Part shown: piece after piece, positions 1-64,000 of the stretch
How the letters are laid out: every line of letters starts with the position of its first letter
Position numbering within the stretch: the stretch's first letter is position 1
Origin: an uncultured Pseudomonadales bacterium
GTDB lineage: Bacteria; Patescibacteriota; Microgenomatia; UBA1400; CAYXSR01
Assembly (NCBI GenBank): GCA_964467735.1
Contig: CAYXSR010000001.1
Coordinates: 23,244 to 87,243 of the forward strand
Length of the DNA stretch: 64,000 nt
Reading direction: 5' to 3'
The notes under the pieces: generated by a model
Told to the model about the DNA's origin: nothing
The model's input: only the letters and a program-made list of their open reading frames with translations
The model's database searches: none
Made by a program: the position numbers and the translations under genes

Positions 1-416
1 AATTGAGTATTTTTGGCAGGACTATGGGTAAATAAAATTAAATTTTTTTTGTTTTTAAAATCATTCAAAAAACTGCTCATTTGTTCTTCAGTTATTTCTC
101 CTGGGGTATTAAAAGGAGTAACTGTACTATGACCAACAGCGGCAAATTGATATTTTCCTACTTTAAGAATTTTCCTATGAAAAAAAACAAAACCATGTTT
201 TTGACAAAGTTCTTTTGTCTGCTTTGTTGTCTCGTGATTACCTGGTAGAAGTAAGAGTTTCTCTTTAAGAAAAGAAAGTTTATCTCCGCCTTCTTGCAAT
301 CCATTACCAAGATTAGAAAGATCACCAAGACAAATATACAGATCAGCTTTTTTATTAATAATATTTTTTAAAGCTTGCCAATCCTTATGAATATCAGAAA
401 AAATAACCAACTTCAT
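1..416 (-). CDS. metallophosphoesterase (calcineurin-like, YfcE/MJ0936-type); C-terminus cut by window edge
   Basis: Own translation of the reverse strand from ATG at 414-416: MKLVIFSDIHKDWQALKNIINKKADLYICLGDLSNLGNGL...LPGNHE...GH. Carries the phosphoesterase motifs DIH, GD, GNHE, GH. Not in the ORF track because it runs off the window. Confidence 0.6.
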   Translation of the reverse strand, partial: MKLVIFSDIHKDWQALKNIINKKADLYICLGDLSNLGNGLQEGGDKLSFLKEKLLLLPGNHETTKQTKELCQKHGFVFFHRKILKVGKYQFAAVGHSTVTPFNTPGEITEEQMSSFLNDFKNKKNLILFTHSPAKNTQ

Positions 417-446
417 TTTTTTATTATATCATTGAAGGTTTAATCA

Positions 447-1997
447 CTAAAAAAACTCATCTAATTGTTCATCTTTAAGTCGATATTGTAAAGCTTCTGC
501 TAAATGAACTGTCTTTATTTGTTCCTCATCAGCTAAATCAGCAATTGTCCGGGCAACTTTTATTACTCGAAAATAGGATCGAGCAGAAAGATTCATTTTT
601 ACAGCCGCTTGTTGCATTAACTGGAGACAAAAAACATCTAAAGAACAGACTTCTTTTACTTGTTTTGTATTCATTTCACTGTTGCACACTAGTTTTAACT
701 TTAATTTCCTAAATCTTTCTAATTGTTTGTCTCTTGCTTGTTGAACCCTCTTTTGAATTTGTCGACTATTTTCTCTTTTTGTTTTATTGATTTTTGTCAA
801 CTTCTCTATTTCAACTTCAGGAACATGAATGTGGACATCAATTCTATCCATTATTGGTCCAGAAATTCTTTTCCGATAACGAGCAACCTGACCAGCAAGA
901 CAAGTACAATGTTTTTTGGCTGATCCTAAATAACCACAAGGACAAGGATTAGAAGCTGCAACTAATAAAAATTTTGAGGGAAAAATAACACTTCCTGCTG
1001 CTCGAGAAATTTGAACAAAACCATCTTCTAAAGGCTGTCTTAAAGCTTCCAATACATTTCTTGGAAATTCAGGGAATTCATCCAAAAATAAAACTCCCCT
1101 ATGGGAAAGACTTATTTCACCAGGATTAAGCTTACTTCCTCCACCAATTAAACCAATTCTAGAAATTGTGTGATGAGGAGCCCGAAAGGGACGATTTGTA
1201 ATAATTGCTTTATCATCGGGCAAATTACCAGTAATTGAATATATTTTTGTTGCTTCCAAGGCTTCTTCTTCTGTTAATTCTGGAAGAATAGATGGTAATG
1301 TCCGAGCTAACATTGTTTTTCCTGCTCCTGGTGGACCAATCATTAAAATATTATGACCACCAGCGGCAGCTATCTCTAAAACTCTTTTTGCTTGTTCCTG
1401 GCCAACAATTTCTACCATATCAAACTCGAAATCTTCTTTTTGTTTTAAATCTTTAAAAGAAAGGTTCTTCTGAGTTTCGATTTTCTTGGTTTCGTTTAAA
1501 TGGTGGAAAAGATCGCGCAAAGAAATAACTGGATAAATCTCTAAATCATTAATGACTGCCGCTTCTTTTGCATTAATGGCCGGTAAGAATAATTTTTTTA
1601 GTTTCTTTTTTCTCGCTAAAAGAGCCATTGGTAAAACACTGTTTGTATGTCGCAAAGAGCCATCTAAAGACAATTCACCTACCATTAATGAGTCTTTAAG
1701 ATCACTTGGAATTTGTCCCGAAGCTGAAAGGATTGCTAAGGCGATTGGTAGATCATAAGCCGGACCTTCCTTTGGTAAATCTGCCGGAGTGAGATTGATA
1801 GTAATTTTATGACGAGGAAATTCAAAACCAGAATTTTTAATGGCCGCTCTCACTCTTTCTTTTGCCTCCTCAACTGCTTTACCCGGCAAACCTACAATCG
1901 TAAAAGACGGGAGTGACCGAGAACTTATATCAACTTCTACCTCGACAATAACTGGTTCTAAACCAACACAAGCACCAGAAAAAACCTTTGCTAACAT
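447..1997 (-). CDS. comM: Mg-chelatase-like AAA+ ATPase, YifB/ComM family
   Basis: 518-aa ORF. N-terminal region matches ComM, Walker A is GPPGAGKT, the C-terminal Mg-chelatase subunit ChlI-like region is present. Start probably the Met in MLAKVF. Confidence 0.85.
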   Translation of the reverse strand: MLAKVFSGACVGLEPVIVEVEVDISSRSLPSFTIVGLPGKAVEEAKERVRAAIKNSGFEFPRHKITINLTPADLPKEGPAYDLPIALAILSASGQIPSDLKDSLMVGELSLDGSLRHTNSVLPMALLARKKKLKKLFLPAINAKEAAVINDLEIYPVISLRDLFHHLNETKKIETQKNLSFKDLKQKEDFEFDMVEIVGQEQAKRVLEIAAAGGHNILMIGPPGAGKTMLARTLPSILPELTEEEALEATKIYSITGNLPDDKAIITNRPFRAPHHTISRIGLIGGGSKLNPGEISLSHRGVLFLDEFPEFPRNVLEALRQPLEDGFVQISRAAGSVIFPSKFLLVAASNPCPCGYLGSAKKHCTCLAGQVARYRKRISGPIMDRIDVHIHVPEVEIEKLTKINKTKRENSRQIQKRVQQARDKQLERFRKLKLKLVCNSEMNTKQVKEVCSLDVFCLQLMQQAAVKMNLSARSYFRVIKVARTIADLADEEQIKTVHLAEALQYRLKDEQLDEFF

Positions 1998-2041
1998 CAA
2001 CAATATTATTTATAAATCTTAATTAAAAGTAAATAGGCCTA

Positions 2042-2070
2042 TTGACAAGAAATTACTTCCTTGTTAAAAT
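2042..2070 (+). promoter_or_regulatory. sigma70-like promoter TTGACA-N17-TAAAAT upstream of the Rrf2-iscS-iscU operon
   Basis: TTGACA at 2042-2047, 17-nt spacer, TAAAAT at 2065-2070, about 30 nt upstream of the ATG at 2100. Confidence 0.5.
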
Positions 2071-2099
2071 AATTCATACTATTTTACTAGGATTTAAAA

Positions 2100-2498
2100 A
2101 TGAAATTTTCAACCAAAGCAACTTATGGATTACGAGCAATTGTTAATCTTGCTCAAAACCCTAAAAATGAACCAAAATCACTTTCAATTATCGCCAAAGA
2201 GGAAAATATTTCTTTACGTTACTTAGAACAATTATTTCGAGTCTTAAGAATAAACGGCTTTGTAAAATCGGTCCGTGGTAACTCTGGCGGTTATTATTTA
2301 ACAAAAAGCCCTCAAAAAATCTCGATAGGAAATATTATTGAGTCTTTAGAAGGACCAATAATTGAAATTGCTTGTACAGCTAAAAAAAGAAATTGTCAAA
2401 CTTGTAAATCTAAATTTGTCTGGCAATCAATAAATAAATATCTAAAAGAGGCTTTAGGTTCTTTAACCTTAAAAGATTTAATTGAAAAAAATGACTAA
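2100..2498 (+). CDS. Rrf2-family transcriptional regulator (IscR-like) with 3 Cys
   Basis: Winged-helix N-terminus MKFSTKATYGLRAIVNLA typical of Rrf2. Cys cluster C-x8-C-x2-C. Precedes and overlaps iscS. Confidence 0.8.
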   Translation: MKFSTKATYGLRAIVNLAQNPKNEPKSLSIIAKEENISLRYLEQLFRVLRINGFVKSVRGNSGGYYLTKSPQKISIGNIIESLEGPIIEIACTAKKRNCQTCKSKFVWQSINKYLKEALGSLTLKDLIEKND

Positions 2499-3669
2499 AA
2501 TTTACCTTGATTATGCTGCAACTACCCCGCTAGATCCGGCAGTTTTAGAAACGATGATTCCTTTTTTAAAAGATTATTTTGGTAATCCTTCTTCTCTCCA
2601 TTCTTGGGGACAAAAAGCTCGTCAAGCTGTTGAAAATAGTCGTCAACAAGTAGCTGATGTTTTAAGCTGTCACAAGGAAGAAATTATTTTTACTAGTTGT
2701 GCTACAGAAGCTAATAATCTAGCTCTAAAGGGATTAATTGAAGCAACAAAAGGTAAACACATTATTATTTCACCAACTGAACATCATTGCGTCTTGGATA
2801 CTACCAAACATCTTCAAAAAAATGGTGTCAAAGTAACCTGGTTAAAAACTGATAAATATGGTCTTGTCAATTTAAATAACCTGAAAGAATCTATTCGTAA
2901 AGAAACTGTTCTAATTTCTATTATGTATGTCAATAATGAAGTAGGAACAATTCAATCAATTTCTGAAATTGGCAAACTTATCAAAGCAATTAACAGATCT
3001 AGAAAAATAAAAAGATTGCCCAAAATTTATTTCCATACTGATGCTGTTCAAGCTATTCAATATTTAAATTGTAACGTAAATTATCTAGGAGTCGACTTTT
3101 TATCTCTTTCTGCTCATAAGTTTTATGGTCCAAAAGGAGTTGGAGCTTTATTTGTCCGAAAGAATACCCCTTTGGTTCGTCAACAAGATGGTGGTGAGCA
3201 AGAATTCAATTTAAGGGCAGGTACAGAAAATGTTGCTGGGATTGTCGGTTTGGGACGAGCTATTAAAAAAGCTAATAATCATAAACAAATGATAAGTCAA
3301 AAAATAAATAAATTGTCAAAATATCTTATTAAAAAAGTTTTGTCTTCTGTTAAGGATGTTCAGTTAACTGGTCATCCGATTAAAAGAGCTCCTCATATCG
3401 CCAGCTTTATAATTAAAGGTGTAGAAGGAGAATCTTTATTACTAATGTTGAATGAAAAAGGAATTGGCGCTTCTTCTGGTTCAGCTTGTACTTCAGGTAA
3501 TTTAGAACCATCTCATGTCCTAACTTCTATGGGAATTCCACCAATTGACTCTCATGGTTCTTTAAGATTATCTTTGGGAAAAAATATTACTAAAAAAGAT
3601 ATTGATTATCTTATAAAAGTTTTACCAAACATCGTCAATCACTTAAGACAGATGTCGCCTTTATCATGA
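2482..3669 (+). CDS. iscS: cysteine desulfurase (IscS/NifS, class V aminotransferase)
   Basis: IYLDYAATTP N-terminus. PLP-lysine region SLSAHKFYGPKGVGALFV. Active-site Cys loop SSGSACTSG. Confidence 0.9.
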   Translation: MKKMTKIYLDYAATTPLDPAVLETMIPFLKDYFGNPSSLHSWGQKARQAVENSRQQVADVLSCHKEEIIFTSCATEANNLALKGLIEATKGKHIIISPTEHHCVLDTTKHLQKNGVKVTWLKTDKYGLVNLNNLKESIRKETVLISIMYVNNEVGTIQSISEIGKLIKAINRSRKIKRLPKIYFHTDAVQAIQYLNCNVNYLGVDFLSLSAHKFYGPKGVGALFVRKNTPLVRQQDGGEQEFNLRAGTENVAGIVGLGRAIKKANNHKQMISQKINKLSKYLIKKVLSSVKDVQLTGHPIKRAPHIASFIIKGVEGESLLLMLNEKGIGASSGSACTSGNLEPSHVLTSMGIPPIDSHGSLRLSLGKNITKKDIDYLIKVLPNIVNHLRQMSPLS

Positions 3670-4091
3670 CCGTAAATACCTTTTATTCCAAAAAAGTTCT
3701 TGATCATTTTAAAAATCCTCGTAATTTTGGAAAAATAGATAATCCCGATGGAATAGCAACTGTTGGGAATCCAGTTTGTGGAGATATTATGAAGATTTAT
3801 ATTAAGGTCGGTAAAAAGAACAATAAAGAATATATAAAAGAAATACGATTTCAAACATTGGGCTGTGGGGCAGCAATTGCTACTTCCTCGATTGCTACAG
3901 AATTAGTAAAAGGAAAAAGTCTTGATTTAGCAAGAAAAATTAGCAATAAACAAATTATTACTGGTCTTGACAGGTTGCCTCCAGCAAAAATCCATTGTTC
4001 CCTTTTAGCCGCTAGAGCCATCAAAAAAGCGATTGATAACTATGAAGAAAAATTGAAGAAAAGACTTACTAATCCCAAAAAGAAACAATAA
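3666..4091 (+). CDS. iscU: Fe-S cluster assembly scaffold IscU/NifU
   Basis: NPRNFG, GNPVCGD, LPPAKIHCSLLA motifs with the three conserved Cys. Confidence 0.9.
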   Translation: MTVNTFYSKKVLDHFKNPRNFGKIDNPDGIATVGNPVCGDIMKIYIKVGKKNNKEYIKEIRFQTLGCGAAIATSSIATELVKGKSLDLARKISNKQIITGLDRLPPAKIHCSLLAARAIKKAIDNYEEKLKKRLTNPKKKQ

Positions 4092-4831
4092 AAAGCAAAA
4101 TATAATATCTTTCCCTTCAGAAAAACTTTCCTGAAAATTTTCAATGATAAAAGTCCACAAAAAAAGGCGGCTATTAAGCCTACTAAGCCGTTTGGAAGAT
4201 CACATTCTAAATTGGTTAAGTTTCTTGTCTGTAAAATTAAAGCTCCTAAGATTGCTGGGATTGCTAAATAAAAAGAAAAATTAAAAGCCTCTCTTCTTTT
4301 TAATCCTGTAAAAATACCAGCACTTACTGTTGAACCAGAACGAGAAAGTCCTGGAAAAATTGCCAAAGCTTGAAAAAAACCAATCCATAAAGCCTTAAAA
4401 TCAGTTAGTGATTTTGGCTTCTTGGTTTTTTTAATTGAACTTAAAGTAAGTAAAATTGAAGTAATTATTAGACCTATGCCAACAATAAAAAAAGAGTTAA
4501 AAATTGTCTTTGTAAAACTGTTAAGAAAAAGCCCTAGAATCATAGCTGGAAAAGTTCCAATAACTACAAACCAGATAACAGAGGGGGCTTTTTCTATTTT
4601 TCCAGAGGAGAAGGCTCTCATTGTTTTAGTTAAAATCTCCCGTAATTCCTTTTTGAAAAAAATAATAATCGCTAGAAGAGTCCCAAAATGTACTAGGATA
4701 TCAAAAAAAACCGGCGGTTCTTCAAATCGTAAAATTTTTTGAAAAACTACTAAATGACCTGATGAGGAAACTGGCAGAAATTCTGTCAGTCCCTGAATAA
4801 GACCCAACAATAAAGCCTCATGAAAATTCAT
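4040..4831 (-). CDS. uppP: undecaprenyl-diphosphatase UppP/BacA
   Basis: N-terminus LGLIQGLTEFLPVSSSGHL and the SRSGST motif. Polytopic membrane protein. Confidence 0.85.
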   Translation of the reverse strand: MNFHEALLLGLIQGLTEFLPVSSSGHLVVFQKILRFEEPPVFFDILVHFGTLLAIIIFFKKELREILTKTMRAFSSGKIEKAPSVIWFVVIGTFPAMILGLFLNSFTKTIFNSFFIVGIGLIITSILLTLSSIKKTKKPKSLTDFKALWIGFFQALAIFPGLSRSGSTVSAGIFTGLKRREAFNFSFYLAIPAILGALILQTRNLTNLECDLPNGLVGLIAAFFCGLLSLKIFRKVFLKGKILYFAFYCFFLGLVSLFFNFSS

Positions 4832-4858
4832 GTTTTTTTGTTTTAATCTAAAAAAACT

Positions 4859-5551
4859 TTATTTTTTCTTAAAAGTTTTATACCAGTCTTCTAATATTCT
4901 CCCTACCAAATCTTTAGCTCCTAACCCAACCGCTAATCCAAAGCCCAAAGACACAGACGCAATCACTCCCATAAATAAAATATTAATAAAGCTTTGGGCA
5001 ATACCTAATTCATTAATTGCCGCCAGACTCGAGAAAATTACGACTAAATAACTGGCCACTTTTCCTAAAAGGAGTGATACCTTTAAATCAACTTGAACTA
5101 GTGCTCCTTTCACAAAACTCTCTACAAATCCAGCCACTAAAACTCCTAAAGCTAATATCAAAACAGCAGAAATTACCCTCGGAATATAGCCAAGAATGTT
5201 ATTTAATACTAAAGATACTGTAGTTAGACCTAAAATATTAACAGCTGTAACAAAGAAAACCAAAACAACTAACCATCTTATAATTCCTCCAATAATTTCT
5301 TCTAATTTAATTTTTATGTCTGCTTTTTGTAAGAATGGACTAAAGCCGATTTTCTGAAATAGATTAGAAAGTTTGATTAATCTTAGGAATCTAACAACTA
5401 AAGAACTTATCCATTTCGATAAAATAATTCCTAGTAAGAAAACAAGAAGAGCTCCTAAAATTGTCGGTATATAAGAAACAATATTAGTTAAAATTGTAGC
5501 AAGAGCTACAAAAAAACTTTCTTGCCAACTAGATACTACTAGATTATTCAT
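4859..5551 (-). CDS. integral membrane protein of unknown function (TM-helix repeat, MscS-associated-like)
   Basis: 230 aa with 5-6 predicted TM segments. No catalytic motif recognised. Confidence 0.4.
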   Translation of the reverse strand: MNNLVVSSWQESFFVALATILTNIVSYIPTILGALLVFLLGIILSKWISSLVVRFLRLIKLSNLFQKIGFSPFLQKADIKIKLEEIIGGIIRWLVVLVFFVTAVNILGLTTVSLVLNNILGYIPRVISAVLILALGVLVAGFVESFVKGALVQVDLKVSLLLGKVASYLVVIFSSLAAINELGIAQSFINILFMGVIASVSLGFGLAVGLGAKDLVGRILEDWYKTFKKK

Positions 5552-5632
5552 ATTTTTTCACCTCCTTTCAAGATAGCTTCATTTCTTCATGTTTTTTTCA
5601 TTTTAACATAATAATTAATTAAGCTAAATACA

Positions 5633-5661
5633 TTGAAAAAACTCATCTTTTATGTTAAAAT
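5633..5661 (+). promoter_or_regulatory. sigma70-like promoter TTGAAA-N17-TAAAAT driving rnpB
   Basis: TTGAAA at 5633-5638, 17-nt spacer, TAAAAT at 5656-5661. Predicted TSS ~5668-5671 coincides with the RNase P RNA 5' end. Confidence 0.55.
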
Positions 5662-5670
5662 CTACACCGC

Positions 5671-5947
5671 CTAGGAAGCTGAAATGGTGGGGTATTCATC
5701 TGAATACTCAGGAAAGTCCAGACAGCAGGAGACAGGGTGTCTGTCGCAAGACAGAACGTGAAAGCGCTGGTACAAGCCACAGAGACAACGACTCCCCTTA
5801 GCAATAAGGTAGAGGGTGAAAAGAGGTAATTCCCCCCGCTGCAACCTCCGAATGGTCCGTTATGAGCATGTTTCCGCCAGGACTGAAGTTAGAGGGCATA
5901 GAGAAATACCATTTTAAAACAGAATCTGGCTTATTAACTTCCTAGGT
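5671..5947 (+). ncRNA. rnpB: RNase P RNA (bacterial type, rnpB)
   Basis: ORF-free stretch that is GC-rich against the AT-rich background. Contains universal RNase P elements: GGAAAGTCCAGAC (P4 5' strand), AGGGTGAAA-like GGTAGAGGGTGAAAAG, and ACAGAATCTGGCTTAT (P4 3' strand, ACAGAAcCcGGCTTAt in E. coli). Termini cctaggaagct and aacttcctagg pair as the P1 helix. Confidence 0.85.
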
Positions 5948-6956
5948 TTTTCTTGAAGTCAGAGAAGCGAAAATTGGAAAGGTAAAATTCCTCAAAAATA
6001 ATTTTAAAGGTCAGTAATGCGGGAATCGCTAAAACTGCACCACCAACACTTCCTAATTTAAAACCAATCATCAAGGTAATAATTGTTATTAACGGATGTA
6101 AACCGATTGCTTTTTGCATTACTTTTGGAACAATAAAATTATTTTCTAACTGCTGGATTAAAAAATATAAAGCAATTACGGCAAATCCCATTGTTGGAGA
6201 ATAAGAAAAACCTACTAAAGCAGCCGGCACTGCAGAAACTGTCGGCCCAATATTAGGAATTAATTCAAGGATACCGGCAATAATTGCCAAAGGTAAAGCA
6301 AAATTAATAGACAACAATCTTAGACCAATGTAAGACATTAAACCAATTATAAACATCAAAAATATTTCTCCTCTAACCCATCCACCAAGTTTTCTTTCAA
6401 ACTTTTCTATCAACTCCTCTATATCTCTATCCTCTTTATTAGAAAATAAAATTTTTAAATACTTTTTAAGGTTTTTTCTTTCCATTAAAAAATAATAATT
6501 AATAACTGCAAAAGCAAAAATTTTAACAATATTAGAAAAAGTAGAAACAATTATTTTTATAATATTTCCTGGTAACTTAGCTAATTCACTACTATAATCT
6601 TTCCATTGAAAATCTATTGTTTGAAACAAGCCATTCTTGGCAAAACCATTGATAAATTCAGGAAAATATTTTAAAAGAGCACTTATTTGAGACACAACGG
6701 CCGGAATAAGAGATATTAAAGAACCAATAAGAAAACCAAATAAAATTATATAAACAATGAATATTGCTACCCCACGAGGAATTTTAAGCTTTTCCATTCG
6801 ATTAATAATTGGTGATAAAGCTGAACTAAAAATTATTGACACAAATAATAGAAGAATTATCTCTCTAATCTGAAAAAGTAACCAAAGAAAAATTAGAAAA
6901 AAAATAGTAAAGATAATAGTTTTACGGGAAATCGCTATTCTTCTAAGACGTATCAT
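5934..6956 (-). CDS. AI-2E family transporter (PerM/UPF0118-like permease)
   Basis: 340 aa, about 8 TM helices. N-terminal and central region pattern typical of PF01594 proteins. Confidence 0.65.
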   Translation of the reverse strand: MIRLRRIAISRKTIIFTIFFLIFLWLLFQIREIILLLFVSIIFSSALSPIINRMEKLKIPRGVAIFIVYIILFGFLIGSLISLIPAVVSQISALLKYFPEFINGFAKNGLFQTIDFQWKDYSSELAKLPGNIIKIIVSTFSNIVKIFAFAVINYYFLMERKNLKKYLKILFSNKEDRDIEELIEKFERKLGGWVRGEIFLMFIIGLMSYIGLRLLSINFALPLAIIAGILELIPNIGPTVSAVPAALVGFSYSPTMGFAVIALYFLIQQLENNFIVPKVMQKAIGLHPLITIITLMIGFKLGSVGGAVLAIPALLTFKIIFEEFYLSNFRFSDFKKNLGS

Positions 6957-7056
6957 TTATAGGTTAGATGAATTTTAATGTCTGATGAAAGAATATCAGA
7001 GGTTTTAATCTTCTGTCAAGACAACAATTAAGATTTTGAGTCACTGAGGATAAAAA

Positions 7057-8133
7057 TCATTTTTGATTAATAAGTTTATTTAAAATTTCCCGACGTCTTT
7101 TCTTTTCAACAAAAGGAATATTGTCTTCAAGCCTATAAGCTGCTGTTCCGGGTCTTGGAGAATATTTAGCAATATAAGCTAAACAAAATCCTATTTGCTT
7201 ACAAAGTTTAACTGTATTTTCAAACTGTTTTTTTGTCTCCCCAGGAAAACCAACAATGATATCGGTACCTATTTCAATATCGGGAATTTCTTTTTTAATT
7301 TTCTTTACTAATTTCAAATATTGTTCAGAGGTATATTTACGATTCATTTTCTTTAAAATCTCATCGTCTCCAGATTGCACTGGTAAATGTAAATAACGTT
7401 CTATCTTAGGTAACTTTAAGACCTGAATAATACCATTTGATAAATCATGAGGGTTTGAAGTAAAAAATTTAATTTTCTTAAGACCCTTAATTTCGTTTAA
7501 CAAGGACAAAAGAATAGCAAAGTTATTTTTATATCTTTTTTTCAATTCTTCAATTTTTTCCTGTAATAATTTATTTTTTACTTTTATGTCTGAATTTTTA
7601 TGATAACTATTAACATTCTGACCTAATAAAGTAATCTCTTTAATCCCTCTTTTAACAATCATTTTAACTTCACAAAGAATTTCTTCTATTGGTCGTGATT
7701 TTTCTCGGCCACGCGAAAATGGAACAACACAATAAGAACAAAGATTATTACATCCTTCCATTATTTGAACCCAAGCATGTTTTTTATTTTTCCGCTGCGG
7801 GTCTAAGCTGCTATTTATTAATCTTTTTAAAGGACTAAATTGAACGTTCTTTGGAAATTCTTTTTTTAACCATTCTTTATCATGATATAAAATACAACCA
7901 GTAATAATAATTTGTTTTTGTTTTTTAGTCTTTTGCAGATTTCTTATTGCTCCCAAAACTTTGTCTTCTGCGGCTCGTCTAACTGAACAAGTATTTATTA
8001 TCACTAAATCTGCTTTCTGCTTAGTGGAGGCTAATTGATATCCTTTTTTACGAAAATAAGCGGCGATTCGCTCTGAATCTGCCTCGTTCGCTTGACAACC
8101 AAAAGTAATAATAAAATAGTGTTTGTTTTTCAT
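7057..8133 (-). CDS. radical-SAM methylthiotransferase (MiaB/RimO/MtaB family), apparently lacking the C-terminal TRAM domain
   Basis: N-terminal MTTase domain FGCQANEADSE. Radical SAM CxxxCxxC is CNNLCSYCVVP. Only 358 aa. Confidence 0.75.
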   Translation of the reverse strand: MKNKHYFIITFGCQANEADSERIAAYFRKKGYQLASTKQKADLVIINTCSVRRAAEDKVLGAIRNLQKTKKQKQIIITGCILYHDKEWLKKEFPKNVQFSPLKRLINSSLDPQRKNKKHAWVQIMEGCNNLCSYCVVPFSRGREKSRPIEEILCEVKMIVKRGIKEITLLGQNVNSYHKNSDIKVKNKLLQEKIEELKKRYKNNFAILLSLLNEIKGLKKIKFFTSNPHDLSNGIIQVLKLPKIERYLHLPVQSGDDEILKKMNRKYTSEQYLKLVKKIKKEIPDIEIGTDIIVGFPGETKKQFENTVKLCKQIGFCLAYIAKYSPRPGTAAYRLEDNIPFVEKKRRREILNKLINQK

Positions 8134-8216
8134 AGTTCACTTATTTTAGCAAATTTAAGACAAAAATGGTTCTTTTTTTACTCAAAAATCGCTCTAAATG
8201 TTAAAATATCAATATT

Positions 8217-9305
8217 ATGAAAATAATTGAGCTCAGAAGATTAACTGCTGAAAAAATTATTGATCTGGCTGTCAAGACTTTAAAAAAGGGCGGTTTAGTT
8301 ATTTATCCCACCGAGACTTGCTATGGTATTGGTGCTGATGCCACTAACCATGCCAGTATTGATAAATTAATTAAATATAAAGGTGAAAGAAAAAATAAAC
8401 CAATTTCAGTAATCGTAGCTAATAAAAAAATGGCTCAAGAGTATGTTTTTATTAATAAAACTGCTGATAACTTATACAAAAATTTTCTTCCTGGAGCATT
8501 AACGGTTGTATCAAAAGGAAAACATAAAGTAGATTTCCGCTTAGAATCAAAAGAAGGAAATCTTGGAATTCGTATTCCCAAAAATAAGATCGTTTTGGGG
8601 ATAACCAAAAAGTTTGGAAAACCAATCACCGCTACTTCTGCCAATATTTCTAATGAAAAAACTCCTTACCAAATAAGCGACATTTTAGACTCTTTATCAC
8701 TTAAGAAAAAAAATCTTATTGATCTCATTATTGATTCTGGAAAACTTCCCAAAAATCCACCCTCTACAGTCGTGGATACAACTTTAAATGACATTAACGT
8801 TATCCGTCAGGGAACTATTAATTTCGACAAACAATCAACAAAAAGTATTATTACTAAATCTGAGATAGAAACAAGAAAATTTGCTCAAAACTTAATGACA
8901 AATTACTTCAAATATTTAAATTCTTATTGTATTATCTTTGCTCTACAAGGAGAATTAGGAAGTGGTAAAACTCAATTTTGTAAGGGGATTGGTCAATTTT
9001 TAAAGATAAAATATCCAATCACTTCTCCGACTTTTATTTTATTAAAAGAATATCAATTTAATTTTAAAAATAAGAAAAAATTTTTCTACCATATTGATAC
9101 TTGGCGAATAAAAAATGATGATGAATTAGGAGAAATTGGTTTAAAAAAAATGATTAAACCAGGCAATATTATTGCCATTGAATGGCTTCAAAAAGCAAAA
9201 ACTTTTTTAGATAATTTCAAGAAACGTAACAAAGTAAAAATTATTTGGTTAGAAATAAAATACGGTAATAAATTAAACCAAAGAAAAATTAAATATTATG
9301 AATAG
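8217..9305 (+). CDS. fusion protein: threonylcarbamoyl-AMP synthase TsaC (Sua5/YrdC domain) + t6A ATPase TsaE (YjeE)
   Basis: N-terminal half has YrdC motifs YPTETCYGIG and ATSAN. C-terminal ~140 aa has TsaE motifs GELGSGKTQF (Walker A), SPTFIL and HIDTWR. Confidence 0.8.
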   Translation: MKIIELRRLTAEKIIDLAVKTLKKGGLVIYPTETCYGIGADATNHASIDKLIKYKGERKNKPISVIVANKKMAQEYVFINKTADNLYKNFLPGALTVVSKGKHKVDFRLESKEGNLGIRIPKNKIVLGITKKFGKPITATSANISNEKTPYQISDILDSLSLKKKNLIDLIIDSGKLPKNPPSTVVDTTLNDINVIRQGTINFDKQSTKSIITKSEIETRKFAQNLMTNYFKYLNSYCIIFALQGELGSGKTQFCKGIGQFLKIKYPITSPTFILLKEYQFNFKNKKKFFYHIDTWRIKNDDELGEIGLKKMIKPGNIIAIEWLQKAKTFLDNFKKRNKVKIIWLEIKYGNKLNQRKIKYYE

Positions 9306-10353
9306 TATAAAAATTTTAGCTATCGACACGTCTTGTGACGAAACTTCAGCTGCTGTTACTTTTAGTGATAAAGTAATGAGTAATATTGTCTGGTCACAAA
9401 TAGAAATCCATAAAACATGGGGTGGTGTTGTTCCTCATTTAGCAAAAAGAGCTCATCAAGAAAGAATTGATAATGTAGTAAAAAATGCACTTAAAAAAGC
9501 AAAGATAAGTTTGAACGAAATTGATTGCTTTGCCGTTACTCAAGGACCTGGATTAGCTCCAGCTTTAGAAGTAGGTATTAAAAAAGCAAAAGATTTGGCC
9601 TTAAAATTTAAAAAGCCATTAATTGCCATAAATCATATGGAAGGTCATCTTTTATCATGTTTTGCTAAAAACAGTAAAGGAAATAATTATTTACCAAAAA
9701 CTAAGATTGAATTTCCAATTCTAGGATTACTCATTTCTGGTGGACATACCCAATTAGTTTTAATGAAAAATTTTGGTCAATATAAAATTTTAGGAGAAAC
9801 ATTAGATGATGCGGCTGGGGAGGCTTTTGATAAAGTAGCTAAAATGCTTAACTTAGGTTATCCTGGAGGTCCAATAATCGAACAACTAGCTAAACAAGGC
9901 AATCCTCATAAATTTAATTTCCCCTTTCCTATGTCTCGACATCCTGGCTTAAACTTCAGCTTTTCTGGACTAAAAACCGCTTGTCTTTATCAATTAAGAA
10001 AAATTCCAGAAAAAAATAAAACAAAAGAATTTTTAGCAGATTTTAGCGCTTCTTTTCAATTTGCTTTAACTAAATCAATTACGATTAAGTTAAAAATTGC
10101 TCTTAAAAATTATCAACCTACAATGTTAGTTTTAGGCGGAGGAGTTATTAGTAATTTTTTCGTAAGAAGAAAAGTCAGACAAACAGCTAAGAAATATTCT
10201 GTCCCTGTTTTTATTCCATATAGTAAAAAATTACTAACTGATAATGCTGCTATGATTGGGATCACTGCTTTTTATAAATCAAAACGGAAACAATTTATTA
10301 AAAATATTGAAAAACTAGATCGACTTCCCAATTTGAATTTTAACTCTTTATAA
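9298..10353 (+). CDS. tsaD: tRNA N6-adenosine threonylcarbamoyltransferase TsaD (Kae1/Gcp family)
   Basis: ILAIDTSCDETSAAV N-terminus. HMEGHL metal-binding motif. Confidence 0.9.
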   Translation: MNSIKILAIDTSCDETSAAVTFSDKVMSNIVWSQIEIHKTWGGVVPHLAKRAHQERIDNVVKNALKKAKISLNEIDCFAVTQGPGLAPALEVGIKKAKDLALKFKKPLIAINHMEGHLLSCFAKNSKGNNYLPKTKIEFPILGLLISGGHTQLVLMKNFGQYKILGETLDDAAGEAFDKVAKMLNLGYPGGPIIEQLAKQGNPHKFNFPFPMSRHPGLNFSFSGLKTACLYQLRKIPEKNKTKEFLADFSASFQFALTKSITIKLKIALKNYQPTMLVLGGGVISNFFVRRKVRQTAKKYSVPVFIPYSKKLLTDNAAMIGITAFYKSKRKQFIKNIEKLDRLPNLNFNSL

Positions 10354-10355
10354 TT

Positions 10356-11177
10356 TTACTTTTCTAAAACTATTTCTATTTCTTTTTTAAGTTGATTAAT
10401 TTTATTTTTAGGAATCAATGTTTTTAAATTAGTAAAATTTAATATATCTCGACAAGAAACAATTCCCCTTCCTAAAAGCATTTCTCTATCTTGCTTTGAT
10501 AATGATGATAAACAAGTAATTGGATATAAACCACTTTTCTCCACCAAAGATTGTAAACTCCACTCCTTTTGATAATTCCACCCAATGGCTTTAATACCAA
10601 CACAATTACAATACTTAATTGCTTTTGATGTTAATTTTGTATTAGTTACTAACCACATTTGATTAATATTATTTGTCTTAAAAATATTAATCTTTGTTAA
10701 TTTAATATCTAAAAATCGGGCATAAACATATAAGGCAGTTTTAACATCTGTTTTTATACCCTGTTTGTTATGAAATTTAGCCTCAATTGCAAAAAGATCG
10801 TTTTCTTTCTGAGCAAGAATATCGATTTCGTGACTAATACATTTTCCTTTAACATAATAGGAAACTTTTGTTTTAAATCCACTGGTATTAAGTATTTTGG
10901 CAAAGAAATTTTCAAAAGGGTAACCAGATGGCCCTAAAGCCATTATTGCCTGTTTTAAATTATAACGAGATGAAAGAAAAGGTCGTTTTTTATCTAGTAA
11001 TTGGGCAACTATTTTATATATCTCTTTGGTGGAGATACCATCGTAAAGATATTGTTTCAGTTCTTTGATAATATCTTTTCTTATATTTTTATCAATGCCG
11101 GATGCTGTTAAAGAATTATTTACTTTATTCTCGGAGAAAGGCTCTAACAAGCCATTAGCTTTCAAAACACTAATCAT
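10356..11177 (-). CDS. ATP-cone domain fused to a restriction-endonuclease-like (Mrr_cat, PD-(D/E)xK) domain
   Basis: N-terminal ~90 aa resembles the ATP-cone (ISVLKANGLLEPFSENKV...ISTKEIYKIVAQLL). Central region has FE...HEIDIL...FAIEAKF, matching the Mrr catalytic core D...(D/E)xK. Followed by a ~90-aa C-terminal region with conserved Cys. Confidence 0.6.
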   Translation of the reverse strand: MISVLKANGLLEPFSENKVNNSLTASGIDKNIRKDIIKELKQYLYDGISTKEIYKIVAQLLDKKRPFLSSRYNLKQAIMALGPSGYPFENFFAKILNTSGFKTKVSYYVKGKCISHEIDILAQKENDLFAIEAKFHNKQGIKTDVKTALYVYARFLDIKLTKINIFKTNNINQMWLVTNTKLTSKAIKYCNCVGIKAIGWNYQKEWSLQSLVEKSGLYPITCLSSLSKQDREMLLGRGIVSCRDILNFTNLKTLIPKNKINQLKKEIEIVLEK

Positions 11178-11233
11178 ATAAATTATTATAAACTCCTTTT
11201 ATGAGAAAACCTAGAATTCCTCTGATTTACAGA

Positions 11234-11431
11234 TTAATTATGACATCCTGGGCAAGATGAACAACACCCACCACATGAAGAACCATTAGAAAAAAAAGAA
11301 TCAAATACTTGAGTGATTTTCTTACTTTTACAATGAGGGCAAGTAACTTCCTTATTCTCTTTTTCTTTAAGATTTAATTCAAGATTAAATTTCTTCTTGC
11401 AATTATCACAAGAAAAACTATATGTTGGCAT
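11234..11431 (-). CDS. FmdB-family zinc-ribbon protein with Cys-rich C-terminal tail
   Basis: CDNC...CPHC zinc ribbon, then GSSCGGCCSSCPGC. Confidence 0.55.
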   Translation of the reverse strand: MPTYSFSCDNCKKKFNLELNLKEKENKEVTCPHCKSKKITQVFDSFFSNGSSCGGCCSSCPGCHN

Positions 11432-11494
11432 AGTTTATATCTTAATACAAAAACTTTCTTCTTGCAATTTCTTCATTAAAATTACCAACCAGAA

Positions 11495-12007
11495 TTATTG
11501 ACCTTGTCCGCTCATCATCTCCTCTATCGTCATAAAGTTAACATTATTGGGCAAATCAAATCTAGAATCAAGAATAACTGCTGGTACACAATTATATTGC
11601 ATGTCGCTAGGTGGCGCCCCACTATTCTCTGTACTTTCTGATTCCCACCAATCTTCATCTGTATCTTCAAAACAAGTTTTCATTCCCTGTGGACTAACTT
11701 TATCCCATACCCACATACAATTTTCTTTCATTAATAAAAATCCTTCTTTACCTTCTTGATTCATTTCGGCATAATAATTTTTTCCTTCTATATAACCAGT
11801 TCCAAAAAATTTATCATCTTTTTTCCAAGTACATTTAAAAGGAACTCCTTTCATTATTGCCTCTTTTAGAGTACCACTAAAACTTTCTTGTTTTTTATCT
11901 GGCGATTCTGAACCTTCATTCTTTTTTGAAGAGAGACTACATCCGCTTAATAAGAAAAAAGTTAAAAGAACTATAGAAACTAAAATAATTTTTTTCAATT
12001 TAATCAC
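11495..12007 (-). CDS. secreted lipoprotein of unknown function (Trp/Cys/acidic-rich)
   Basis: Signal peptide with lipobox LLSGC. Mature part has 4 Cys and many Trp/Asp/Glu. Confidence 0.5.
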   Translation of the reverse strand: MIKLKKIILVSIVLLTFFLLSGCSLSSKKNEGSESPDKKQESFSGTLKEAIMKGVPFKCTWKKDDKFFGTGYIEGKNYYAEMNQEGKEGFLLMKENCMWVWDKVSPQGMKTCFEDTDEDWWESESTENSGAPPSDMQYNCVPAVILDSRFDLPNNVNFMTIEEMMSGQGQ

Positions 12008-12021
12008 CTCCCTAGATAATA

Positions 12022-14556
12022 TTAATTAATTTTTAAATTTTTTCCATTCCTTCCATTATCTGAAATTTTAAAAAACATTAATTTAACTAATTCAGTTACT
12101 ACAAAATAACTCACTACTAATCCTAATATTATTGTTAATTGTCTTGATTGAGGAGAAATGAAACTAAAAACTTTTTGTCCTTCAGGGAGAAGAGGCAAGC
12201 CAATGGTTAACAGAGCAGCAAGACTAATAAACCCACCTAAAATTAAAGAAGGTGATTTTGCTTTCAAAAAGAACAGTCTAGTTCTAATTGAAAAAATGAA
12301 AACTAGCTCTGTTAAAATACTTTCCATATACCAACTAGTCTGTAAAAACTTAGTCGACCATTTAGAAAAAATAGCAAAGGTTATAAAGTCGAAACCACTG
12401 CTTACTAAACCCAAAACCACCACTAAATATAAAATCGATTTAAGATCATAACTCTGAGGTTTCTTTACCTCAGTTTCGTCAACATTATCACTCGCAATCG
12501 CAATCATGGGAAAATCAGATAAAAGATTAACTAACAATATCTGGGTAGGTAACATTGGTAAAACGTTTATCATTAAAGAAGCCGCTGCTACAGCATAAAA
12601 ATTACCGAAATTTGCTGATAGACTAGCGATAATATATTTAGTAGTATTCACAAAAATCTCCCTACCTTCTTTTATTCCATCAATAATTATCTTTAAGTCT
12701 TTTCTCAATAAAATAATATCAGCAGCTTCTCTAGAAACATCGGTAGCCTCTTGAACTGCTAAAGCCACATTTGCTAATTTTAAAGCTGGGGCATCATTAA
12801 TCCCATCACCTAAAAACCCAACCTTATATTTCTTCTGTAAAGATTGAATAATTTCATATTTTTGTTGTGGGGAAACTCTAGCAAAAACTTTACATGACTC
12901 AATAAACTTTTGGCGTTTCTGAAAAGATAGTTTATCTAACTCGCTCCCTGTTATTATTTCTTTTTGATCGCTAATTAATCCAATATTATTAGCTACTGCT
13001 TGAGCAATCTCTTTTCTGTCTCCGGTTAGAATCTTAATTGTTATACCTAATTTTTGAGCTTTTTCAACTGCCTCATTAACACTTTTTTTAATCGGATCAA
13101 CAAAGGAAATTAAACCGATACATTTCAATTCCTTTTCTGCTTTTTTTAAATCAGAAGGTTTTTTAGTTAAGGTCCCTTTAGCAATTGCCCAAACTCTTTT
13201 TCCTTCAATTCCTTTTTCAACCATCCATTTTTCTAATATCTTTTTTTCTTTAGAGGACAGTTTACATAACTCTATTATTGTCTCTGGTGCTCCTCTAGTT
13301 ATTACTTCATATTTTTCTCTTCTTTCCAGTAGGGTTGTATCTCTTTTTCTTTCTGGATCAAAAGGAATATTTTCCTGTTTTTTATATTCTAAAAGAGTTT
13401 TCTTCTTTTCTAATTTTCTTTCTAAAATTGCAATGTCAAATGGGTTTGTTAATTCTTTTTTTTCAGAAAGAAATGAGCTACCCAAACAGGCATAAAAAAC
13501 TGGATCTTCTTTGTATAAAGAAAAAGTTTCTGAGACTTTCATGCTATTTTCTGTTAACGTTCCTGTCTTATCAGTACAAAGTACTTCTATTCCTCCGAGG
13601 TCTTCAACAGCGGCTAATCTTTTTACTATGACATGTTTCTTTGCCAATTTTAAAGCTCCTCTTGAAAAAGCAAAAGTTGTAACTACCGGTAGAGCTTCAG
13701 GAATTGCGCTTACCACTAGAGCAATAGAAAAGAGCGTTAAATCTCCTATGTTCACTTCAAGTCCTTTCACTAATAAGTTCCCAAAAAACATCAAGACGAT
13801 TGTTACAATAACTAAACGTAGGATAAATTTACTAAATTTGGCAATCTCTTTTTCAAAAATACTTTTTCTAGCAGTTTCTCCAGTAAGTTTAGCAATGTTC
13901 CCTAGGACAGTATCCTTGCCAGTCGTTACTACCAAGCCTAACCCTTTTCCTCTCACGACTGTAGTGCCTGAAAAAACCATATTAGTCGCTTGATGAACTT
14001 CTTTCGCTTTATTGTCCAAAACATCATCTGTTTTTTCAATCGTAACTGATTCTCCTGTTAATAAAGACTCGTCTAATGCTAAACTTTTGGCTTGTAATAA
14101 TCTCATATCAGCTGGAACAATATTTCCTGGTTCTAAAATAACCACATCTCCTATCACCAACTCTTCACTGCTAATTTCTGTTTCTGCGTCATCTCTTTTA
14201 ACCTTTATTTTCTTAGTTAAGTGTTTCTTTAAAAGTTTCACTGCCTTCTCAGATTGATATTCCTGGTAAAAACCCAACACTGTATTAATAAATACAAACA
14301 ACATAATCATCGCTGAATCCCAATACTCTCTTAATAAGAAAGCAAGAACTGAGGCACCTAAAAGAAGATAAATAAATGAGGATTTAAGCTGACGAAGTAA
14401 AATATTCCAGATTCCTTTTTCTTTAATAGAGAACTTATTTGAACCATTCTTTTTTAATCTATCTTGAGCTTCTTGATTAGTTAACCCTTCTAAACTGCTT
14501 GCAAGTTCTCTTATAATCTCTTCTGATTTTCTAGAAACATATTTAGCAAAATCCAT
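12022..14556 (-). CDS. cation-transporting P-type ATPase (type II/III, Ca2+/Mg2+-like; no heavy-metal CPx motif)
   Basis: TGES, PEAL, the DKTGTLT phosphorylation site, TGD, GDGINDAPAL. 844 aa with 8-10 TM helices. Confidence 0.85.
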   Translation of the reverse strand: MDFAKYVSRKSEEIIRELASSLEGLTNQEAQDRLKKNGSNKFSIKEKGIWNILLRQLKSSFIYLLLGASVLAFLLREYWDSAMIMLFVFINTVLGFYQEYQSEKAVKLLKKHLTKKIKVKRDDAETEISSEELVIGDVVILEPGNIVPADMRLLQAKSLALDESLLTGESVTIEKTDDVLDNKAKEVHQATNMVFSGTTVVRGKGLGLVVTTGKDTVLGNIAKLTGETARKSIFEKEIAKFSKFILRLVIVTIVLMFFGNLLVKGLEVNIGDLTLFSIALVVSAIPEALPVVTTFAFSRGALKLAKKHVIVKRLAAVEDLGGIEVLCTDKTGTLTENSMKVSETFSLYKEDPVFYACLGSSFLSEKKELTNPFDIAILERKLEKKKTLLEYKKQENIPFDPERKRDTTLLERREKYEVITRGAPETIIELCKLSSKEKKILEKWMVEKGIEGKRVWAIAKGTLTKKPSDLKKAEKELKCIGLISFVDPIKKSVNEAVEKAQKLGITIKILTGDRKEIAQAVANNIGLISDQKEIITGSELDKLSFQKRQKFIESCKVFARVSPQQKYEIIQSLQKKYKVGFLGDGINDAPALKLANVALAVQEATDVSREAADIILLRKDLKIIIDGIKEGREIFVNTTKYIIASLSANFGNFYAVAAASLMINVLPMLPTQILLVNLLSDFPMIAIASDNVDETEVKKPQSYDLKSILYLVVVLGLVSSGFDFITFAIFSKWSTKFLQTSWYMESILTELVFIFSIRTRLFFLKAKSPSLILGGFISLAALLTIGLPLLPEGQKVFSFISPQSRQLTIILGLVVSYFVVTELVKLMFFKISDNGRNGKNLKIN

Positions 14557-14623
14557 CTTTTTTATTATACATAAACTAATAATTAAAAGTCATAGGAGGA
14601 AGTATTACTGATAAAAAACTAGA

Positions 14624-15100
14624 TTACTTGAGTAAAAAAAATATCCAATTACCAATATTATAGCTTATTAAAATGACTAATATTGCAATGAAAAGATGTT
14701 CGGATATCACTAGTAAAGGATTCTTTTTTCTCTTTTTAGAAATAAAAAAGCTCAACATGCTTAGTAAGAACATTCCCCAAACAAAACTTAAAAGTAATCC
14801 TGTTAATAAATTAAAAAACAAAAAGGGAGAAATAAAGCTAATAGCGAAAAAAAATTTAGAAAGAAAAGTAATAATTGTAGCCTTCCATACTTCTTTTTCT
14901 GGTTCCTTGTGTTGAGCTTCTTCGGCCGTATGAATACCTAACGAATCAGAAAAAGCATCCGAAATAGCAATTATTAAGATACTACTAATTATAATAGTTT
15001 TCGATTGAGTACTAGCATAAAGACCAACTATCAATCCAAGGGTAGTAATTACTCCAGAAGTTAAACCAAAACTAAAACCTGCTTTTAGTGAATTACTCAT
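14624..15100 (-). CDS. small membrane protein, VIT1/CCC1 (DUF125)-like
   Basis: 158 aa, 4-5 TM helices. Weak resemblance to the VIT family membrane core. Confidence 0.35.
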   Translation of the reverse strand: MSNSLKAGFSFGLTSGVITTLGLIVGLYASTQSKTIIISSILIIAISDAFSDSLGIHTAEEAQHKEPEKEVWKATIITFLSKFFFAISFISPFLFFNLLTGLLLSFVWGMFLLSMLSFFISKKRKKNPLLVISEHLFIAILVILISYNIGNWIFFLLK

Positions 15101-15103
15101 TTA

Positions 15104-15177
15104 GGTGCGCCTGCTTGGATTCGAACCAAGGACATCTACTTTATAAGAGTAGCGCTCTACCACTGAGCTACAGGCGC
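15104..15177 (-). tRNA. tRNA with anticodon UAU (tRNA-Ile, AUA decoder)
   Basis: Reverse complement folds as a canonical cloverleaf: GCGCCTG acceptor, AGTGGTA D-loop, TTCGAAT T-loop. Anticodon stem CTACT/AGTAG with loop C-U-UAU-A-A. Promoter immediately upstream. Confidence 0.75.
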
Positions 15178-15183
15178 TTAGCA

Positions 15184-15212
15184 TCTTAGTAACTAGTCTT
15201 TATTTTATCAAA
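15184..15212 (-). promoter_or_regulatory. sigma70-like promoter TTGATA-N17-TAAGAT (minus strand) immediately upstream of the tRNA
   Basis: On the minus strand: TTGATA, 17-nt spacer, TAAGAT, then GC and the tRNA 5' end. Confidence 0.45.
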
Positions 15213-15296
15213 TTGGAAATGTTTTGTCTTTTAATAGAAGAAAAGTTAATATCGCAATAATTAATAAAAAAATGATTAATCGTAAAGAGGCTTTTG

Positions 15297-16859
15297 TCAT
15301 AGTATGTATTTTTTTTGATTGTGCCAAAAAAGAAAAACAAAACCTATTAAACCAATAACGATGGGAACTCCCAAAATATTCAAATATTTATAAAATTCTC
15401 TTTCTTTATCTGTTAATTCTTTTAGGGGACGAGTGTCTTCTGCTTTGATTCTTATCTTAGCAAATTCTTGTCCATTAGCTAAATACTCCACTAAATTAAC
15501 AAAAAAATATAGATTTTCTGGTGCTCTAGTTATCATTCCTTCGTTAACAAAATCTGCATCAGCAATTAGAGCAAATCTAGTTTTGTCTATCTTATCAATA
15601 AATCTTTCTTGTTCCAACTCTAAGGGTTTGTCTTTGTCTTTAAAAAAGCTTTCTAATTTTCCATCAAATATAACCGCTAAGTTTTTACTTTTTCCTTCTT
15701 TTAGATTGAAATCTTGAGTCGGATCCAGATTAATATTTTTTTCTTCTGTCCATGATTCATTCGAGGAAGATATTAGAGGAATAATTCTTGAATCATTCTG
15801 ATCATATTCTATCCAAGAAGTCCAAGGAAAAACTAAACTTTGTAAATCGCTAGTAATCGGACTAGAGTAATTAATATTCTCCGGCTTTATCTTAACCCAG
15901 AAAGGATAAGGAATAAAGAACATTGATATTCCACTACTAAAATTGGCTTTTTCATTAGAGGTATCTAAAACAAAACCACTTTTTAAATTTACACCATAGC
16001 TAGACAATAAATCTTCTAATTTATGATCTGCTTTTAACACTTGGAGATTTTCGGAAACTTTCTGAGTCTCTAACAAAAAAATAATTGGTTTTCCTTTCAT
16101 TAAAAATTGATCCAGAAGATATTTTTCTTTTATGGTAAATTCTTGATCGGGACCGACAATTATTATAATATCAAAACTGTCAGGGATTAATTCCGATTCT
16201 TCTTGGTCTAAATTAATAAATTCTGTCAGGAATTGATCAGCTAATACGCTTTTTAATAAAGACTCTTGATAAATATTAGTGCTATCAGTTATTTGCTCAC
16301 CATGACCGATTACAAAACCAACCCTTGGTTGTTTGTCTTGAGTAATTTTATGAATTTTCGAGGTAAGTTGATACTCTAAATCACTAGTTCTATCGACTAA
16401 TGGAGTTGTCTCTATCTCATCGTTAAATAAAAAAGCTAAACCAAAAAAACCCTGAGTTAGTTCAACCTTGTCTTTCTTTAAATCAGAAAATTGAAGAGGG
16501 GGAATGCCTAATTTTTGGGCTTCTTGCTTACCTTCATCATTATTATCAACATCAACCCATTCTATTCTAATTTTTCCTTTTGATACGAATTGATATTCCA
16601 TCAACCAATCTTTTAGTACCTGTTTAATAAATAAAAAACGGGAAGGTAAGTTTTGAGAACTAAATACTTTTATATTAATAACGCCATCTAAGTTCTTTAT
16701 TGTTTTTTTTGTTGTTGGTGACAGACTATACTTTCTATTAGAAGTTAAGTCTAATCTTAAAGGATAAAACCAAAAAAGAATACTGATAAACAATAAAGTT
16801 ATAAAGAATATTATTAACTTTTTTTTCTTAATTAGTTTTGTTATCTTCTTAAATTTCAT
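15297..16859 (-). CDS. GldG-like auxiliary component of an ABC-2 type transport system
   Basis: N- and C-terminal TM anchors with a large extracytoplasmic domain. Operon with an ABC-2 permease and ATPase. Confidence 0.6.
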   Translation of the reverse strand: MKFKKITKLIKKKKLIIFFITLLFISILFWFYPLRLDLTSNRKYSLSPTTKKTIKNLDGVINIKVFSSQNLPSRFLFIKQVLKDWLMEYQFVSKGKIRIEWVDVDNNDEGKQEAQKLGIPPLQFSDLKKDKVELTQGFFGLAFLFNDEIETTPLVDRTSDLEYQLTSKIHKITQDKQPRVGFVIGHGEQITDSTNIYQESLLKSVLADQFLTEFINLDQEESELIPDSFDIIIIVGPDQEFTIKEKYLLDQFLMKGKPIIFLLETQKVSENLQVLKADHKLEDLLSSYGVNLKSGFVLDTSNEKANFSSGISMFFIPYPFWVKIKPENINYSSPITSDLQSLVFPWTSWIEYDQNDSRIIPLISSSNESWTEEKNINLDPTQDFNLKEGKSKNLAVIFDGKLESFFKDKDKPLELEQERFIDKIDKTRFALIADADFVNEGMITRAPENLYFFVNLVEYLANGQEFAKIRIKAEDTRPLKELTDKEREFYKYLNILGVPIVIGLIGFVFLFWHNQKKYIL

Positions 16860-17565
16860 TTTTAAAACTCAGTTTTTTAATAGTTAACCAAATAAAAAAA
16901 CCAACTAAAGTAAGAAAATAAAAAATATCTCCTAAAGAAATTAGTCCCTTGCTAAAATTTATAAAATGAGAGGCTGGACTAAGAAAAGCTAGAATTAATT
17001 GTAAAATAAAAGGAACTCTTTCAAGAATAACTTCTTGGCCAGAGAAAAAAATGATTAAAAGACTAACATTAGTTAACAAAGCAATCAAAAGCTGTTCTCT
17101 AAAAAGACTAGAAATAAATACTCCAAAGGCAATATAGAAACCACCCAATAAAATTGTTCCTAAATAACCCGTTAAAATCATTCCCATATCTGGTTTTCCA
17201 ATAATCAGCAAAGTTATCGGAATTGTTAAAGAAAAAAACATAACAAAAATAAAAAACAAGAGCAAGGCTAAAAATTTAGCCAAAACTATTGTTGATTTTT
17301 TGAGCGGTAAACTTAGGATTACTTCTAAAGTTCCTGATTTTCTTTCATTAGCAAAAATACCCATCGTTAAAAACGAAATAAAAAAAATCAAAATCAATGG
17401 TAAATTAATAAAATAAGCTCTCATTTCTGCCTGGTCAACTAAAAACAAATTACTAAAATAGAAAAAATTATTTAATAATATAAAAAGTAAAGTAAAAATC
17501 CAGGCGATTGGTGAGTAAAAAATTTGATACAGCTCTTTAACTAAGACTGGTTTTAATTGTTTCAT
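16849..17565 (-). CDS. ABC-2 family transporter permease (GldF-like)
   Basis: 238 aa, 6 TM helices. Overlaps its neighbours, which indicates translational coupling. Confidence 0.65.
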   Translation of the reverse strand: MKQLKPVLVKELYQIFYSPIAWIFTLLFILLNNFFYFSNLFLVDQAEMRAYFINLPLILIFFISFLTMGIFANERKSGTLEVILSLPLKKSTIVLAKFLALLLFFIFVMFFSLTIPITLLIIGKPDMGMILTGYLGTILLGGFYIAFGVFISSLFREQLLIALLTNVSLLIIFFSGQEVILERVPFILQLILAFLSPASHFINFSKGLISLGDIFYFLTLVGFFIWLTIKKLSFKNEI

Positions 17566-18275
17566 GATGTTAATTTTTGAAAAATTTTTTCTAAACTTTT
17601 TCCTTTTGTTAATTTCTTTAAACTTCCAGTAGCAACTATCTGACCTTTATTAATAAAAATAATTTTTTGGCAAAGATTCTGAACTTCTGAAAGAACATGA
17701 GTAGAAAAAATAATCGTTTTTTTCAAAGCTAAATCTTTAATTAACTTTCTAATTTCTATTACTTGATTAGGATCTAAACCAACAGTTGGTTCGTCTAATA
17801 TCAAAATTTCTGGATCACCTAATAAGGCCACCGCTATACCTACTCGCTGTCGATACCCCTTAGATAAATAATCAATTTTTTTAGAAATAACTTCTTGAAG
17901 ACCACAGTCAATAATTACTTTTCTTAATATTTTATTGTCATCTACCTTTTTTACCTGTGAAATAAACTTTAAATATTCAAATACTTTAAAATCGAGATAT
18001 AAAGGATTATCTTCTGATAAATAACCAATTTCTTTTCGAAAATCAAGCAAGTCAGCGTTGTCCTGGTTTCTGTCATTGATAAAAATTTCACCATTTGTAG
18101 GTTTTAATAAACCCAATATCATTCTCATTGTAGTAGTTTTTCCTGCTCCATTCGGACCTAAAAAACCAACAATTTCGCCTTTTTTAATTTTAAATGAAAT
18201 TTTGTTTAGAATCGTTATTTTTTTGTTTTTTTTAGTTACGTTTTTAAACTCAATTATCATAATAAAAAAATACAA
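17562..18275 (-). CDS. ABC transporter ATP-binding protein (GldA-like)
   Basis: Walker A GPNGAGKTT, signature LSKGYRQR, Walker B ILILDEPT. Confidence 0.9.
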   Translation of the reverse strand: MYFFIMIIEFKNVTKKNKKITILNKISFKIKKGEIVGFLGPNGAGKTTTMRMILGLLKPTNGEIFINDRNQDNADLLDFRKEIGYLSEDNPLYLDFKVFEYLKFISQVKKVDDNKILRKVIIDCGLQEVISKKIDYLSKGYRQRVGIAVALLGDPEILILDEPTVGLDPNQVIEIRKLIKDLALKKTIIFSTHVLSEVQNLCQKIIFINKGQIVATGSLKKLTKGKSLEKIFQKLTS

Positions 18276-18332
18276 GAAGTTCTTAAAAAAATCAAAGATT
18301 TTTTAGTATTCAAGGGTTAAAAGATAATTATA

Positions 18333-18617
18333 TTATTTAACTTCTTTTTTTAATTTCTTGGCAACTATAAAACGAACTACCCTATGTCCTTTATGAATTA
18401 TTGGTGTAGGATCACTTGGACTTCTTCTTCCTTTCTTGTCTTTAACTTTTCCAATTTTAAAAGTTCCAAAACCGGAAATAATAACTTTTTCTCCTTTTTT
18501 AAGAAGACGTGAAATCTCATCAAAAAGAACCTCAATTGCTTCTTTAGCAGCTTTTTTAGTTAAATGACCTCTTTTTGCTAAGATTTCTATTAATTCTGAT
18601 TTCTTCACTAAAATCAC
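18333..18617 (-). CDS. hup: HU/IHF-family DNA-binding protein
   Basis: 94 aa: MILVKKSELIEILAKRGHLTKKAAKEAIEVLFDEI...GFGTFK...R.P. Confidence 0.85.
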   Translation of the reverse strand: MILVKKSELIEILAKRGHLTKKAAKEAIEVLFDEISRLLKKGEKVIISGFGTFKIGKVKDKKGRRSPSDPTPIIHKGHRVVRFIVAKKLKKEVK

Positions 18618-18638
18618 CTCCCTTCTCTTAATTTATCT

Positions 18639-20150
18639 CTACTTTGCCACTTCATTTATTCTAAGCTCTCTAATAACATTTACTTTTATTTGTCCTGGAT
18701 AAGTAAGTTCTTTCTCTAATTTTTCTTTTAAATCGTGGGCTAACTTAATTGTTTCTGTATCATTTACTTTTTCAGGATTAACAATCACTCTAACTTCACG
18801 TCCTGCTTGAATTGCAAAAGCATTTTGAACACCCTTAAATGTTTTAGCTGCATCTTCTATTTTCTTCAAGCGAGTTACATATTCTTCATAATCTTCATAT
18901 CGGGCACCAGGTCGACTACCAGAGATAGCATCAGCAATATAAACTAATATTGATTCTTTTGAGGAAAACGGTCTATCTTGATGATGTTCTGCTACACAAG
19001 CAATAACATCTTCTGGAATATTATACTTTCGCAAAAATTCAATTGCTACTTGAACATGAGTTCCTTCCTCCTCAGTTATAACCTTACCAATATCGTGAAG
19101 TAAACAACCTAATCTTACAATATTAACATTAGCTCCAACCTCATAGGCCAATTTTGTACCAATTTTTGTTTCTTCTAAAGTATGAGCAATCATATTTTGA
19201 CCATATGAGAAACGATATTTGAAACGACCTAACATTGCAATGATCTCTCTTGGTAAATTATAAACTTTAACTCTATGACATAAATCCTCTCCAGATTTAT
19301 ACATAATTTTTTCGATATCTTGTTTTGCTTTCTTGACAACTTCTTCTACTCTTGATGGTTGAATCCTTCCATCAATAATAAGTGTCTCTAGAGCTACTCT
19401 TGCTACCTCTCTTCTTACTGAATCAAAACTAGAAAGTCTAATTACTCCCTCTTCGTCTAAATCAACATCAACTCCAGTAACTTTTTCAAAAGTGCGAATA
19501 TTCCGACCTTCTTTACCAATTATTCTTCCTTTCATCTCTTCATCAGGAAGTTTAACCGTAGAAACAGTGTATTCTGGAACATAATCTGTAGCCCCATGCT
19601 TCATAGCATCAACTAGAATTTCTTTTGCCTTTACATCTGCTTCTTCTTTGGCTTTTTCTTCTGATTCTCTAATCTTCCGAGCAATTTCCGCTTGTAATTT
19701 ATTTTCCGTTGCTTCCAAAATTAATTTTTTCGCTTCTTCTCTTGTTAAATTAGCAGCTTTTTCTAATCTCTCTATTTGTTTTCGTTTTATTTTATCTAAC
19801 TCGCTTAATCTTCTTCTTAATTCACTTTCTCTTTTTTTCAATAAATTTTCTCTCTCTTCGATTGCCCCTGTTCTTCTGTCTATTTCAGCTTCTTTCTTAT
19901 CAAGTGTTTCTTTTAATTCAATTACTTCCTTCTGAATTTCTTTAGCTTTTATATCCGCTTCTCTTTTTATCTCAAAAGCTTTATCTTTCGCTTCTAAAAT
20001 AATTTCTCTAGCTTTAGTTTGAGTTAATTCTAATGATTTCTGAGAAATAACTGCTTTTTTTGGAAAAAAAGCTGAGGTTTTTTTCTTTATCTCTTTAGTT
20101 TCTTTTTTGCCATCACGAACCAGAAACGATAATCGATTTAAAAAAGACAT
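18639..20150 (-). CDS. rny: ribonuclease Y (N-terminal TM/coiled coil + KH + HD domains)
   Basis: KH motif IIGKEGRNIR. HD motif LLHDIGK. Long coiled-coil N-terminal region. Confidence 0.85.
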   Translation of the reverse strand: MSFLNRLSFLVRDGKKETKEIKKKTSAFFPKKAVISQKSLELTQTKAREIILEAKDKAFEIKREADIKAKEIQKEVIELKETLDKKEAEIDRRTGAIEERENLLKKRESELRRRLSELDKIKRKQIERLEKAANLTREEAKKLILEATENKLQAEIARKIRESEEKAKEEADVKAKEILVDAMKHGATDYVPEYTVSTVKLPDEEMKGRIIGKEGRNIRTFEKVTGVDVDLDEEGVIRLSSFDSVRREVARVALETLIIDGRIQPSRVEEVVKKAKQDIEKIMYKSGEDLCHRVKVYNLPREIIAMLGRFKYRFSYGQNMIAHTLEETKIGTKLAYEVGANVNIVRLGCLLHDIGKVITEEEGTHVQVAIEFLRKYNIPEDVIACVAEHHQDRPFSSKESILVYIADAISGSRPGARYEDYEEYVTRLKKIEDAAKTFKGVQNAFAIQAGREVRVIVNPEKVNDTETIKLAHDLKEKLEKELTYPGQIKVNVIRELRINEVAK

Positions 20151-20323
20151 AATTTTTCATCTTGCAGTTTACTACAACCACAAAAAGCCTCCACTTTTAC
20201 TAAAATATAGAAGGTGATAAACAACAATTAGCTGCCTAAAGAAGCACTTTCAAGTAAAAATAATTTGCTTGATTTGACAACCCATAATGGAAAATTATTG
20301 TCGAATATCACCATATTTATATT

Positions 20324-20797
20324 TTATCTTTTTTTAGTAAATTCGTCAATGAGGTTCCTAATAATCTTAAAATCAAAACCTCTATAGGCAAGAAAATTAA
20401 AAATCTTTTTTTTAAACTTTAATTTAGGCAAGTCTCTCCAATATATAATTTTCTTTTTTAATATCAATCTAGCTGATTCTTCCAGTTGTCTCTTGTCAAT
20501 TTCAGATAATTTCTGTTCAATAAGTTCTTTATCAATCCCTTTCTGTAGTAATTCTTGTCGAAGGACTCTTTTACCTTTCGGTTTTAAAATTAATCTTTGT
20601 TCAAACCACCAGTCAACAAACTTATTATCATTAATAAAATCAAGTTCTATAAATTTATGAATTATTTTTTTTATTTTAGACTCTAAACAATCTTTTTTCT
20701 TTAAATATTCAAAGAGTTCTTTTTTGGAACGAGGACGACGAGAAAGAAGTCTTAAAGCGTAATTATAAAATCTTTCTTCACCCTTTCTGTCTGACAT
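20324..20797 (-). CDS. recX: regulatory protein RecX
   Basis: Helical-repeat protein immediately downstream of, and overlapping, recA. N-terminal pattern YALRLLSRRPRSKKEL. Confidence 0.7.
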   Translation of the reverse strand: MSDRKGEERFYNYALRLLSRRPRSKKELFEYLKKKDCLESKIKKIIHKFIELDFINDNKFVDWWFEQRLILKPKGKRVLRQELLQKGIDKELIEQKLSEIDKRQLEESARLILKKKIIYWRDLPKLKFKKKIFNFLAYRGFDFKIIRNLIDEFTKKR

Positions 20798-21834
20798 TAA
20801 TCTTGTTTTTCACCGACTTCTTTAGGAATTTGTTGACCTGACTTTACTCTTTTCCAGATTTGTTCTTCTATTTCTTTAGCTAATTTTTCTTTTTCCTCTA
20901 AAATTGTTTTTACTGCTTCTCTACCTTGACCCAGAACTTCACCTTTATATTTGAAAAAAGAACCTGATTTTTCAATTACTTTCATCTCTACACCAACATC
21001 AAGTAAACCACCAGATTTAGAAATTCCACCAACATTCATAATATCGAACTCTGCTACTCTAAAAGGGGGAGCAACTTTATTCTTTACTATTTTTACTCGA
21101 TGACGACTACCAATCACTTTGTCACTCTCGGTGATATTTCCAATTTTTCTTGCGTCTAAACGAACTGAGGAATAAAATTTCAAAGCTTGACCGCCAGCAG
21201 TAGTCTCTGGATTACCAAATAAAACACCAATTTTCATTCTAATTTGATTAGTAAAGATCATCGTCGTTTTTGATTTACTGATTGCTCCAGCTAATTTTCT
21301 CATTGCTTGACTCATTAAACGAGCTTGAACTCCTATCATAGCATCACCCATCTCACCCTCAATTTCTGCTTTCGGTACCAAAGCTGCTACCGAATCAACG
21401 ACAATCACATCGACAGCATTGGAACGAATTAATGTTTCAGTTATTTCTAATGCCTGTTCACCTGTATCCGGCTGAGAAATAAGTAATTCATCAAGGTTGA
21501 CACCAATTGACTCTGCCCTTGTTGGATCTAAAGCGTGTTCAGCATCAATAAAAGCAGCTGTCCCACCTTTTTTTTGTGCTTCAGCGATTACGTGTAAACA
21601 AATTGTTGTTTTTCCTGACGCTTCAGGACCATAAACTTCCGTAATTCTTCCCCGCGGTAAACCACCAACTCCCAAAGCTAAATCTAAAGGGACTGCACCA
21701 GTAGGAATAACTTCAACCTTAAGACTTTGTGAAGAATCACCTAACTTCATTATTGAACCCTTACCATACTGCTTCTCTATCTGTTCCATTGCCATCTTAA
21801 TCGCTTCTAATTTTGGGTCACTCGACTTATTCAT
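20797..21834 (-). CDS. recA: recombinase RecA
   Basis: GPEASGKTT Walker A, plus L1/L2 loops. Full-length match to RecA. Confidence 0.95.
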
Positions 21835-21915
21835 CTGTCCTCCTTTTTATTTTTAAACTGCTTAAACTTTCCTTAAATTGTTACATACTCTATGTTAAAA
21901 TACAAGCGAACTATT

Positions 21916-21988
21916 CGGGGTGTAGCGCAGTTGGTAGCGCGCACGCATGGGGTGCGTGAGGTCGCCGGTTCAAATCCGGCCACCCCGA
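21916..21988 (+). tRNA. tRNA-Pro (anticodon GGG)
   Basis: CGGGGTG/CACCCCG acceptor with C1:G72, AGTTGGTA D-loop, TTCAAAT T-loop. Anticodon loop A-U-GGG-G-U with G37. Confidence 0.8.
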
Positions 21989-22056
21989 CAATCGCAAAAT
22001 CGTCATATTCGTCTTCTAAATATGGTTTAATTGTTCTATTTTAATAAATATTTGGT

Positions 22057-22085
22057 TTGACAGAGGAAATCAAAAGTGATATATT
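22057..22085 (+). promoter_or_regulatory. near-consensus sigma70 promoter TTGACA-N17-TATATT, followed by tandem TGATATATTA repeat
   Basis: TTGACA at 22057-22062, 17-nt spacer, TATATT at 22080-22085. AGGAAG Shine-Dalgarno 9 nt before the ATG at 22134. Confidence 0.55.
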
Positions 22086-22133
22086 ATGATATATTAATAA
22101 GCATTATCTTCTTTGAAAAGGAAGAAATAAACA

Positions 22134-22469
22134 ATGACAAACTTTCAAGAATGGGCAACTATATTGTCACCTGAAGAAACCTCCCTTTTAACAGCTCAAC
22201 TAGGGGTAGAGGCTCTAACCGCCGAAGCTATTGCCGCCGCCATAGGTGCGCAGATAGGAATTGATTTATCTATTGTATTGTTCTCAGGTCCTAATCGTGA
22301 AGGACGAACTAGCTTTAATATTTTGGATACCACTCATGTAATAATTGGATCCCTTGAGTTGGGTACACCCGGTCCATTTGGCCAATCAGTTTTTGTTAGC
22401 GATTTTCCTGGCTTAAGTCCTCTATTAGCTCCAGCCGCTGCTCAATTTTTTAATCTTGATACTAAATAA
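22134..22469 (+). CDS. hypothetical protein (Ala/Gly-rich, compositionally atypical, no recognisable family)
   Basis: 111-aa ORF with good SD and a strong promoter. Locally GC-rich codons (GCC/GCG) unlike neighbours. Confidence 0.45.
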   Translation: MTNFQEWATILSPEETSLLTAQLGVEALTAEAIAAAIGAQIGIDLSIVLFSGPNREGRTSFNILDTTHVIIGSLELGTPGPFGQSVFVSDFPGLSPLLAPAAAQFFNLDTK

Positions 22470-22494
22470 TCCTGTAGGTAATCATTTTTTATTC

Positions 22495-22523
22495 TTGCAA
22501 GTTGGCAATTGCCTCACTAGAAT
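22495..22523 (+). promoter_or_regulatory. promoter TTGCAA-N17-TAGAAT whose spacer contains the perfect palindrome GGCAATTGCC (candidate operator)
   Basis: TTGCAA at 22495-22500, TAGAAT at 22518-22523, palindrome at 22504-22513, upstream of the tspO-like gene. Confidence 0.45.
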
Positions 22524-22561
22524 AAACTAAGAAGTTTAATAAATTATTTTCTAACTAAGAA

Positions 22562-23029
22562 ATGGAAATATTATCAATTCTTATTACTTTGATTGCACTA
22601 TCGGCAACGTTCATAAGCAGCCTTATTGCTCAAAATAGTAATACTACCTGGTATAAAAATACTCAATTACCTTTTTGGACCCCTCCAGCCGAGACAATAA
22701 ATCAAATTTGGTTTTTCATTATTGTTTGCACATTTGTTTCAGCAATCATTGTTTGGAATAAATCACACCATGATAAAAAACTATGGCAAGTGATGACTGG
22801 ATTTATCATCAGTGCTGTTTTGAATATTTTTTGGGGCTATCTTTTTACTAATCAACAATTAATGGAAATTGCTTTAATAGAAGCAGGTATGTTAAATATA
22901 ACAATAATTTCTTTAATTTTTTTAATCTGGTCGATTTCGAAATTAGCCGCTATTCTTCTTCTACCGTATGCTGGTTGGGCAGTATTTATTGCTTATTCTG
23001 CTTATAACCTTTGGCTTATAAATCAATAA
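22562..23029 (+). CDS. tspO: TspO/MBR-family tryptophan-rich sensory protein
   Basis: 155 aa with 5 TM helices. LPFWTPPAETINQIWFFIIV matches the TspO motif (SWAPP...VW...Y). C-terminal LLLPYAGWAVFIAYSAYNLWLIN matches LPYL.W..FA..LN..IW.LN. Confidence 0.75.
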   Translation: MEILSILITLIALSATFISSLIAQNSNTTWYKNTQLPFWTPPAETINQIWFFIIVCTFVSAIIVWNKSHHDKKLWQVMTGFIISAVLNIFWGYLFTNQQLMEIALIEAGMLNITIISLIFLIWSISKLAAILLLPYAGWAVFIAYSAYNLWLINQ

Positions 23030-23040
23030 TGAAGATAGTT

Positions 23041-23499
23041 TTAACGTTTTGGAGATTGTTTCTTTCTTCTTGCCTTACCGCCAGTGCCTACTTTTCTTCT
23101 CTCTTTCATCCGAGAATCTCGAGTAAGAAAACCTTTTTTCTTTAAAATAGGTTTGTATTTTTCTTCGTCTAATTTCACTAAAACCCTAGAAATACCATGA
23201 ACTACTGCCTCGAGTTGTCCTTTCTTTCCAGAACCTTCAACTTTGGCAGTAATTAAATATTTATCAACAATATTACATGTTCTTAAAGGACTAAGATAAA
23301 ACTTTTTTAACACTTCTCCAGGAAAATATTCTTCTATTGGTTTATTATTAATTAAAATTTTTCCTTTTTTCTTAGGAAAAAGTCTTACTCTAGCAATTGC
23401 TTTTTTTCTCCGTCCCACTGCCCAAACATATGAATTACTAGCTTTATTTTTTGTCTTTGTTGATGTTTTAGACGGTTTTGATAGTTTTTTAGTTTTCAT
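23041..23499 (-). CDS. rpsI: 30S ribosomal protein S9 (with Lys-rich N-terminal extension)
   Basis: YVWAVGRRKKAIARVRL core. Confidence 0.9.
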   Translation of the reverse strand: MKTKKLSKPSKTSTKTKNKASNSYVWAVGRRKKAIARVRLFPKKKGKILINNKPIEEYFPGEVLKKFYLSPLRTCNIVDKYLITAKVEGSGKKGQLEAVVHGISRVLVKLDEEKYKPILKKKGFLTRDSRMKERRKVGTGGKARRKKQSPKR

Positions 23500-23915
23500 T
23501 TTGCTCTAAATTTATCTTTATAATCGTGCTCTTCTCCGGGAAAAACTTTTAATCTTGCCATTCTTTCGTCTTGTAATTTATTTTTTGGTAACATACCTCT
23601 AACGGCCATCGAAATTACTTTCCTTGAATCTTTTTTCATTTGTTGATCAAAACTGACTTCTTTAAAACCTCCCGGATAGTTAGAATGGCTATAATAAATC
23701 TTGTTTTTTCTTTTCTTTCCAGTAACTTGAATTTTATCGCTATTGATTACTACTACGTAATCACCGCAATCCAAATGAGGAATAAAATAAGATTTATTTT
23801 TCCCTATCAGTAGTTGGGCTATTTCTGTTGCTACTCTACCCAATACTTTTCCTTTAACATCAATTAAATGCCATGCTCGTTGAATATCTTTGGTTGTTGT
23901 GTTGTAAGTCTTCAT
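23496..23915 (-). CDS. rplM: 50S ribosomal protein L13
   Basis: WHLIDVKGKVLGRVATEIAQLLIGK. Confidence 0.9.
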   Translation of the reverse strand: MKTYNTTTKDIQRAWHLIDVKGKVLGRVATEIAQLLIGKNKSYFIPHLDCGDYVVVINSDKIQVTGKKRKNKIYYSHSNYPGGFKEVSFDQQMKKDSRKVISMAVRGMLPKNKLQDERMARLKVFPGEEHDYKDKFRAK

Positions 23916-23928
23916 TTTGTATTCTTCT

Positions 23929-24336
23929 TCATTTCTTTACTTTTTTAGTAACTTTATCCCCCTCTGGAGTCTCTGTCTTTTTGGACTCTGCCCATTTAAG
24001 CCTAACCATCATCGCATCATCACCTTTTCTTTTTCCTAACCGAATCATTTTTACAGAACCACCAGATCTTTTTTTAAAACGTGGAGCAATCTCTTCAAAT
24101 AATTTATTTGCTACCTTTTTGTGAGGTAAAAAAGATAGTAATTGTCTTTTAGTATGAAGATTGCCTTCTTTTGCCTTAGAAATTAATCTATCCACTAATC
24201 CTTTAATTGTTTTTCCTTTAGCAATTGTTGTCTCTATTTTTTCATGAATAATCAACGATTCTATTAAACCTCTAAATAAGGCTTTTCTCTGGTTAGTATT
24301 ACGACCGAATTTTCTAAATTTTTTACTGTGACTCAT
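23929..24336 (-). CDS. rplQ: 50S ribosomal protein L17
   Basis: KFGRNTNQRKALFRGL...HEKIETT. Confidence 0.9.
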   Translation of the reverse strand: MSHSKKFRKFGRNTNQRKALFRGLIESLIIHEKIETTIAKGKTIKGLVDRLISKAKEGNLHTKRQLLSFLPHKKVANKLFEEIAPRFKKRSGGSVKMIRLGKRKGDDAMMVRLKWAESKKTETPEGDKVTKKVKK

Positions 24337-25252
24337 CGCTAAAATTTACCCCTTTTGATTTTAATCTTTTTCTTATAATATCAATAGATTTCTTACCTAA
24401 GTTTTTAACACTAGCTACTTTTAAAGATTCTTCTTTAGTTAAGTCTCCTACAGTCTTATAGCCTCCTTTTCTTAAAGCATTGACTATTCTTGTTGGTAAA
24501 TTTATTTCTTCTAATGTAAGTGATAAAATTTCATGATTTTCTGGTTTCTCGTCTGATTCTTCTTTCACTTCTTTTTCAAAAACAGGGTTATAAACCTGTT
24601 TAAAGAAACTTACTAAAACTTTAGCCGCTCTATCCAATGCTACTCTTGGTTTTAAAGAACCATTGGTCCAGATTTCTAAAATTAATTTATCAAAATCTGT
24701 TCTTCTACCAACACGAGTAGAATCAATTTTGGTGTTTATTTTAACTATTGGTGAAAACGCCGCATCTACAGGTATAACGCCTAAAACTGTTGACTTTCTT
24801 TCTTCTGCTGGAGAATAACCAACTCCTGTACCAACTATAAATTCAACATCTAGTTTTGCTTTCTTGTCAGTTAAATTGGTTAAAACTAAATCTTTATTAA
24901 TAATTTTTACATTTGCAGGAGTTTTTATATCTCTAGCAGTTACTTTTTTTGATCCTCTAACTGATAAATTCAATTTAACCTCTTCTTCTTTGTCATAAGC
25001 AATATCTATTTGTTTCACATTTAAAATAAACTCTACTATGTCTTCTTTCATTCCCTCCATTGTGGAGAATGGGTGAGTGACACCTTCTATTTTTAATTGT
25101 TTTATAGCTGCTCCCTGAAGATTAGTTAAAAGAGTTCTTCTTAAGGCATTTCCAACAGTAGTACCAAAACCCTGTTGTAATGGTTCAAAAACAAATTTGC
25201 CATAGTCCTTTTCTTCTTTAATAGCTTTTATTTTGAAAAATGGTTTATTCAT
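24323..25252 (-). CDS. rpoA: DNA-directed RNA polymerase subunit alpha
   Basis: N-terminal dimerisation domain (GFGTTVGNALRR) and C-terminal domain. Confidence 0.9.
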   Translation of the reverse strand: MNKPFFKIKAIKEEKDYGKFVFEPLQQGFGTTVGNALRRTLLTNLQGAAIKQLKIEGVTHPFSTMEGMKEDIVEFILNVKQIDIAYDKEEEVKLNLSVRGSKKVTARDIKTPANVKIINKDLVLTNLTDKKAKLDVEFIVGTGVGYSPAEERKSTVLGVIPVDAAFSPIVKINTKIDSTRVGRRTDFDKLILEIWTNGSLKPRVALDRAAKVLVSFFKQVYNPVFEKEVKEESDEKPENHEILSLTLEEINLPTRIVNALRKGGYKTVGDLTKEESLKVASVKNLGKKSIDIIRKRLKSKGVNFSDESQ

Positions 25253-25276
25253 AATTTCTCCTTTTTTCTTTAAAAA

Positions 25277-25897
25277 TTAACGAGAATAAAACTCGATTAT
25301 TAATGTTTCATTAATATCCTCAACTACATCATCCCTTGTTGGTAATCTATCAACCTTTAAAACTACCGCTTTTCTTTTTAACCAAGCAGGTAAATTGACT
25401 TCTGATTTTGAATTTTTTAAAACGCTATCTAACTTTAAACCTTTTTCATTTAAAGTAATTACATCATCCTTTCTTGTTTGATAAGAAGGAATTGTTACCT
25501 TTTTATTATTAATTAAACAAAAACCATGAGTTATTAACTGACGAGCAGCTGCCCGCGAACTAGCTAAACCTCCACGAAAAACTACATTATCTAATCGTCT
25601 CTCCAAAAGTTGTAAAAATTTTTCTCCTGTATTCCCAGTTACACTAAGAGCTTTCTCAAAGTAATTTTTAAATTGCCTTTCTTGAACTCCATATAGTCTT
25701 TTAACTTTTTGTTTTTCTCTTAACTGAGTCCCATATTCAGATAAATTTCTTGATCGCTTATAACCATGTTGTCCTGGTGGAACTGCTCCTTTTCTAGCTA
25801 TAGGACATTTTGGAGAATAACATCTTGAGCCCTTCAAGAAAAGCTTCATTCCTTCCCTTCTGCATAAACGACATTTTGCATCTATATATCTTGCCAT
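25277..25897 (-). CDS. rpsD: 30S ribosomal protein S4
   Basis: MARYIDAKCRLCRREG zinc-finger N-terminus plus S4 domain. Confidence 0.9.
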   Translation of the reverse strand: MARYIDAKCRLCRREGMKLFLKGSRCYSPKCPIARKGAVPPGQHGYKRSRNLSEYGTQLREKQKVKRLYGVQERQFKNYFEKALSVTGNTGEKFLQLLERRLDNVVFRGGLASSRAAARQLITHGFCLINNKKVTIPSYQTRKDDVITLNEKGLKLDSVLKNSKSEVNLPAWLKRKAVVLKVDRLPTRDDVVEDINETLIIEFYSR

Positions 25898-25898
25898 T

Positions 25899-26309
25899 TT
25901 ATCCTCTCTTACGTTTCTTTGGCCGACAACCGTTATGAGGGATTGGTGTCACGTCAGCAATCATTAATATTTTAATACCGCTTGTTCTTAAAACTCTTAA
26001 AGCCGCATCTCTTCCTGGACCTGGACCTTTTATAAATACCTTAGCGCTTGTCATACCTAAATTTTTAGCTTTTTTTATTGCTGATTCAATTGCTGATGTA
26101 GCAGCAAAAGGAGTAGACTTCCTTGAGCCCTTAAAACCAACAGTACCGGTTGTTGCCCAACAAACTACCTCCCCTTTGTCATTAGTAATTGTCGCTAGAG
26201 TATTATTAAAAGTCGCTGTAATATAAACTTTTCCCTGATTTATTTTAATGGGTTCTTTTTTAACTTTTTTAACAACTACCTCTTTTTTAATATTTTTTTT
26301 ATCGGTCAT
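25899..26309 (-). CDS. rpsK: 30S ribosomal protein S11
   Basis: GTVGFKGSRKSTPFAA, PGPGRDAALR. Confidence 0.9.
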   Translation of the reverse strand: MTDKKNIKKEVVVKKVKKEPIKINQGKVYITATFNNTLATITNDKGEVVCWATTGTVGFKGSRKSTPFAATSAIESAIKKAKNLGMTSAKVFIKGPGPGRDAALRVLRTSGIKILMIADVTPIPHNGCRPKKRKRG

Positions 26310-26317
26310 CTTTCCCC

Positions 26318-26725
26318 TTATTTAGTTTCTTTTTTATTACCTTCTAACTTTTGTAACATGTCTTTTTTCATCGCTCCAATTGTTACTCTTTTTCCTCTTT
26401 TCGTACGAGCATTAGAACGAGTCCTTTGTCCTCTTACTGGTAGTCTCGCTGCATGTCGATGTCCACGATAACTACCAATCTGTTTTATTCTTTTAATATT
26501 TTCTGAAACTATTTTCCTTAAAGCGCCTTCTGTGGGATATTTTTCTATTGCTTTTTGAATATTAGAAATTTCTTCTTCAGATAGATCTTTTGCTCTTTTA
26601 TCAGGATCTACCTTTGATTTTTCTAAAACTAGACTGGCCTTACTGGGACCAATACCATAAATATATCTTAAAGCAAATTTAATTTTCTTTTTTTCTGGAA
26701 TTTCTACCCCTACAATTCTAACCAT
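26318..26725 (-). CDS. rpsM: 30S ribosomal protein S13
   Basis: MVRIVGVEIP...YGIG...YRGHRH. Confidence 0.9.
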   Translation of the reverse strand: MVRIVGVEIPEKKKIKFALRYIYGIGPSKASLVLEKSKVDPDKRAKDLSEEEISNIQKAIEKYPTEGALRKIVSENIKRIKQIGSYRGHRHAARLPVRGQRTRSNARTKRGKRVTIGAMKKDMLQKLEGNKKETK

Positions 26726-26727
26726 TT

Positions 26728-26841
26728 TTATCCTTGTCTTTGTTTATGCCTTTTATTGTCACAAACAACATGAACACGCCCTCTGCGCTTCACTATCTTA
26801 CATTTCTTGCATCGTTTTTTCACTGAAGCCTGTACTTTCAT
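26728..26841 (-). CDS. rpmJ: 50S ribosomal protein L36 (zinc-ribbon form)
   Basis: Own translation of the reverse strand: [37 protein letters not shown]. Not in the ORF track (below size cutoff). Confidence 0.85.
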
Positions 26842-26846
26842 ATTAT

Positions 26847-27068
26847 TTATTTTTCCCTATATATTATTCGTCCTTTTGTTTCGTCATAAGGACTCATCTC
26901 TACTTTAACTTTATCACCTGGTAAAACTCTAATATGATTGAGTCTCATTTTCCCCGCTAAATGACACAGTATCACCCTTTCTTCACCTTCAAGTTTTACC
27001 CTAAACATTATATTTGGCAAAGCCTCAATTATTTCTCCTTGAACAACAGTAGTTTCAGTCTTCTCCAT
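26847..27068 (-). CDS. infA: translation initiation factor IF-1
   Basis: 73-aa S1-like OB fold, [22 protein letters not shown]. Confidence 0.9.
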
Positions 27069-27132
27069 AAATAGACAATTTCTCCTTTTTGAACAATACT
27101 TATTTTAACAAAAAAATAGCCTGTTTACAAGG

Positions 27133-27900
27133 CTAAAAAGGTAGTTTTGTTAAAACTACCGGTCTATTTTTGCTTATAACAATTGTTTCTTCAAAAACTG
27201 CCGATATTTTACCATCTTTAGTCTTAATTGTCCATCCATCTTTTGGGTTCATAATTAACTCTGGTTCTCCTTGAGTATAAATAACCTCAATTGCTAACGT
27301 CATTCCCTTTTTAAAAATAGGTGTTTCATCTATTGGCTTATTTAAGATGCAAGGAATTGTTGGTTCTTCATGTAAATTCCTTCCAATACCATGCCCAGTT
27401 AAATTACGAGCGCAATTATAACCATTTTTCTCAATTACTTCTTGTATCTTTTGGGAAATATTACCAACTCTATTACCATCTTTTGCTTCTTTTTCTGCTA
27501 ATTTTAAAGCTTTTTTACCTGTTTCTAAAAATTTTTCAATTCCTTTATCTTTTTTGTTTGAAATAAAAATTGTCCCACTCATGTCAGTATGAAAACCCTT
27601 ATAAAACAAACCAATATCAATATTTAAGACATCCTTGTTTTTTAAAAAATAGTCTTTTGGAACACCGTGAACAACTTCATCATTAATATTAAGACAAGTT
27701 GCCCAGTGATAATTTGGTACCTTCATAAATCCAGGCTCACCACCACTTTCTTTGATTAATCGAACTGCTTTAGATTCTAGCTCTAAAAGATTAATGCCTT
27801 CTTTAGCAAAATTAAATAATTCAACTAAGATAGCTGATAATTTCTTTCCTCCTTCTTTCATAATCTGGAGTTGCCTGGGACTTTTAATTAAATTGTTCAT
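27133..27900 (-). CDS. map: type I methionine aminopeptidase
   Basis: Pita-bread fold, 255 aa, metal ligands present (D...D...H...E...E). Confidence 0.9.
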   Translation of the reverse strand: MNNLIKSPRQLQIMKEGGKKLSAILVELFNFAKEGINLLELESKAVRLIKESGGEPGFMKVPNYHWATCLNINDEVVHGVPKDYFLKNKDVLNIDIGLFYKGFHTDMSGTIFISNKKDKGIEKFLETGKKALKLAEKEAKDGNRVGNISQKIQEVIEKNGYNCARNLTGHGIGRNLHEEPTIPCILNKPIDETPIFKKGMTLAIEVIYTQGEPELIMNPKDGWTIKTKDGKISAVFEETIVISKNRPVVLTKLPF

Positions 27901-28469
27901 TTGGGATTCTTTAAGAAGCCTTCTAATTCTCCATGAAGTTTTTTAACAGAACTGTTATTTTGAATCAAATAATCAGCAATTGCAATCGGTCCGCCTTTGT
28001 GTAAATTGACTAATTCTGCTATATCTCTTTCTATAGCTTTTTTAGGATTCAAGCTCCTAATTTTTCTTTTAAATAACCTTTTGTATCTTACCTCTGGACG
28101 AGCGTAAATGCATAAAAGAATAAGTTTGGGAAATTTTTTCTTAAGAAAAAGGTATTCCTCCCAAGAATAAAGACCATCTAGAGCAATTTTTTTATTTTCC
28201 TTCAAGGTGTTTTTAATTCTTGGTTCGATTTTTACAGCATAAGCTTCCATTCCGTATCTCTTTCTCAAATCTTCTCTGTATTTTCTTTCGTTATCTTCGG
28301 TTAATGGTAAACCTAATTCTTTTAAACCAATGTCTGTTTGATCGCCAAAGCGTAAAACAGCAAAACCTTTTTTCTTAAGAAATTCACAAGCAGAACTTTT
28401 ACCAGCTCCTGCCATTCCCACAATAGCAATAATTTGGGAAATTTTATTTTTTTTATTTCTCTGATTCAT
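27897..28469 (-). CDS. P-loop nucleotide/nucleoside kinase of uncertain specificity (CoaE/cytidylate-kinase-like)
   Basis: Walker A IVGMAGAGKSS, 190 aa. Sits between adk and map inside the spc operon. Confidence 0.5.
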   Translation of the reverse strand: MNQRNKKNKISQIIAIVGMAGAGKSSACEFLKKKGFAVLRFGDQTDIGLKELGLPLTEDNERKYREDLRKRYGMEAYAVKIEPRIKNTLKENKKIALDGLYSWEEYLFLKKKFPKLILLCIYARPEVRYKRLFKRKIRSLNPKKAIERDIAELVNLHKGGPIAIADYLIQNNSSVKKLHGELEGFLKNPK

Positions 28470-29040
28470 GTTTTTTCACCTTATTCAAAATTTCTTGATA
28501 AATTCTTTGAATTGTCTGTTCACCATCAATTATTTTTAATACTCCTAATTTTTTATAGAAATCTAGAACATCTTTTTCACCCTTTTTATAAATCCTTAAT
28601 CTTTCTCTTATTTTGTCTTTAGAGTCATGAAGACTTCCATCTGGACTAATTCTTCCTCTTTTTACTAACCTTTCAATTGAGATTTTTTCTCTTACTTTAA
28701 GATAAAAAACAAAATCTATTTTCTTATTATACTTATCTAATTTCTCTTGTAAAAATTCTGCTTGGCTTGGATTGCGAGGAAAACCATCCAATACCCAACC
28801 ATCCTGGGCATCTGACTGTTTTAGTCTATTTTTCCATAGAACAAACATCTCTGAATCAGCCACATAATGTCCTATTGATAAGGATTCACGACACACGTCA
28901 CCCATTATTCCTTTATCTTCCGCGGCGTATTTTCTAACCAAATCGCCTGACCCTAAGTAAGGCAATTTTAATTCTTTAGCTAAAAGTTTTGCTTGAGTTG
29001 ATTTACCTGATCCTTCAGGTCCATAAAAAATAATATACAT
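28453..29040 (-). CDS. adk: adenylate kinase (short, lid without zinc knuckle)
   Basis: MYIIFYGPEGSGKSTQAKLLA...GFPRN. Confidence 0.85.
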   Translation of the reverse strand: MYIIFYGPEGSGKSTQAKLLAKELKLPYLGSGDLVRKYAAEDKGIMGDVCRESLSIGHYVADSEMFVLWKNRLKQSDAQDGWVLDGFPRNPSQAEFLQEKLDKYNKKIDFVFYLKVREKISIERLVKRGRISPDGSLHDSKDKIRERLRIYKKGEKDVLDFYKKLGVLKIIDGEQTIQRIYQEILNKVKKHESEK

Positions 29041-29077
29041 AAGCCCTCCTAATCGACCTAATTTAGGTTAACTTAAT

Positions 29078-30361
29078 TTATTCTAAAAAACCTTCATAAT
29101 TTCTCATTAAAAGCTGTGACTCTATTGATTTGGCTGTTTCTAAAATTACCGAAACAACAATTAAAATACCTGTTCCACCGATCATCATTGTTGTTATACC
29201 AGTTAGAGAACGAACGATTGAAGGTAAAATTGCAATAATACCCAAAAAAACCGCCCCAGCTAAAGTTACTCTAGTTAAAATATTTTTTAAATAATCAGCA
29301 GTTGGCTTTCCTGGCCTTATACCAGGAATAAATCCACCATATTTTCTAATTTCTTCGGCAATTTTTTCTGGATTGAAAGTAACTGCAGTATAGAAATAAG
29401 TAAAACCAATTACCAAAAGAAAATAAATTAGATTATAGAAAATGTTGCTAGGATCAAATAGTTTTATTAACCAAAAACCTAAAGATGAAAAAGGTGATGA
29501 AGAGAGTGTTTGTAACCATTTACCAACCATTGAAGGAATTAAAACTAAAGAAACGGCAAAAATTATTGGGATTACTCCTGCCTGATTGATTCTCAACGGT
29601 AAACTGGTTGTTTTTCCTCCATAAAGTTTCCTTCCAACAACCCTTTTAGCATAAGAAACTCTAACTTCTCTTTTTGCTTCATTTACAAAACAAACAGCAC
29701 TAATAACCCCTATAGACATCGCAACAAAAATTAATAAGTGAAGCATATTTATTGTATCGATAACTGAGAAAGTCTGAGCTAAAGAAGTCGGTAAACCACC
29801 AATAATTCCTCCAAAAATTAACAGAGAAATACCATTACCAATCCCATATTGAGTAATTAATTCTCCCAACCACATTAAAAATAAACATCCACTAGTCATC
29901 GCTAAAATAGTTGAAGTTAAATTAAGAACATTTAATTGTTGTATAACTCCCTGGTTACGTAAGATAGCTATTATTCCAAAAGATTGGATAATAGCTAAAG
30001 GGATTGTCAAAAACCTAGTGTATTGATTTATTTTTTCTCGACCATATTCGCCTTCTTTTTGAAGTTCTTCTAATTTTGGAAAAACCATTGTAAGTAATTG
30101 AAGAGCAATAGAAGCATTAATATATGGTCCTAAACTTAAAGCGATAATTGAAAAATTACTTAAAGTTCCTCCGGAAAAAAGATTAAGTAATCCTAAGAAT
30201 TGATTTCTATTAAAAAGCGTTCTTAAAGCTAATAAGTTGACACCTGGAACTGGAATGTGAGCCACAAAACGAAAAACTATAAAAATCAGAAAAGTTATCA
30301 AAAATTTCTTTCTCAATTCATAAGTTTTAAAGAGGCTAGTAAAAACCTTAAAAACTTTCAC
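29078..30361 (-). CDS. secY: preprotein translocase subunit SecY
   Basis: 10-TM protein, 427 aa, in canonical position after L15. Confidence 0.95.
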
Positions 30362-30804
30362 TGAATGACTTTTCCTCCTAGCTTTTCAATTTGTTTTTGC
30401 GCCCCTTTTGAAGTTGGCAATTTTACGGTTAACTTCTTGGTTAACTTACCATCTCCTAAAATTTTTACCCCTAAATCTTTTGCTTCTTTACCGACAATCT
30501 TGTTTTCAATCAACATCTCTAGATTAACCTCAGTCTTATCAGGAAAAAGATTCAAATATTCAATATCAAGAATTAAGGGTTTTTGTTTTATCGATTTAAA
30601 TTTCCCTTTTCCTCTTTGGAAAGGTAATCTTTTAATTAATGATTTACGCATCTTTGTCCCCTCAAATAAGAGTCCTACTTTTTTTCTTGCTTTCCTTCCT
30701 TTTGCTCCTCTACCTGAAGTATGGCCTCCTTTACCTGAACCATAACCAAGTCCTCTTCTTTTTTTTGATCGGCTAGTTGTTTTTGGCAAATTATTTAGCT
30801 CCAT
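30358..30804 (-). CDS. rplO: 50S ribosomal protein L15
   Basis: [21 protein letters not shown]. Confidence 0.9.
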
Positions 30805-31261
30805 CTCTATCTCCTTTTAATTTCTTCAATGCCGCAATTGTTGCGTAGACATTGCTGATTTTTTTTCTTGTTCCTAAAATTTTAGCCACAATATTTTTGA
30901 TCCCCGCCGCATCAACTACTGCTCTCACTGCTCCTCCAGCAATAACTCCTGTTCCATCGGGGGCTGGTTTTAATAGAATCTTAGCTGCTCCTCTTTTGAT
31001 GTAAACTTCATGAGGAATGGTGTTTCCTTTTAAAGAAATTTTAAAAAGATTTCTTTTCCCTAACCTTATCGCTTTTTGAATTGCTGAGACTGTATCAGGG
31101 GCTTTACCAAAACCGACTCCGACCTTACCTTTTTTATCACCAATAACTGCCAGGACAGAAAAACTAATTTTATTCCCTCCTTTGGTTTTTTTAGAAACTC
31201 TATTAATTTTGATTATTTTTTCTTCAAATTCGCTCTTTATTTGTTCTGGTGTATTAGCCAT
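30791..31261 (-). CDS. rpsE: 30S ribosomal protein S5
   Basis: [24 protein letters not shown]. Overlaps rplO, so there is no L30 gene between them. Confidence 0.9.
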
Positions 31262-31623
31262 TAAAATTTAAGACCTCCTTTTCTCGCTCCTTCTGCTAAG
31301 GCTTTAATTCTTCCGTGATACTTATAATTACCCTTATCAAAAACAACTTGTTTAATTTTTTTTACCAGGGCTTTTTTTGCTAAAATTTCACCCAAGAGAT
31401 AGGCTTCTTTAATCTTTTTACTTTCACCCTTTTCAACTTTTATTGATTTAGTAATTTCTTTAGGATCAACAGCAATTAAAGTTTTTCCTTGTTTATCATC
31501 AATTATCTGGGCATAAATATACTCATTAGAACGAAAAACAGACAATCTTAATCTATCGGAAAATCTTTTGATTTTTTTTCTAGTCCTTAATTTAGCTCTG
31601 GAAACTCTGTTTATATTTCTCAT
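31261..31623 (-). CDS. rplR: 50S ribosomal protein L18
   Basis: RLSVFRSNEYIYAQIIDD. Confidence 0.9.
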   Translation of the reverse strand: MRNINRVSRAKLRTRKKIKRFSDRLRLSVFRSNEYIYAQIIDDKQGKTLIAVDPKEITKSIKVEKGESKKIKEAYLLGEILAKKALVKKIKQVVFDKGNYKYHGRIKALAEGARKGGLKF

Positions 31624-31624
31624 T

Positions 31625-32185
31625 TTAAGCTGTTCCTCCTTCTGCCCCTACCTTCGCCGTCTTCCCTGGTTTAAGCTTCACAAATTCATTCTGATAACGA
31701 ATACCTTTTCCCTTATAAGGTTCTGGTTTTTTTACTTCTCTTATTTTAGCTGCCAATTGACCAACTAATTGTTTATTTGTTCCTAAAACATGAATAAATT
31801 TATTTTCTTCTACTTTAAATTCAATTCCCTCAGGAGGTTCTATTATTATTGGATGGGAAAAGCCAACATTCAATTTAAGATTTTTCCCTTCTAAAGAAAC
31901 TCGATAACCAGTTCCTTGAATTTCTAAAGTTTTCGAAAATCCTTCAGTAACCCCCTGAATCATATTAGCAATTAAAGTCCGACTCAAACCATGAAGAGAT
32001 CTTGCAATTTTAGAGTCATTTTTTCTTCTTACTATTATTGTCTTATTTTCGGCTTCAACTTCTATTTCTGGTCGAAGACTTATTTTTAATTCTCCCTTCG
32101 GACCTTTTATAGCTACAACATTTCCTTCTTTTATAAAAGTAACTGTATCGGGCAATTGAATTGGTTGGGAACCGACTTTACTCAT
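31625..32185 (-). CDS. rplF: 50S ribosomal protein L6
   Basis: MSKVGSQPIQLPD start (internal Met of the tracked ORF). Two L6 repeats. Confidence 0.85.
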   Translation of the reverse strand: MSKVGSQPIQLPDTVTFIKEGNVVAIKGPKGELKISLRPEIEVEAENKTIIVRRKNDSKIARSLHGLSRTLIANMIQGVTEGFSKTLEIQGTGYRVSLEGKNLKLNVGFSHPIIIEPPEGIEFKVEENKFIHVLGTNKQLVGQLAAKIREVKKPEPYKGKGIRYQNEFVKLKPGKTAKVGAEGGTA

Positions 32186-32189
32186 ATTT

Positions 32190-32585
32190 TTACCAAACTT
32201 TACAAATAATTTCTCCTCCAAGTCCTTTTTTTCTGGCTTCTTTATTAGTCATCAATCCTTGTGATGTGGATACAATTCCTATTCCGTAACCAGACAAAAC
32301 ATAAGGCAATTTATCCTTAGGACTATATAAACGACGGCTAGGTTTAGAAACCCTTTTAATCTCAGTTATGGCAGGTTCTCCTCGTTTATATTTCAAGGTT
32401 AAGATTAATAGTTGTTTTAGTTTATCCTTGTTATCAAGTTGATAATCTGCTAAAAACCCATTTCTGACTAGAATTTTAACAATCTTCTCTTTAACCTTTG
32501 AATAAGGAAGTTTTACTATTTGTTTTTTAGACAAATAAGCATTTTTAATTCTTGCTAACATATCTCCAATTGAATCAGAATACAT
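32190..32585 (-). CDS. rpsH: 30S ribosomal protein S8
   Basis: DSIGDMLARIKNA. Confidence 0.9.
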   Translation of the reverse strand: MYSDSIGDMLARIKNAYLSKKQIVKLPYSKVKEKIVKILVRNGFLADYQLDNKDKLKQLLILTLKYKRGEPAITEIKRVSKPSRRLYSPKDKLPYVLSGYGIGIVSTSQGLMTNKEARKKGLGGEIICKVW

Positions 32586-32595
32586 AATCCTCCCT

Positions 32596-32781
32596 TTACC
32601 AACTCGCTTTAGTCACACCAGGCAATTCTCCCCGATGAGCTAATTTACGAAAACAAAGTCGACAAAGTCCAAATAAACGAATATAGGCCCTTGGACGACC
32701 ACATAATCGACAACGATTATGAATTCTCGTTTTATATTTTAATTGTTTTTTTTGTTTAGCAAATTTAGAAACTTTTGCCAT
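32596..32781 (-). CDS. rpsN: 30S ribosomal protein S14, type Z (zinc-binding)
   Basis: 61 aa, CRLCGRP...CRLCFR. Confidence 0.9.
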
Positions 32782-32783
32782 TA

Positions 32784-33359
32784 TTACTTCTCCTTTTGAA
32801 TCTTTTCAAATGGCATACCTAATAATTCTAATAATCTTTCTGTTTTCTTGACATCTCTCGAATTACTAATAAGAGTTATTTCCATTCCTCTTATCTTGTC
32901 AATTTTATCATAATCTGCCTCAGGAAAAATGATTTGTTCTCTTAATCCAAGAGTATAATTACCCATTTTATCAAAGGCTGTTCTTTTTGTTCCTTGAAAA
33001 TCTCTCATTCTTGGCAAAACAATACTAAATAATTTATCGAGAAATTGATACATTCTTTTTTTTCTTAAAGTCACTTTTAAACCTACTATGTCTCCTTTTC
33101 TCATCTTGAATTCAGCAATTGCTTTTTTTGCCTTTCTTACTGAAGGATATTGTCCAGTAATTGCTGTTAAGCTATTAATTGCTTTTTCTATCGCCGTTTT
33201 ATCATGACTAATTTCACCAATACCTACATTGATGATCAACTTTTCAATTTTTGGTACACCTAACTTATTTTTAATTCCAAACTCTTTTTGTAACTGAGGA
33301 ACAACTTCTGTTATATATTTTTGTTCTAGTCGTGACTTACTTAGATCGTTGCTTGACAT
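32784..33359 (-). CDS. rplE: 50S ribosomal protein L5
   Basis: Full-length L5, 191 aa. Confidence 0.9.
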
Positions 33360-33646
33360 TTTTTACAAATCCTTTCTTTTTTGCCATTAGTCATCCGAAA
33401 ACCAATTTTAGTTGTCTTTTTACAAGTTGGACAAACAAAAACTACTTTGCTAGTTGCTAATGGTCGAACAACATCAATAATTCCTCCCGGTTGCTTTTCT
33501 CCTTGAGGTTTAACATGTTTTTTATAAATATTAACACCTCCAACAATAATTGTATCCTTCTTCGATAATATTTTTTCAATTTTTCCTACTTTACCTTTAT
33601 CTCTACCAATTATTACTTTTACTGAATCTCCCTTCTTAAGTTTCAT
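33341..33646 (-). CDS. rplX: 50S ribosomal protein L24 with C-terminal C4 zinc ribbon
   Basis: KKGDSVKVIIGRDKGK KOW motif. C-terminus CPTC...CKKC replaces the usual Cys-free tail. Confidence 0.85.
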   Translation of the reverse strand: MKLKKGDSVKVIIGRDKGKVGKIEKILSKKDTIIVGGVNIYKKHVKPQGEKQPGGIIDVVRPLATSKVVFVCPTCKKTTKIGFRMTNGKKERICKKCQATI

Positions 33647-34017
33647 AAAACCTCCCCCGCCAAAGAGGCAATTTTATTAAAACCTAATTCTTTTACCTCT
33701 CTTGCTATTGGGCCAAAAACGCGTGTTCCAATAGGTTCTTTGTTTTCCATGTCGTTAATAACTACAGCAGCATTATCATCAAAGCGAACATAGGATCCAT
33801 CTGGTCGACGGTGTTCCTTTCGAACTCTCACAATAACTGCTTTAACTATTTGAGCGTCTTGAACCTGACCATTAGGATCGGCCTGATCAACTACACAAGT
33901 AACTATACCTCCTAAATAGCCAAAACGTCTTTTAGAACCACCGTGGATATGAATTACCTGTAATCTTTTTGCTCCTGAATTATCTGCTGGTCTCAAAATC
34001 GTTCTAAATTGAATCAT
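33643..34017 (-). CDS. rplN: 50S ribosomal protein L14
   Basis: MIQFRTILRPADNSGAK. Confidence 0.9.
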   Translation of the reverse strand: MIQFRTILRPADNSGAKRLQVIHIHGGSKRRFGYLGGIVTCVVDQADPNGQVQDAQIVKAVIVRVRKEHRRPDGSYVRFDDNAAVVINDMENKEPIGTRVFGPIAREVKELGFNKIASLAGEVL

Positions 34018-34244
34018 TTTTTAACTACCTCAATTACTTTAAAATTTTTATTTCTGCTAATTGGCCGACATTCTTCAATAGTAACAATATCCCCTTCTTT
34101 AACACCTAATTTGTCGTCTACTAAATATCTTTTTTTACGACGAATCTTTTTTTTGTAAATAGGGTGGGTCCAAAATCTTTCTACTTCAACAACAATTGTC
34201 TCATTCATTTTTGTACTCATTACCATTCCTGTTAGTCTTTTCAT
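34014..34244 (-). CDS. rpsQ: 30S ribosomal protein S17
   Basis: GMVMSTKMNETIVVEVER. Confidence 0.9.
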   Translation of the reverse strand: MKRLTGMVMSTKMNETIVVEVERFWTHPIYKKKIRRKKRYLVDDKLGVKEGDIVTIEECRPISRNKNFKVIEVVKK

Positions 34245-34441
34245 TTTTTCTCCTTTTCCTTAATTATTGTCTTTACAATTGCTATTTCTTTTCTTTTTTT
34301 ACAAACATTATGTAAGTCCTTAAGTTGACCGATTGATTTATCAATATTTAATTGGGTCAATTCCTGACTTAATTTCTCTAAAAATTGATAGAGTTCGCTT
34401 ATTGTTTTTTGATGTAATTCTTTTATGTTTTCTTTTTTCAT
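34241..34441 (-). CDS. rpmC: 50S ribosomal protein L29
   Basis: 66-aa helical protein in the canonical slot between L16 and S17. Confidence 0.8.
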
Positions 34442-34848
34442 TCTTCTTTTTTAACAAATAAAGTTTTAATTGGTATTTTGTTTGCTGCTAGGTACATTGC
34501 TCTTTTGGCAACTTCTTCTGTTACACCAGCTAATTCAAAAATTATTCTTCCTGGTTTAACCACGGCTACATAACCCTCTATATCTCCCTTACCACCACCC
34601 ATTCTTACTCCAGCGCCTTTTTTAGTATATGGTTTATCGGGAAAAATCCGGATCCATAACTTTCCAGTTTTTTTAGTAAGATGGGTAATTGATTTTCTGG
34701 CAGCTTCAATTTGTTTAGAATGAATCCAGCCTCTTTGTTCCGCTTTCAAAGCATATTCCCCAAAGCTAATCTGGTTGCCTCTTTGAGCTTCTCCTCTCAT
34801 CTTACCTCTAAATTGTTTTCTATATTTTTGTCTTTTAGGCTGTAACAT
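34438..34848 (-). CDS. rplP: 50S ribosomal protein L16
   Basis: [19 protein letters not shown]. Confidence 0.9.
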
Positions 34849-34859
34849 ATTATTAGAAA

Positions 34860-35504
34860 TTATTTTATTTCTTTCTCTCCTTTATAAATCCATACTTTTA
34901 CTCCAATATAACCTGACTTAGTTAAGGCTGGCATTTGAACATAATCTATATCTGCTCTTATTGTCTGTAAGGGAATCGTTCCCCGGCTATATTTTTCTCT
35001 CCTGCTAATCTCTGCTCCAGCAATTCTTCCTGATAAAGCAATCTTTATTCCCTTAGCTCCAGCCGCCATTACTTTCTCGATTGCTTGCGAAACAGCTCGT
35101 CGATGAGGATAACGTTTAATTAATTGGTCAACAATTCTTTGAGCTACTAATCTAGCTGATAAATCTGGGTTTTTCACTTCTTCTATATCTATTTTAAGAT
35201 CTTTATTAGCATCTATTTTAAGCTTTTTTGCTATTTGTTTTTTAAGTAGTTCTAAACCAGAACCACCACGACCAATAACAACACCAGGTCTTGAAACATG
35301 AATTATAATTCTAACTTTATTAATTGACCTTTCGATATCAACTTTAACTACTCCAGCCGCAGTCAATTTTTCCATTAAAAAACGACGAAGCTTCACGTCT
35401 TGTAATAAAAATTCTTTATAATCTTTACCTTGAGCAAACCAACGTGAGGCCCAGCTGTAGGTCTTACCTAATCTAAAACCAAAAGGATTAACTTTTTGTC
35501 CCAT
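34860..35504 (-). CDS. rpsC: 30S ribosomal protein S3
   Basis: [13 protein letters not shown] with KH domain. Confidence 0.9.
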
Positions 35505-35853
35505 TATTTGCCTCCACTTTTGCTTGTAATATTACTATTATGTGACTTGTTCTTTTTAAAATTCTATGTGCTCTTCCTCTAGATGCTGCTTGCCAACGTT
35601 TATAAGTTGGACCTTCATTTATTTTAATTTCTTTAAAAGTCAAGTCTTCTTCCTTCAACTTAGAATTATTAACAGCATTGGCTATTGCTGATTTGATTGT
35701 CTTTCTTAAAACTTTCGCGGCTCTTTTATTGATAAACTGTAATTGTTCAACTGCTTGGCTTGGTTTTAGATTCCGAACCGCATCAGCAATTAGTCGTAGT
35801 TTTCTTGGCGAAGTTCTAATATATTTGGTTTCTGATCTTATTAATTTATTCAT
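35488..35853 (-). CDS. rplV: 50S ribosomal protein L22
   Basis: IRTSPRKLRLIADAVRN. Confidence 0.9.
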   Translation of the reverse strand: MNKLIRSETKYIRTSPRKLRLIADAVRNLKPSQAVEQLQFINKRAAKVLRKTIKSAIANAVNNSKLKEEDLTFKEIKINEGPTYKRWQAASRGRAHRILKRTSHIIVILQAKVEANNGTKS

Positions 35854-35854
35854 T

Positions 35855-36139
35855 TTAAGTCTTGGTAATAATACGTTTTACCATTTTCCCATGACCTCTA
35901 AAAGTTCTTGTTGGAGAAAATTCTCCTAAACGATGACCCACCATCGCTTCACTAACAAAAACTTCTTTAAATATTCTTCCGTTATGAACTAAAAAAGTAT
36001 GACCAACAAACTCGGGTGGAATTTGTGAAGATCTTGCCCAAGTTTTAATTGGTTCTTTTCTTCCTGTCTGTTTCTGTTTCAAAACTTTTTTTAATAATTT
36101 TTCATCAATATATGGTCCTTTTTTACTTGATCTACTCAT
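35855..36139 (-). CDS. rpsS: 30S ribosomal protein S19
   Basis: SSKKGPYID...VHNGR. Confidence 0.9.
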
Positions 36140-36141
36140 TC

Positions 36142-36969
36142 TTATTTTCTCCTTTTAATTATAAGTTTATTTGAGTATTTTTTTCTCTTTCTTGTTTTTT
36201 TACCTAAGGTTTTCTTTCCCCATGGAGATTTCGGTGAAGGCATACCAATTCCTGATCTCCCTTCTCCTCCACCATGAGGATGAGCACCTGGATGCATTGC
36301 TACACCACGAACACTTGGACGCCAACCCATTAATCTTTTTCTACCTGCTTTTCCTAATTGAATATTTTTTAACTGGAGATTCCCAATTTGACCTAAAGTA
36401 GCAAAACTCTCAGGAGAAAATTTACGAATCTCACCTGATGGCAATTTTACTAAAACCGCATTTTTTTCTTTTGATTGAATAAAAGCGGCTGTTCCTGCTC
36501 CTCTTACCATTTGGCCTCCTCCTCCGGGAGTAATCTCTAGATTATGAATAGGTGTCCCCACAGGGATCTTTTTTAAAGGAAGACAATTCCCTACTTTTAA
36601 GTCGGCTTTTTCACTACTAACTATTTCAGTATTTACTTTTAAGCCTTCAGGGGCAAGAATATAACGTTTCTCGCCATCTTTATAAACCGCTAAAGCCACA
36701 TTTGCCCCTCTATTGGGATCATATTCTATTGTCTTGATAACTGCCTTTATATCTTTTTTATCTCTTTTAAAATCGATCTTTCTTAAAAATCTCTTCTGCC
36801 GACCACCTCTATGTCTAATAGTTACTTTACCTTTATTATTGCGGCCAGAACGAGCTTGTAAAATTTCTCTTAAACTTTTTTCCGGTCTCACATCAGCTAA
36901 TTTTTTCTTTTCCTCGATATCTATTCTATGTCTAAGTCCTGGTGTAATTGGTCTTCTTTTTTTTAACAT
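36142..36969 (-). CDS. rplB: 50S ribosomal protein L2
   Basis: [13 protein letters not shown]...HPHGGGEG. Confidence 0.9.
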
Positions 36970-37265
36970 TATTTTCCTTTTTCTTCAAAAATTTCTATTT
37001 TTTGACCTTCTTTGAGTCTAACAATGACTTTTTTCCAAGGAGTGCCTTGTTTTAGTTGTCTTTTTTTCCCTACCCTTTTTGCCCTTCCAACTAAATTCAT
37101 TGTCCATACTTTTTCAACATCAACTTTAAAAATATCTTCTATTGCTTGTTTTAGTTGATGTTTATTGCTTAAATTATCAACCATAAAAACATATTTACCA
37201 TTCTCTTTAGCAACAAAGCTTTTTTCCGAAACAATTGGTTTTTTAACAATGTTTACTTTTTCCAT
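36969..37265 (-). CDS. rplW: 50S ribosomal protein L23
   Basis: KPIVSEKS...YVFMVD. Confidence 0.85.
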   Translation of the reverse strand: MEKVNIVKKPIVSEKSFVAKENGKYVFMVDNLSNKHQLKQAIEDIFKVDVEKVWTMNLVGRAKRVGKKRQLKQGTPWKKVIVRLKEGQKIEIFEEKGK

Positions 37266-37921
37266 TTCTTTTTTTGACTAACTTTCTTTTTATTCAAAAA
37301 AACTTTTTCTAAAACATCAATGCTTTCTTCTGTTAAAATTAAATTTTTCGTTCTAATGATTTGATAAACGTTAAGTTGACTCGCCTGTATTAAAACTAAT
37401 CTTGCAATGTTTCTTCCCGCTTTAAATACATTATCCCAAAGTTTAGGTAAAACAATAACGTTCCTTTTTTCTTTTAATTTTAGTTTTTTCATAATTTTTA
37501 CTAATTCTTTTGTTTTTGGTTTAATCTTATCCAAACCACTAATTACAATTAAGTTTTTATCTTTTAATTTTTTTGTTAAAGCGCTAAAAAGAGCTTTTTT
37601 CTTCATTTTTTTAGGCATTTTTAACTTAAAGTTTTCTTTCCCTGTTGGCCCATGTACTACACCACCACCAACAAAAATGGGTGCCCGAATATCTCCATGT
37701 CTTGCCCTTCCTGTTCCCTTCTGTCGCCATATTTTTCTTGTTGATCCTCTTACTTCCCCTCTCTGTTTAGTTTTAGCTCCGCCTTGTCTTTTATTGGCTA
37801 AGTATACTTTGATTGCCTGAGCAATCAATTGATCGTTTATCTTAGCTGAAAAAATTTCTTTCGGTAAAGAAATTTCCTTTACTTTTTCTCCTTTGGTATT
37901 CAAAACTGATACTTTTACCAT
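37253..37921 (-). CDS. rplD: 50S ribosomal protein L4
   Basis: 222 aa, KTKQRGEVRGSTRKIWRQKGTGRAR. Confidence 0.9.
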   Translation of the reverse strand: MVKVSVLNTKGEKVKEISLPKEIFSAKINDQLIAQAIKVYLANKRQGGAKTKQRGEVRGSTRKIWRQKGTGRARHGDIRAPIFVGGGVVHGPTGKENFKLKMPKKMKKKALFSALTKKLKDKNLIVISGLDKIKPKTKELVKIMKKLKLKEKRNVIVLPKLWDNVFKAGRNIARLVLIQASQLNVYQIIRTKNLILTEESIDVLEKVFLNKKKVSQKKKWKK

Positions 37922-37922
37922 T

Positions 37923-38576
37923 TTATTTATTAAGTTTAGTAATTTTAATAAGACTTTTTTTTGGTCCGGGAACTAATCCTTTTAACCAAATTTCATTCTT
38001 TTCTTTATCTATTTTAAAAACTTTTAATCTTTTAATAGTTTTAATTATGTTCCCCATATGGCCAGCCATTTTTTTTCCTTTCCAAACTCTACCAGGGGTA
38101 GTTCGCTGACCAATAGAACCGGGCGCTCTCTCCCTATCGGATTGGCCATGAGTTCTGGGTCCACCAGCAAAACCCCAGCGTTTTACTACACCAGCAAAAC
38201 CTTTCCCCTTTGTCTTACCAGTAACTTTTACTCGATTTCCCTCTTGTAGTATTTCCTCGGCTTTTATCTCGTCACCAATCTTCATTTTCTTTACTTCTTC
38301 CTCGTTTGTTTTGCTTAGTTTAACTTCTCTTAAATATAAAGGAGCCGTATTTTTATAGCCGGCTCCCTTAATCTTCTCTTTTAAAGGTTTACTAATTCTC
38401 TTAATACCTTTATTACCAACACCTAATTGAAGAGCCCAATAGCCATCTTTATCTTTAGTTTTTATCTGAACAACACGACAAGGATTAGCTTTTATTTTAG
38501 TAACCACTAACCGTTTACCTTTTTCGTCAAAGGTTTGTATCTGGCTAATTTTAGTTCCGTAAATTGTATTTATCAT
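37923..38576 (-). CDS. rplC: 50S ribosomal protein L3
   Basis: Likely start at MINTIYGTKISQIQTFDE. The tracked ORF has an N-terminal read-through extension. Confidence 0.85.
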   Translation of the reverse strand: MINTIYGTKISQIQTFDEKGKRLVVTKIKANPCRVVQIKTKDKDGYWALQLGVGNKGIKRISKPLKEKIKGAGYKNTAPLYLREVKLSKTNEEEVKKMKIGDEIKAEEILQEGNRVKVTGKTKGKGFAGVVKRWGFAGGPRTHGQSDRERAPGSIGQRTTPGRVWKGKKMAGHMGNIIKTIKRLKVFKIDKEKNEIWLKGLVPGPKKSLIKITKLNK

Positions 38577-38635
38577 ATTTTTTGCCAAACAAAAACTACC
38601 TCCGGTCAAAAACTCAAAGAGGAATAAAACTTTTA

Positions 38636-38944
38636 TTACATTTTTACTTCTATTCCGACACCGGCAGGCAGTTCCAAGTGCATCAAGGAATCAATAGTCT
38701 TATTGGTTGGCTGAATAATATCAATCAGCCTCTTATGAGTTAAGACCTGAAAATGTTCTCGAGCATCTTTATCAGTATGTGGACTGGTTACTACGGCAAT
38801 TAACTTCCTTCTAGTCGGTAAAGGAACCGGTCCAATTACTTTAGCTCCTGTTGATAGGGCAGTCTCTAAAATCTTTTGACAACATTCATCAATTACTCGA
38901 TGATCAAAAGCTTTTAGTTTTACTCTAATTCTGTCTTTTGGCAT
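38636..38944 (-). CDS. rpsJ: 30S ribosomal protein S10
   Basis: RIRVKLKAFDHRVID...GPVPLPTRR. Confidence 0.9.
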   Translation of the reverse strand: MPKDRIRVKLKAFDHRVIDECCQKILETALSTGAKVIGPVPLPTRRKLIAVVTSPHTDKDAREHFQVLTHKRLIDIIQPTNKTIDSLMHLELPAGVGIEVKM

Positions 38945-39025
38945 TTTAAAGAACAAGCATAACCAAGGTTGATTGTTTTTATCAGTCCTGGTTTAATGCT
39001 TTTTTTTAAATTTCCTTTTACCAAT

Positions 39026-40222
39026 TTATTTAATTATTTTTGTAATAACACCAGCGCCAACAGTTTTACCACCCTCTCTAATAGCAAAACGTAAACCTTC
39101 TTCGGCAGCAACTGGTACAATCAATTTTACATTCATTTTAGCATTATCACCTGGCATAACCATTTCTACACCCTTTGGTAAGGTAACTTCTCCTGTAACA
39201 TCAGTTGTTCTAATGTAGAACTGAGGTTTGTAACCATTAAAAAAGGGAGTATGTCTACCACCTTCTTCTTTAGTTAAAATGTAAACTTCTGCCTCAAATT
39301 CAGTATGAGGAGTTGTTGTTTTAGGGACTGCTAAAACTTGACCTCTTTCGACCTGGTTTTTCTCAATTCCTCTTAAAAGAACACCGATGTTATCTCCAGC
39401 TTGACCCTCATCCATACTTTTGTTAAACATTTCCACACCAGTAACCGTGGTTGTCTGAGTATCTTTAATACCAACTATCTCTAGAGTATCACTAACTTTA
39501 ACTTTTCCTCTCTCTACTCTACCAGTAACCACTGTTCCTCTACCTTTAATTGAAAAAACATCTTCAATTGGCATTAAAAATGGTTTATCCAGATCTCGGG
39601 TAGGATTAGGAACATAGCTATCAATTGTTGATATTAATTCTTCTATCTTTTTTACCCATTCTGTATCTTTCTTTCCCGCATTAACATCTTCTAGTGCTTT
39701 TAGAGCTGATCCGCGAATAATAGGGATCTCGTCTCCTGGGAATTTATATTTTGTCAATAATTCTCTAATTTCCATCTCTACTAAATCTAAAAGCTCTGGA
39801 TCATCAACAGCATCAACCTTATTCAAAAATACAACAATTGCCGGTACATTTACTTGCCTTGCCAAAAGAATATGTTCTCTTGTTTGAGGCATTGGACCAT
39901 CAGTAGCGGCAACAACAAGAATTGCACCATCCATCTGAGCAGCACCAGTAATCATGTTTTTGATATAGTCTTTGTGTCCCGGGCAATCAATGTGGGCATA
40001 ATGTCTTTTATCTGTCTCATACTCCAAGTGAGAAACAGAAATAGTAATCCCTCTCTCTTTTTCCTCTGGAGCCTTATCAATTTCTTCAAATTTTAAAGCT
40101 TTTGCCAAATTCTTCTGGGCTAAAACTTGAGTAATGGCCGCAGAAAGAGTTGTTTTTCCATGGTCAACATGACCAATGGTACCAATATTAACGTGTGGCT
40201 TGGTACGTTGATAGGTAGCCAT
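39026..40222 (-). CDS. tuf: elongation factor Tu
   Basis: [19 protein letters not shown]. Full-length 398 aa. Confidence 0.95.
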
Positions 40223-40241
40223 AATTTTCTCCTTTCACTTT

Positions 40242-42401
40242 TTAATTTTTGTCAATTTGTTGACTATTTTTTTTATTAATAATCTGGTCAGTTATGTTTT
40301 GAGGAACTTCCTCATAATGACTGGGTTCTAAATAAAAAGATGCTCTTCCTTGAGTCATTGATCTTAAGTTAGTAGCATACTGAGAAATCTCTGCTAAAGG
40401 AACTAGAGCACTAATAATAACTGTATTTGCTCTTGCCCTGCTACCTAAAATCTGAGCTCTCCTACTAGATAAATCGCCAATTATATCTCCCATAAATTCT
40501 TCTGGAACAGTGACCTCAATTTTCATAATTGGCTCTAAAAGTACTAAATCAGCTTGTTTGACTGCTTCTTGTAAAGCGGTTGAACCGGCAATTTTAAAAG
40601 CTAACTCCGAGGAGTCAACTTCATGATAACTACCATCATAGACGGCAACTTTCATATCGACTATTGGGTAACCAGCCAAAACACCATTTTCCATTGCTTC
40701 TTTTACTCCCTTTTCTACCGCTGGGATAAATTCTCGTGGAATTGTTCCACCTTTTATTTCATCAACAAATTCATATCCTTCTCCACGATTCTGTGGTTCG
40801 ACTCTTAACAAACAGTGTCCATATTGACCATGTCCTCCTGATTGACGAATGTACTTACCTTCAGCAGTTGCCACTTTCCTTATGGTTTCTCTATAGGCAA
40901 CCTGGGGAGCACCCGTATTAGCATCAACTTTAAACTCTCTTTTCATTCTATCAACTAAAATCTCTAGATGCAGTTCTCCCATACCGGAAATAATTGTCTG
41001 TCCTGTCTCATGATCAACTCGAATCTGAAAAGTGGGATCTTCTTCTGCTAATCTATTTAAGGCATAACTTAACTTTTCCTGATCAGCTCTAGTTTTTGGT
41101 TCAATAGCCAAAGAAATAACTGGTTGGGGAAATTTAATTGACTCTAAAAGAATTGGTCTCTCTTCTTCACATAAGGTATCGCCAGTAGTGGTTTCTTTTA
41201 AACCCACTACAGCTACAATTTCGCCAGCAAATGCTTTATTAATCTCTTCTCTTTTATTAGCATGCATTAATAGTAAACGTCCAATTCTCTCTTTTTTACC
41301 TCGAGTAGCATTAAAAACAAAACTACCAGATGTTAAAGTGCCAGAATAAACACGAATATAAGTCAAACGACCTACATGAGGATCTGTTTGAATCTTAAAA
41401 GCCAACGAAGAAAAAGGCGCCTCATTTTCAAGTGGGCGTTTTTCCTCTTGTGCTGTCTTAGGATTATAGCCTGTAACAGGCGGGATGTCAAGCGGAGAGG
41501 GGAGATAATCCACAATTGCATCAAGCAATGGTTGAACACCTTTATTACGCAAAGATGAACCACAAAAAATAGGCACCAATTTATAATCGATAGTTGCTTT
41601 TCTTAGAGTCTTTTTTAGTTCCTGCTGGGAAATTTCCTCCCCATTGAGGAATTTTTCTAATAAGACATCGTTTTGTTCACAAATGTTCTCTATTAACTTT
41701 TCCCTCTGTTTTTCGACTTCTTTCTTCATATTTTCAGGAATCTCTACTTCGCCAAATTTAGCCCCAGTCTCATCACCTTCCCAAACCAAAGCTTTTCTAT
41801 CTAACAAAAGAACAATTCCTTTAAATTCTTTTTCTTTACCAATTGGCAAAGCCATTAAGGCTGTTTTTACTTGAAGTTTATCTTCTATCTCTTCCACGGT
41901 GGCAAAAAAATCTGCTCCAGTTTTATCCATCTTATTAATAAAACAAATACGAGGAACATTATATCTATCTGCCTGACGCCAAACAGTTTCTGATTGTGAT
42001 TGAACTCCTTCTTCCCCATCAAAAATAACCACTCCGCCGTCTAAAACTCTTAAAGCTCTTTCAACCTCAGCAGTAAAATCAACGTGACCCGGAGTGTCGA
42101 TAATATTTATCCTATGAATTTTCTTATTATCTTTAACTTGATCTATTGGAGGCCAAAAAGCAGTGGTAGCCGCAGATTGAATAGTAATTCCTCTTTCTCT
42201 CTCCTGTTCCATCCAATCCATCTGAGTAGTTCCCTCATCAATATCACCAATTTTATAAGTCTTTCCAGTATAAAATAAAATTCTTTCCGTTGTAGTAGTT
42301 TTGCCCGCATCTATATGAGCAATAATACCGATATTCCGGACTCTTGAAACCGGAATAACGTCTTTTACTTTGGTATAAGAATCTTGCTGTTTTCCAGCCA
42401 T
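40242..42401 (-). CDS. fusA: elongation factor G
   Basis: [20 protein letters not shown]. 719 aa with all five domains. Confidence 0.95.
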
Positions 42402-42426
42402 ATTATTATTTTAACATCCTTTCAAT

Positions 42427-42454
42427 CCAAAATGCTTCCCATTTGAGGGAAGCA
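42427..42454 (-). terminator. hairpin (8-bp stem tgcttccc/gggaagca) followed by a U-run on the minus-strand transcript, between rpsG and fusA
   Basis: Seen directly in the sequence. Could be an intrinsic terminator or attenuator, or a processing site inside the str operon. Confidence 0.3.
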
Positions 42455-42549
42455 TTAATAAAATAAGCTTCAGATTATTGTAGCAAAAAATCCTCAAAGA
42501 GGCAAGAATCTCTTAAATTACCCTAATTTAGGAATAAATCTAGAAGAAA

Positions 42550-43029
42550 TTACCATCGGAAGTGAGCAAAAGCCTTATTAGCATCAGCCATCTTTTCAAT
42601 TTGAGCCTTTTTCCCTATTGCACCGCCAGTATTATGATAAGCATCAATAATTTCTGCCGCTAGTTTTTCAGCAAAAGTATGAAATTGGCTATTTGGTTTC
42701 CGACGAGTTTCTAAAACTAACCATCTAATGGCTAAACTTTCTTTTCTATTTCCCTTTACTGGCATTGGAACCTGGTAGGCAGCACCGCCAACTCTTCGAG
42801 AACGAACTTCCATAATTGGTTTCATATTCTCCATTGCTTGCCTAAAAACTTCTAAGGGTTCCTTTTTTTCTTTTTCTTTAATAATCGAAAAAGCCTGATA
42901 AACATTTTTTCGGGCAATATCTTTTTTGCCGCTCTCCATAACTCTGTTTATTAGACGAGTAACCAAACGGCTTCCATATATTAGGTCTGGTTCTATTTCT
43001 CTTTTTCTGATATTAGATGATCTAGGCAT
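42550..43029 (-). CDS. rpsG: 30S ribosomal protein S7
   Basis: 159 aa, canonical S7. Confidence 0.9.
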
Positions 43030-43465
43030 TTTCTTCTCCTTGCTTTTTCTTTACCGACGTTTTCTTTCTTGCCCCATATTTTGATCGTCCTTTTTTACGA
43101 CTATCGACTCCTGAGGCATCATATTTACCTCTAATAATATGATATTTCACACCAGGAAGGTCTTTAACTCTTCCTGCTCTAACTAAAACAATTGAATGTT
43201 CAGCCAAATTATGTCCCTCTCCTGGAATGTAAGCAGTGAGTTCTTGTTTGTTAGAAAGACGAACTCTAGCAACTTTTCTTAAAGCAGAGTTTGGTTTTTT
43301 AGGCGTTAATGTCTTAACTAAAACACAAACACCCCGTTTTTGGGGATTAACAGTATCAACCACTTTTCTCTTTTTGGCGTTAAAGGATTTTCTTAAAGCA
43401 GTTGCCTTTATTCGTTTAGTCTTTTTCTTTCGTTTTTTTCTGATAAGTTGATTAATTGTTGGCAT
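43022..43465 (-). CDS. rpsL: 30S ribosomal protein S12 (with basic N-terminal insertion and C-terminal extension)
   Basis: PQKRGVC...[12 protein letters not shown]...[10 protein letters not shown]...RGKYD. 147 aa versus about 124 typical. Confidence 0.9.
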
Positions 43466-43467
43466 TT

Positions 43468-46400
43468 TTATACTTCTATTTTTGCTCGTTTCTCATCAAC
43501 TGGAATCAAGCGACCAATAATAACATTTTCTTTCAAACCTATCAACTTATCTGTCTTTCCAATTACTGCGGCATTAGTTAGAACACTTGATGTTTCTTGA
43601 AATGAAGCAGCTGATAACCATGACTCTGTATATAAAGCTGCTCTAGTAATACCAAGAATGGTAACCTTAGCGGTTGCTGGTTCGCCTCCTTGAGCTAAAG
43701 CCGAAGCATTTTCTTCCTCAAAACGTCTTTTTTCTACTAATTCTCCGGGTAAAAGATTGGTATCACCGGCAGTCTCAACTTTTACTTTATCGCTCATTTT
43801 AGCAACAATAACTTCAAAGTGTTTATCATTAATTGGAATGCCTTGCGACTCATAAACTTTTTGAATTTCATCAATTAGATATCGTTGAGTTTCTGATAAA
43901 CCTCTAATTTTTAAAACTTCTTTAAGATCTAAACCTCCTGAAGCAAGTTGATACCCGGCAGGAACTAAATCTCCAGTTTTTATTCTTAAAGTACTAGTTA
44001 AAGGAACTAAATATTCCTTTTCGGTAACCGGTTTAACATTTTTGTTAACAACAGTAATCTTGTAGCCTTGTTCTGTTTCTTCAACTTTTACTTTACCAGC
44101 AACTTCGGTGATCGGCGAAAGAACCTTCGGTGTTCTTGATTCAAATAATTCTTCTACCCTAGGCAAACCCTGAGTTACGTCAAGACCAACAATTCCACCA
44201 GTATGCTTAACTCTCATTGTCAATTGAGTTCCTGGTTCACCAATACTTTGAGCGGCAATAACACCAACTGGAACTCCTATTTCAACCATTTTTTTAGTTG
44301 AAAAGTCCCAACCATAACATTTTTGACAAATACCATATCTAGCTTCACAAGTTAAAGGAGAACGAACAATAATCTTTTCTATTTTTGATTTTTGAATTTG
44401 TCCCAAAATTTTTTCATCAATAACTTCACCTTTTTTTAGAATTGTTTTTCTAGTTTTAGGGTCGATAATATTTTTTGCTACCACTTTGCCTAAAATTCGA
44501 GCAAAGAAGGATTTCTCTCTCAAACCACTACGTTCAATTTCAATACCATTTTTAGTCTCACAATCATCAGCTCTAACAATCATATCGTGAGCGACGTCAA
44601 CTAATCTTCTAGTTAAATAGCCAGCATCCGCTGTTTTAATAGCTGAGTCTGTTAAACCTTTTCTAGATCCTCTAGTTGAAGTTACATATTCAAAAACTGA
44701 AAGTCCTTCTCTAAAGTTAGATTTTGTTGGCAATTCAACTATTTTCCCTAATGGATCAACAACTAAACCTCTAATAGCAGCCAATTGCTTCATTTGGTCT
44801 TTTGAAGCTCTTGTTCCTCCAGAATTAATAATCAACTTAACACTATTTTGAGATTCTAATTTTTCCCATGTCTTCTCAGAAATCTCTTCAGTTGTTTCCA
44901 TCCAGAGTTCATTAGATAGTCTTCTTTTTTCTTCCTCGGTGATTAAACCTAAATTAAAATTATTTTCAATTTCAGCTGCTTTTTTATTGGCTTCTTTGAT
45001 AATTTTGTCTTTATCTGGAATAACATAACAGTCAGCAACAGAGACTGATAAACCGGATAAAGTTGCATAATAAAAACCTAATTCCTTTAAATCATCAATT
45101 AATTTACCCAGTTTTTTATTATCTAATAGATTTAAGTTATCTTTAATAATCCTTTTTAAACTACCAGCGTTAATACTCTCATTCAAGAAAGGAAAGCTCT
45201 GGGGTAAAACATCATTAAATAAAACTCTTCCAACTGTTGTCTCTAAAATTTTTTTATCGATTTTTACTTTTATTAACTGCCGTAATTCAATCTTTTTCAT
45301 TTGATAAGCTAGAATTGCTTCTGATTCATTATAAAAAATAGTCGTATCCTTTTTAGGTAAACGAGTATCAATCGAAGTAAGATAGTAGCAACCTAAAGCA
45401 ATTTCTTTATTGGGAACGGTAATTGGTGAACCATCAGCAGGTTTCAATAAATTATTTTGAGGCATCATCAAATCAATTGTTTCTTCTATTGCCTGTTTAG
45501 ATAAAGGAATATGAACTGCCATTTGATCACCGTCAAAATCAGCGTTGTATCCAGCACAAACACAAGGATGGATTTGGATGGCATTTCCTTCCACTAAAAC
45601 AGGGAAAAATGCCTGAATACCCAACTTATGAAGAGTTGGAGCTCGGTTTAATAAAACAGGGTGGTCTTTAATAACATTTTCTAAAATATCGAAAACTTCT
45701 GGTGGCCGGCGCTCTAAAATATGTTTTGCGCTTCTAACATTTGGAGCCAAACCAGAAGCAATTAATTCATGTAAAACATATGGCTTGAACATTTCTAGAG
45801 CCATATCTTTTGGTAAGCCACATTGATTAAGCTTAAGCTCTGGGCCAACAATAATAACACTTCTACCAGAATAATCAACTCTCTTGCCTAAAAGATTTTG
45901 ACGGAAACGACCTTGTTTTCCTCTTAGCATTTCCGATAAAGAACGTAATTCTTTATTGCCTCTCCTTTGTGGTTGTCTTCCTTGAGAAACATCAATTAAA
46001 GTATCAACTGCTTCTTGGAGCATTCTTTTTTCATTCCTAAGGATAATTTCTGGAGCTCCTAAATTAATAAGATGTTTCAAGCGATTATTTCTATTGATTA
46101 CTCTTCGATATAAATCATTTAAATCAGAAGAAGCAAACCTGCCACCGGCTAATTGGACCATTGGTCGTAAGTCTGGCGGAATAACTGGTAGAACTTTCAG
46201 AACCATCCAGGAAGGATCTAGAGAAGCTTTCTTCATCCCTTCCACTACTCTTAAGCGTTTAATAGCTTTAATTTTCTTTTGACCAGAACTAGTATGAATT
46301 GTTTTCCTAAGTTGGGAAGTTAATTTGTCAAGATCTAAATCTTTTATTAAATTTAAAATACTTTCAGCACCCATCCCAACTTTTATAAAACCATCAGCAT

Positions 46401-47166
46401 TATACTCGACTAGTTTAATATATTCATCTTCTGAAAGAACTGTTTTCTTTTTAATTTTTCTGACCATCTCTTCTAAAGTCTTCAAAATCTCATCGGTTGT
46501 CTCATGTTCAGAAATTAAATTATCTTTAATACTAGCAATGTCTCTCCTAGTTTTTATCTTTGTTTCTTCAACTGCTAATTCTTGTTGTTCCTTAGATTTA
46601 ATTTTCTTTTTAATCTCTTTTATTTCTTTCTCGCTGGCTTTTTGAATTTCTGTAATCTCCTTTTCTGCTTTTTCTTTCAAGTCTTTTTTTGATTTCTCGA
46701 AATCTTTCTTAAGTTTGCTTAAAATCTGTTGTCTTTTTGTTTTATCTAATTCTAAAACTAAATAGCGAGCAAAATAGATAACTCCAGATAAATCACGAGG
46801 ACTAATATCAAGTAATAAAGAAAGTTTTGATGGAGCACCTTTAAAGAACCAAACATGAGCCACAGGACAAGCCAGACCAATATGACCCATTCTCTCCCTT
46901 CGAACTCGACTATGAGTAACTTCCACACCGCATTTATCACAAATAATTCCTTTATATCTAATCCTTTTATATTTCCCGCAATAACATTCCCAATCTTTAG
47001 TTGGTCCAAAAATCCTTTCACAAAACAAACCATCTTTTTCTGGCTTAAGAGTCCTATAGTTTATTGTCTCCGGTTTAGTAACTTCTCCATGAGACCAAGT
47101 TTTAATTTCATCAGAAGATGCAAGTTTAATAGTTAGAGTTTTAAAGTCTAAAATATTACTTTTCAT
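43468..47166 (-). CDS. rpoC: DNA-directed RNA polymerase subunit beta-prime
   Basis: NADFDGDQM catalytic motif, zinc-binding Cys. 1232 aa. Confidence 0.95.
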
Positions 47167-50100
47167 TTTTTTCTTTCTCCTTTATTTCTTCTTTATTTTT
47201 TTCTTCTGTTTCCTCTTTTTCCTCTTCCGACTTTTCTTTAAACTGTCTTTCTATCACTCCACCAGGAATAATATTAAGAGATAAACTATTCAATTCTTTA
47301 ACTAAAACCTTAAAAGATTCAGGAATGGTTGCCTCAGGGATTTCTGTCCCTTTAACAATTGCCTCAAATGCTTTGGCTCTTCCAATAACGTCATCTGATT
47401 TAATAGTTAACATTTCTTGTAAAACATGAGCTACTCGGTGAGCTTCTAATGCCCAAACCTCCATCTCTCCTAATCGTTGGCCACCCATTTGAGCTTTACC
47501 ACCCAAAGGTTGCTGAGTAACCAAAGAATAAGGACCAGTTGAGCGGGCATGAGTCTTGTCCTCAACCATATGGACTAGTTTCAAAATATAACCAATCCCC
47601 ACTACTGTCTTCTCAGTAAAAGGTTCTCCTGTTCTCCCATCATATAGTGGAATTTTACCATCTTCTGGTAAACCAGCTTTTTTCATTTCTTCGACTAGTT
47701 TTTCTTCTTTCAATTCTTCAAAAACTGGTAAAGCTACTTTGTAGCCCTGTTTATAAGCAGCAAAGCCCAGCTGGGCTTCCAGTAGTTGACCTAAGTTCAT
47801 TCTGGCTAAAACAGATAAAGGAGAAATAATAATATCAACTGGAGTACCATCTTCTAAGTAAGGCATATCTGCCTGAGGAACAATTTTAGAGATAACTCCC
47901 TTATTACCATGTCTTCCAGCTAATTTATCACCAACAACAATCTTTCTTATCTGGGCTACTTTAACTTTTACTAATTTATTAACTCCTGGTTCTAATTCAT
48001 CACCTTTTTCTCTATCTAAAATTTGAACATCAACCACTGTTCCTCTTTCTCCATGAGGAACTCTCAAACTAGTATCTCTTACTTCTCTAGCTTTTTCACC
48101 AAAAATTGCTCTTAATAATCTTTCTTCTGCAGTTAATTCGGTTTCCCCTTTTGGAGCAATCTTACCAATTAAAATATCATTAGGTTCCACTTCACTACCA
48201 ACTACTACAATACCGTCTTCTGCTAAATTCTTTAATTCTGTTTCTCCAACATTTGGAATATCTCTAGTCAATTCCTCTGGACCTAGCTTTGTGTCCATTA
48301 CTGCCGCTTCATATTCATTAATATGAATTGAGGTTAATAAATCCTCTTTAACTAAACGATCAGAAACAATAATGGCATCTTCGTATCCTAATCCCTCAAA
48401 AGAGCAATAAGCAATGATTAAATTTTTACCTAGAGCTAATTCGCCATTCTTACAAGCAGGTCCATCGATAATAATATCAGCTTTTTTTACTCTTTGACCC
48501 ACCTCAACGATTGGATATTGAGAATAACAAGTTGATTGAGCACTTCTTTGAAATTTAGTTAAAAAATAAGTAATTTTATTACCAGAAACAGTAATCGATT
48601 CAGGTAGATTATCTTTTTCTTCTTTAACGTTTTTCTCTTCACTTTTATTTACTTGAATAATTATTTTGTTTGCGTCTACCAAGATTACTTTTCCACTAAA
48701 TTTTGCTCTAATCGTTCTTTCCATTGCTGTCGCTACTGTTTCTTCCATACCGGTACCAACAATTGGTGAACTCGGCTTTACTAGAGGTACTGCTTGACAT
48801 TGCATATGAGTACCCATTAAAGCTCTGTTTGCCTCATCGTGAGATAAAAAGGGAATTAAAGAAGCTGATGTTCCAACTACTTGGCGTGAAACAACATCAA
48901 TGAACTGAACATTAGTTACGGAAGCTTCTTTAAATTCACCACCAATTCTTACCGGCAGCCAGTCATCAGAAATAAATCCTTTCTCATCAATATTAACTTC
49001 TGCATGAGTGATATAGTAATCTTCCTCTTCATCGGCAGATAAATATACGATATCGTCTGTTACTTTCGTTTTTGTTTTGCTACCGACCTTCACTTTTTCT
49101 ACTTTTCTATAAGGCGCTTCCAAAAAACCATACTCATTAATTCTGCTATACAAAGATAGATAAGTGACTAAACCGATATTGGGACCTTCAGGAGATCGAA
49201 CTGGACAAATCCTACTATATTGAGAAGAGTTTATATCCCTCATTGAGAATGAGGCTCTTTCTCTAGTAACACCACCTCTGCCCATAACAGAAATTCTTCT
49301 TAAATTATCTAATTCTGCTAATGGATTTGTTTGATCTAAAATTGTAGAAAGTCTATTTCTGCGGAAAAACTCATTAATCACTGCCACCATCGGTCGAGGA
49401 TTGATTAAAACCGAAGGGGTCACTAAAGTATCAGTCTTTGCTAAACTCATCTTCTCTTTGATTGAACGTTCTAATCTTAATAAACCAACTCTAAAAGCTG
49501 TTCCTAAAACTAATTCTCCTACTCTTCTTATCCGGCGATTAGATAAATGATCGATATCATCTGTTTTCCCCTCTCCATTTTGAAGTTTTATAAGATAAGC
49601 CGTAGCAGCAACTAAATCATCTAAAGTTAAAACATATTCTCCTGGCTCATTTTGAACGTTAATTTCTAAACGTCGATTAAGTTTAAAACGGCCAACCTTA
49701 TCTAGATCATAACGTCGTGGATTAAAAAACATATCGTGGAAAAAACTACGAGCATTATCTAATATGGCTGGTTCCCCAGGTCTTAACTTCTCATAAATTT
49801 CAATTAAGGCTTCTTCTATAGTTTTGGTAGGATCTTTCTCTATAGTGTTTTGGATAAATTGATGGTCTTTGTTTTTTTCTACATCTTTAAATCTTTCAAT
49901 AATGTCCTCATCGTTTCCCAAACCAGCGGCTCTTAAAAGAGTAGTAACTGCAAATTTACGATGCCTATCAACTTTAACTGTTATTACACCATTTTTGGAG
50001 ATTGCAAACTCTAGCCATGAACCTCTTAAAGGTCTTAATTCAGCAAAATATAATGTTCTTCCTGAAGTCTGATCAACACGTCCTGAATAAAAAATTCCTG

Positions 50101-50518
50101 GACTACGAACTAGTTGATTAACTACTGCTCTTTCTACTCCATTAATAACAAAAGTCCCGCTTAAAGTCATTTGCGGGATATCACCAAGAAAAACTTCTTC
50201 TTCTATTTTCTCTTCGGTTTGCTTATTAATAAGTTTTACAACAGCTTTCAATGGTTTGTCATAAGTTAATCCTTTTCTTAAAGCCTCTGAAGGAGAATAT
50301 TTACCATCCTCAAAGTGATGTTGTAAGAATTCTAATTCCCAGTTTTTACCAGTAAAATCTTCTATAGGAGAAATTTCTTCAAGAGCTTGAGCAATTCCCT
50401 GATTTAGAAATTCATTATAGGACTCTTTTTGAATTTCTAATAAATCTAATTGAGGTAGTTTATTATATTTTTTGCCCCAAAAAAGTCGCTTTTTTGTCTT
50501 TGTTACTGAAGTTTTCAT
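47156..50518 (-). CDS. rpoB: DNA-directed RNA polymerase subunit beta (with Glu/Lys-rich C-terminal tail)
   Basis: 1120 aa with rifampicin-cluster and catalytic regions recognisable. Low-complexity [22 protein letters not shown] tail. Confidence 0.95.
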
Positions 50519-50725
50519 ATTTTTTCCATTAAAAAATCAGGTCTCTTGAACCTGAGTTTAAAATTTGGAATTTTTTTATTTTTCTTTCTTAATAATCAAA
50601 ATAAATCCTTTTAAAGATAAGCTCTAGTTTGAATTTTAATAAAAGATAAAAAAGACATACAAAATATGCCCTCTAAAGGTTATTTTCTCCTTATAACATA
50701 ATATTTTCAGGTTGTCAACAATAAG

Positions 50726-51742
50726 TTAATCGGATAAGTATTTTTGAATATTCTCGTTTTGTTCATCTAACGTTTTTGAGAAGTGTATTTTACCATATTC
50801 GTCTGATAAGTAAAACCAATAATCTGTTTTCTGTGGCTGAAGGGCTGCTTTTAAAGATGAAAGTCCAGGATTGCAGATAGGTGTAGGAGGTAAACCTTGA
50901 TTTTTATAAGTATTATAAAGTGATTCCACTTCTAAATCACTCCCTTTTAACTGAGGCCAAAAGTTACATTGATCTTTTAAATTCCGGCAATTCTTTCCTC
51001 CTACTATGTATTGAATCGCCGCATCCACTTGAAGAGGCCAATTGTTTTCCAACCGCTTTACTAAAATACCACTAACTAAATAACGATCAGATTCATACTT
51101 TGCTTCTCTTTCTATTAGTGAAGCTAGAGTAACTATTTGTTGATAAGAAAGCTTAGATGAAAAAGATAAAGAAGACATCTTATCTTCAAAGTTTTTTTTA
51201 AAAATTTCAATTATAGTTTCCGTTGAACCATCTTTGGGAATTAGGTAAGTATCCGGAAATAGGAATCCTTCTAAAGAAGCAGTTTTCTCAATAAATTCTG
51301 TTTTGTCAAACTGTCCGCCTGTTTTACTAATTTCCTTTTCTAAAATTAAAGCTATCTCCTCTCTTCTTATACCTTCTGGAATGGTTATTGGGACATCAAA
51401 ACTTCCACGAGTAAGTTGTTGGGCAATTTCAAAAGTATTCATTGAAGGAGAAAGATAGAAATCGCCAGCTTGGATTTGGCGACTTAGCCCCTCTTTAAAA
51501 ACTAAAATTTTAAAAACTAAATCACTCCTAATTAAATTATTTTCTTTTAATCCTTCAGCTACTTTATTGGCTCCCCACCCTTGAGGAATAATAAAAAGGG
51601 TCTTTTCACTATTTTTTTTATCTATCGGGCTTGTTTCTATTTGCCACCAAAATAAAAAAATCAAAAAACAAAAACTGAAGAATAATAGAAAAGAAAAAAC
51701 GAAAGCACTAAATAGTTTAGGAAATTTTTTCTTTTTGCCCAT
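50726..51742 (-). CDS. mltG: endolytic murein transglycosylase MltG (YceG family)
   Basis: N-terminal TM anchor, YceG-like domain. Conserved pairing with ruvX. Confidence 0.75.
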   Translation of the reverse strand: MGKKKKFPKLFSAFVFSFLLFFSFCFLIFLFWWQIETSPIDKKNSEKTLFIIPQGWGANKVAEGLKENNLIRSDLVFKILVFKEGLSRQIQAGDFYLSPSMNTFEIAQQLTRGSFDVPITIPEGIRREEIALILEKEISKTGGQFDKTEFIEKTASLEGFLFPDTYLIPKDGSTETIIEIFKKNFEDKMSSLSFSSKLSYQQIVTLASLIEREAKYESDRYLVSGILVKRLENNWPLQVDAAIQYIVGGKNCRNLKDQCNFWPQLKGSDLEVESLYNTYKNQGLPPTPICNPGLSSLKAALQPQKTDYWFYLSDEYGKIHFSKTLDEQNENIQKYLSD

Positions 51743-51759
51743 GGCAATTAAGAAGCCTG

Positions 51760-51966
51760 TTAAACCTCTTCGAAAAGTGCTCTTCTATATTTGCCGGTCT
51801 TTTGGTCATGGATAAAAATCCTGCCGCATTTACAAGTAATTTTCTCAATATTTCCTTTTTTCTTAACCTTTCCCTTTCTAAGGGGCATTCCACAACCAAC
51901 ACATTGACCTCGAGACAGTAACCAAGCTTGGATAGGAGCAATAATATTTTTTAACATTATTAACAA
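51760..51966 (-). CDS. small zinc-ribbon protein (hypothetical)
   Basis: 68 aa with CVGCG...CKCG. Sits between ruvX and mltG. Confidence 0.4.
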   Translation of the reverse strand: MLIMLKNIIAPIQAWLLSRGQCVGCGMPLRKGKVKKKGNIEKITCKCGRIFIHDQKTGKYRRALFEEV

Positions 51967-52002
51967 AAACCTCCTGTATTAGGGTATCATTTAATAAATC
52001 AG

Positions 52003-52398
52003 TCAGTCAAGTTTTCTAATGCCTTCAAGATAATTTTCTAAAATTAAACACGCAGAAATTTGGTGTTCTAAGTTTTTTTTACTTTTCTTTTTTTTTCCTA
52101 ATTCAATCATTGTTTTTATTGAGTCTTTTGAACTAAGATCCTCGCTAACTAGTATGGGAGTAAAATTTGTTGCCTTAGAAAGTTTTTGAGAAAAATTCTT
52201 AACTAAAGACGCAATCTTACCTTCTGGTAAACCGATTACTATTTTATCTATTTTTTCTTTTGAAATAATCTTCAAAACTTCTTTTAAAAGCATCTCATCA
52301 TTTTTCTTTTTAAAGCTTGCATATGGAGATATTAACCCATTATAGGCAATTGCAAAACCAATATTTACTAAACCATAATCAATTCCTAAAATATTCAT
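52003..52398 (-). CDS. ruvX: putative pre-16S rRNA nuclease / Holliday-junction-resolvase-like YqgF (RuvX)
   Basis: MNILGIDYGLVNIGFAIA...KIVIGLPEG. Start taken at the internal Met. Confidence 0.8.
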   Translation of the reverse strand: MNILGIDYGLVNIGFAIAYNGLISPYASFKKKNDEMLLKEVLKIISKEKIDKIVIGLPEGKIASLVKNFSQKLSKATNFTPILVSEDLSSKDSIKTMIELGKKKKSKKNLEHQISACLILENYLEGIRKLD

Positions 52399-53189
52399 TC
52401 TCTGATTAATCTTGCTTTTATAATTCCCCTCTTTTGGTAGGTACCAGGAGGAACGCAAGTTATTAAACTCAAAACTTGTTCATCAAATTTCTGTTGAAGA
52501 ACTTCTATTTCTTCTGGATTCACTTCAAAATATTTTTCTACCTGATAAACAAATTGAATTCCATCAAAATCAAGATAGATTTTATCACCTTTTTCCAAAG
52601 TCGGGATTGTGGAAAAAATCGTTTTATAATCTTTCGGGTTGTAAAAAATTGGCAACACTGAATGTCCAAAAACAACTGAGTTCCCATATTCGCCAGGCAA
52701 AGCTGTTCCTGGATAATGAATTAATTTGCTTTTAATTTCTCCCCCCCCAATTTCTACAATTGCATCTCCAATATCTAACTTTGGGATAGAAAGAGTATAG
52801 TGGGTAATTTTACTTTCTCTTGGAGAAGGTAAGGAAGCACTCGGAAACCAATTGTTTATTTGTTCTAAATCAAGTCCTTCTGTTACTACAACATTATCTT
52901 CTTCTTTAGCTACAGCAATGCTTTTAGAAGATATTAAGGGATTTATAAACCCCTGAGCTTCGGCAACAGAAATATCGGCTATCGGACTAATGATTCTTCT
53001 TTGATTTTTTGAAAAAACCAAAAATCGATAACTAATAAAAGGATAAATTGTCAATAAAAGAAGAAACAAACCTCCTGTTATAAATAAAGGAGCTGTTTTT
53101 CGAAATAATTGTTGGATTGATATTGTCGCTATTAATCCTTCTTTTGTAGTTGATGGTTGTGCTTTAACGTAACAATAAATGGCAGACAT
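52395..53189 (-). CDS. sortase-family transpeptidase
   Basis: N-terminal TM anchor, catalytic His (VVFGHS), sortase signature LSLITCVPPGT (TLxTC) and downstream Arg (KARLI). Confidence 0.7.
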   Translation of the reverse strand: MSAIYCYVKAQPSTTKEGLIATISIQQLFRKTAPLFITGGLFLLLLTIYPFISYRFLVFSKNQRRIISPIADISVAEAQGFINPLISSKSIAVAKEEDNVVVTEGLDLEQINNWFPSASLPSPRESKITHYTLSIPKLDIGDAIVEIGGGEIKSKLIHYPGTALPGEYGNSVVFGHSVLPIFYNPKDYKTIFSTIPTLEKGDKIYLDFDGIQFVYQVEKYFEVNPEEIEVLQQKFDEQVLSLITCVPPGTYQKRGIIKARLIRE

Positions 53190-53190
53190 T

Positions 53191-55446
53191 TTAATCTGTT
53201 TTGATTTCTATATTAATATTTTTTAAATTATAAGGAATGTTTTTTCTAATTAATAATTTTTGAGGAGTTAATAAAATTTCTGCTTTACTAAAATTAGGTA
53301 AAGTTTTTAAATATGCTTCTGCTTCCACGGGTTTAAGTCCTTTTAAATTTTCTCTTATTTGTTCGATATTTAATCTAGGAATAAGCTTTATTTTTGCATC
53401 AGTTTGTAAAAATACTGTGTTTTTCTTAGTGCTAGTTTCTATAATCTCAAAATCTATTTGTGAATTATCAAAATCGTAGCCTTCTGGGATAGATTCAGCA
53501 AAAATATCTTTTAAGAGAGATGATAATTCTTTAGTTTCATAAACAAAACCGGTTAATTTTAATTTTAATTCCAAACTAATCTTGTCTGCCTCATCACCCT
53601 CTTGAGCAGAAAATTTTTTCTCTAGAACTTCTATTTCTTCAGATATAATTATTTGTTCTGATGAAGAAATCTTACTCTTAATTTCTTGTTTACCTTTTTC
53701 TATTAATTCGTCGGTAAGTTCTGCTAATAAATTCTCCATATCTTTCTCATCAACAGCTTTAATTTGTCTACTCATACCCCCACTCAAACCTTCATCAGTT
53801 TTAGCACTATATAATGATGATGGATATTCCTTAAAAGTAAAATCACTACCAGCAGATAAATTATATTCTGCACCAATAGAAGCAGCTACAACTTTAACTT
53901 GTTGTTTCCCATAAACAATATTTTCTCCTTCTTCGGTAGCCTCGCTTGATTTGGAAGCAACCGTTACTTCTTCGTCTAAAAGAAATTTCAAATCGTCGCC
54001 ACCAATTAAAACAGCTCCCTTATTAAAAACTTTCTCGGTATCTGTTTTATTGAAAATTGTTATCTCGCCTGTGGCTTTATCGCCAATAAGTTTTTCCCCA
54101 GTTGTTTCTTTTGACTTATTACCATTAACTTCTTCTTGCACTTCATTAGCTTTCAAAAAAAATGAATCATCCTCTATTTTTGATTCTGAGGCTAAAGTAA
54201 CTCCTATCTCTTTATCTAAATTTTTGGGGGAAACAAAAATTAATATTTTTGCTTTTGGTAGATACCAAAAAGTGGCAAAAGCCAAAATTGTCAAAAAACC
54301 TAAAAATAATAATAAAAGACTTAAGAACATAAATTTTTTCTTCCTATTTTTAAAAGAAAATGAAAACAATCTAAAAGAAGACAAAACTCTTTTTATTCCT
54401 CTTATAATTAACAGTGGGTTCAGGCTAAATTTCGTTTTCTCTAGATTTCTACCTGTTATTTGTATTTCTGGAGAAACCGAACGAAGATTATCTAATTCTT
54501 CTTTAGTTACCTTCTGTTCTGGTTCAACAGTGGGTAGTTCTTTACTATCTAAAATATCGCCTCCAACTTTGAATCCTAGTTCTTCTGCTCCGGTTATTGA
54601 TTCTGTCTGTTCTTGTTCTTCATCTGGTGTTTCTGAAGAAGTTTCTTCTTTTTCTTTTGTCAATTCTTTAGTCTCTTCCTCTACAATTTCAAAACCTAAA
54701 GATTTGGCTATTTCTGCTCCTCCAGCAACAACTACCGCTTTAACAGCAATATTTGACTCTAATGTTTCTATTTTAGGAAGATGTAAAAAATTGAGTTCCG
54801 CCTGCCAATCAAAAGAGATCAATTGTTGTTTAGCTTCTTCAAAGTCAACTATCCCATCAAAAACAATTATTCTAGCTGGAAAAGTTTTGTCTTTACCAAA
54901 ACGATTTAATCCTTCATTAACATCAGCAGCTAAATCTTCGCTCCTCCCAACTAACTGTGATTCTTTGATTCTTCCAAATTCTACCCAAAAAATTGTTGCT
55001 TGAGTCTCTTCTAAACCAACAAAAATTGCATTAACAGGAACGCCTTCTTCTTTTTTTAAATACTCTAAAAGAGCTTCTAAAGTAACTACAAAACCTAATG
55101 GTTTTAAAGCTAGCTTCTCACATAAAGATTTTAGTAAAAGCTTTTTACTCGCTATTATCTGAGAACCTGAAGTCCACTCTTGAGGTAAACCAAAAATGAT
55201 TGCTTTTGGCTCAGGATCAAGTCCTTCACCGGCACTACTGATTGTTTTATCAACTGCCTGAAGAAAAGATTCTTCACTTTCACCATCCCATTCTTCTGTA
55301 GAACTCAATTTTAAAGTTACTGTTTTCCCTTCTTTTACCGCCCAAACAGCAGATTTAACAGTTTCTTGAGCAATTTCTAAAGCAAAAAAAGTCTCTTGTT
55401 GTCCTTTCTTAGTTGCAAATCGAGAGATAATATTTTTCAATTCCAT
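53191..55446 (-). CDS. bitopic membrane protein: N-terminal cytoplasmic degenerate actin-like (ASKHA; PilM/FtsA/GspL-like) domain, acidic linker, single TM, large extracytoplasmic domain
   Basis: Residues about 15-250 show the actin-fold pattern: FALEIAQETVKSAVWAV for the first hairpin, ...LGFVVTLEALLEYL, GLEETQATIFWV in place of DxGxxxT, VVVAGGAEIAKSLG. TM at about residues 350-375 (FMFLSLLLLFLGFLTILAFATFWYL). About 375 aa outside. Confidence 0.45.
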   Translation of the reverse strand: MELKNIISRFATKKGQQETFFALEIAQETVKSAVWAVKEGKTVTLKLSSTEEWDGESEESFLQAVDKTISSAGEGLDPEPKAIIFGLPQEWTSGSQIIASKKLLLKSLCEKLALKPLGFVVTLEALLEYLKKEEGVPVNAIFVGLEETQATIFWVEFGRIKESQLVGRSEDLAADVNEGLNRFGKDKTFPARIIVFDGIVDFEEAKQQLISFDWQAELNFLHLPKIETLESNIAVKAVVVAGGAEIAKSLGFEIVEEETKELTKEKEETSSETPDEEQEQTESITGAEELGFKVGGDILDSKELPTVEPEQKVTKEELDNLRSVSPEIQITGRNLEKTKFSLNPLLIIRGIKRVLSSFRLFSFSFKNRKKKFMFLSLLLLFLGFLTILAFATFWYLPKAKILIFVSPKNLDKEIGVTLASESKIEDDSFFLKANEVQEEVNGNKSKETTGEKLIGDKATGEITIFNKTDTEKVFNKGAVLIGGDDLKFLLDEEVTVASKSSEATEEGENIVYGKQQVKVVAASIGAEYNLSAGSDFTFKEYPSSLYSAKTDEGLSGGMSRQIKAVDEKDMENLLAELTDELIEKGKQEIKSKISSSEQIIISEEIEVLEKKFSAQEGDEADKISLELKLKLTGFVYETKELSSLLKDIFAESIPEGYDFDNSQIDFEIIETSTKKNTVFLQTDAKIKLIPRLNIEQIRENLKGLKPVEAEAYLKTLPNFSKAEILLTPQKLLIRKNIPYNLKNINIEIKTD

Positions 55447-55460
55447 TTTGGGCAGTTAAG

Positions 55461-57299
55461 TTATTTTAATACAGCATAAATCCGACGCTTATTGGCGCCG
55501 CTTGATTCTTCTTTTATTATTTTAAAAGTTCCTAGCTGTCCTGTAAAGTCAACATGAGGACCACCACAAACTTCCTTTGAAAAAATTTTATCTACATCTT
55601 TTGAAGATTTGCCAATTGAAAAAACTTTTACCTTTTCTGGATATTTTTGACCAAAAAAAGCCAAAGCTCCTTGCTTTTGGGCATCTTTTAAGGACATCAC
55701 TCTACATTCTACTTTCAAATTATTTTTAATTTGTTCATTAACTAAAGTCTCTATCTTCTCCTTTTGCTCCTGAGTTAGTTTTTCAGGATGAATAAAATCA
55801 AAACGCAACCTTTCGGTTGTGATATTAGAACCTATTTGCTGGATATGTTTACCAAGCACCTGTCTTAAGGCCGCATGAAGCATATGAGTAGCAGTATGGA
55901 GTTTAACTACTTGAGTTGATTGGTCTTGTAATCCACCAGAAAATTTCTGCTTCATGCCTTTCCGAGAAATCTCTTGATGGTTCTTCATCTTCTGATTAAA
56001 TTCTTTTAAGACCTTAGCTCGATCAAAGGAAAATTTCCTTTTCTTTGCTTCCTCAAAACTTAATTCAATAGGAAAACCATAACTTTCATAAAGAAAAAAA
56101 GCAGTTTGACCATCAAAAACCTTTATTTTTTCAAATTCGCTTAAACCTTTATTAATTGTCCAAAGAAATTTTTCTTCCTCTTCTGTGATAACTTTACTAA
56201 TTTGAACTTGTTTTTCTTTTAATTCCTTATAAGTATCCCAATAAATACTTAAGAAATTTGCTGATAAAAGTTCTACACATAGCTGCTGAATACCTAAATT
56301 ATGTTTAGCATAAAAAATAGCGCGCCGTAAAAGTCTTCTAAGAATATAACCACGATCTTTATTAGAAGGTTCTACCCCATCAATAATCATAAAAATAATT
56401 GCTCTTAAATGATCAGCAATAATTCGAAATTCTAACTGATAGTTTTGATAACTTTTACCTGATTGCTTCTCTAATTTATTAATCACAGGAGAAAATAAAT
56501 GTGTCAAAAATGGATCTGGTTCTTTTATTTTGCCATCTAGCCACTCTGTTAAAGCAACTACTCTTTCTAATCCCATACCCGTATCAACGTTTTTTTGCTT
56601 TAAAGGTTGAAAAGAATTTTCTCCAGTTTTGTTATATTCCATAAATACATCATTCCAAATCTCCACCATCCGACCACAATCACAGTTAGGATGACACTTA
56701 CCCGAACATTTTCCTTTCCAAGATTTGCCAGTATCATAAAACATTTCTGTACTTGGACCACAAGGACCGGTTTGACCAGCTGGTCCCCACCAGTTTTGTT
56801 TTTTAGGATAAACGAAAATTCTTTGATCCAATTGAGCCTTTACTCCTCTTTTTCTAAAAACTTCTTGCCAAATAGCAATTGACTCCTCATCCCTATGAGC
56901 ATCTTTATCTCCCTTAAAAACTGAGATGTAAATTTTTTCTGGATTTAAACCTAACCATTTTTTATTAGTTAAAAATTCAAAAGACCATTCAATCGCTTCT
57001 TTTTTAAAATAATCACCTAAGCTCCAATTACCTAACATTTCAAAAAAAGTAAAATGAGTCAAATCACCTACTTCTTCAATATCATCTACTCGAACACATT
57101 TTTGGACTGAGCATAATCTTTTACCTAAAGGATGAGACTCACCCATTAAATAACGTACCAAAGGACTCATTCCTGCTGGAGTGAATAAAATTGTCGGATC
57201 ATCCTCGGGAATTAAAGACACTGATGGAATTTGCTTATGACTTCTTGGAGACTCAGTAAAAAAATCAATATATTTCTGTCTTAACTCATTTGCTTTCAT
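55461..57299 (-). CDS. alaS: alanine--tRNA ligase, short form (catalytic + tRNA-binding + editing domains; no C-Ala domain)
   Basis: FTPAGM, HFTFFEMLGNWSLGDYFK, editing-domain HTATHMLH and CGGPHV. Only about 612 aa. Confidence 0.85.
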   Translation of the reverse strand: MKANELRQKYIDFFTESPRSHKQIPSVSLIPEDDPTILFTPAGMSPLVRYLMGESHPLGKRLCSVQKCVRVDDIEEVGDLTHFTFFEMLGNWSLGDYFKKEAIEWSFEFLTNKKWLGLNPEKIYISVFKGDKDAHRDEESIAIWQEVFRKRGVKAQLDQRIFVYPKKQNWWGPAGQTGPCGPSTEMFYDTGKSWKGKCSGKCHPNCDCGRMVEIWNDVFMEYNKTGENSFQPLKQKNVDTGMGLERVVALTEWLDGKIKEPDPFLTHLFSPVINKLEKQSGKSYQNYQLEFRIIADHLRAIIFMIIDGVEPSNKDRGYILRRLLRRAIFYAKHNLGIQQLCVELLSANFLSIYWDTYKELKEKQVQISKVITEEEEKFLWTINKGLSEFEKIKVFDGQTAFFLYESYGFPIELSFEEAKKRKFSFDRAKVLKEFNQKMKNHQEISRKGMKQKFSGGLQDQSTQVVKLHTATHMLHAALRQVLGKHIQQIGSNITTERLRFDFIHPEKLTQEQKEKIETLVNEQIKNNLKVECRVMSLKDAQKQGALAFFGQKYPEKVKVFSIGKSSKDVDKIFSKEVCGGPHVDFTGQLGTFKIIKEESSGANKRRIYAVLK

Positions 57300-57359
57300 A
57301 TGAAGAAATTTTAGCAAATAAGGCCAGAAATTAAAAGAAGATTATGATTTACTAAAAAT

Positions 57360-57632
57360 TTACTTTCTTCTTTGTTTTTCTACAGAAATTGTACACTCTG
57401 TAACTAAAGCGGCAATCGCCCCAACCGCTGCTAATACCGGTGCTACTACTGCTCCAACAACTCCAATACTTAAAGGAAAATTAATCAATGTTTTTCCTTT
57501 TTTATCCTTAATGGTAATTTTTCTTACATTACCTTCTTTGATTAACTCTTTTACTTTCTTTACCAATTCTTCACCTTTAACTCTAAATGTTTCTTTATCT
57601 ATTTTTATCCCTTCTTTTTTACATCTAGTCAT
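57360..57632 (-). CDS. DUF4342-family small membrane protein
   Basis: EGNVRKITIKDKKGKTLINFPLSIGVVGAVVAPVLAAVGAIAALV pattern. Confidence 0.5.
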   Translation of the reverse strand: MTRCKKEGIKIDKETFRVKGEELVKKVKELIKEGNVRKITIKDKKGKTLINFPLSIGVVGAVVAPVLAAVGAIAALVTECTISVEKQRRK

Positions 57633-57654
57633 TTTTACCTCCTTTTAAAAAATA

Positions 57655-57966
57655 TTATCTTTTTAAAACTTTACCATTTTTAACAAAAAATTTTTTGACT
57701 CTTATCACTTTTTTGGCAACTTTTTCTTTTAGACTATTACCATCTTTTTTTGGCGCTTCCAATAATTCTTTTTTACCTTCATTGAATAGATCTTCCAATT
57801 CTTCCCAAAGGTTTTTTCCTTCTTTAAAAAGCTTTTTCTTTAATTTTTTTCCTTTTTCTGTTCTAAGAAAAAAATTAGATACCCCACCAAGCACTACACC
57901 AACAACCAATCCCGTTAAGAATCCATTATCTTTGGAACTTTCACTCTCTGGATTATTCTGCTCCAT
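57655..57966 (-). CDS. YtxH-like protein
   Basis: GFLTGLVVGVVLGG N-terminal helix followed by coiled coil. Confidence 0.5.
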   Translation of the reverse strand: MEQNNPESESSKDNGFLTGLVVGVVLGGVSNFFLRTEKGKKLKKKLFKEGKNLWEELEDLFNEGKKELLEAPKKDGNSLKEKVAKKVIRVKKFFVKNGKVLKR

Positions 57967-58219
57967 TTTTAAAAAGCTCAGAAATTGATTTAAAAGTTTT
58001 TATTCCTCTTTTTAAACCTGCTAAAAAAGTTGAAGCTTCTTCTATGGGCTCACTAATCATGTGACTAACTTTTTTTAAATCTTGAAGCATATTATTAACA
58101 TTAGTTAAACTCTGTCGTAATTCTCTTAATACTTTAAAAACTTCTATACCAATAATTGTCAATACTGAGGTAAGAATTGTTATTACAATAATAAGAAGAA
58201 TTTGGACAGCATCAATCAT
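57953..58219 (-). CDS. DUF948 (YtxG-like) membrane protein
   Basis: N-terminal TM followed by coiled coil. Clustered with YtxH-like as in the Firmicutes ytxGHJ locus. Confidence 0.45.
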   Translation of the reverse strand: MIDAVQILLIIVITILTSVLTIIGIEVFKVLRELRQSLTNVNNMLQDLKKVSHMISEPIEEASTFLAGLKRGIKTFKSISELFKNGAE

Positions 58220-58267
58220 AAAAATAAAAATTAACTTTTATTACTTGTTAATAAAATGATGTAATAT

Positions 58268-58954
58268 CTAGTCGCTGTTGTCAACTAGTTCAACTTTTCT
58301 ATTAATAATTTTTTTCTTATCGTGACGATTTACTGCACTAACAACAATCACATTTTCCCCAGGAAAAAGTTTAAATTGATAATTAAATCTACCTTCATCA
58401 TCAACATTAATTAATTTATCATTTATAAAAATCGATGTTTCTTTTTTAGTCTGGCCACTTATACTAATTTTCTCTTGAGTAAATTTTTCTCCTTCTTTTG
58501 GTTGATCTAACTTCAGCATCGGTAGACCATAAAAAGTCTTTAATTGAACAATAATGTAAAAAATTAGCAATAAAAAAATAAGAGCACATATTCCAATAAT
58601 TCCAGTTTTTGGTATCCAGAATTTTTCTTGCCAGTTTTTAAGAAAACTTTTTGGGATGACTTTTTCATCGTTATCTTTTCTTTTCGCATCGCGTCGAAAT
58701 ATTGCCACCATCCTTTTAGGATCTAGTCCTAAAAAATCGCTATAAATTTTTATAAACCCTTCTATAAATGGTGCAGATGGTAGTTTAGAAAAATCGTTTT
58801 GCTCTAAAGCAATCAAGGTTTTCAAAGGAATTAAAGTCTTCCTTTGAACCTCTTGTAGTCTTTTCTTTTTTTTAATTCTTTCTTTTTTTAAAATCTCAGC
58901 AAGGGTTTTCATCTTAAATTCATTGCTCTGTGGCAGAAGGGTTTTCTTCTTCAC
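58268..58954 (-). CDS. RodZ-like protein (N-terminal HTH, TM, C-terminal DUF4115-like domain)
   Basis: HTH LKTLAEILKKERIKKKKRLQEV, single TM at about residue 130. Confidence 0.55.
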   Translation of the reverse strand: MKKKTLLPQSNEFKMKTLAEILKKERIKKKKRLQEVQRKTLIPLKTLIALEQNDFSKLPSAPFIEGFIKIYSDFLGLDPKRMVAIFRRDAKRKDNDEKVIPKSFLKNWQEKFWIPKTGIIGICALIFLLLIFYIIVQLKTFYGLPMLKLDQPKEGEKFTQEKISISGQTKKETSIFINDKLINVDDEGRFNYQFKLFPGENVIVVSAVNRHDKKKIINRKVELVDNSD

Positions 58955-61019
58955 TTCTTAAAACTTCACTAGCATTGGAGATAAGAACATCTCTAGGTTT
59001 AGAGCCTTCCGAGGGGCCAACAATTCCAGCAGATTCTAATTGATCAAGAATCCTAGCTGCTCTAGCATAACCAATAGAAAGTTTTCTTTGTAATAAAGAC
59101 GCGGATGCTTTTTTATTTTGACAAACTATCTTTATTGCCTCATCAAAAAATTCATCTGTTTCTTCTGTTTGTAGAGTACCGCTAGCAACTTTATTCGCAT
59201 GATACTTGTTAGTTACTTCTTCTGTATATTGCGGTTCTATACCTGTTTGTTTGAGAAAATCAATAACTGCTTTTATTTCTCCATCAGAAACATAAGCTCC
59301 TTGAATTCTTGATGGTTTTGCTTGTTCTGGAGGAATATAAAGCATGTCTCCTCTCCCTAATAACTTTTCAGCTCCAGGAGCATCAATAATAACTCTTGAA
59401 TCAATCATCGAAGAAACATTAAAAGCAATCCTTGCTGGAATATTTGCCTTAATTAAGCCAGTAATAACGTCAACTGAAGGACGCTGAGTTGACAAAACTA
59501 AATGGATACCAGTTGCTCTTGCCATTTGGGCAAGTCTAGTAATTGTATCTTCAACTTCTGATGGGGAATAAAGAATAACATCGGCTAATTCATCAATAAT
59601 TATTACTAAATACGGAAGCAATTGAATTCCAGAAATCTCATTATAACTTTCAATATTTCTTGCTCCTGCTTCAGCAAACATTTTGTAACGTCGTTCCATT
59701 TCAGCAATTGTCCATTTTAAGGCAGAAACAACTTTCTCTGGTTCGACAATAACCGGAGTTAAAAGATGAGGAATACCATTATATTGAGTTAATTCTACTC
59801 TTTTTGGATCAACTAAAATTAGTTTTACTTCACTTGGAGAAGTCCTAAAAAGAACAGTTGTTATAAAATTATTAATCGAAACTGACTTTCCAGACCCTGT
59901 AGCTCCCGCCACAAGGATGTGAGGCATTTTCGCTAAATCAGCCACTACCGGTTTCCCAGAAACATCTAGTCCTAAACCGATCGCTAATTTTGACTTTGTT
60001 TTTTTCATTTCTGACGAAGCTAGCATTCTTTTCAAAGTAACCACTTCTAAGGAATGATTTGGTACTTCAATACCAACTAGAGACCTTCCTGGAATTGGTG
60101 CTTCAATTCTGATCTGTCCTGTGGGAGCAGCTAAAGCTAATGCTAAATCATTAGATAAGGCAGTAATTTTGGAAAGTTTTGTACCTAAAGAAATTTCTAA
60201 AGCATATTGAGTAACTGCCGGACCACCATTAACTTCTGCCACTTTTGCTTGAATCCCAAAGCTTTCTAATGTTTTCTCAATAACATTTGCGTTTCTTTTT
60301 ACATCTCCTCTATCTGCCTCACTTCCAATTACATCTGTCAAAATATCTAAAGGGGGATATTGCCAAACTTTTTGTTGAACATTAGATAAACTGCTTATTG
60401 TCGAAGAAGGAAGAGAAAAGTCTTTTTCATTTTTAGATTTATTATCTCTCATTTTATTCTTACCTTTTGTCTCCATAGATGATTCTATATTTTTATTATT
60501 AGTTACTTGAATCTGCATTAATTTCCTGGAAGAAGATAAATTCTTCTTTAAAAATGAAATAAGAGACTTAAAAAAGAAAACAATATCTTCAAAAGAAGTC
60601 TCGAATAAAACTGTTATTCCAATAAAAACTGAACCTAAAAGAACAATAAAAGCACCAACTGATGTTATCAAACCAGCAATTCCTTGCCAAATCTGCAAAC
60701 CGATAATTCCACTCCTGCTTAAACCAATAAGAGAAAATAATAATAATAAAGCACCAATAAAAACATTCATCCGGGCCAGTTTTCCCGAAAAGCGAGCAAA
60801 CATTGAACCACTAATAATGGCTACGAATGGTAGAATTATTGTTCCCCAACCAAAGAATTTAATCAAAAGGTCATTAAGAAAAATCAATAATTCGCCTTTT
60901 TGAGCAAAAGAAATCATTACCAACCCGGCAAAAATAAATGAAAGAGTACTTAATACTGAAAAAACAGTCCCTCTTTTAAGACGATATTTTATTTTTCTTT
61001 TTCTTCCTCGTCTTCCCAT
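58920..61019 (-). CDS. ftsK: DNA translocase FtsK/SpoIIIE
   Basis: N-terminal 4-TM region, motor with VAGATGSGKS Walker A, C-terminal winged-helix gamma domain. Confidence 0.9.
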   Translation of the reverse strand: MGRRGRKRKIKYRLKRGTVFSVLSTLSFIFAGLVMISFAQKGELLIFLNDLLIKFFGWGTIILPFVAIISGSMFARFSGKLARMNVFIGALLLLFSLIGLSRSGIIGLQIWQGIAGLITSVGAFIVLLGSVFIGITVLFETSFEDIVFFFKSLISFLKKNLSSSRKLMQIQVTNNKNIESSMETKGKNKMRDNKSKNEKDFSLPSSTISSLSNVQQKVWQYPPLDILTDVIGSEADRGDVKRNANVIEKTLESFGIQAKVAEVNGGPAVTQYALEISLGTKLSKITALSNDLALALAAPTGQIRIEAPIPGRSLVGIEVPNHSLEVVTLKRMLASSEMKKTKSKLAIGLGLDVSGKPVVADLAKMPHILVAGATGSGKSVSINNFITTVLFRTSPSEVKLILVDPKRVELTQYNGIPHLLTPVIVEPEKVVSALKWTIAEMERRYKMFAEAGARNIESYNEISGIQLLPYLVIIIDELADVILYSPSEVEDTITRLAQMARATGIHLVLSTQRPSVDVITGLIKANIPARIAFNVSSMIDSRVIIDAPGAEKLLGRGDMLYIPPEQAKPSRIQGAYVSDGEIKAVIDFLKQTGIEPQYTEEVTNKYHANKVASGTLQTEETDEFFDEAIKIVCQNKKASASLLQRKLSIGYARAARILDQLESAGIVGPSEGSKPRDVLISNASEVLRSEEENPSATEQ

Positions 61020-61053
61020 ATTTTCTCCTGAAAATTATAAAAAGGAGTCAAAT

Positions 61054-62388
61054 TTATTTTACTATAAATTTTCCTCTGTTTAAAAATTCTAATCTTTTAC
61101 CCTCCTCTAATAAAATTACATCTCTCTCCTGATATCCCATTTTTTGAGCTATCTTACTGTAGGAATACATATGTCGATAATCTCCTCCTATAGGAAGTAA
61201 ATATTTTGCTTTTATCAAAAACAAAAGCATTCTAATATCACCACTGGCACCATGTCCCGAAACATAAAGATTTTCTTGAGTTTCATAATAATGAATATTC
61301 ACTTTTCTCTTTGATAAATTATCGATTAATGTATTGACATCAATAATAACTCCCGGAGGAGAAGGATCAGCAGAAAATATTACCGTATCACCCATACCTA
61401 ATTTAACAAGTCTATGTTTGTCTCGACTAATTCTGTCTAAAGCTGAACCTTTTTGACCGTAACTTCCGGCAGCAATAACGGTAATTTTGTTTCTGGCTGA
61501 TTTCTTAATTCTAAAAGGCTTAATGAAATGTTTTTTTAGAGAATGGAAATAACCTAATTTTCTGCCAATCTCTACTGACTGTTCCATTGACTTTCCTAAA
61601 AATACTATTTTACGACCAGTATTAATTGAAGCAACTACTGCTTGCTTAATACGAGAAATATTGGAGGTTACGGTAGTAACTAATACTAATCCTTTTGCTT
61701 TGTGCATAATATTAGTAAAATTCTCTTCAATATTTGCTTCTGATTTCGTGTAACCTGTTTTTGTTGATCCTAAACAATCAGAAAGAAGTAATAGTGGCGG
61801 CTGTTTTCTACTAAGAAAAGCAACTTGATGGATATCAAACGGCCGATCATCAAATGGGGTAAAATCAAATTTATAATCAGCAACATGAAAAATATTTCCT
61901 ATTGGACTTTCAATAAAAAGACCTAAGCTTTCCGGAACTGAATGATTAATATGAAAAGCAGTCACTTTAAAGTCTCTAAAGAAAATTGTCGATCTTTTTT
62001 CGGTAAAATTAATAAATTCTAAGTTTTTAAGCGATAGACCAAAATCCTCTACTTTTGATTTAATAAACTCCTCAGCTAACTTAGAACTAAAAATAGGAAT
62101 ACTAGCATTACTTTTAGAAAAAAAGTGGGGAATTGCTCCATAATGATCAAAGTGGGCATGAGTAACAAAAAGCCCTTTTATTTTATGTCTTCTTTTAAGA
62201 AGATAACTAAAATCTGGGATGAAAAGTTCTTCTTGATTGGCATTCGGTTCATCGGGAAATCCTATTCCACAATCAACAATAATTATTTCTTTTTCTGTTT
62301 CGTAAACAAACATATTTTTTGTTACCGCTCCCACACCACCTAAGGGAATTATTTTTAACTTATTCATTGGTTTTTTAAAATCTTTCAT
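61054..62388 (-). CDS. rnj: ribonuclease J-like (metallo-beta-lactamase + beta-CASP), lacking the C-terminal domain
   Basis: IIPLGGVGAVTKNMFV, HAHFDHYGAIP. 444 aa. Confidence 0.75.
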   Translation of the reverse strand: MKDFKKPMNKLKIIPLGGVGAVTKNMFVYETEKEIIIVDCGIGFPDEPNANQEELFIPDFSYLLKRRHKIKGLFVTHAHFDHYGAIPHFFSKSNASIPIFSSKLAEEFIKSKVEDFGLSLKNLEFINFTEKRSTIFFRDFKVTAFHINHSVPESLGLFIESPIGNIFHVADYKFDFTPFDDRPFDIHQVAFLSRKQPPLLLLSDCLGSTKTGYTKSEANIEENFTNIMHKAKGLVLVTTVTSNISRIKQAVVASINTGRKIVFLGKSMEQSVEIGRKLGYFHSLKKHFIKPFRIKKSARNKITVIAAGSYGQKGSALDRISRDKHRLVKLGMGDTVIFSADPSPPGVIIDVNTLIDNLSKRKVNIHYYETQENLYVSGHGASGDIRMLLFLIKAKYLLPIGGDYRHMYSYSKIAQKMGYQERDVILLEEGKRLEFLNRGKFIVK

Positions 62389-62394
62389 AAACTT

Positions 62395-63468
62395 CTAAAA
62401 AGAGGGTAAAAATTCTTTTAAATTACTCTGATTTAAATGAAAATGTTCCCCCTTTCCTTCAACAATTAATTTACTAACTCTGCGGCATATTTTTTCAAGA
62501 TTTCTCTCTAGGCTCCTCATGCCGGCATCAAAGCCTAAAGGTCTAACAATTTTTGGCCATAAAGAACTATCAATTGTCAGGTTCTCTGTCCCTAATCCAG
62601 ATTCCTTCATAATCCTGGGTAGAAGATATTGTTTGGCAATAACTGTCTTTTCTTCATCTGAATAGGATGGCATCTGAATAACTTCCATCCTATCCAGAAC
62701 AGCAGTTGAAATATTTGCTGTGTTATTACAAGTAGTTACAAATAACACTTTCGATAAATCAAAAGGGTAGTCTATGTAATGATCAATAAAAAACATATTC
62801 TGTTGAGGATCGAGTACTTCAACTAAAACTCCCATAATATCACTCCGCGCATCTTCAGCCACCCGATCGATTTCATCTAAAAGAATGACTGGATTTCTAC
62901 TTTCTGCTTTTCTTAACGACTTAATAATCCAACCTGGTTCGTTGTCTGGATGAAGTTTTGATTGACCTCTAAGATCTAAAGCTGATCCCATTCCTCCAAA
63001 AGGAATACGACTAAATTTTCTTCCCATTGTTTCTGCCAAAGAATAAGCAAATGATGTTTTTCCTGTTCCCACTAAACCTACTAAACAAAGAATAGGAGAA
63101 GTTATTGGGTTATTTTTTTGTTTATTCAATCTTATTACCGATAGAAATTCTAAAATTCTCTCCTTAACGTCCTCCATACCATAGTGATATTTATTCATTA
63201 TTTCTTTTGCTCTATCTAAGTCTAAAATATCTTCTGTTTCTCTTTGCCATGGAAGAGAAATAAGCCAATCAAACCAATGAGTTATTTTCTCATATTCTTC
63301 AGCATAACCACCAAATTTTGCCATTCTTACCAAGCGTACCAACATATTTTCCGCTTTTTCTTTTAATCCTTCGGGGACACCACTTTCCTGAAGTTTCTTT
63401 TTTAATTGAGAAACTTCTTCAAAAAGATTACCTTGTACTGAAGGTGTATCAACACCAGTGTTATTCAT
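62395..63468 (-). CDS. Lon-like AAA+ ATPase module without N-terminal (LAN) and without peptidase S16 domain
   Basis: Strong similarity to Lon from the helical region preceding the AAA+ core (HWFDWLISLPW, HYGMEDVKERILEF) through Walker A (GLVGTGKTS), Walker B (ILLDEIDR) and sensor 2/Arg (LDRMEVIQMPSY). ORF ends where the protease domain would start. Confidence 0.7.
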   Translation of the reverse strand: MNNTGVDTPSVQGNLFEEVSQLKKKLQESGVPEGLKEKAENMLVRLVRMAKFGGYAEEYEKITHWFDWLISLPWQRETEDILDLDRAKEIMNKYHYGMEDVKERILEFLSVIRLNKQKNNPITSPILCLVGLVGTGKTSFAYSLAETMGRKFSRIPFGGMGSALDLRGQSKLHPDNEPGWIIKSLRKAESRNPVILLDEIDRVAEDARSDIMGVLVEVLDPQQNMFFIDHYIDYPFDLSKVLFVTTCNNTANISTAVLDRMEVIQMPSYSDEEKTVIAKQYLLPRIMKESGLGTENLTIDSSLWPKIVRPLGFDAGMRSLERNLEKICRRVSKLIVEGKGEHFHLNQSNLKEFLPSF

Positions 63469-63522
63469 TAAATATCATTATAGAAGGAAAGTCTCTGTCT
63501 TACAATAAAAAACAAGTAAGAA

Positions 63523-64000
63523 TCAACGATTAAATCGAGGTTGTTTATGAAATCTCTTTTTTGATTTTTTTTGGAAAGAGGACTTATTCTTATTTTTTTT
63601 AATTAAACTATCATCAAGAACCATCGAAAGATTTATTCTTCCTAAATCATCGATTTCTATTACTTTTACTTGAACTTTATCACCAATTTTTACGATATCC
63701 TCTGGGTTGGAAACAAATTCTGGAGACATTTTGGAAACATGAACTAAGCCTTCTTTACCCGGTAACACTTCAACAAATGCTCCAAAAGGCTGAATTCTCT
63801 TTACTTCGCCTTCAAAAACTTCTCCTACTTGAACTTCCCTTATTAAACCCTTAACCCAATCGGTTGCCTTTTTTACTGATTCTGGATCAACAGCAGAAAT
63901 AGTTACTTTCCCTTCATCGTTAATATCCATTGTTACTCCAGTATCGCTAATAATTTGACGAATCATTCTTCCTCCTGGTCCAATTACTTCGCCGATTTTA
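63523..64000 (-). CDS. pnp: polynucleotide phosphorylase, C-terminal KH + S1 domains (N-terminus beyond window)
   Basis: KH (IISDTGVTMDIND), S1 (GEVFEGEVKRIQPFGAFVEV). The open frame continues to the window edge. Confidence 0.8.
   Translation of the reverse strand, partial: KIGEVIGPGGRMIRQIISDTGVTMDINDEGKVTISAVDPESVKKATDWVKGLIREVQVGEVFEGEVKRIQPFGAFVEVLPGKEGLVHVSKMSPEFVSNPEDIVKIGDKVQVKVIEIDDLGRINLSMVLDDSLIKKNKNKSSFQKKSKKRFHKQPRFNR

Follow-up and report, generated by a model that had tools for sequence, protein, structure and literature searches.

ATP-cone proteins with an AF1548-type PD-(D/E)xK core: a widespread family of candidate nucleotide-regulated nucleases

To our knowledge, the one role understood for ATP-cones is to regulate how dNTPs are made, in ribonucleotide reductases (RNR) and in NrdR, and every characterised example acts through a nucleotide-driven change in quaternary structure. 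NrdR joins a Zn-ribbon DNA reader to a C-terminal cone and is associated with nrd operons, whereas the protein described here carries its cone at the N-terminus, with a nuclease core and a helix-hairpin-helix (HhH)-like domain as the output. The nuclease half resembles AF1548 of A. fulgidus (PDB 1Y88), a COG1787 protein that combines Mrr_cat with an AF1548-like_C domain but lacks the ATP-cone. The crystal structure of this type of core reportedly dates from 2004. Its structure alone led to the prediction that AF1548 is a nuclease (PMC1821046, PMC1874628), and 1Y88 was placed with Mrr_cat and COG1787 in a census of PD-(D/E)xK proteins (PMC3424549); a fusion to an ATP-cone is mentioned in none of these three papers. 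As a structural-genomics protein whose nuclease role is a prediction, AF1548 provides no functional precedent, and our search of the literature on ATP-cone nucleases, AF1548 and 1Y88 found no functional study or cleavage assay of any member of the clade, in agreement with the initial annotation of this DNA, which had called the function experimentally uncharacterised. E. coli Mrr, the type IV enzymes, MspJI and AspBHI are predicted to have the Mrr_cat family and the PD-(D/E)xK chemistry in common with our protein. However, Mrr-type enzymes have an Mrr_N or SRA-like reader where our protein has the ATP-cone, and our protein is neither mobile nor located in a defence island. In the CARF/SAVED effectors (Can2, Card1, Cdn1, Cap4), the sensor reads cyclic oligonucleotides in a CRISPR or CBASS context, whereas an ATP-cone reads metabolic ATP or dATP and the family described here has no such context.

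The gene lies in a 64,000-nucleotide stretch of DNA from an uncultured Pseudomonadales bacterium (hereafter, the window). In the ORF listing it opens with ATG and fills its interval on the minus strand exactly (Table 1). The motifs quoted in the initial annotation, F88-E89, H116-E-I-D119-I-L and F129-A-I-E132-A-K134-F, are all present in this ORF; the catalytic codons were checked on the DNA itself, and public assemblies carry a protein identical to the window protein (P0001). The gene is convergent with tsaD, as had been stated, with 2 nt between the two stops. It had also been described as standing alone; instead, it closes a run of genes on the same strand that comprises a P-type ATPase, a lipoprotein-like ORF, an FmdB-family zinc-ribbon gene and the nuclease gene, the FmdB gene lying directly upstream on the same strand with a 56-nt gap. 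The lipoprotein-like ORF of 170 aa had no match in Pfam or NCBIfam. The FmdB-family protein bears an extra Cys-rich tail (GSSCGGCCSSCPGCHN), and the arrangement of the zinc-ribbon and nuclease genes recurs on an independent Logan contig (L001).

The wider window is core genome, and the nuclease gene stands among core translation and tRNA-modification genes. The region from 23 to 50 kb was taken, from ORF sizes and order, as a predicted ribosomal-protein cluster with rpoB and rpoC, and a MiaB-like gene was also confirmed in the window by family scans. The ORF that encodes the TsaC-TsaE fusion overlaps the start of tsaD by 8 nt, which makes a compact t6A-synthesis operon with an unusual fusion. 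The AUA codon is read in most bacteria by a lysidine-modified CAU tRNA; the tRNA-Ile with a UAU anticodon in the window may reflect a tilS-independent decoding strategy. The GC content of the nuclease gene (27–29%, against 28–34% in the flanks) showed no anomaly. A scan of positions 10000–12200 (27–31% GC) for promoters and terminators gave matches at the level of shuffled sequence.

Table 1. Positions of the nuclease gene, its encoded domains, neighbouring features of the window and the four-gene module of homologous loci
Feature	Position	Strand	Remarks
ATP-cone/AF1548-type PD-(D/E)xK nuclease gene	10356–11177	-	Complete: 273 codons plus stop (10356–10358)
ATP-cone domain, residues 1–80	10938–11177	-	Beta-hairpin lid (3–5, 11–13) and four helices
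Hinge, L81-G-P-S-G-Y-P-F-E89	10911–10937	-	From last cone helix to first catalytic residue
PD-(D/E)xK core, residues 86–203	10569–10922	-	Alpha-beta-beta-beta-alpha-beta
Catalytic codons	E89 10911–10913; D119 10821–10823; E132 10782–10784; K134 10776–10778	-	
AF1548-like_C domain, residues 204–273	10359–10568	-	Helical, helix-hairpin-helix-like
TsaC-TsaE fusion	8217–9305	+	Sua5/YrdC and TsaE in one ORF; Pfam E=2e-46 and 1e-26
tsaD	9298–10353	+	Convergent with nuclease gene
FmdB-family zinc-ribbon, 65 aa	11234–11431	-	TIGR02605, E=3.7e-12
170-aa ORF	11495–12007	-	Lipoprotein-like signal (LSGC); between P-type ATPase and zinc-ribbon genes
P-type ATPase	12022–14556	-	Closest to Mg2+/H+ types; family scans
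tRNA-Ile, anticodon TAT (UAU)	15104–15177	-	ARAGORN
RNase Y	18639–20150	-	TIGR03319, 529 bits; 7.5 kb from nuclease gene
444-aa ORF near window end	61054–62388	-	Weak tblastn match to beta-CASP module partner
Four-gene module, homologous loci	L082 1972–6597; L083 8001–12608; L014, L063, L071, L077 around 6000–10650		

The initial annotation had proposed an ATP-cone, an Mrr-like PD-(D/E)xK core and an additional C-terminal module, and had suggested Pfam searches for the first two domains. All three parts were recovered above the curated cut-offs (GA): the ATP-cone (PF03477) at residues 3–61 with 28.9 bits (GA 25.8, E=1.7e-6), Mrr_cat (PF04471) at residues 84–190 with 22.0 bits (GA 21, E=1.9e-4), a marginal score that lies 1 bit over the cut-off, and AF1548-like_C at residues 218–271 with 29.6 bits (GA 23.9, E=7.6e-7). 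A sequence search of the PDB matched a single chain, 1Y88, over residues 90–248 (E=1.4e-34), with chain residue 22 aligned to residue 90 of the window protein. Together, the domain scores and the match to 1Y88 indicate that the observation is genuine and well outside what chance could produce. From an alignment of 20 sequences, AlphaFold2 gave a model with a mean pLDDT of 92 and a pTM of 0.86; the domain boundaries of this model are given in Table 1. The AF1548-like_C/HhH-like domain probably binds the DNA backbone. No curated NCBIfam family covered the protein, for which the NCBIfam matches were to cones only and all below threshold. In Pfam, neither an RNA-binding domain nor a Zn-ribbon was detected in the protein, and an Mrr_N winged helix or SRA-like reader domain gave no match even at E<=1.

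The window protein is a typical member of a widespread family that is catalogued yet uncharacterised, and the architecture is already present in databases, as the RefSeq 'ATP cone domain-containing protein'. A word-indexed protein search returned 2936 proteins at E<=1e-3, and an exhaustive search of 1.84 billion representatives returned 443 clusters at E<=1e-30, 786 at E<=1e-10 and 1091 at E<=1e-3. Among the best 150 of the 443 clusters, 149 are 263–299 aa long and one is 335 aa, and the matches run end to end; this uniform length and the full-length matches indicate that the three-domain architecture is the standard form of the family. A genome scan confirmed at least 598 species-representative loci, the best 80 of which come from many Patescibacteria lineages, Bacteroidota, Anaerolineales (Chloroflexota), Parachlamydiales (Chlamydiota) and two archaea, with 37–55% identity to the window protein across these phyla. 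By tblastn, there were no copies in 50,697 phage genomes and two in 72,556 plasmids, each bearing the annotation 'ATP cone domain-containing protein'.

We examined conservation in the 120 closest homologues and in 151 representatives of 50%-identity clusters. In the AlphaFold2 model, E89, D119, E132 and K134 sit on helix 87–98 and on strands 115–124 and 127–134, and D119, E132 and K134 correspond to D38, E51 and K53 of 1Y88. The catalytic D/E/K residues of the Mrr signature, whose loss among homologues would have spoken against the initial annotation, are essentially invariant: E89, D119 and K134 are present in 151/151 representatives and E132 in 150/151. E117 is kept in all 151 as well, and E117, R154, D157, N179 and W200 are each conserved in at least 97% of them. 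The hinge, L81-G82-P83-x-G85-x-P87-F88-E89, is near-invariant, with G82, P83, G85, F88 and E89 each in at least 97% of the 151, and within the protein body pLDDT reaches its minimum there (79). We infer that the hinge couples the cone and nuclease domains. The C-terminal module had been described as Cys-containing, but it turned out to be AF1548-like_C, helical and HhH-like, with C222 in 53/151 and C242 in 85/151 representatives. We considered and rejected a Cys-rich metal module: C222, C242 and position 271 are variable, and the protein showed neither a Zn nor an Fe-S motif. Two cysteines, C113 and C192, are conserved, yet both belong to the nuclease core. At position 203, the window protein has Gln where 147/151 family representatives have Pro.

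A precomputed PF03477 match exists for most of the 120 closest homologues. When the PDB was searched with a profile of the N-terminal 86 positions of the family, all matches were NrdR chains (E=1.5e-3 to 2.3e-3). The nucleotide contacts of the inner site of E. coli NrdR are V51, K53, E59, P60, F61, K65, L66, S105 and I108 (bioRxiv 10.1101/2025.03.28.645925), and in our alignment they fall on V/I4, K6, E12, P13, F14, K18, L/V19, T50 and I53 of the family, respectively. In the window protein, V4, F14, V19 and I53 thereby align with the hydrophobic adenine pocket of NrdR (V51, F61, L66 and I108). Among the 151 representatives, K6 is found in 148, K18 in 146 and E12 in 119. E. coli NrdR has K-S-N where many cones have K-R-D, and therefore the K-A-S/N-G of the family appears compatible with binding. 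Family residue Y72 aligns with NrdR F127 and not with the outer-site Y131, in a part where the end of the HMM alignment is ambiguous. The NrdR residue aligned with position 25 is R72, which contacts the gatekeeper Tyr of the outer site; position 25 is R or K in 119/151 representatives, but the Arg is replaced by Ala in the window protein, as it is in P0002, which is 79% identical to it. The departures Ala25 and Gln203 may alter nucleotide discrimination in this lineage.

With both the catalytic residues and the NrdR-type contact residues kept, a candidate (d)NTP- or ATP-regulated nuclease, as first annotated, is the most reasonable molecular reading of the sequence. Our overall reading, to which we assign a probability of roughly 0.5, is that the protein is an adenine-nucleotide-gated DNA endonuclease in nucleic-acid turnover or salvage. 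In this soluble three-domain enzyme, the N-terminal cone would bind adenine nucleotides (ATP or dATP, possibly ADP or AMP), and the Gly/Pro hinge is predicted to run from the last cone helix straight into the helix that bears the catalytic E89. The core would be a Mg2+-dependent PD-(D/E)xK endonuclease of the AF1548/COG1787 (Mrr_cat) clade, while the HhH-like domain would hold the nucleic-acid backbone without sequence specificity. To cleave double-stranded DNA, nucleases of the PD-(D/E)xK type usually have to form a defined dimer. Because ATP-cones shift quaternary structure, such nucleases need dimers and the hinge joins the cone to the E89 helix, we propose, by analogy, that the nucleotide occupancy of the cone may set the oligomeric state or the hinge geometry and so switch cleavage on or off. 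Control could run in either direction: ATP might switch the enzyme on and dATP switch it off, as happens in RNR, or low ATP might activate it. The role would be a controlled breakdown of DNA, perhaps also of RNA, for nucleotide or pentose salvage when energy or nucleotide pools fall.

To examine the genomic surroundings, ORFs were called mechanically in 80 loci and their neighbours were clustered; 78 of these loci carry the gene, and the neighbour counts are correlated with lineage and phylogenetically non-independent. The results showed that synteny around the ATP-cone nuclease genes is lineage-specific. In CPR of the Paceibacteria type, the order is rpoD-like, unknown, mltG, mnmA and the nuclease gene; mnmA precedes the nuclease gene in 21 CPR loci, and in 9 of them it adjoins it directly on the same strand, with gaps of -31 to +50 nt. 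The nuclease gene is often followed by MgtC (9 loci: L021, L031, L032, L034, L041, L048, L054, L062 and L066) or by a Cas4-like PDDEXK_1 protein (about 10 loci). In the Microgenomates type, a DUF2079/LPG-synthase membrane protein precedes the nuclease gene and dinB is mostly convergent. In the locus of the closest genome (L002, Saccharibacteria), tsaD lies immediately upstream and co-directional. Pfam searches on the 149 immediate neighbours found tRNA_Me_trans, DUF2079, beta-CASP/RMMBL, IMS, MgtC, E1-E2_ATPase, histidine kinases and Usp. Twelve loci labelled 'uncultured Gammaproteobacteria' (including L007, L010, L011, L013, L015, L016, L033, L045, L049 and L060) share the Levybacteria/Microgenomates synteny, with DUF2079 before the nuclease gene and, in several, dinB nearby; these loci may be mislabelled CPR bins.

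P-type ATPases occur within 6 kb in 15/78 loci from several phyla, which may amount to an enrichment; they are of the heavy-metal or Ca type elsewhere and Mg2+/H+-like in the window. The recurrence of cation-transport genes (P-type ATPases, MgtC) across phyla may reflect shared stress islands or a link between Mg2+ and ATP. No nrd genes were identified among the neighbour clusters of the 78 loci, recA, ruv, uvr or lig did not recur among the neighbours, and no cas or CD-NTase neighbours were seen. Among the 149 immediate neighbours, PADLOC found no recurrent defence or restriction-modification/methyltransferase genes; its matches there were weak or cross-family, with QueC models matching MnmA and Cas4 models matching the PDDEXK_1 neighbour (4 loci). 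On the window protein itself, PADLOC gave weak matches (E=4.5e-5 to 2.4e-3), which fell mainly in the linker and nuclease region and not on a CARF fold. By every sequence and fold feature tested, the protein belongs to the ATP-cone and Mrr_cat/AF1548 families, and it is not an Mrr-type restriction enzyme, since it has neither a reader domain nor a defence context, nor is it NrdR, since it has no Zn-ribbon and the family has no link to nrd genes, nor a CARF/SAVED effector. Its housekeeping neighbours are again lineage-specific (mnmA, tsaD, dinB, the DUF2079 membrane protein), and the best reading is that the nuclease gene serves housekeeping or stress functions on the chromosome and is inherited vertically, and that it is not a mobile defence gene.

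A larger conserved arrangement was found in Bacteroidota, in the order ATP-cone nuclease, beta-CASP/RMMBL hydrolase, archaeal-type thymidine/AMP-phosphorylase-like protein (~500 aa) and Prs-like ribose-phosphate diphosphokinase. The beta-CASP/RMMBL metallo-hydrolase gene directly follows the nuclease gene in 8 Bacteroidota loci, with gaps of -17 to +33 nt, and in a ninth a P-type ATPase gene lies between the two; the phosphorylase and Prs-like genes come next in several of these loci. Both plasmids, one from Pontibacter (Bacteroidota) and one from Criblamydia (Chlamydiota), have the same order, annotated as ATP cone protein, MBL fold metallo-hydrolase, thymidine phosphorylase family and ribose-phosphate pyrophosphokinase, with the module genes abutting or overlapping in both and with flanks of either a 2-hydroxyacid dehydrogenase or a cation P-type ATPase, phosphoketolase, glgP and acetate kinase. 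In NCBIfam, the phosphorylase scored over the archaeal-type cut-offs (NF003338, TIGR02645) and below the AMP_phos equivalog (476–506 vs 535 bits), the kinase belongs to the Prs subfamily NF005537, and the hydrolase is nearest to RNA-cleaving beta-CASP enzymes (Cas14, aCPSF1), below the cut-off. The module is surrounded by tandem Usp genes (16 in 8 loci), PFK, alcohol dehydrogenase and sensor kinases. In CPR loci the nuclease gene is generally without an adjoining module, and tblastn found no module partners in the 64-kb window, save a weak beta-CASP match at 61900–62358 (E=5e-5).

CPR bacteria run an AMP-phosphorylase nucleoside pathway (PMC5113843), and the hypoxia-induced lxa locus of B. cenocepacia, which contains USPs, a cation-transporting ATPase, a metal-dependent RNase, PFK and RNR, was compared with the DosR regulon (PMC3721108). 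The Bacteroidota and Chlamydiota module likewise lies among Usp, P-type ATPase, PFK and acetate-kinase genes. We know of no ATP-cone nuclease described in the AMP-phosphorylase pathway or in DosR or lxa loci. The module looks like an undescribed catabolic unit for nucleotides or nucleic acids inside loci of the hypoxia/stress type. The module, its fermentative and stress-related surroundings and the abundance of the family in CPR suggest a breakdown of nucleic acids for the recovery of nucleotides or pentose, which is the weakest step of our reading. A more specific version, in which the cone is an energy-charge or dATP switch that opens a hitherto undescribed catabolic route from endonuclease to beta-CASP nuclease, AMP-phosphorylase-like enzyme and PRPP-synthetase-like enzyme, is speculative, and we regard it as doubtful.

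The alternatives that remain are, in order, DNA repair, defence, RNA targeting and a purely regulatory role. The first, a structure-specific repair or recombination nuclease tied to dNTP or ATP pools, in which cutting would be coordinated with the capacity for repair synthesis, is unlikely in our judgement. In NucS, Hjc and XPF/Mus81, too, a PD-(D/E)xK core is combined with modules of the DNA-binding or HhH kind, although the fold likeness to NucS and Hjc is no more than the superfamily shares in general. The nearby dinB is mostly convergent, so that it is not co-transcribed, and it is confined to one lineage; the lack of recurrent recA, ruv, uvr or lig genes among the neighbours also argues against repair.

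Somewhat less likely again is an anti-phage effector, that is, a type IV-like or abortive-infection nuclease held off by normal ATP or dATP levels and freed when a phage perturbs the pools, comparable to the CARF/SAVED effectors. A role in defence had been raised initially, together with a survey of homologue neighbourhoods for defence islands. The survey does not favour it, with no recurrent PADLOC system or methyltransferase gene among the 149 immediate neighbours, and neither does the near absence of copies from phages (0/50,697) and plasmids (2/72,556). Furthermore, the very uniform architecture and the 37–55% identity across phyla are unlike those of fast-evolving defence genes, and the GC content is native in a gene that lies among core translation and tRNA-modification genes. 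We therefore rejected defence as the leading explanation, the PADLOC matches being weak or cross-family only.

An RNA- or tRNA-directed nuclease that acts with tRNA-modification or RNA-turnover enzymes is improbable. It is suggested by tsaD, which adjoins the gene both in the window (convergent) and in the Saccharibacteria locus (co-directional), by mnmA upstream in the 21 CPR loci and by the RNA-type beta-CASP hydrolase with an RMMBL domain in the Bacteroidota module. However, HhH domains and the AF1548/Mrr_cat relatives are DNA-oriented, no RNA-binding domain was detected by Pfam, and, in tiny genomes, synteny by itself may account for tRNA genes lying next to the nuclease gene. Finally, a non-catalytic, nucleotide-sensing DNA-binding regulator analogous to NrdR, in which the nuclease fold just binds DNA, is very improbable: the cone is closest to that of NrdR in sequence and structure, and PD-(D/E)xK folds have at times been co-opted for binding DNA, but the essentially invariant catalytic residues point to enzymatic selection, the protein has no Zn-ribbon, and no association with nrd genes was seen in the 78 loci.

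The nucleotide-gated endonuclease remains our preferred reading, and it is the family, rather than the window locus, that merits experiment. The sensor otherwise found in ribonucleotide reductases and NrdR is here wired to a predicted nuclease, in a conserved family of a single architecture that is common in the ultra-small CPR bacteria, which cannot make nucleotides. If the more specific version, with its catabolic route, is true, it would provide the first demonstrated case of an ATP-cone acting on an enzyme that is not part of ribonucleotide reduction, and starving or hypoxic bacteria, including nucleotide-auxotrophic CPR, would burn or recycle their own or imported DNA and RNA. Knowing the ligand and the substrate would extend ATP-cone allostery to the breakdown of nucleic acids, and the family could explain how such organisms balance the turnover of DNA and RNA against their nucleotide pools.

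Follow-up and report, generated by a model that had tools for sequence, protein, structure and literature searches.

A gene for tRNA-Ile(UAU) in a Microgenomates-type genome, and its family across Patescibacteria

Introduction

Almost all bacteria, according to textbooks and recent reviews, need lysidine (TilS) for the decoding of AUA: the canonical tRNA-Ile2(CAU) has C34 in its gene and TilS is needed. An encoded UAU anticodon has been reported in fewer than 20 bacterial species or genomes, with published counts of nine species that lack tilS, 19 that have a TAT tRNA gene and 17 genomes in which tRNA-Ile(UAU) replaces tRNA-Ile2(CAU). In Mycoplasma mobile both tilS and tRNA-Ile2(CAU) are absent and U34 is unmodified (Taniguchi et al., 2013, PMC3575796); Arg865 of its IleRS, located at the wobble contact, is critical, and the ribosome tells AUA from AUG (PMC3575796). 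Bifidobacterium and Neorickettsia, which are reported to be without tilS, have a TAT-anticodon tRNA-Ile that is paired with a horizontally acquired eukaryote-type IleRS2. The IleRS of known UAU users has a basic residue at the position of Staphylococcus aureus Trp890 and Escherichia coli Trp905 (W890 and W905), or the enzyme is of the IleRS2 type. Other bacterial examples of an encoded UAU are the haemoplasmas and some species that carry both systems; in Lactobacillus casei, L. plantarum, Cyanothece and Ferrimonas the TAT tRNA-Ile occurs with tilS demonstrably present.

Encoded UAU in place of a modified C34 is also found in Nanoarchaeum equitans, Korarchaeum and the eukaryotic cytosol, and Nanoarchaeum is in addition ultra-small and host-dependent. 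U34 and U36 of the eukaryotic tRNA-Ile(UAU) are converted to pseudouridine. These systems belong to other domains, use archaeal or eukaryotic IleRS and are not homologous to the one described here.

The Patescibacteria (CPR) are ultra-small bacteria, and their radiation accounts for a large part of bacterial diversity. In the cultured CPR bacterium Southlakia epibionticum the canonical system is present, with a TilS of 294 amino acids (PF01171, 6.8 × 10−45) encoded directly upstream of FtsH and scored as essential in two of three calls; CPR are therefore not uniformly tilS-less. In the literature searched, no paper was found to connect Patescibacteria (CPR) with lysidine or TilS, or to describe how CPR decode AUA.

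The gene considered here lies in a window of 64 kb, this being the whole stretch of DNA that was analysed. It resembles that of M. mobile (PMC3575796) in its encoded TAT anticodon, in A37 and A38 of the anticodon loop and in its setting in a small AT-rich genome in which AUA is very frequent, and by analogy the IleRS would be expected to accept U34 and AUG would have to be avoided without lysidine. Whereas the M. mobile tRNA resembles tRNA-Ile(GAU) and belongs to one Mycoplasma branch, the family of the present tRNA spans many CPR classes. With the canonical system it has in common the codon AUA and the Ile-type pairs G3-C70, C4-G69 and C5-G68, but it differs in that T34 is encoded in the gene, so that a conversion of C to lysidine is unneeded. 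An encoded UAU tRNA-Ile is thus already known in bacteria, while its breadth across CPR is apparently undescribed.

Results and discussion

Location, fold and isoleucine identity of the gene

ARAGORN places a tRNA-Ile(tat) at 15104–15177 on the minus strand of the window. The Rfam covariance model RF00005 matches 15177–15106 over its full length (model positions 1–71) with 77.6 bits against a gathering score of 29 (E = 2.6 × 10−15), and no non-canonical pairs are flagged. The mature body (15177–15106, minus strand) comprises 72 nt with the discriminator A at 15106 and reads GCGCCUGUAGCUCAGUGGUAGAGCGCUACUCUUAUAAAGUAGAUGUCCUUGGUUCGAAUCCAAGCAGGCGCA; it is followed on its 3′ side by CC (15105–15104) and then by T, so the CCA end is only partly encoded. 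Both direct reading and the covariance-model alignment locate the anticodon U34-A35-U36 at 15143–15145 (minus strand), inside a seven-base loop, C32 U33 U34 A35 U36 A37 A38, that occupies 15147–15141. An earlier note on this DNA had proposed a minus-strand tRNA with a UAU anticodon, and the gene proves to be real: the two programs agree, the stems are of the isoleucine type and the covariance-model fold gives UAU, and no other triplet, at positions 34–36. The same gene, followed by the same downstream genes, is found in identical form in two independent Logan assemblies (SRR14802573 and SRR14802572), and therefore tRNA-Ile(UAU) is no assembly artefact.

Direct reading of the tRNA shows A73, C4-G69, U12-A23, A37 and A38. 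Together with C29-G41, these are reportedly among the identity elements of E. coli tRNA-Ile, as defined by Nureki and co-workers in 1994; at position 29-41 the present tRNA has A-U instead of the C29-G41 of the E. coli set. The acceptor pairs are G3-C70, C4-G69 and C5-G68. According to Silva et al. (2006), tRNA-Ile(CAT) has G3 or A3 with C70 or U70, whereas tRNA-Met and tRNA-fMet have C3-G70, and C4-G69 together with C5-G68 is very frequent in tRNA-Ile(CAT). The combination of G3-C70, C4-G69 and C5-G68 therefore marks this tRNA as Ile-type and not as a mutated methionine tRNA. As read from the sequence, the acceptor and D stems of the UAU tRNA are of the isoleucine type.

Use and meaning of AUA

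The earlier note had described AUA codons as abundant, and the counts bear this out: the 65 open reading frames of the window contain 434 ATA codons among 19,339 (22.4 per 1000), which amount to 24% of the isoleucine codons, and AUA is commoner than AUG (15.4 per 1000). By the classes of a recent TilS study, such usage counts as 'high AUA'. Within the block of ribosomal-protein and rpoBC genes AUA still makes up 22.5% of the isoleucine codons.

The meaning of the codon was assessed at the 13 ATA codons of rpoB, a small sample, by comparison with 119 homologues, all of them from Patescibacteria. The residues at these positions are Ile (43%), Val (24%), Leu (8%), Thr (7%) and Met (6%), a profile that resembles that of ATT and ATC sites, whereas the ATG sites of rpoB are occupied by Met in 87.5% of cases. 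Since the ATA sites are of the Ile/Val type and unlike the ATG sites, AUA stands for isoleucine here, as the earlier note had assumed.

Distribution of the tRNA family in Patescibacteria

The vicinity of recA offered no path to relatives of the gene. The order tRNA-Pro(GGG)-recA-recX-rny is conserved (about 35 metagenome relatives; 80 metagenome loci), and neither tRNA-Ile(UAU) nor its ABC-transporter, VIT1-family and P-type ATPase neighbours ever occur at recA in the 80 metagenome loci, a result that is silent on the conservation of the tRNA itself. The flanking ABC-auxiliary protein gave no relative in a scan of genome contigs. Because the recA loci are without the tRNA and its neighbours, the search was carried out with the tRNA itself, using a restrictive pattern that constrained the D stem, the loop CTTATAA, a variable region of 5 nt and the T loop and left the rest free. 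Viral contigs served to calibrate the pattern, which was then applied to GTDB genomes, one for each species.

At least 119 loci match, and all 119 matches listed are tRNA-Ile(tat) according to ARAGORN. At least 74 of those listed bear CPR names from many classes, namely Shapiro-, Woyke-, Curtiss-, Roizman-, Dojka-, Chisholm-, Levyi-, Pace-, Jackson-, Sung-, Magasanik-, Nealson-, Wildermuth-, Andersen-, Berkel- and Peregrinibacteria, CPR3 and Minisyncoccia. The other matches listed are 19 TPA metagenome-assembled genomes labelled 'uncultured Gammaproteobacteria', ten loci without a lineage label and 16 from other phyla (seven of them Planctomycetota). The TPA labels are unreliable, as two 'Saccharibacteria' loci carry FtsH of the Wildermuthbacteria and Andersenbacteria types, and the loci labelled 'Gammaproteobacteria' have CPR tRNA neighbourhoods and a tRNA up to 96% identical to that of the window. 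The closest relatives among the matches listed are L252 (99% identity) and L318 (96%), followed by Levyibacteriota, Chisholmbacteria and others at 92–94%. The closest copies have the anticodon arm, variable loop and T arm in common, and their acceptor stems vary by compensatory changes. An alignment of 21 sequences has the cloverleaf as its consensus, with changes on both sides in 13 of 21 pairs and a single broken cell, the D arm, anticodon loop and T loop being set by the search pattern and hence uninformative as to covariation. This conserved fold with compensatory changes places the tRNA of the window in a conserved, selected family. A recurrent cluster in the relatives consists of fMet, Met and Ile(UAU) tRNA genes, with a third CAU tRNA absent.

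The surroundings of the matches point to a fixed location in part of the radiation. Nine of the 119 matches listed have an ftsH gene no more than 8 kb from the tRNA, about nine times the chance expectation, and in six of these nine ftsH is directly upstream of the tRNA on the same strand. Six Parcubacteria loci were in addition chosen by FtsH similarity, with FtsH queries from two loci, and by size of contig, independently of the tRNA pattern; every one of them has a tRNA-Ile(UAU) no more than 1.3 kb downstream of ftsH and beside tRNA-Val(GAC). The agreement of all six FtsH-selected loci indicates that the tRNA is a fixed chromosomal feature in those lineages and no sporadic acquisition. The remark in the earlier note that a UAU anticodon is rare in bacteria thus agrees with the published counts and fails for the lineage of the window itself, since this tRNA family is widespread in CPR.

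TilS, tRNA-Ile2(CAU) and IleRS

The 64-kb window contains no tilS, no ileS and no CAU tRNA, an absence that says little because the window represents 64 kb of a genome of about 1 Mb. A TilS profile HMM seeded with the sequences of PDB entries 1NI5, 3A2K and 1WY5, none of them a CPR TilS, recovers each left-out member across phyla with E values of 10−40 to 10−51. Neither the window nor some 1.7 Mb of loci, most of them from CPR, contains a TilS-like open reading frame by this HMM, which is weak evidence because only some 1.6–2 copies would be expected if every genome had one tilS at a random position. The usual site upstream of ftsH is without tilS in all 15 loci that have both ftsH and the UAU tRNA; an S1-domain protein, a histidine kinase, TruD, RNase HII, L32 and others are the neighbours instead. 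No PF01171 domain occurs within 10 kb in six annotated ftsH loci, the table of FtsH loci being made up of Parcubacteria and including no TilS-positive locus.

The CAU tRNAs that accompany the UAU tRNA in relatives are almost all of the initiator fMet and elongator Met types. In the Sungbacteria locus L261 an Ile2-like CAU tRNA (A3-U70, C4-G69 and C5-G68) adjoins tRNA-Ile(UAU). S. epibionticum has a single annotated tRNA-Ile, which lies in the rRNA operon, and the case of this bacterium suggests that the TilS system and the UAU tRNA tend to exclude each other. The window and the fetched loci yielded no IleRS gene; the class I synthetases near the tRNA in relatives are LeuRS and ValRS.

Functional interpretation and its alternatives

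The gene, its fold and anticodon, its Ile-type stems, the use of AUA at Ile-like positions and the conservation of the family are observed. It is very probable that the gene specifies a functional, vertically inherited tRNA-Ile with an encoded UAU that would decode the major codon AUA in a Microgenomates-type genome; we infer that IleRS charges it, and likewise how U34 is modified and how AUG is avoided. There is about an even chance that, in line with the lysidine-free reading of the earlier note, this tRNA would be the main or only decoder of AUA in a genome that lacks the pair of TilS and tRNA-Ile2(CAU). A broader joint proposal, to be held with a confidence just short of even, is that most Patescibacteria, including many of the Parcubacteria and Microgenomates types and the present genome, rely on tRNA-Ile(UAU) for AUA, both TilS and tRNA-Ile2(CAU) having been lost. 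The order tilS-ftsH in S. epibionticum, compared with ftsH-tRNA-Ile(UAU) without tilS in other CPR, would then be the trace of the switch.

The most serious competitor is a redundant decoder, in which TilS and tRNA-Ile2(CAU) are encoded elsewhere in the genome and AUA is read by both tRNAs; the UAU tRNA would be functional and would represent no lysidine-free solution, as has been proposed for L. casei, L. plantarum, Cyanothece and Ferrimonas. This is a real possibility, if a somewhat doubtful one. Bacteria with both systems are documented, the TilS of a CPR bacterium (S. epibionticum) is essential and the window covers only about 6% of the genome; the Ile2-like CAU tRNA beside tRNA-Ile(UAU) in Sungbacteria L261, together with L. 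casei, which has both systems, indicates that the two can coexist. Pointing the other way are the lack of any TilS-like open reading frame in the approximately 1.7 Mb of related DNA, the ftsH-adjacent site that is without tilS in 15 of 15 UAU-tRNA loci, the recurrent fMet, Met and Ile(UAU) cluster that has no third CAU tRNA, and the one annotated tRNA-Ile of the TilS-bearing Southlakia.

An accessory tRNA acquired horizontally from a mobile element or phage, which would merely supplement AUA decoding, is very unlikely and was rejected. Phages often carry tRNA-Ile(UAU), and viral contigs gave more than 120 loci with a loose form of the pattern and 25 with a stricter one; integrase or recombinase genes adjoin the tRNA in the relatives L292, L324 and L334, and in relatives there is no synteny for the flanking ABC-transporter, VIT1 and P-type ATPase genes. 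Around the gene itself, however, there is no integrase, repeat or composition shift, the nearest relatives listed are Microgenomates-type genomes with 92–99% identity, the tRNA occupies a conserved slot by ftsH and tRNA-Val(GAC) in all six FtsH-selected Parcubacteria loci, and AUA supplies 22.5% of the isoleucine codons even in genes for ribosomal proteins and RNA polymerase. It is less credible still, and was likewise rejected, that the gene is a decaying pseudo-tRNA, that the tRNA is charged with another amino acid, or that AUA is reassigned (to Met, for instance, which is its meaning in many mitochondria). The identity is read from sequence, and the E. coli pair C29-G41 is absent; nevertheless, the AUA sites of RpoB align with Ile, Val and Leu and not with Met, the acceptor-stem and D-stem features are of the isoleucine type and unlike those of Met or fMet tRNAs, the cloverleaf is perfect at 77.6 bits, and the family is conserved with compensatory changes.

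The gene is ordinary for its lineage, and it is the pattern at the level of the lineage that could overturn the view of TilS as near-universal. An encoded UAU, so seldom reported elsewhere in bacteria, is here conserved and common in Patescibacteria. If TilS is truly absent, it is not near-universal in bacteria. How AUA is told from AUG when no modified cytidine is present would then concern a whole superphylum, and the answer may lie in the ribosomes and IleRS enzymes of CPR; in that case Ile(UAU) should also be expected in tRNA annotation and codon-usage models for CPR genomes. If lysidine-free reading is true, Patescibacteria would be by far the largest bacterial group to live without lysidine. 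If TilS is present, the UAU tRNA is only a redundant isoacceptor and as such ordinary.

Expression, maturation and decoding

The ABC-transporter operon upstream of tRNA-Ile(UAU) ends at 15297, leaving a spacer of 119 nt. On the other side, a VIT1-family membrane protein is encoded at 14624–15100 on the minus strand (open-reading-frame list; Pfam PF01988), its ATG being 3 nt past the CC that follows the tRNA, and a P-type ATPase gene (12022–14556) lies downstream of it. The arrangement of tRNA, VIT1-family and P-type ATPase genes is identical on the Logan contigs. No minus-strand terminator was found in 14500–15500, and because there is no terminator-like site between them the tRNA probably shares a transcript with the two genes downstream of it. 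The ABC-transporter, VIT1 and P-type ATPase neighbours are not conserved in relatives, which counts against the full reading.

A consensus scan gave two overlapping σ70-like promoter matches at 15183–15230 on the minus strand, with nine of 12 positions matched in each. One (TTGATA-17-TAAGAT, 15211–15183) ends 5 nt short of the mature 5′ end of the tRNA and the other (AAGACA-17-TAAAAT, 15230–15202) has a TG extension. Matches of this quality number five in the region, compared with 4.8 expected from shuffled sequence. The promoter of its own that the earlier note ascribed to the gene therefore corresponds to consensus matches as frequent as in shuffled sequence and can be called plausible.

Transcription would start in the intergenic region after the ABC-transporter operon and probably extend through the VIT1 and P-type ATPase genes. 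Trimming of the RNA would follow, and the CCA-adding enzyme would finish its CCA end. RNase P, the RNA of which is encoded at 5671–5949 on the plus strand (short class A; RF00010, 107.1 bits with a cutoff of 100), would be expected to cut the 5′ leader of tRNA-Ile(UAU) if such a leader exists.

A fusion of TsaC and TsaE is encoded at 8217–9305 (plus strand; NCBIfam TIGR00057 and TIGR00150 on one protein) and TsaD at 9298–10353 (plus strand; NCBIfam TIGR03723). We infer that these proteins, encoded 5 kb from the tRNA gene, would modify A37 to t6A in the UAU tRNA and would also act on other ANN-reading tRNAs; t6A37 has a role in recognition by IleRS (Taniguchi et al., 2013, PMC3575796). The mature tRNA would then be charged with isoleucine by IleRS, and U34 would pair with the third-position A of AUA. 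AUG could be left to tRNA-Met(CAU) through a restricted wobble of U34, through competition or through properties of the ribosome, as in M. mobile.

Host and content of the window

The genome has a G+C content of 31%, with values of 29–36% across the window, in which nearly all genes lie on the minus strand. The gene content includes a ribosomal-protein operon, rpoBC, recA, RNase Y and a short AlaRS. The best named relatives of RpoB, at about 70% identity, are assigned to 'Microgenomates group', 'Candidatus Beckwithbacteria' and 'Patescibacteria group', and the S5 gene adjoins the L15 gene, the uL30 gene between them being absent, which is a hallmark of CPR. The RpoB relatives and the missing uL30 therefore identify the host as a Patescibacteria (CPR) member of the Microgenomates type. 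The second and last tRNA that ARAGORN detects in the window is the tRNA-Pro(GGG).

Genomic context of tRNA-Ile(UAU)

In many Parcubacteria-type genomes a tRNA-Ile(UAU) gene lies directly 3' of ftsH (L218, L219, L226, L245, L262 and L263, loci from GTDB species genomes matched by a tRNA-Ile(UAU) pattern scan, and L332-L337, Parcubacteria loci picked by FtsH homology; examples are L219:573-2483 and L333:10001-11971), and tRNA-Val(GAC) is usually the next gene. The tRNA-Ile(UAU) gene contains the ftsH stop codon in L219, L333 and L334. Neither tilS nor hpt was found upstream of ftsH in this set of loci, whereas in Southlakia, also a member of the CPR, ftsH is immediately preceded by tilS (PMC10633639 supplement). 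In L334 (11845-16486) a serine recombinase gene (Resolvase/Recombinase/Zn_ribbon_recom) and approximately 4.5 kb of extra genes, Peptidase_C25 among them, separate tRNA-Ile(UAU) from tRNA-Val(GAC), which adjoin each other in the sister loci; the insert resembles a mobile element that integrated at the tRNA gene.

Microgenomates-type genomes show a different recurrent cluster, composed of tRNA-Ile(UAU) and two CAU tRNAs, one initiator-like and the other elongator-Met-like, such that all three AUA- and AUG-reading tRNAs are encoded together (pattern-scan loci L213, L216, L228, L238, L260, L277, L280, L292, L294-L296, L298, L323, L324 and L328). A CAU tRNA of another kind adjoins tRNA-Ile(UAU) within a 15-tRNA array of Sungbacteria RIFCSPLOWO2_02_FULL_51_17 (L261:4689-4860), where its acceptor stem is Ile2-like (pairs A3-U70, C4-G69 and C5-G68), making it possible that both AUA decoders are present within one CPR genome. 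In a Flavobacterium sp. MAG (L229:3276-3465), roughly 40 nt separate a tRNA-Ile(GAU) gene from a tRNA-Ile(UAU) gene on the other strand, and the two differ solely by the change of G34 to T. The UAU gene looks like the product of a recent duplication and anticodon mutation, resembling the Bacillus subtilis tilS suppressor.

The titles of TPA_asm 'binchicken/SRP' MAG records (L215, L216, L219, L304, L318, L322 and others) name taxa such as 'uncultured Gammaproteobacteria', 'Candidatus Saccharibacteria' and 'Methanoperedens', which are contradicted by a gene content that includes Wildermuth-/Andersenbacteria-type FtsH and CPR-type tRNA clusters. These titles were considered unfit for taxonomy.

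Lineage and other features of the window

Every 4-kb bin of the window (1-64000) has a negative GC skew (-0.04 to -0.26) and the minus strand carries almost all of the genes, a pattern consistent with the G/C disparity between strands reported in the Microgenomates order UBA1400 (Beckwith-/Collierbacteria; PMC7143001). The S5 gene runs into the beginning of the L15 gene (30358-31261), and uL30 is missing from between the two, a CPR-typical loss.

Several genes of the window relate to tRNA processing and modification. The RNase P RNA (5671-5949, plus strand) belongs to class A but is short, at 279 nt; two blocks of the consensus, one of 42 positions and one of 24, are absent from it, and it scores barely above the Rfam cutoff (107 versus 100 bits). 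A 362-aa TsaC-TsaE fusion protein is encoded ahead of TsaD (8217-10353, plus strand), and just upstream, on the other strand, lies the gene for a short MiaB/MtaB-like methylthiotransferase of 358 aa (7057-8133, minus strand). A37 of tRNAs is the predicted target of all of these modification proteins.

A tRNA-Pro(GGG) gene (21916-21989, plus strand) is situated just 5' of recA-recX-rny and a 94-aa ORF, an order kept in about 35 metagenome relatives (L123-L178, from a recA-neighbourhood comparison). A 751-aa ORF beside a sortase gene (53191-55446, minus strand) has no match in Pfam or NCBIfam; its product may be a sortase-anchored surface protein.

Follow-up and report, generated by a model that had tools for sequence, protein, structure and literature searches.

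Scaffolds that combine a cytoplasmic actin-like domain with a domain outside the membrane are known from GspL and from PilM plus PilN, in which the outside domain is ferredoxin-like and about 100 aa long. FtsA is carried to the membrane by a C-terminal amphipathic membrane-targeting helix and uses its 1C and 2B subdomains for partner recruitment and FtsZ binding; the part of FtsZ that it binds is the C-terminal peptide. The wedge proteins of the baseplate J/gp47/gp6 family self-assemble into rings. For sortases, a precedent for neighbours that bind and stabilise the enzyme is SafA of Actinobacteria, a membrane protein whose gene adjoins that of the housekeeping sortase and which attaches to this sortase via an exoplasmic aromatic-Pro motif (PMC9282373). 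Sortase is near-ubiquitous in Microgenomates, and CPR bacteria generally have PilM, PilN and PilO co-localised with pilus genes (PMC6744442); the report on one complete Microgenomates genome mentions a single sortase, and in that genome PilM is encoded separately, within the one type IV pilus locus (PMC7143001).

In the window, i.e., the whole 64,000-nucleotide stretch of DNA that was analysed, the list of open reading frames and a reading of the DNA place alaS, a 751-aa open reading frame (hereafter X), a sortase gene, ruvX and mltG in series on the minus strand. Because X is encoded just before the core sortase of the lineage, it is probably a cell-envelope scaffold, and we infer a lineage-specific protein that works with this housekeeping sortase. 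The features of the locus, all on the minus strand, are as follows.

55461..57317, minus strand: alaS (context only), 618 aa, from the open reading frame and Pfam; 14 nt upstream of X
53191..55446, minus strand: gene X, 751-aa bitopic protein, stop codon included; open reading frame, with homologues aligning from residue 1 to the end
54682..55404, minus strand: minimal actin-fold (ASKHA) core of X, residues about 15-255, with a degenerate nucleotide site; AF2 model
54418..54681, minus strand: acidic disordered linker of X, residues about 256-343; pLDDT 33-50, 25 D/E against 11 K/R in 88 residues
54553..54582, minus strand: short linear motif in the linker, residues 289-298 'ELGFKVGGDI', conserved within an otherwise unconserved stretch
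54256..54345, minus strand: single TM helix of X, residues 368-397, with the predicted exoplasmic exit motif YWYxPKA; AF2 helix 368-394, hydropathy peak 369-397
53194..54255, minus strand: predicted extracytoplasmic baseplate J/gp47/gp6-like domain of X, residues 398-751; Pfam, PHROG and structural matches
52395..53189, minus strand: sortase gene, 264 aa, with cytoplasmic tail, TM helix, linker and catalytic barrel; Pfam Sortase (PF04203), 84.5 bits, E 6.5e-24
53154..53180, minus strand: sortase residues 4-12 'IYCYVKAQP', a motif in the cytoplasmic N-terminal tail (pattern YxYxKxxP); 39 orthologues
52842..52853, minus strand: sortase residues 113-116, an exoplasmic NWFP motif preceding the catalytic barrel; 39 orthologues
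52003..52398, minus strand: ruvX (context only), from Pfam; its ATG has a 4-nt overlap with the sortase stop codon
50726..51742, minus strand: mltG/YceG (context only), peptidoglycan strand-terminating lytic transglycosylase; YceG E 4e-74

The TAA stop of X is separated by 1 nt from the sortase ATG, and the sortase TGA and the ruvX ATG are merged in the sequence ATGA, so that 52398 is the true ruvX start; the gene order and the 4-nt overlap given in the preliminary description are thereby borne out. The AF2 model of X (mean pLDDT 83) contains a folded N domain (residues 15-255), the acidic linker at low confidence (260-344), one helix (368-394) and a confidently modelled, folded C-terminal domain (398-751), reproducing the architecture previously read from the sequence. 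The linker varies in length and sequence among family members; its embedded motif follows the pattern acidic, hydrophobic, G, F, xxxx, D, I/V, with G291 and F292 at least 90% conserved, and is also seen in the locus-derived X sequences. At the exit of the TM helix, W394 is at least 90% conserved and P397 is invariant. A KNRKKK cluster on the N-terminal side of the helix, together with domain logic, suggests an N-in, C-out topology. X was rejected as a sortase substrate, since its sequence contains no LPXTG-like motif with a hydrophobic stretch and a basic C-terminus behind it. The idea that the juxtamembrane 'WYxPKA' supplies the lysine nucleophile of a YPKN-like pilin motif was likewise discarded, as several orthologues have R, H or S in place of K398.

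The N domain, about 240 residues in the AF2 model, is built of two beta-beta-beta-alpha-beta-alpha-beta-alpha halves with no 1C- or 2B-type inserts and no insert between beta3 and alpha1, so that the duplicated ASKHA core fold claimed for it is present, and its top structural match is FtsA. The nucleotide-binding motifs, assessed over 45 family members, are degenerate. The phosphate-1 DxG hairpin is not kept (FFALEIAQETVK): E24, which lies in 'FFALEI' and is at least 90% conserved, replaces the Asp, the Gly position is variable, and the following K31 is conserved. Nor is the phosphate-2 DxGxGT hairpin kept (residues 140-153, AIFVGLEETQATIF); at the position of 'VGLEETQAT' in X the family consensus is 'AIFxxLxxxE', with no conserved Asp or Gly family-wide. 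Both replacements noticed earlier in the single sequence (E for D, and GLEETQAT for DxGxxxT) are borne out. The adenosine motif, placed by motif position and not by structural superposition, reads 'RIIVFDG' in X and 'ILYNG' in the consensus, with one Gly, G198 (~80%). Given the loss of the phosphate-2 loop, the N domain is most likely a non-catalytic protein-binding module.

Membership of a known actin-like family was rejected at the sequence level. The FtsA and SHS2_FTSA models gave no Pfam or NCBIfam match at E<=1 to X or among the 45 members, Pfam gave no PilM_2, GspL or MreB match to X or to the members, and PDB sequence searches, whether started from X alone or from the family profile, returned noise only. 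Structurally, X has the minimal core without the extra subdomain of GspL and PilM, and it lacks the 1C and 2B subdomains of FtsA and has lost the phosphate-2 loop. Whereas FtsA has an amphipathic helix, X has a true TM helix followed by a large ectodomain, and this ectodomain is baseplate-J-like and about 350 aa long, unlike the outside domains of GspL and PilM-PilN.

The preliminary description had assigned the ectodomain to no recognisable family, a view that does not hold, as a baseplate J/gp47-like domain spans its full length. Baseplate_J (PF04865) scores 16.3 bits (E 0.006) against X itself, below the gathering cut-off of 21.1, but among 45 family members it matches 27 at E<=0.01, the best of them at 2.3e-6; PHROG_6 matches at E 4.5e-4; and the multi-domain wedge-protein fold of baseplate J/gp47 is present in the structure. 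Compared with Mu gp47, P2 gpJ, T4 gp6 and diffocin TRI-2, the domain in X would be extracellular on a cell, behind an N-terminal TM anchor, and is encoded without partner wedge, hub, sheath or tube genes; X also shows no BLAST-level phage similarity and is vertically inherited in a housekeeping operon.

In the adjacent sortase, the catalytic triad H176, C245 (in LITC) and R254 is invariant in 39 orthologues. Neither HMMs nor structure settle its class: NCBIfam scores are 51.8 (class C), 46.2 (class E) and 45.1 bits (class D) against cut-offs of 160-165, hence below every class cut-off, and Foldseek returns class D, C and A structures nearly tied at E ~1e-11, with many pilus-type class C enzymes among the closest. 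The enzyme carries two motifs of its own. Across the 39 orthologues the cytoplasmic tail has an invariant K9 and a Y7 conserved to at least 90%, the conservation being weaker in the 75-sequence locus set; in the NWFP motif, W114 and F115 are invariant and P116 is at least 90% conserved. Locus L003 encodes a second, accessory sortase that adjoins an SpaA/SdrD-type surface protein and has neither the YxYxK tail nor the NWFP motif.

X belongs to a large, full-length and vertically inherited family. A word index returned 191 homologues, and cluster searches 11,427 representative clusters (3,451 of them at E<=1e-30). The observation is not due to chance: many homologues align over the full length at 27-47% identity. 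All named matches fall in Microgenomates (Beckwith-, Chisholm-, Ames-, Shapiro-, Davies-, Gottesman-, Woese- and Pacebacteria), a large uncultivated class of ultrasmall bacteria whose envelope biology is almost unknown, and the gene appears to be part of the conserved core of this class. The sortase is the next gene after X in 74 of 80 related loci (72 by automatic count plus L031 and L044, whose overlapping coordinates the count missed), mostly at an intergenic distance of -4 to +20 nt, and alaS adjoins X in 70 of 75 loci by automatic count, with five listed exceptions, of which L003 is an artefact because alaS there overlaps the start of X. The whole block from ftsK to rpoB is syntenic, and its junctions are broken at similar rates (alaS-X at most 5/75, X-sortase 6/80, sortase-ruvX 8/74). 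In a Daviesbacteria-like subclade, X stays with alaS, the sortase-ruvX-mltG segment has moved away, and a PMT-type GT-C glycosyltransferase and a GDSL hydrolase occupy the place of the sortase. Of the earlier proposal of a dedicated cell-surface assembly module, the linkage to a sortase thus stands, whereas the word dedicated does not, in view of the equally tight ruvX overlap, the syntenic block and the subclade with no adjacent sortase. Neither of the two outcomes that the preliminary description had named as refuting it, an N domain with no ASKHA fold or related genomes with no conserved sortase linkage, was observed.

The Baseplate_J, PHROG_6 and structural matches, together with the name 'baseplate J/gp47 family protein' that NCBI gives to some family members, could mark X as a genuine baseplate gene left by a prophage, tailocin or contractile injection system. 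Its context effectively refutes this reading: no tail or contractile-injection genes (wedge, hub, sheath, tube) lie beside X in the loci examined, whose neighbouring genes are alaS, sortase, ruvX, mltG and ftsK; the gene keeps the same housekeeping position throughout a bacterial class; and a TM helix joins its baseplate domain to a cytoplasmic one. A prophage or phage origin was further rejected on the finding of no relatives on 2.9 million viral contigs, no tblastn match in 50,697 GenBank phage genomes and no PADLOC match. It is improbable, too, that X is a host-contact or adhesion receptor whose ectodomain binds a host-cell or surface ligand while the actin-fold domain relays or anchors the contact. 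The use of this domain family in phage adsorption organelles, the dependence on cell-cell contact thought to mark CPR bacteria (PMC6744442) and the faster evolution of the ectodomain (mean distance 1.38 vs 1.16 for the N domain and 0.86 for the sortase) would fit a receptor; however, baseplate J proteins are structural wedge components and not themselves receptor binders, the gene sits in a housekeeping operon, and the many invariant Gly, Asn and Ser positions of the ectodomain are not those expected of a host-range determinant. The preliminary description had raised a pilus or surface appendage. The architecture of X, with its cytoplasmic actin-like domain, one TM helix and outside domain, parallels GspL and PilM plus PilN, and pilus-type class C enzymes are among the closest structures of the sortase. 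Even so, we regard it as very improbable that X serves as a PilM-PilN/GspL-type alignment part in a machine for type IV pili or competence, or that it forms the base on which a sortase assembles a pilus: X has no PilM_2 or GspL match in Pfam, its ectodomain is not of the PilN/PilO/GspL ferredoxin-like kind, and CPR bacteria, including the complete Microgenomates genome, keep a separate PilM in a type IV pilus locus (PMC6744442, PMC7143001). In agreement with the earlier remark that the window holds no other type IV pilus genes, pilB, pilC, pilT and pilin genes are absent from the window and from four Pfam-annotated related loci, as are pilN/O/B/C or gsp neighbours of X. Crude scans of the window and of 84 loci for proteins with a C-terminal sorting signal gave antisense or irrelevant ORFs only, so that the pilus or appendage idea gained no positive evidence; no pilin or sorting-signal substrate lies beside the X-linked sortase, and it is the other sortase of L003 that adjoins an SpaA-type protein.

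Two scaffold readings differ in the part given to the sortase. We tentatively favour X as a single-pass envelope scaffold forming an oligomeric platform that positions the core sortase and is coupled to wall synthesis. The cytoplasmic minimal FtsA/PilM-type core would bind proteins, the acidic disordered tether would offer its hydrophobic-GF-xxxx-D motif for docking, and outside the cell X would display a domain homologous over its whole length to the phage/tailocin wedge protein J/gp47/gp6. Presumably co-transcribed with the housekeeping-type sortase, X might hold or position this enzyme, and perhaps other envelope enzymes, on a membrane platform placed relative to the wall and division machinery encoded nearby (ftsK, a RodZ-like HTH_25 protein, mltG), so that surface proteins would be attached at sites of new wall. 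Oligomerisation is suggested by analogy with FtsA, PilM and gp6, and physical contact with the sortase, like the coupling to wall synthesis, is likewise conjectural. The degenerate ATP site, the large and vertically inherited family, the 74/80 linkage, the sortase's own tail and NWFP motifs, the lack of an adjacent substrate gene, the near-ubiquity of sortase in Microgenomates, the envelope and division neighbours, the envelope enzymes found where the sortase is absent and the SafA precedent count for this reading. The equally tight sortase-ruvX overlap, the similar breakage of the three junctions, the subclade in which X stays with alaS alone and the ambiguous class of the sortase count against it, and the two genes may lie side by side through inherited synteny alone. 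The alternative, which we consider somewhat unlikely, is an envelope, divisome or elongasome scaffold independent of the sortase, i.e., an FtsA-like TM adaptor linking FtsZ, MreB or RodZ to a wall-binding ectodomain, with the sortase beside it merely through inherited operon structure. It would accord with FtsA as the top structural match, with the same neighbours, with the even conservation of all block junctions, with the retention of X in the subclade lacking an adjacent sortase, and with ectodomain distances whose strongest correlations are to mltG (0.71) and ruvX (0.66) rather than to the sortase. Against it, X has no FtsA, MreB or PilM sequence-family match and lacks the subdomains 1C and 2B through which FtsA works; moreover, X and the sortase evidently arrived jointly in the interval from alaS to ruvX, and the conserved cytoplasmic tail of the X-linked sortase needs a cytoplasmic partner. 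A bolder form of the sortase-positioning platform strikes us as distinctly unlikely: X as the core of a trans-membrane ring or platform across Microgenomates, a domesticated baseplate-wedge domain fused to an FtsA/PilM-type pseudo-ATPase, which would capture the sortase N-terminal tail as PilM captures PilN and constitute a new sortase-organising surface-assembly machine.

If X does organise this near-universal sortase, it would rank as only the second trans-acting partner known for a sortase, SafA being the first; X resembles SafA in its predicted N-in, C-out topology, in its place directly beside a housekeeping sortase and in an aromatic-Pro minimotif at the exoplasmic face (FPW in SafA, WYxP in X) (PMC9282373). 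The likeness is confined to adjacency and topology, as X is not a small TM protein encoded downstream with an FPW motif: SafA, at 52 aa and without soluble domains, is encoded downstream of srtA, whereas X, at 751 aa, is encoded upstream and is non-homologous. X would likewise show a phage-baseplate-type fold at work as a cellular surface scaffold. Literature on sortases, baseplates, actin-like proteins, Patescibacteria, Microgenomates and Saccharibacteria yielded no description of the protein; a baseplate mention in a soil preprint was set aside, as it concerned a contractile injection system of Myxococcota. Databases name the family only 'hypothetical' or 'baseplate J/gp47 family protein' and leave its FtsA/PilM-like half unannotated, an annotation, corrected here, through which CPR surveys could mistake X loci for prophage or tailocin genes. 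Streptomyces GlxA, a copper oxidase with a propeller domain, has only a beta-barrel domain in common with X. In an exploratory mirror-tree comparison, distances of the X N domain track the sortase closest of all neighbours (r 0.68-0.69); this signal, which pairs a cytoplasmic with an extracellular domain and is confounded by phylogeny, may reflect lineage-specific rate shifts rather than contact, and we do not rely on it.

Housekeeping genes fill the window (RNase J, ftsK, a RodZ-like HTH_25 protein, alaS, ruvX, mltG, rpoB, rpoC, ribosomal proteins, recA and RNase Y), which is low in GC (about 0.32); the gene for a 751-aa bitopic protein (hereafter X) lies among them. The genes around X are arranged as follows.

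58268-58954, (-): RodZ-like bitopic protein with HTH_25, one transmembrane (TM) helix and a Glucodextran_B-like domain; overlaps the end of ftsK
57360-58219, (-): three small genes between the rodZ-like gene and alaS
55461-57317, (-): alaS, 618 aa
53191-55446, (-): X, 751-aa ORF
52395-53189, (-): sortase, 264 aa
52003-52398, (-): ruvX
51760-51957, (-): 65-aa zinc-ribbon-like ORF (CxxC...CxC) between ruvX and mltG
50726-51742, (-): mltG

Read directly from the DNA, the TAA stop of X is followed by a single base and then the sortase ATG, and the sortase TGA stop overlaps the ruvX ATG start as ATGA. X and the core sortase sit in a co-transcription-like arrangement among wall and division genes. 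Because the ORF order and these junctions match the preliminary description, its coordinates and its account of the locus are correct.

Across 84 related loci, the block ftsK, rodZ-like gene, small genes, alaS, X, sortase, ruvX, zinc-ribbon ORF, mltG and rpoB is strongly conserved. The sortase is the gene directly after X in 74 of the 80 loci with enough downstream sequence (72 counted automatically, plus L031 and L044, whose overlapping coordinates the automatic count missed), mostly at a spacing of -4 to +20 nt. The exceptions are L082 and a Daviesbacteria-like subclade (L062, L068, L070, L073 and L075), in which alaS-X leads not into the sortase-ruvX-mltG block but into genes for a PMT-family GT-C glycosyltransferase and/or a GDSL hydrolase. 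This glycosyltransferase, of 640-675 aa, also carries a MecA_N-like NTF2 domain. However, the neighbouring junctions are about equally stable, being broken in at most 5 of 75 loci for alaS and X, 6 of 80 for X and the sortase and 8 of 74 for the sortase and ruvX, and the sortase-ruvX overlap is as tight as the X-sortase abutment; that X and the sortase are neighbours is therefore not in itself proof of a functional pairing.

The X family is real, conserved and uncharacterised, and we found no description of X or its architecture in the literature. A word-index search returned 191 homologues, mostly full length, and an exhaustive HMMER search matched 11,427 representative clusters at E≤1e-3, of which 3,451 reached E≤1e-30; the best 150 of the 11,427 are nearly all full length (700-820 aa). 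Among GTDB species representatives, 159 relatives were found and 80 loci were kept, assigned to Beckwith-, Chisholm-, Ames-, Shapiro-, Davies-, Gottesman- and Woesebacteria or unnamed Patescibacteria, plus genomes with evidently mislabelled titles; no member outside the Microgenomates group was seen among the matches listed. X is inherited vertically across the class. Many representative assemblies with a Microgenomates-type locus are titled "uncultured Gammaproteobacteria", "Pseudomonadales", "Nevskiaceae" or "Bathyarchaeia archaeon" (e.g., L005, L009, L010, L014, L016, L024-L026), which looks like mislabelling or mis-binning. The family was not found among 2.9 million viral contigs, tblastn gave no match in 50,697 phage genomes, PADLOC gave no match, and X occupies one fixed housekeeping position across related loci. 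X is therefore not a phage gene, and the reading of it as a remnant of a prophage or tailocin is effectively ruled out.

An AlphaFold2 model of X, built on an alignment of 45 full-length homologues, has a mean pLDDT of 83 and shows four regions.

Residues 15-255: N-terminal domain, confident
Residues 260-344: acidic stretch, low confidence; 25 D/E in 88 residues
Residues 368-394: helix, preceded by KNRKKK
Residues 398-751: C-terminal domain, confident

The N-terminal domain has an actin-like fold, and the ectodomain resembles the baseplate J/gp47/gp6 family. Sequence models of FtsA, PilM, GspL and MreB match neither the window protein nor the 45 family members, so the resemblance of X to these proteins is at the level of fold only. 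As the preliminary description had proposed, the nucleotide site is degenerate: the phosphate-1 hairpin reads FFALEIxxxxVK, with Asp replaced by E24 (at least 90% conserved), and the phosphate-2 hairpin AIFVGLEETQAT shows neither a conserved Asp nor a conserved Gly in any part of the family. Of the adenosine motif, as assigned by motif position, a single Gly seems to be left. Judged from these motifs, the N-terminal domain is reasonably inferred to be non-catalytic, and X is probably a scaffold rather than an enzyme. Its predicted orientation has the N terminus inside and the C terminus outside the cell. The combination of an FtsA/PilM-like pseudo-ATPase, a TM helix and a baseplate-J ectodomain is not described elsewhere; bitopic actin-fold scaffolds such as GspL are conceptually its closest likeness. 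One short stretch of the acidic linker, which is otherwise unconserved, follows a family pattern (acidic, hydrophobic, G, F, xxxx, D, I/V; residues 289-298) with G291 and F292 at least 90% conserved, and looks like a candidate docking peptide. The TM helix carries a YWYxPKA motif at its outer end, with W394 at least 90% conserved and P397 invariant; it was rejected as a pilin-type lysine motif because R, H or S often replaces the Lys.

The X-linked sortase is a genuine sortase (Pfam, 84.5 bits; H176, C245 and R254 invariant). It scores under every NCBIfam class cut-off, and its predicted structure (mean pLDDT 80) matches classes D, C and A almost equally well. Outside the catalytic barrel, two elements are conserved: a cytoplasmic N-terminal tail, YxYxKxxP, with invariant K9, and an exoplasmic NWFP motif. 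Both are missing from the second sortase of L003, a related locus, in a single comparison; that sortase lies after mltG, next to a SpaA/SdrD_B-domain surface protein longer than 1,600 aa. The FtsK of L003 carries an intein (Intein_splicing and LAGLIDADG_3).

L003:1-2715: FtsK intein
L003:10665-14373: second sortase and surface protein

A scan of the window and the 84 loci found no proteins with C-terminal sorting signals near the X-linked sortase. Published surveys report sortases as near-ubiquitous in Microgenomates (PMC6744442), and the paper on one complete genome of the group names a single sortase as well as MreBCD and, at a separate locus, type IV pilus genes including PilM (PMC7143001). 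On these grounds, the X-linked sortase is best read as the housekeeping sortase.

The structural findings on X are solid. That X works together with the sortase is a reasonable hypothesis, under which X would organise envelope enzymes, the sortase or others, with respect to the wall and division proteins of the cytoplasm. FtsA and PilM self-assemble, as do gp6/J family proteins; since both end domains of X belong to self-assembling families, X may plausibly form an oligomeric platform. The conserved cytoplasmic sortase tail suggests that it could be captured by the actin-fold domain in the manner of PilM:PilN. The one precedent is SafA of Actinobacteria, a sortase partner encoded beside the housekeeping sortase, which binds the sortase via an exoplasmic aromatic-Pro motif (PMC9282373); SafA and X are analogous in position and topology, but not homologous. 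In an exploratory mirror-tree analysis of 52 loci, the N-terminal domain correlates in its distances most closely with the sortase (r 0.68-0.69), and the ectodomain with mltG and ruvX; this counts as weak evidence.

Nearly as likely as this main explanation, and itself tentative, is that X serves as an envelope or divisome scaffold independently of the sortase. A role as a host-contact receptor is doubtful. The pilus component suggested in the preliminary description is unlikely, because the ectodomain is not PilN/O-like, neither pilus genes nor pilin substrates are linked to X in the loci examined, and Microgenomates have their own PilM.

Several features of the neighbourhood recur beyond the window. 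The rodZ-like gene precedes alaS in nearly all of the related loci, and the zinc-ribbon-like ORF, which has no Pfam match, keeps its place in most of the 84 by tblastn. The alaS product is short, matching only tRNA-synt_2c and tRNA_SAD in Pfam, and its homologues in related loci measure 592-634 aa. A 350-aa ORF antisense to X (53951-55003, (+)), serine- and leucine-rich and lacking gene support, is a spurious low-GC antisense artefact. Of the three small conserved genes, one encodes an 88-aa membrane protein without a match in Pfam, and the products of the other two are a YtxH-like and a DUF4342 protein. In the annotated related loci, small genes again stand at this place upstream of alaS, YtxH-like ones among them, but the set varies.

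Follow-up and report, generated by a model that had tools for sequence, protein, structure and literature searches.

What does a Lon protein do when it has neither the domain that recognizes substrates nor the domain that cuts them? Lon is regarded as a near-universal quality-control protease. According to a review, an ATPase domain and a protease domain are present in every Lon (PMC9569914). The window examined here, by which we mean the whole 64-kb stretch of DNA that was analyzed, holds a complete ORF (62395..63468, minus strand, as are the gene parts and neighboring genes described below) that runs from an ATG start to a TAG stop and encodes a stand-alone Lon-derived AAA+ ATPase of 357 aa. 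The original prediction took this product for an orphan Lon AAA+ module with no N-domain and no peptidase domain, and this is confirmed. The only Pfam matches in the 357-aa protein are AAA (aa 127-265) and Lon_lid (aa 288-339), and neither LON_substr_bdg (the LAN domain) nor Lon_C (the S16 peptidase with its Ser-Lys dyad) was found in it by Pfam.

Other comparisons place the protein within the same central part of Lon. The match to TIGR00763 (lon) in NCBIfam is limited to model positions 253-569 of 795, and its score of 330.5 bits falls below the curated equivalog cut-off of 608; the score against NF008053 (270.5 versus a cut-off of 891) is likewise below threshold. Among solved structures LonA is the best match, with the B. 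subtilis protein (3m6a) aligned at E = 3.5e-83 over residues 18-354 of the query and 9-338 of the chain. Superposition of the AlphaFold2 model (pLDDT 86.5) on the three-helix bundle and AAA+ module of Lon gives TM scores of 0.77-0.87 against LonA and, against E. coli Lon 235-584 (6n2i), 0.85 by query and 0.89 by target over 338 columns. Sequence identity to LonA, for which the Lons of B. subtilis, E. coli, M. taiwanensis, and Y. pestis were among the examples, is 39-45% across the NTD3H bundle, the AAA+ alpha/beta subdomain, and the Lon lid. The Lon alignment from the helical pre-AAA region to sensor-2 that had been predicted is thus borne out by Pfam, TIGR00763, 3m6a, and the superposed model alike.

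Three structural parts can be recognized. An N-terminal helical bundle (aa 10-71; 63256..63441), with modeled helices at 10-28, 33-50, and 55-71, is the counterpart of LonA NTD3H, or the C-terminal part of HI(CC), and aligns with Lon residues from about 250 onward. Both tryptophans of the "DWxxxLPW" motif, W68 and W74, are kept as in LonA. The large alpha/beta subdomain of the AAA+ module (aa 84-268; 62665..63219) contains the Pfam AAA match and modeled strands at 126-130, 152-156, 194-198, 242-247, and 261-265. It is followed by the small alpha-helical lid (aa 269-357; 62398..62664), which carries the Pfam Lon_lid match. The C-terminal end, ...KEFLPSF, lies at the point where LonA runs on into the linker to its peptidase domain.

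Judged by its residues, the protein is predicted to have retained the competence of an AAA+ ATPase of the HCLR clade, with everything needed for ATP binding and hydrolysis present. Walker A reads GLVGTGKT (63055..63078; Lys137), for which the canonical LonA form is GPPGVGKT, and Walker B reads VILLDE (62872..62889; Asp198 and Glu199). The pre-sensor-1 beta-hairpin region (LDPQQN...DHYIDYPFDLS...; 62725..62814) ends in sensor-1 Asn248, and it is followed by the trans-acting arginine finger, Arg260 of LDRMEV (62689..62691), and by sensor-2 Arg318 in the lid (62515-62517). We counted residues in 229 proteins of this short family and in 137 canonical LonA proteins, two sets that are both phylogenetically unbalanced; the Walker A Lys, the Walker B Asp and Glu, the sensor-1 Asn, and the finger Arg each occur in 229/229 short proteins, and the sensor-2 Arg in 228/229.

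The coupling elements next to these motifs are also largely Lon-like. The hairpin aligns without gaps to that of LonA, and its residues Y231 and D233, which couple the pore loop to nucleotide state, are conserved in the short family. At the place of the bridging Glu447 of Lon (for the roles of the pre-sensor-1 region and this Glu, see PMC7239648) stands Gln222, replaced by Gly, Lys, or Asn in some other members, a substitution that could weaken coupling between subunits.

The short protein is not peculiar to this genome. An identical protein, P0001, is found in a public collection. Orthologs of about 350 aa number in the hundreds in Patescibacteria, in lineages of Microgenomates that include Beckwith-, Shapiro-, Ames-, Levy-, and Roizmanbacteria, and beyond Microgenomates in Dojkabacteria and one genome labeled Nomurabacteria. 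In each of two homology searches, the best 120 clusters all have the short architecture (342-507 aa) and no Lon_C. All 29 species-level orthologous loci (GTDB) terminate 0-2 aa past the lid, and all 50 canonical LonA proteins compared are about 750-870 aa long. Five longer relatives (P0139, P0146, P0132, P0149, and P0151) were considered as possible carriers of degenerate P-domains and rejected, as their extensions are low-complexity tails of Q, P, S, and N with no Pfam match. In a neighbor-joining tree, the short proteins and canonical LonA fall on opposite sides of a split with 100/100 bootstrap support, and the few closest full-length Lons that bear names belong to Clostridiales. The comparison of substitution rates that had been suggested as a check gave dN/dS = 0.083 against an 89%-identical ortholog, with 0.073 for rnj and 0.081 for ftsK in the same comparison. 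Purifying selection on the short lon gene is as strong as on these two neighbors.

Where the LonA motor contacts its substrate, the short proteins have been rebuilt. Pore loop 1 (RGQSKLHPDNEPG; 62932..62970) departs from the LonA form RGHRRTY[IV]G[AS][LM]PG and follows instead the family pattern RGQS[RK]x[H/S/N..]P[DE]xEPG. The Tyr that grips substrate in LonA, Y398 in Y. pestis Lon (PMC7239648) and Tyr397 in MtaLonA (PMC8503904), is present in 137/137 LonA proteins; in the 229 short proteins this position is taken by His in 121, Ser in 19, Asn in 19, Tyr in 18, Phe in 16, and Arg in 10, among others, so that about 15% still have Tyr or Phe. In the protein of the window, the Tyr-Ile/Val gripping pair has become His173-Pro174, followed by Asp175 and Glu177, and the same substitutions recur across the family, with Pro at +1 in 158/229, Asp or Glu at +2 in 219/229, and Glu at +4 in 223/229. 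The flanks LRG...EPG are invariant and the Pro, Asp/Glu, and Glu within the loop are found in 69-97% of short members, and such strong conservation of the rebuilt form argues that the loop still does something specific.

Pore loop 2 is altered as well. In this region (IDRVAEDARSDIMG; 62830..62871) the canonical D[FYW]RGDP is gone, with the aromatic changed to Ala and GDP to SDI, and the short family as a whole has lost both the aromatic, whose role in LonA is exemplified by Trp431 of MtaLonA (PMC8503904), and the GDP motif. The statement in the original prediction that the motifs are intact therefore holds for nucleotide hydrolysis (228-229 of 229 proteins) and fails for pore loops 1 and 2, which are not Lon-like.

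The entry loop of the helical bundle (AKFGGYAEEYE; 63289..63321) is, by alignment, three residues longer than that of LonA. Its Tyr55 is approximately aligned with M284 of Y. pestis Lon, a residue of the entry pore (PMC7239648), although the indel in this loop means that the true counterpart could lie 1-3 residues away. The corresponding column has Tyr or Phe in 212/229 short proteins and A, M, G, or a gap in LonA; at the species level the Tyr is found in 20 of 29 loci and is thus frequent, yet short of universal.

What activity would suit such a protein? We lean, by a narrow measure of confidence, toward a non-degrading ring ATPase whose task is to remodel or hold proteins, as opposed to a classical Lon threading unfoldase. 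It would be a LonA descendant whose three-helix bundle, alpha/beta subdomain, and Lon-type lid persist, and from which both the N-domain that recognizes substrates and the peptidase domain with its Ser-Lys dyad have gone. The trans action of the arginine finger makes it probable that the protein operates as an ATP-cycling ring, most likely hexameric; the conserved finger and the crystal packing of the E. coli fragment are the basis of this reading. Against a ring, the P domain that is absent here supplies much of the stability of the Lon hexamer. With the pore-loop aromatics replaced by His/Ser/Asn-Pro-Asp/Glu-x-Glu and by small residues, processive Lon-like threading of polypeptides is probably absent. 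Clients may instead be engaged at the longer, aromatic-bearing entry loop and at the acidic pore, and would probably be bound, held, or remodeled by an ATP-driven chaperone or remodeler. The label of Lon-type unfoldase given to the protein at the outset is thus not supported as worded, in view of the loss of a Tyr that all 137 LonA proteins have, the Pro and two acidic residues that follow its position, and the missing aromatic of pore loop 2; the chaperone offered at the outset as the alternative is the reading that we would favor. Even so, His, the commonest substitute for the Tyr, might contact polypeptide, and this together with the 15% of members that keep Tyr or Phe means that translocation is possible in the short family.

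A bolder version of the same idea, which we put forward only tentatively, is that this protease-free motor is the only Lon-lineage protein in much of CPR, with its substrate-contacting aromatic moved from pore loop 1 to the entry loop of the helical bundle and its pore made acidic. If so, the family would be a mechanistically new kind of AAA+ holdase or remodeler, perhaps for basic clients such as ribosomal or RNA-binding proteins. It would also follow that reduced CPR genomes gave up Lon-type proteolysis altogether, and that fam11706, entered as "Lon protease" for about 900 CPR genomes (PMC6744442), is not a protease.

The ATPase could alternatively be one half of a split protease, docking on a separately encoded peptidase (S16/Lon_C, ClpP, HslV, or similar) and feeding it substrates. 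AAA+ unfoldases paired with a separate peptidase are common, as ClpX/ClpP and HslU/HslV illustrate, and a C-terminal tail of the form ...[FY][LI]Px[W/Y/F] in 19 of 29 species-level loci could serve as an HslU-like docking tail. However, the terminal aromatic is missing in about one-third of species-level members, the IGF-type loop insertion is absent, and the pore loops needed for threading substrate into a peptidase are degenerate. A candidate partner is also hard to find. When 50 canonical Lon N- and P-domains served as tblastn queries, no Lon domain turned up in the 64-kb window or in 33 related loci, searched up to 10 kb from the gene (555 kb); the sole match was the Lon_C-like N-domain of ComM (window 1653-1967), and Pfam scans of 23 window ORFs for a split partner likewise gave only this ComM domain. 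No peptidase gene occurs among the conserved neighbors, and in the protein-family table for CPR, Lon itself is the one widespread family whose dominant architecture includes Lon_C (PMC6744442). The expectation that no split-gene partner lies nearby agrees with these searches, and we consider a split protease unlikely.

Genetic context suggests another role. The gene lies between the 3' end of pnp (63523..64000), which encodes the KH and S1 domains of PNPase and runs off the window, and rnj (61054..62388), which encodes an RNase J of 444 aa without the RNase_J_C domain; ftsK (58920..61019) is the next gene of the conserved block. The spacers measure 54 nt from the pnp stop to the ATPase start codon (63469..63522) and 6 nt (AAGTTT; 62389..62394) from the ATPase TAG to the rnj ATG. 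The close neighbors indeed leave no room for a split-gene partner, as had been proposed, but rnj does not overlap the ORF by a few nucleotides as was also claimed. No terminator-like site was found between the ATPase gene and rnj, which makes co-transcription of the two likely; the gene is probably transcribed with rnj and perhaps also with pnp. A sigma-70-like site (TTGTAA-17-TATAAT; 63505 to 63477) in the upstream spacer is a mere consensus match, and such sites are no more numerous in the whole region than in shuffled sequence.

An accessory role in RNA decay is consistent with this arrangement: the ATPase would serve PNPase and RNase J, perhaps to build or remodel a degradosome or to clear RNA-binding proteins. 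The order rpsO-pnp-X-(udg)-rnj-ftsK is found in the window, in the 89%-identical ortholog, in most of the 29 species-level loci, and in the distant Nomurabacteria-labeled genome (about 44% identity). Yet synteny extends over the whole block nusA-infB-rpsO-pnp ... rnj-ftsK-HTH-alaS, so the adjacency stems from a conserved gene backbone rather than from any specific link to pnp or rnj. Moreover, there are several lineages in which the gene no longer adjoins pnp and/or rnj and is still intact (L013/L022/L024, where it adjoins groESL; L086; L087; L088; and L014/L015/L025). The module is more acidic than that of LonA (mean pI 6.1 versus 7.3) and its pore has gained two acidic residues, features that argue against the threading or binding of RNA and leave a nucleic-acid-binding function unsupported. 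We read the pnp-X-rnj position as inherited ancestral CPR gene order, which is weak functional evidence and no proof of shared function, and regard a role in RNA decay as quite unlikely.

In one subclade the gene is divergently adjacent to groES-groEL. This adjacency has been counted in favor of a chaperone, though it concerns a single subclade and a single rearrangement. A heat-shock operator shared with groES was rejected, since the groES-lonAAA spacers and the sequence upstream of the window gene gave no CIRCE match even with up to 3 mismatches allowed.

It is improbable, in our estimation, that the protein is a nucleotide-dependent switch or scaffold, hydrolyzing ATP but performing no mechanical work on a substrate in the pore and serving as a regulator or assembly factor, possibly without forming a closed hexamer. 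The loss of substrate-contacting aromatics from both pore loops and the imperfect conservation of the bridging Glu would fit such a role, as would the E. coli fragment that lacks the P domain, which forms an open spiral and not a closed ring (PMC6722904). Against it stand the strong conservation of the rebuilt pore loop 1 and of the hairpin residues that tie pore loop to nucleotide state. Finally, a truncated or frameshifted lon pseudogene, or an assembly artifact, is refuted by the data: nothing except the short length was found in its favor, and against it are the boundaries shared by 29/29 species-level loci and by hundreds of clusters that come from independent assemblies, the low dN/dS of 0.083, the flanking genes only 54 nt upstream and 6 nt downstream, and an identical protein in an assembly from an independent read set, so that the gene is functional rather than decaying, as originally proposed.

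A stand-alone Lon ATPase of this kind has so far gone unrecognized in annotation. In the literature on Lon in Patescibacteria/CPR we found no relevant description of a protease-less Lon ATPase. The sole trace is the lumped "Lon" family fam11706 (PMC6744442, Table S2), reported from about 900 CPR genomes, in which just 56% of members have the full N+AAA+P architecture. The family is filed as "Lon protease" or "AAA ATPase" with its domain loss unremarked, and automated annotation as, for instance, "ATP-dependent Lon protease" (JGI, KEGG K01338) credits CPR with a larger proteolytic repertoire than is warranted. The wider interest is that a large bacterial radiation appears to retain only the Lon motor, under strong selection and with its substrate-touching parts rebuilt.

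Other systems resemble this protein in part. BrxL of the BREX phage defense system is a Lon-related ATPase with a non-proteolytic role. Membership in BrxL or another defense system was rejected: PADLOC profiles gave no BrxL match and only weak generic AAA matches (best DolB, E = 1e-6), and the neighbors are housekeeping genes and not a defense island. Lon domains have been lost, inactivated, or recombined in evolution (PMC9569914), and LonC (e.g., MtaLonC), ComM, RadA/Sms, and YlbL-type S16 proteins are likewise degenerate Lon relatives. These retain a domain of the peptidase type, and it is the active ATPase that they have lost or replaced, whereas the CPR protein presents the reverse, an ATPase that looks active from its sequence. 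Traits of LonB, LonBA, or LonC, for which one expects a P domain together with a membrane anchor or a helical hairpin inserted in the AAA module, were not seen: alignments reveal no insertion relative to LonA, Pfam no P domain, and the AlphaFold2 model no extra element.

ClpB/Hsp104 NBD2 and ClpX without ClpP offer a functional parallel as stand-alone, non-degrading, ATP-driven rings, which the CPR protein would join if it forms the predicted ring, and the AAA+ module of LonA with its HI(CC) region is known to resemble ClpB (PMC6722904). However, ClpB/Hsp104 NBD2 and ClpX are substrate-threading and retain the pore-loop-1 aromatic, which the short family has largely lost; the short family also has neither the M-domain nor the second AAA ring of ClpB/Hsp104. 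Relative to LonA itself (endopeptidase La; MEROPS S16, TIGR00763), the likeness extends to Walker A and B, sensor-1, the arginine finger, sensor-2, the pre-sensor-1 hairpin, and the fold. The differences are the missing LAN/N-domain, long coiled-coil helix, and peptidase domain, the rebuilt pore loops 1 and 2, the entry loop lengthened by three residues and bearing an aromatic, and the separate clade.

One close counterpart is a laboratory product. E. coli Lon 235-584 (PDB 6N2I) is a proteolytic fragment whose boundaries are almost those of the natural CPR protein; it is stable, binds ADP, and forms an open hexameric spiral in crystals (PMC6722904). That fragment is man-made and has canonical Lon pore loops, whereas the CPR protein is natural, is under selection, and has changed its pore loops. 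The CPR family thus amounts to a natural experiment on a Lon motor without N-domain, peptidase chamber, or pore-loop tyrosine, and it bears on the formation of rings without a P domain. At about 350 aa the protein is small, predicted to be soluble, and easy to express, which makes it directly testable.

The open reading frame at 62395..63468 on the minus strand runs from an ATG start to a TAG stop and encodes a 357-aa protein. Pfam assigns its residues 127-265 to an AAA domain and residues 288-339 to the Lon-specific lid. The same scan found neither the Lon N-domain (LON_substr_bdg) nor the peptidase domain (Lon_C). The NCBIfam Lon equivalog model TIGR00763 is covered over positions 253-569 of 795 and no more, scoring 330 bits where the cut-off is 608. 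All top matches among solved structures are LonA proteins, including B. subtilis 3m6a (E = 3.5e-83), whose chain residues 9-338 align with residues 18-354 of the query. These results bear out the original prediction of an orphan Lon AAA+ module lacking both flanking domains. AlphaFold2, run with 16 family sequences, gave a confident model (pLDDT 86.5, pTM 0.79) that matches the three-helix bundle and AAA+ module seen in Lon structures at TM scores of 0.77-0.87. Because the TM score normalised to the target reaches 0.89 for 6n2i, a laboratory fragment of E. coli Lon comprising residues 235-584, the natural protein is nearly coextensive with that fragment. In ancestry and fold, the protein is the AAA+ module of Lon. 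The pnp gene (its KH and S1 end) stops 54 nt upstream of the start codon and RNase J begins 6 nt downstream of the TAG, so the neighbours do leave no room for the missing domains, although the overlap with rnj by a few nucleotides that had been described is in fact this 6-nt gap.

The gene, here called lonAAA, belongs to an extensive family. In a homology search of 5.8 billion proteins, the best 120 clusters were 59-100% identical to the ORF, were all 342-375 aa long, and carried AAA and Lon_lid only; the named clusters are Patescibacteria, Microgenomates or Beckwithbacteria. When P0155, a distant member, was used as the seed, the best 120 further clusters (342-507 aa) had the same architecture, and some were named Dojkabacteria and one Nomurabacteria. 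The extensions of occasional longer members consist of low-complexity Q/P/S/N sequence alone, without a domain match. Neither Pfam nor NCBIfam holds a model specific to this short family, whose members are named "AAA family ATPase" at NCBI and "ATP-dependent Lon protease" at JGI, and our literature searches found no paper on protease-less Lon in CPR bacteria. The loss of domains in reduced genomes is not unexpected in itself. This family is nevertheless large, clean and easily tested, and it bears both on the actual proteolytic abilities of CPR bacteria and on how an AAA+ motor acts without its usual substrate grips.

Partners for the module were sought by Pfam analysis of 23 window ORFs and by tblastn, for which the N- and P-domains from 50 canonical Lons served as queries. 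Across the window and 33 related loci (555 kb), no Lon N- or P-domain partner was found beyond a ComM/YifB-type Lon_C-like domain. In the window, this sole Lon-peptidase-like sequence is the weakly matching N-terminal domain of a ComM/YifB-type protein (447..2003, minus strand) with ChlI, Mg_chelatase and Mg_chelatase_C domains. In a published table of CPR protein families, Lon is represented by one family, fam11706 (KEGG K01338, "ATP-dependent Lon protease"), with 3172 proteins from 911 CPR and 983 non-CPR bacterial genomes, and no other family there has a dominant architecture with Lon_C (PMC6744442, Supplementary Data 1). Only 56% of its members have the full LON_substr_bdg + AAA + Lon_C architecture (PMC6744442), a figure compatible with the short CPR form having been grouped under Lon. 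A separate peptidase acting in trans with the short Lon ATPase is a doubtful explanation.

Residue counts were made on 229 non-identical protease-less members and 137 canonical LonA proteins aligned to the family profile. The Walker A Lys, Walker B Asp and Glu, sensor-1 Asn and trans-acting Arg finger are each present in 229/229 short members, and the sensor-2 Arg in 228. The pre-sensor-1 hairpin, in which Lon Y456 and E458 link the pore loop with the state of the nucleotide (PMC7239648), is also kept, as Y/F231 and D233. The window protein has Gln222 at the bridging-Glu site (E447 of Lon). The ORF encodes a Lon-derived AAA+ module with the full set of hydrolysis residues, under purifying selection, and without a peptidase or recognition domain.

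In contrast, the substrate-contacting loops have changed. Canonical pore loop 1 reads RGHRRTY[IV]G[AS][LM]PG, a strict motif found in 49/50 LonA loci from GTDB (the other has RGHRKTY), and its Tyr is present in 137/137 canonical proteins. This Tyr and the next Ile/Val grip the polypeptide in the Lons of Y. pestis (PMC7239648) and M. taiwanensis (PMC8503904). At the Tyr position, the 229 short members carry His (121), Ser (19), Asn (19), Tyr (18), Phe (16), Arg (10) or other residues, and Pro follows in 158. The loop Gly has become Asp or Glu in 219 members, the Leu/Met has become Glu in 223, and R395, the first of two tandem arginines, has become Ser in 197. Pore loop 2 has Ala, Ser, Thr or Gly in place of its aromatic (Trp431 in MtaLonA), and [AS]D[IV] in place of the GDP motif. 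The loop between helices 2 and 3 of the N-terminal bundle is three residues longer than in LonA and holds a Tyr or Phe in 212/229 members, in a column that corresponds to Y. pestis Lon M284 only approximately because of the indel; in the substrate-bound enzyme, M284 is part of the entry-pore lining above the ATPase ring (PMC7239648). This entry-loop aromatic occurs in 20/29 loci at the species level, and thus is frequent rather than universal.

Given its trans-acting Arg finger and the open-hexamer packing of the corresponding E. coli fragment (PMC6722904), the short ATPase would be expected to assemble as a ring, and this ring may spend ATP acting on protein clients without degrading them. 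Lon-style processive threading seems unlikely, because the pore-loop-1 pincer and the pore-loop-2 aromatic have given way to a conserved Pro/acidic motif. Thus, the original description of the protein as functional and protease-less stands, but the term "Lon-type unfoldase" is doubtful. We modestly favor an ATP-driven holdase or remodeller that would engage clients at the entry loop and acidic pore. Because the ORF lacks the N-domain, peptidase domain and pore-loop Tyr of Lon protease and scores below the equivalog cut-off, it should not be given that name. Rather, it reverses the situation in LonC, ComM, RadA and YlbL, where a Lon peptidase-type domain has been kept but a working Lon ATPase is absent. 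A BrxL-like identity was rejected by a defence-system profile search.

Genomic context raises the question of an accessory role in RNA decay. In the window, the genes run rpsO-pnp-X-(udg)-rnj-ftsK-HTH-...-alaS, X being lonAAA, and this order recurs around the closest orthologue, in a 62%-identical Microgenomates genome, in most of the 29 species-level loci, and in a genome of the distant group that is labelled Nomurabacteria. In the window, the 6-nt gap and the lack of a terminator-like site between lonAAA and rnj suggest that the two are co-transcribed. The pnp-X spacer contains a sigma-70-like site, TTGTAA-17-TATAAT, but such matches are no commoner in this region than in shuffled sequence. 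Because the whole block is syntenic, however, adjacency to pnp and rnj mainly shows that lonAAA already belonged to the backbone of an early CPR ancestor. Moreover, the pore is acidic, the pI of the short module is lower than that of LonA (6.1 vs 7.3), and in rearranged lineages lonAAA survives apart from pnp and/or rnj, making the RNA-decay role quite improbable. In a Roizmanbacteria-like subclade (loci L013, 7760-9838; L022, 7869-9865; L024, 7876-9873), lonAAA divergently adjoins groES-groEL, with no CIRCE operator in the shared spacer, and an RNaseH_like (PF04308) gene comes next instead of pnp/rnj. Its context in a Dojkabacteria genome is unrelated to the block, and two other genomes retain the block in parts only. 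A nucleotide switch doing no pore work is similarly improbable.

A decaying or mis-assembled lon is ruled out, and the chance that the ORF is a pseudogene or artefact is negligible. Scanning a single genome for each GTDB species yielded 29 complete orthologous loci, whose titles name Shapiro-, Ames-, Levy- or Roizmanbacteria or "Patescibacteria group". Their ORFs (29/29) are 346-432 aa long and end 0-2 residues past the lid, whereas 50/50 canonical LonA genes from the same scan encode ~750-870 aa and extend ~195-260 residues past it. Comparison with an orthologue of 89% identity, taken from an independent metagenome, gives a dN/dS of 0.083, close to those of rnj (0.073) and ftsK (0.081), in agreement with the prediction of a functional gene. 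A neighbour-joining tree of AAA+ modules separates 43 protease-less from 55 canonical LonA sequences with bootstrap 100/100. The lonAAA family is old, vertically inherited and selected.

Several additional observations were made. In two loci of related genomes (L002, 199-4221; L085, 1-606), the same strand carries hrcA-grpE-dnaK-dnaJ a few kb upstream, ahead of nusA-infB-rpsO-pnp-lonAAA, so the heat-shock operon belongs to the same conserved backbone. The window RNase J (61054..62388, minus strand) has just 444 aa (437 in the closest orthologue) and no RNase_J_C, which the 552-569-aa orthologues of other CPR genomes possess. Several GTDB records titled "uncultured Gammaproteobacteria" or "Candidatus Methanoperedens" (L004, L008, L010-L012, L016, L018, L020, L022, L023) are probably mislabelled; they encode the CPR-type short Lon ATPase, and most have the rpsO-pnp-X-rnj-ftsK block. 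The top-scoring matches of the all-against-library search were multi-motor Lons from outside the window (P0121-P0141, P0148, P0154, P0157), 900-3900 aa long, in which two or three Lon-type AAA+ modules are arranged in tandem; P0121, at least, has a Lon peptidase-type domain with a GPSAG motif at its end. A 751-aa window ORF without a Pfam match (53191..55446, minus strand) keeps its position between alaS and sortase in a related genome, where its orthologue weakly matches Baseplate_J. Finally, a 273-aa ORF (10356..11177, minus strand) unusually combines an ATP-cone with weak Mrr_cat (restriction-endonuclease-like) and weak AF1548-like C-terminal matches.
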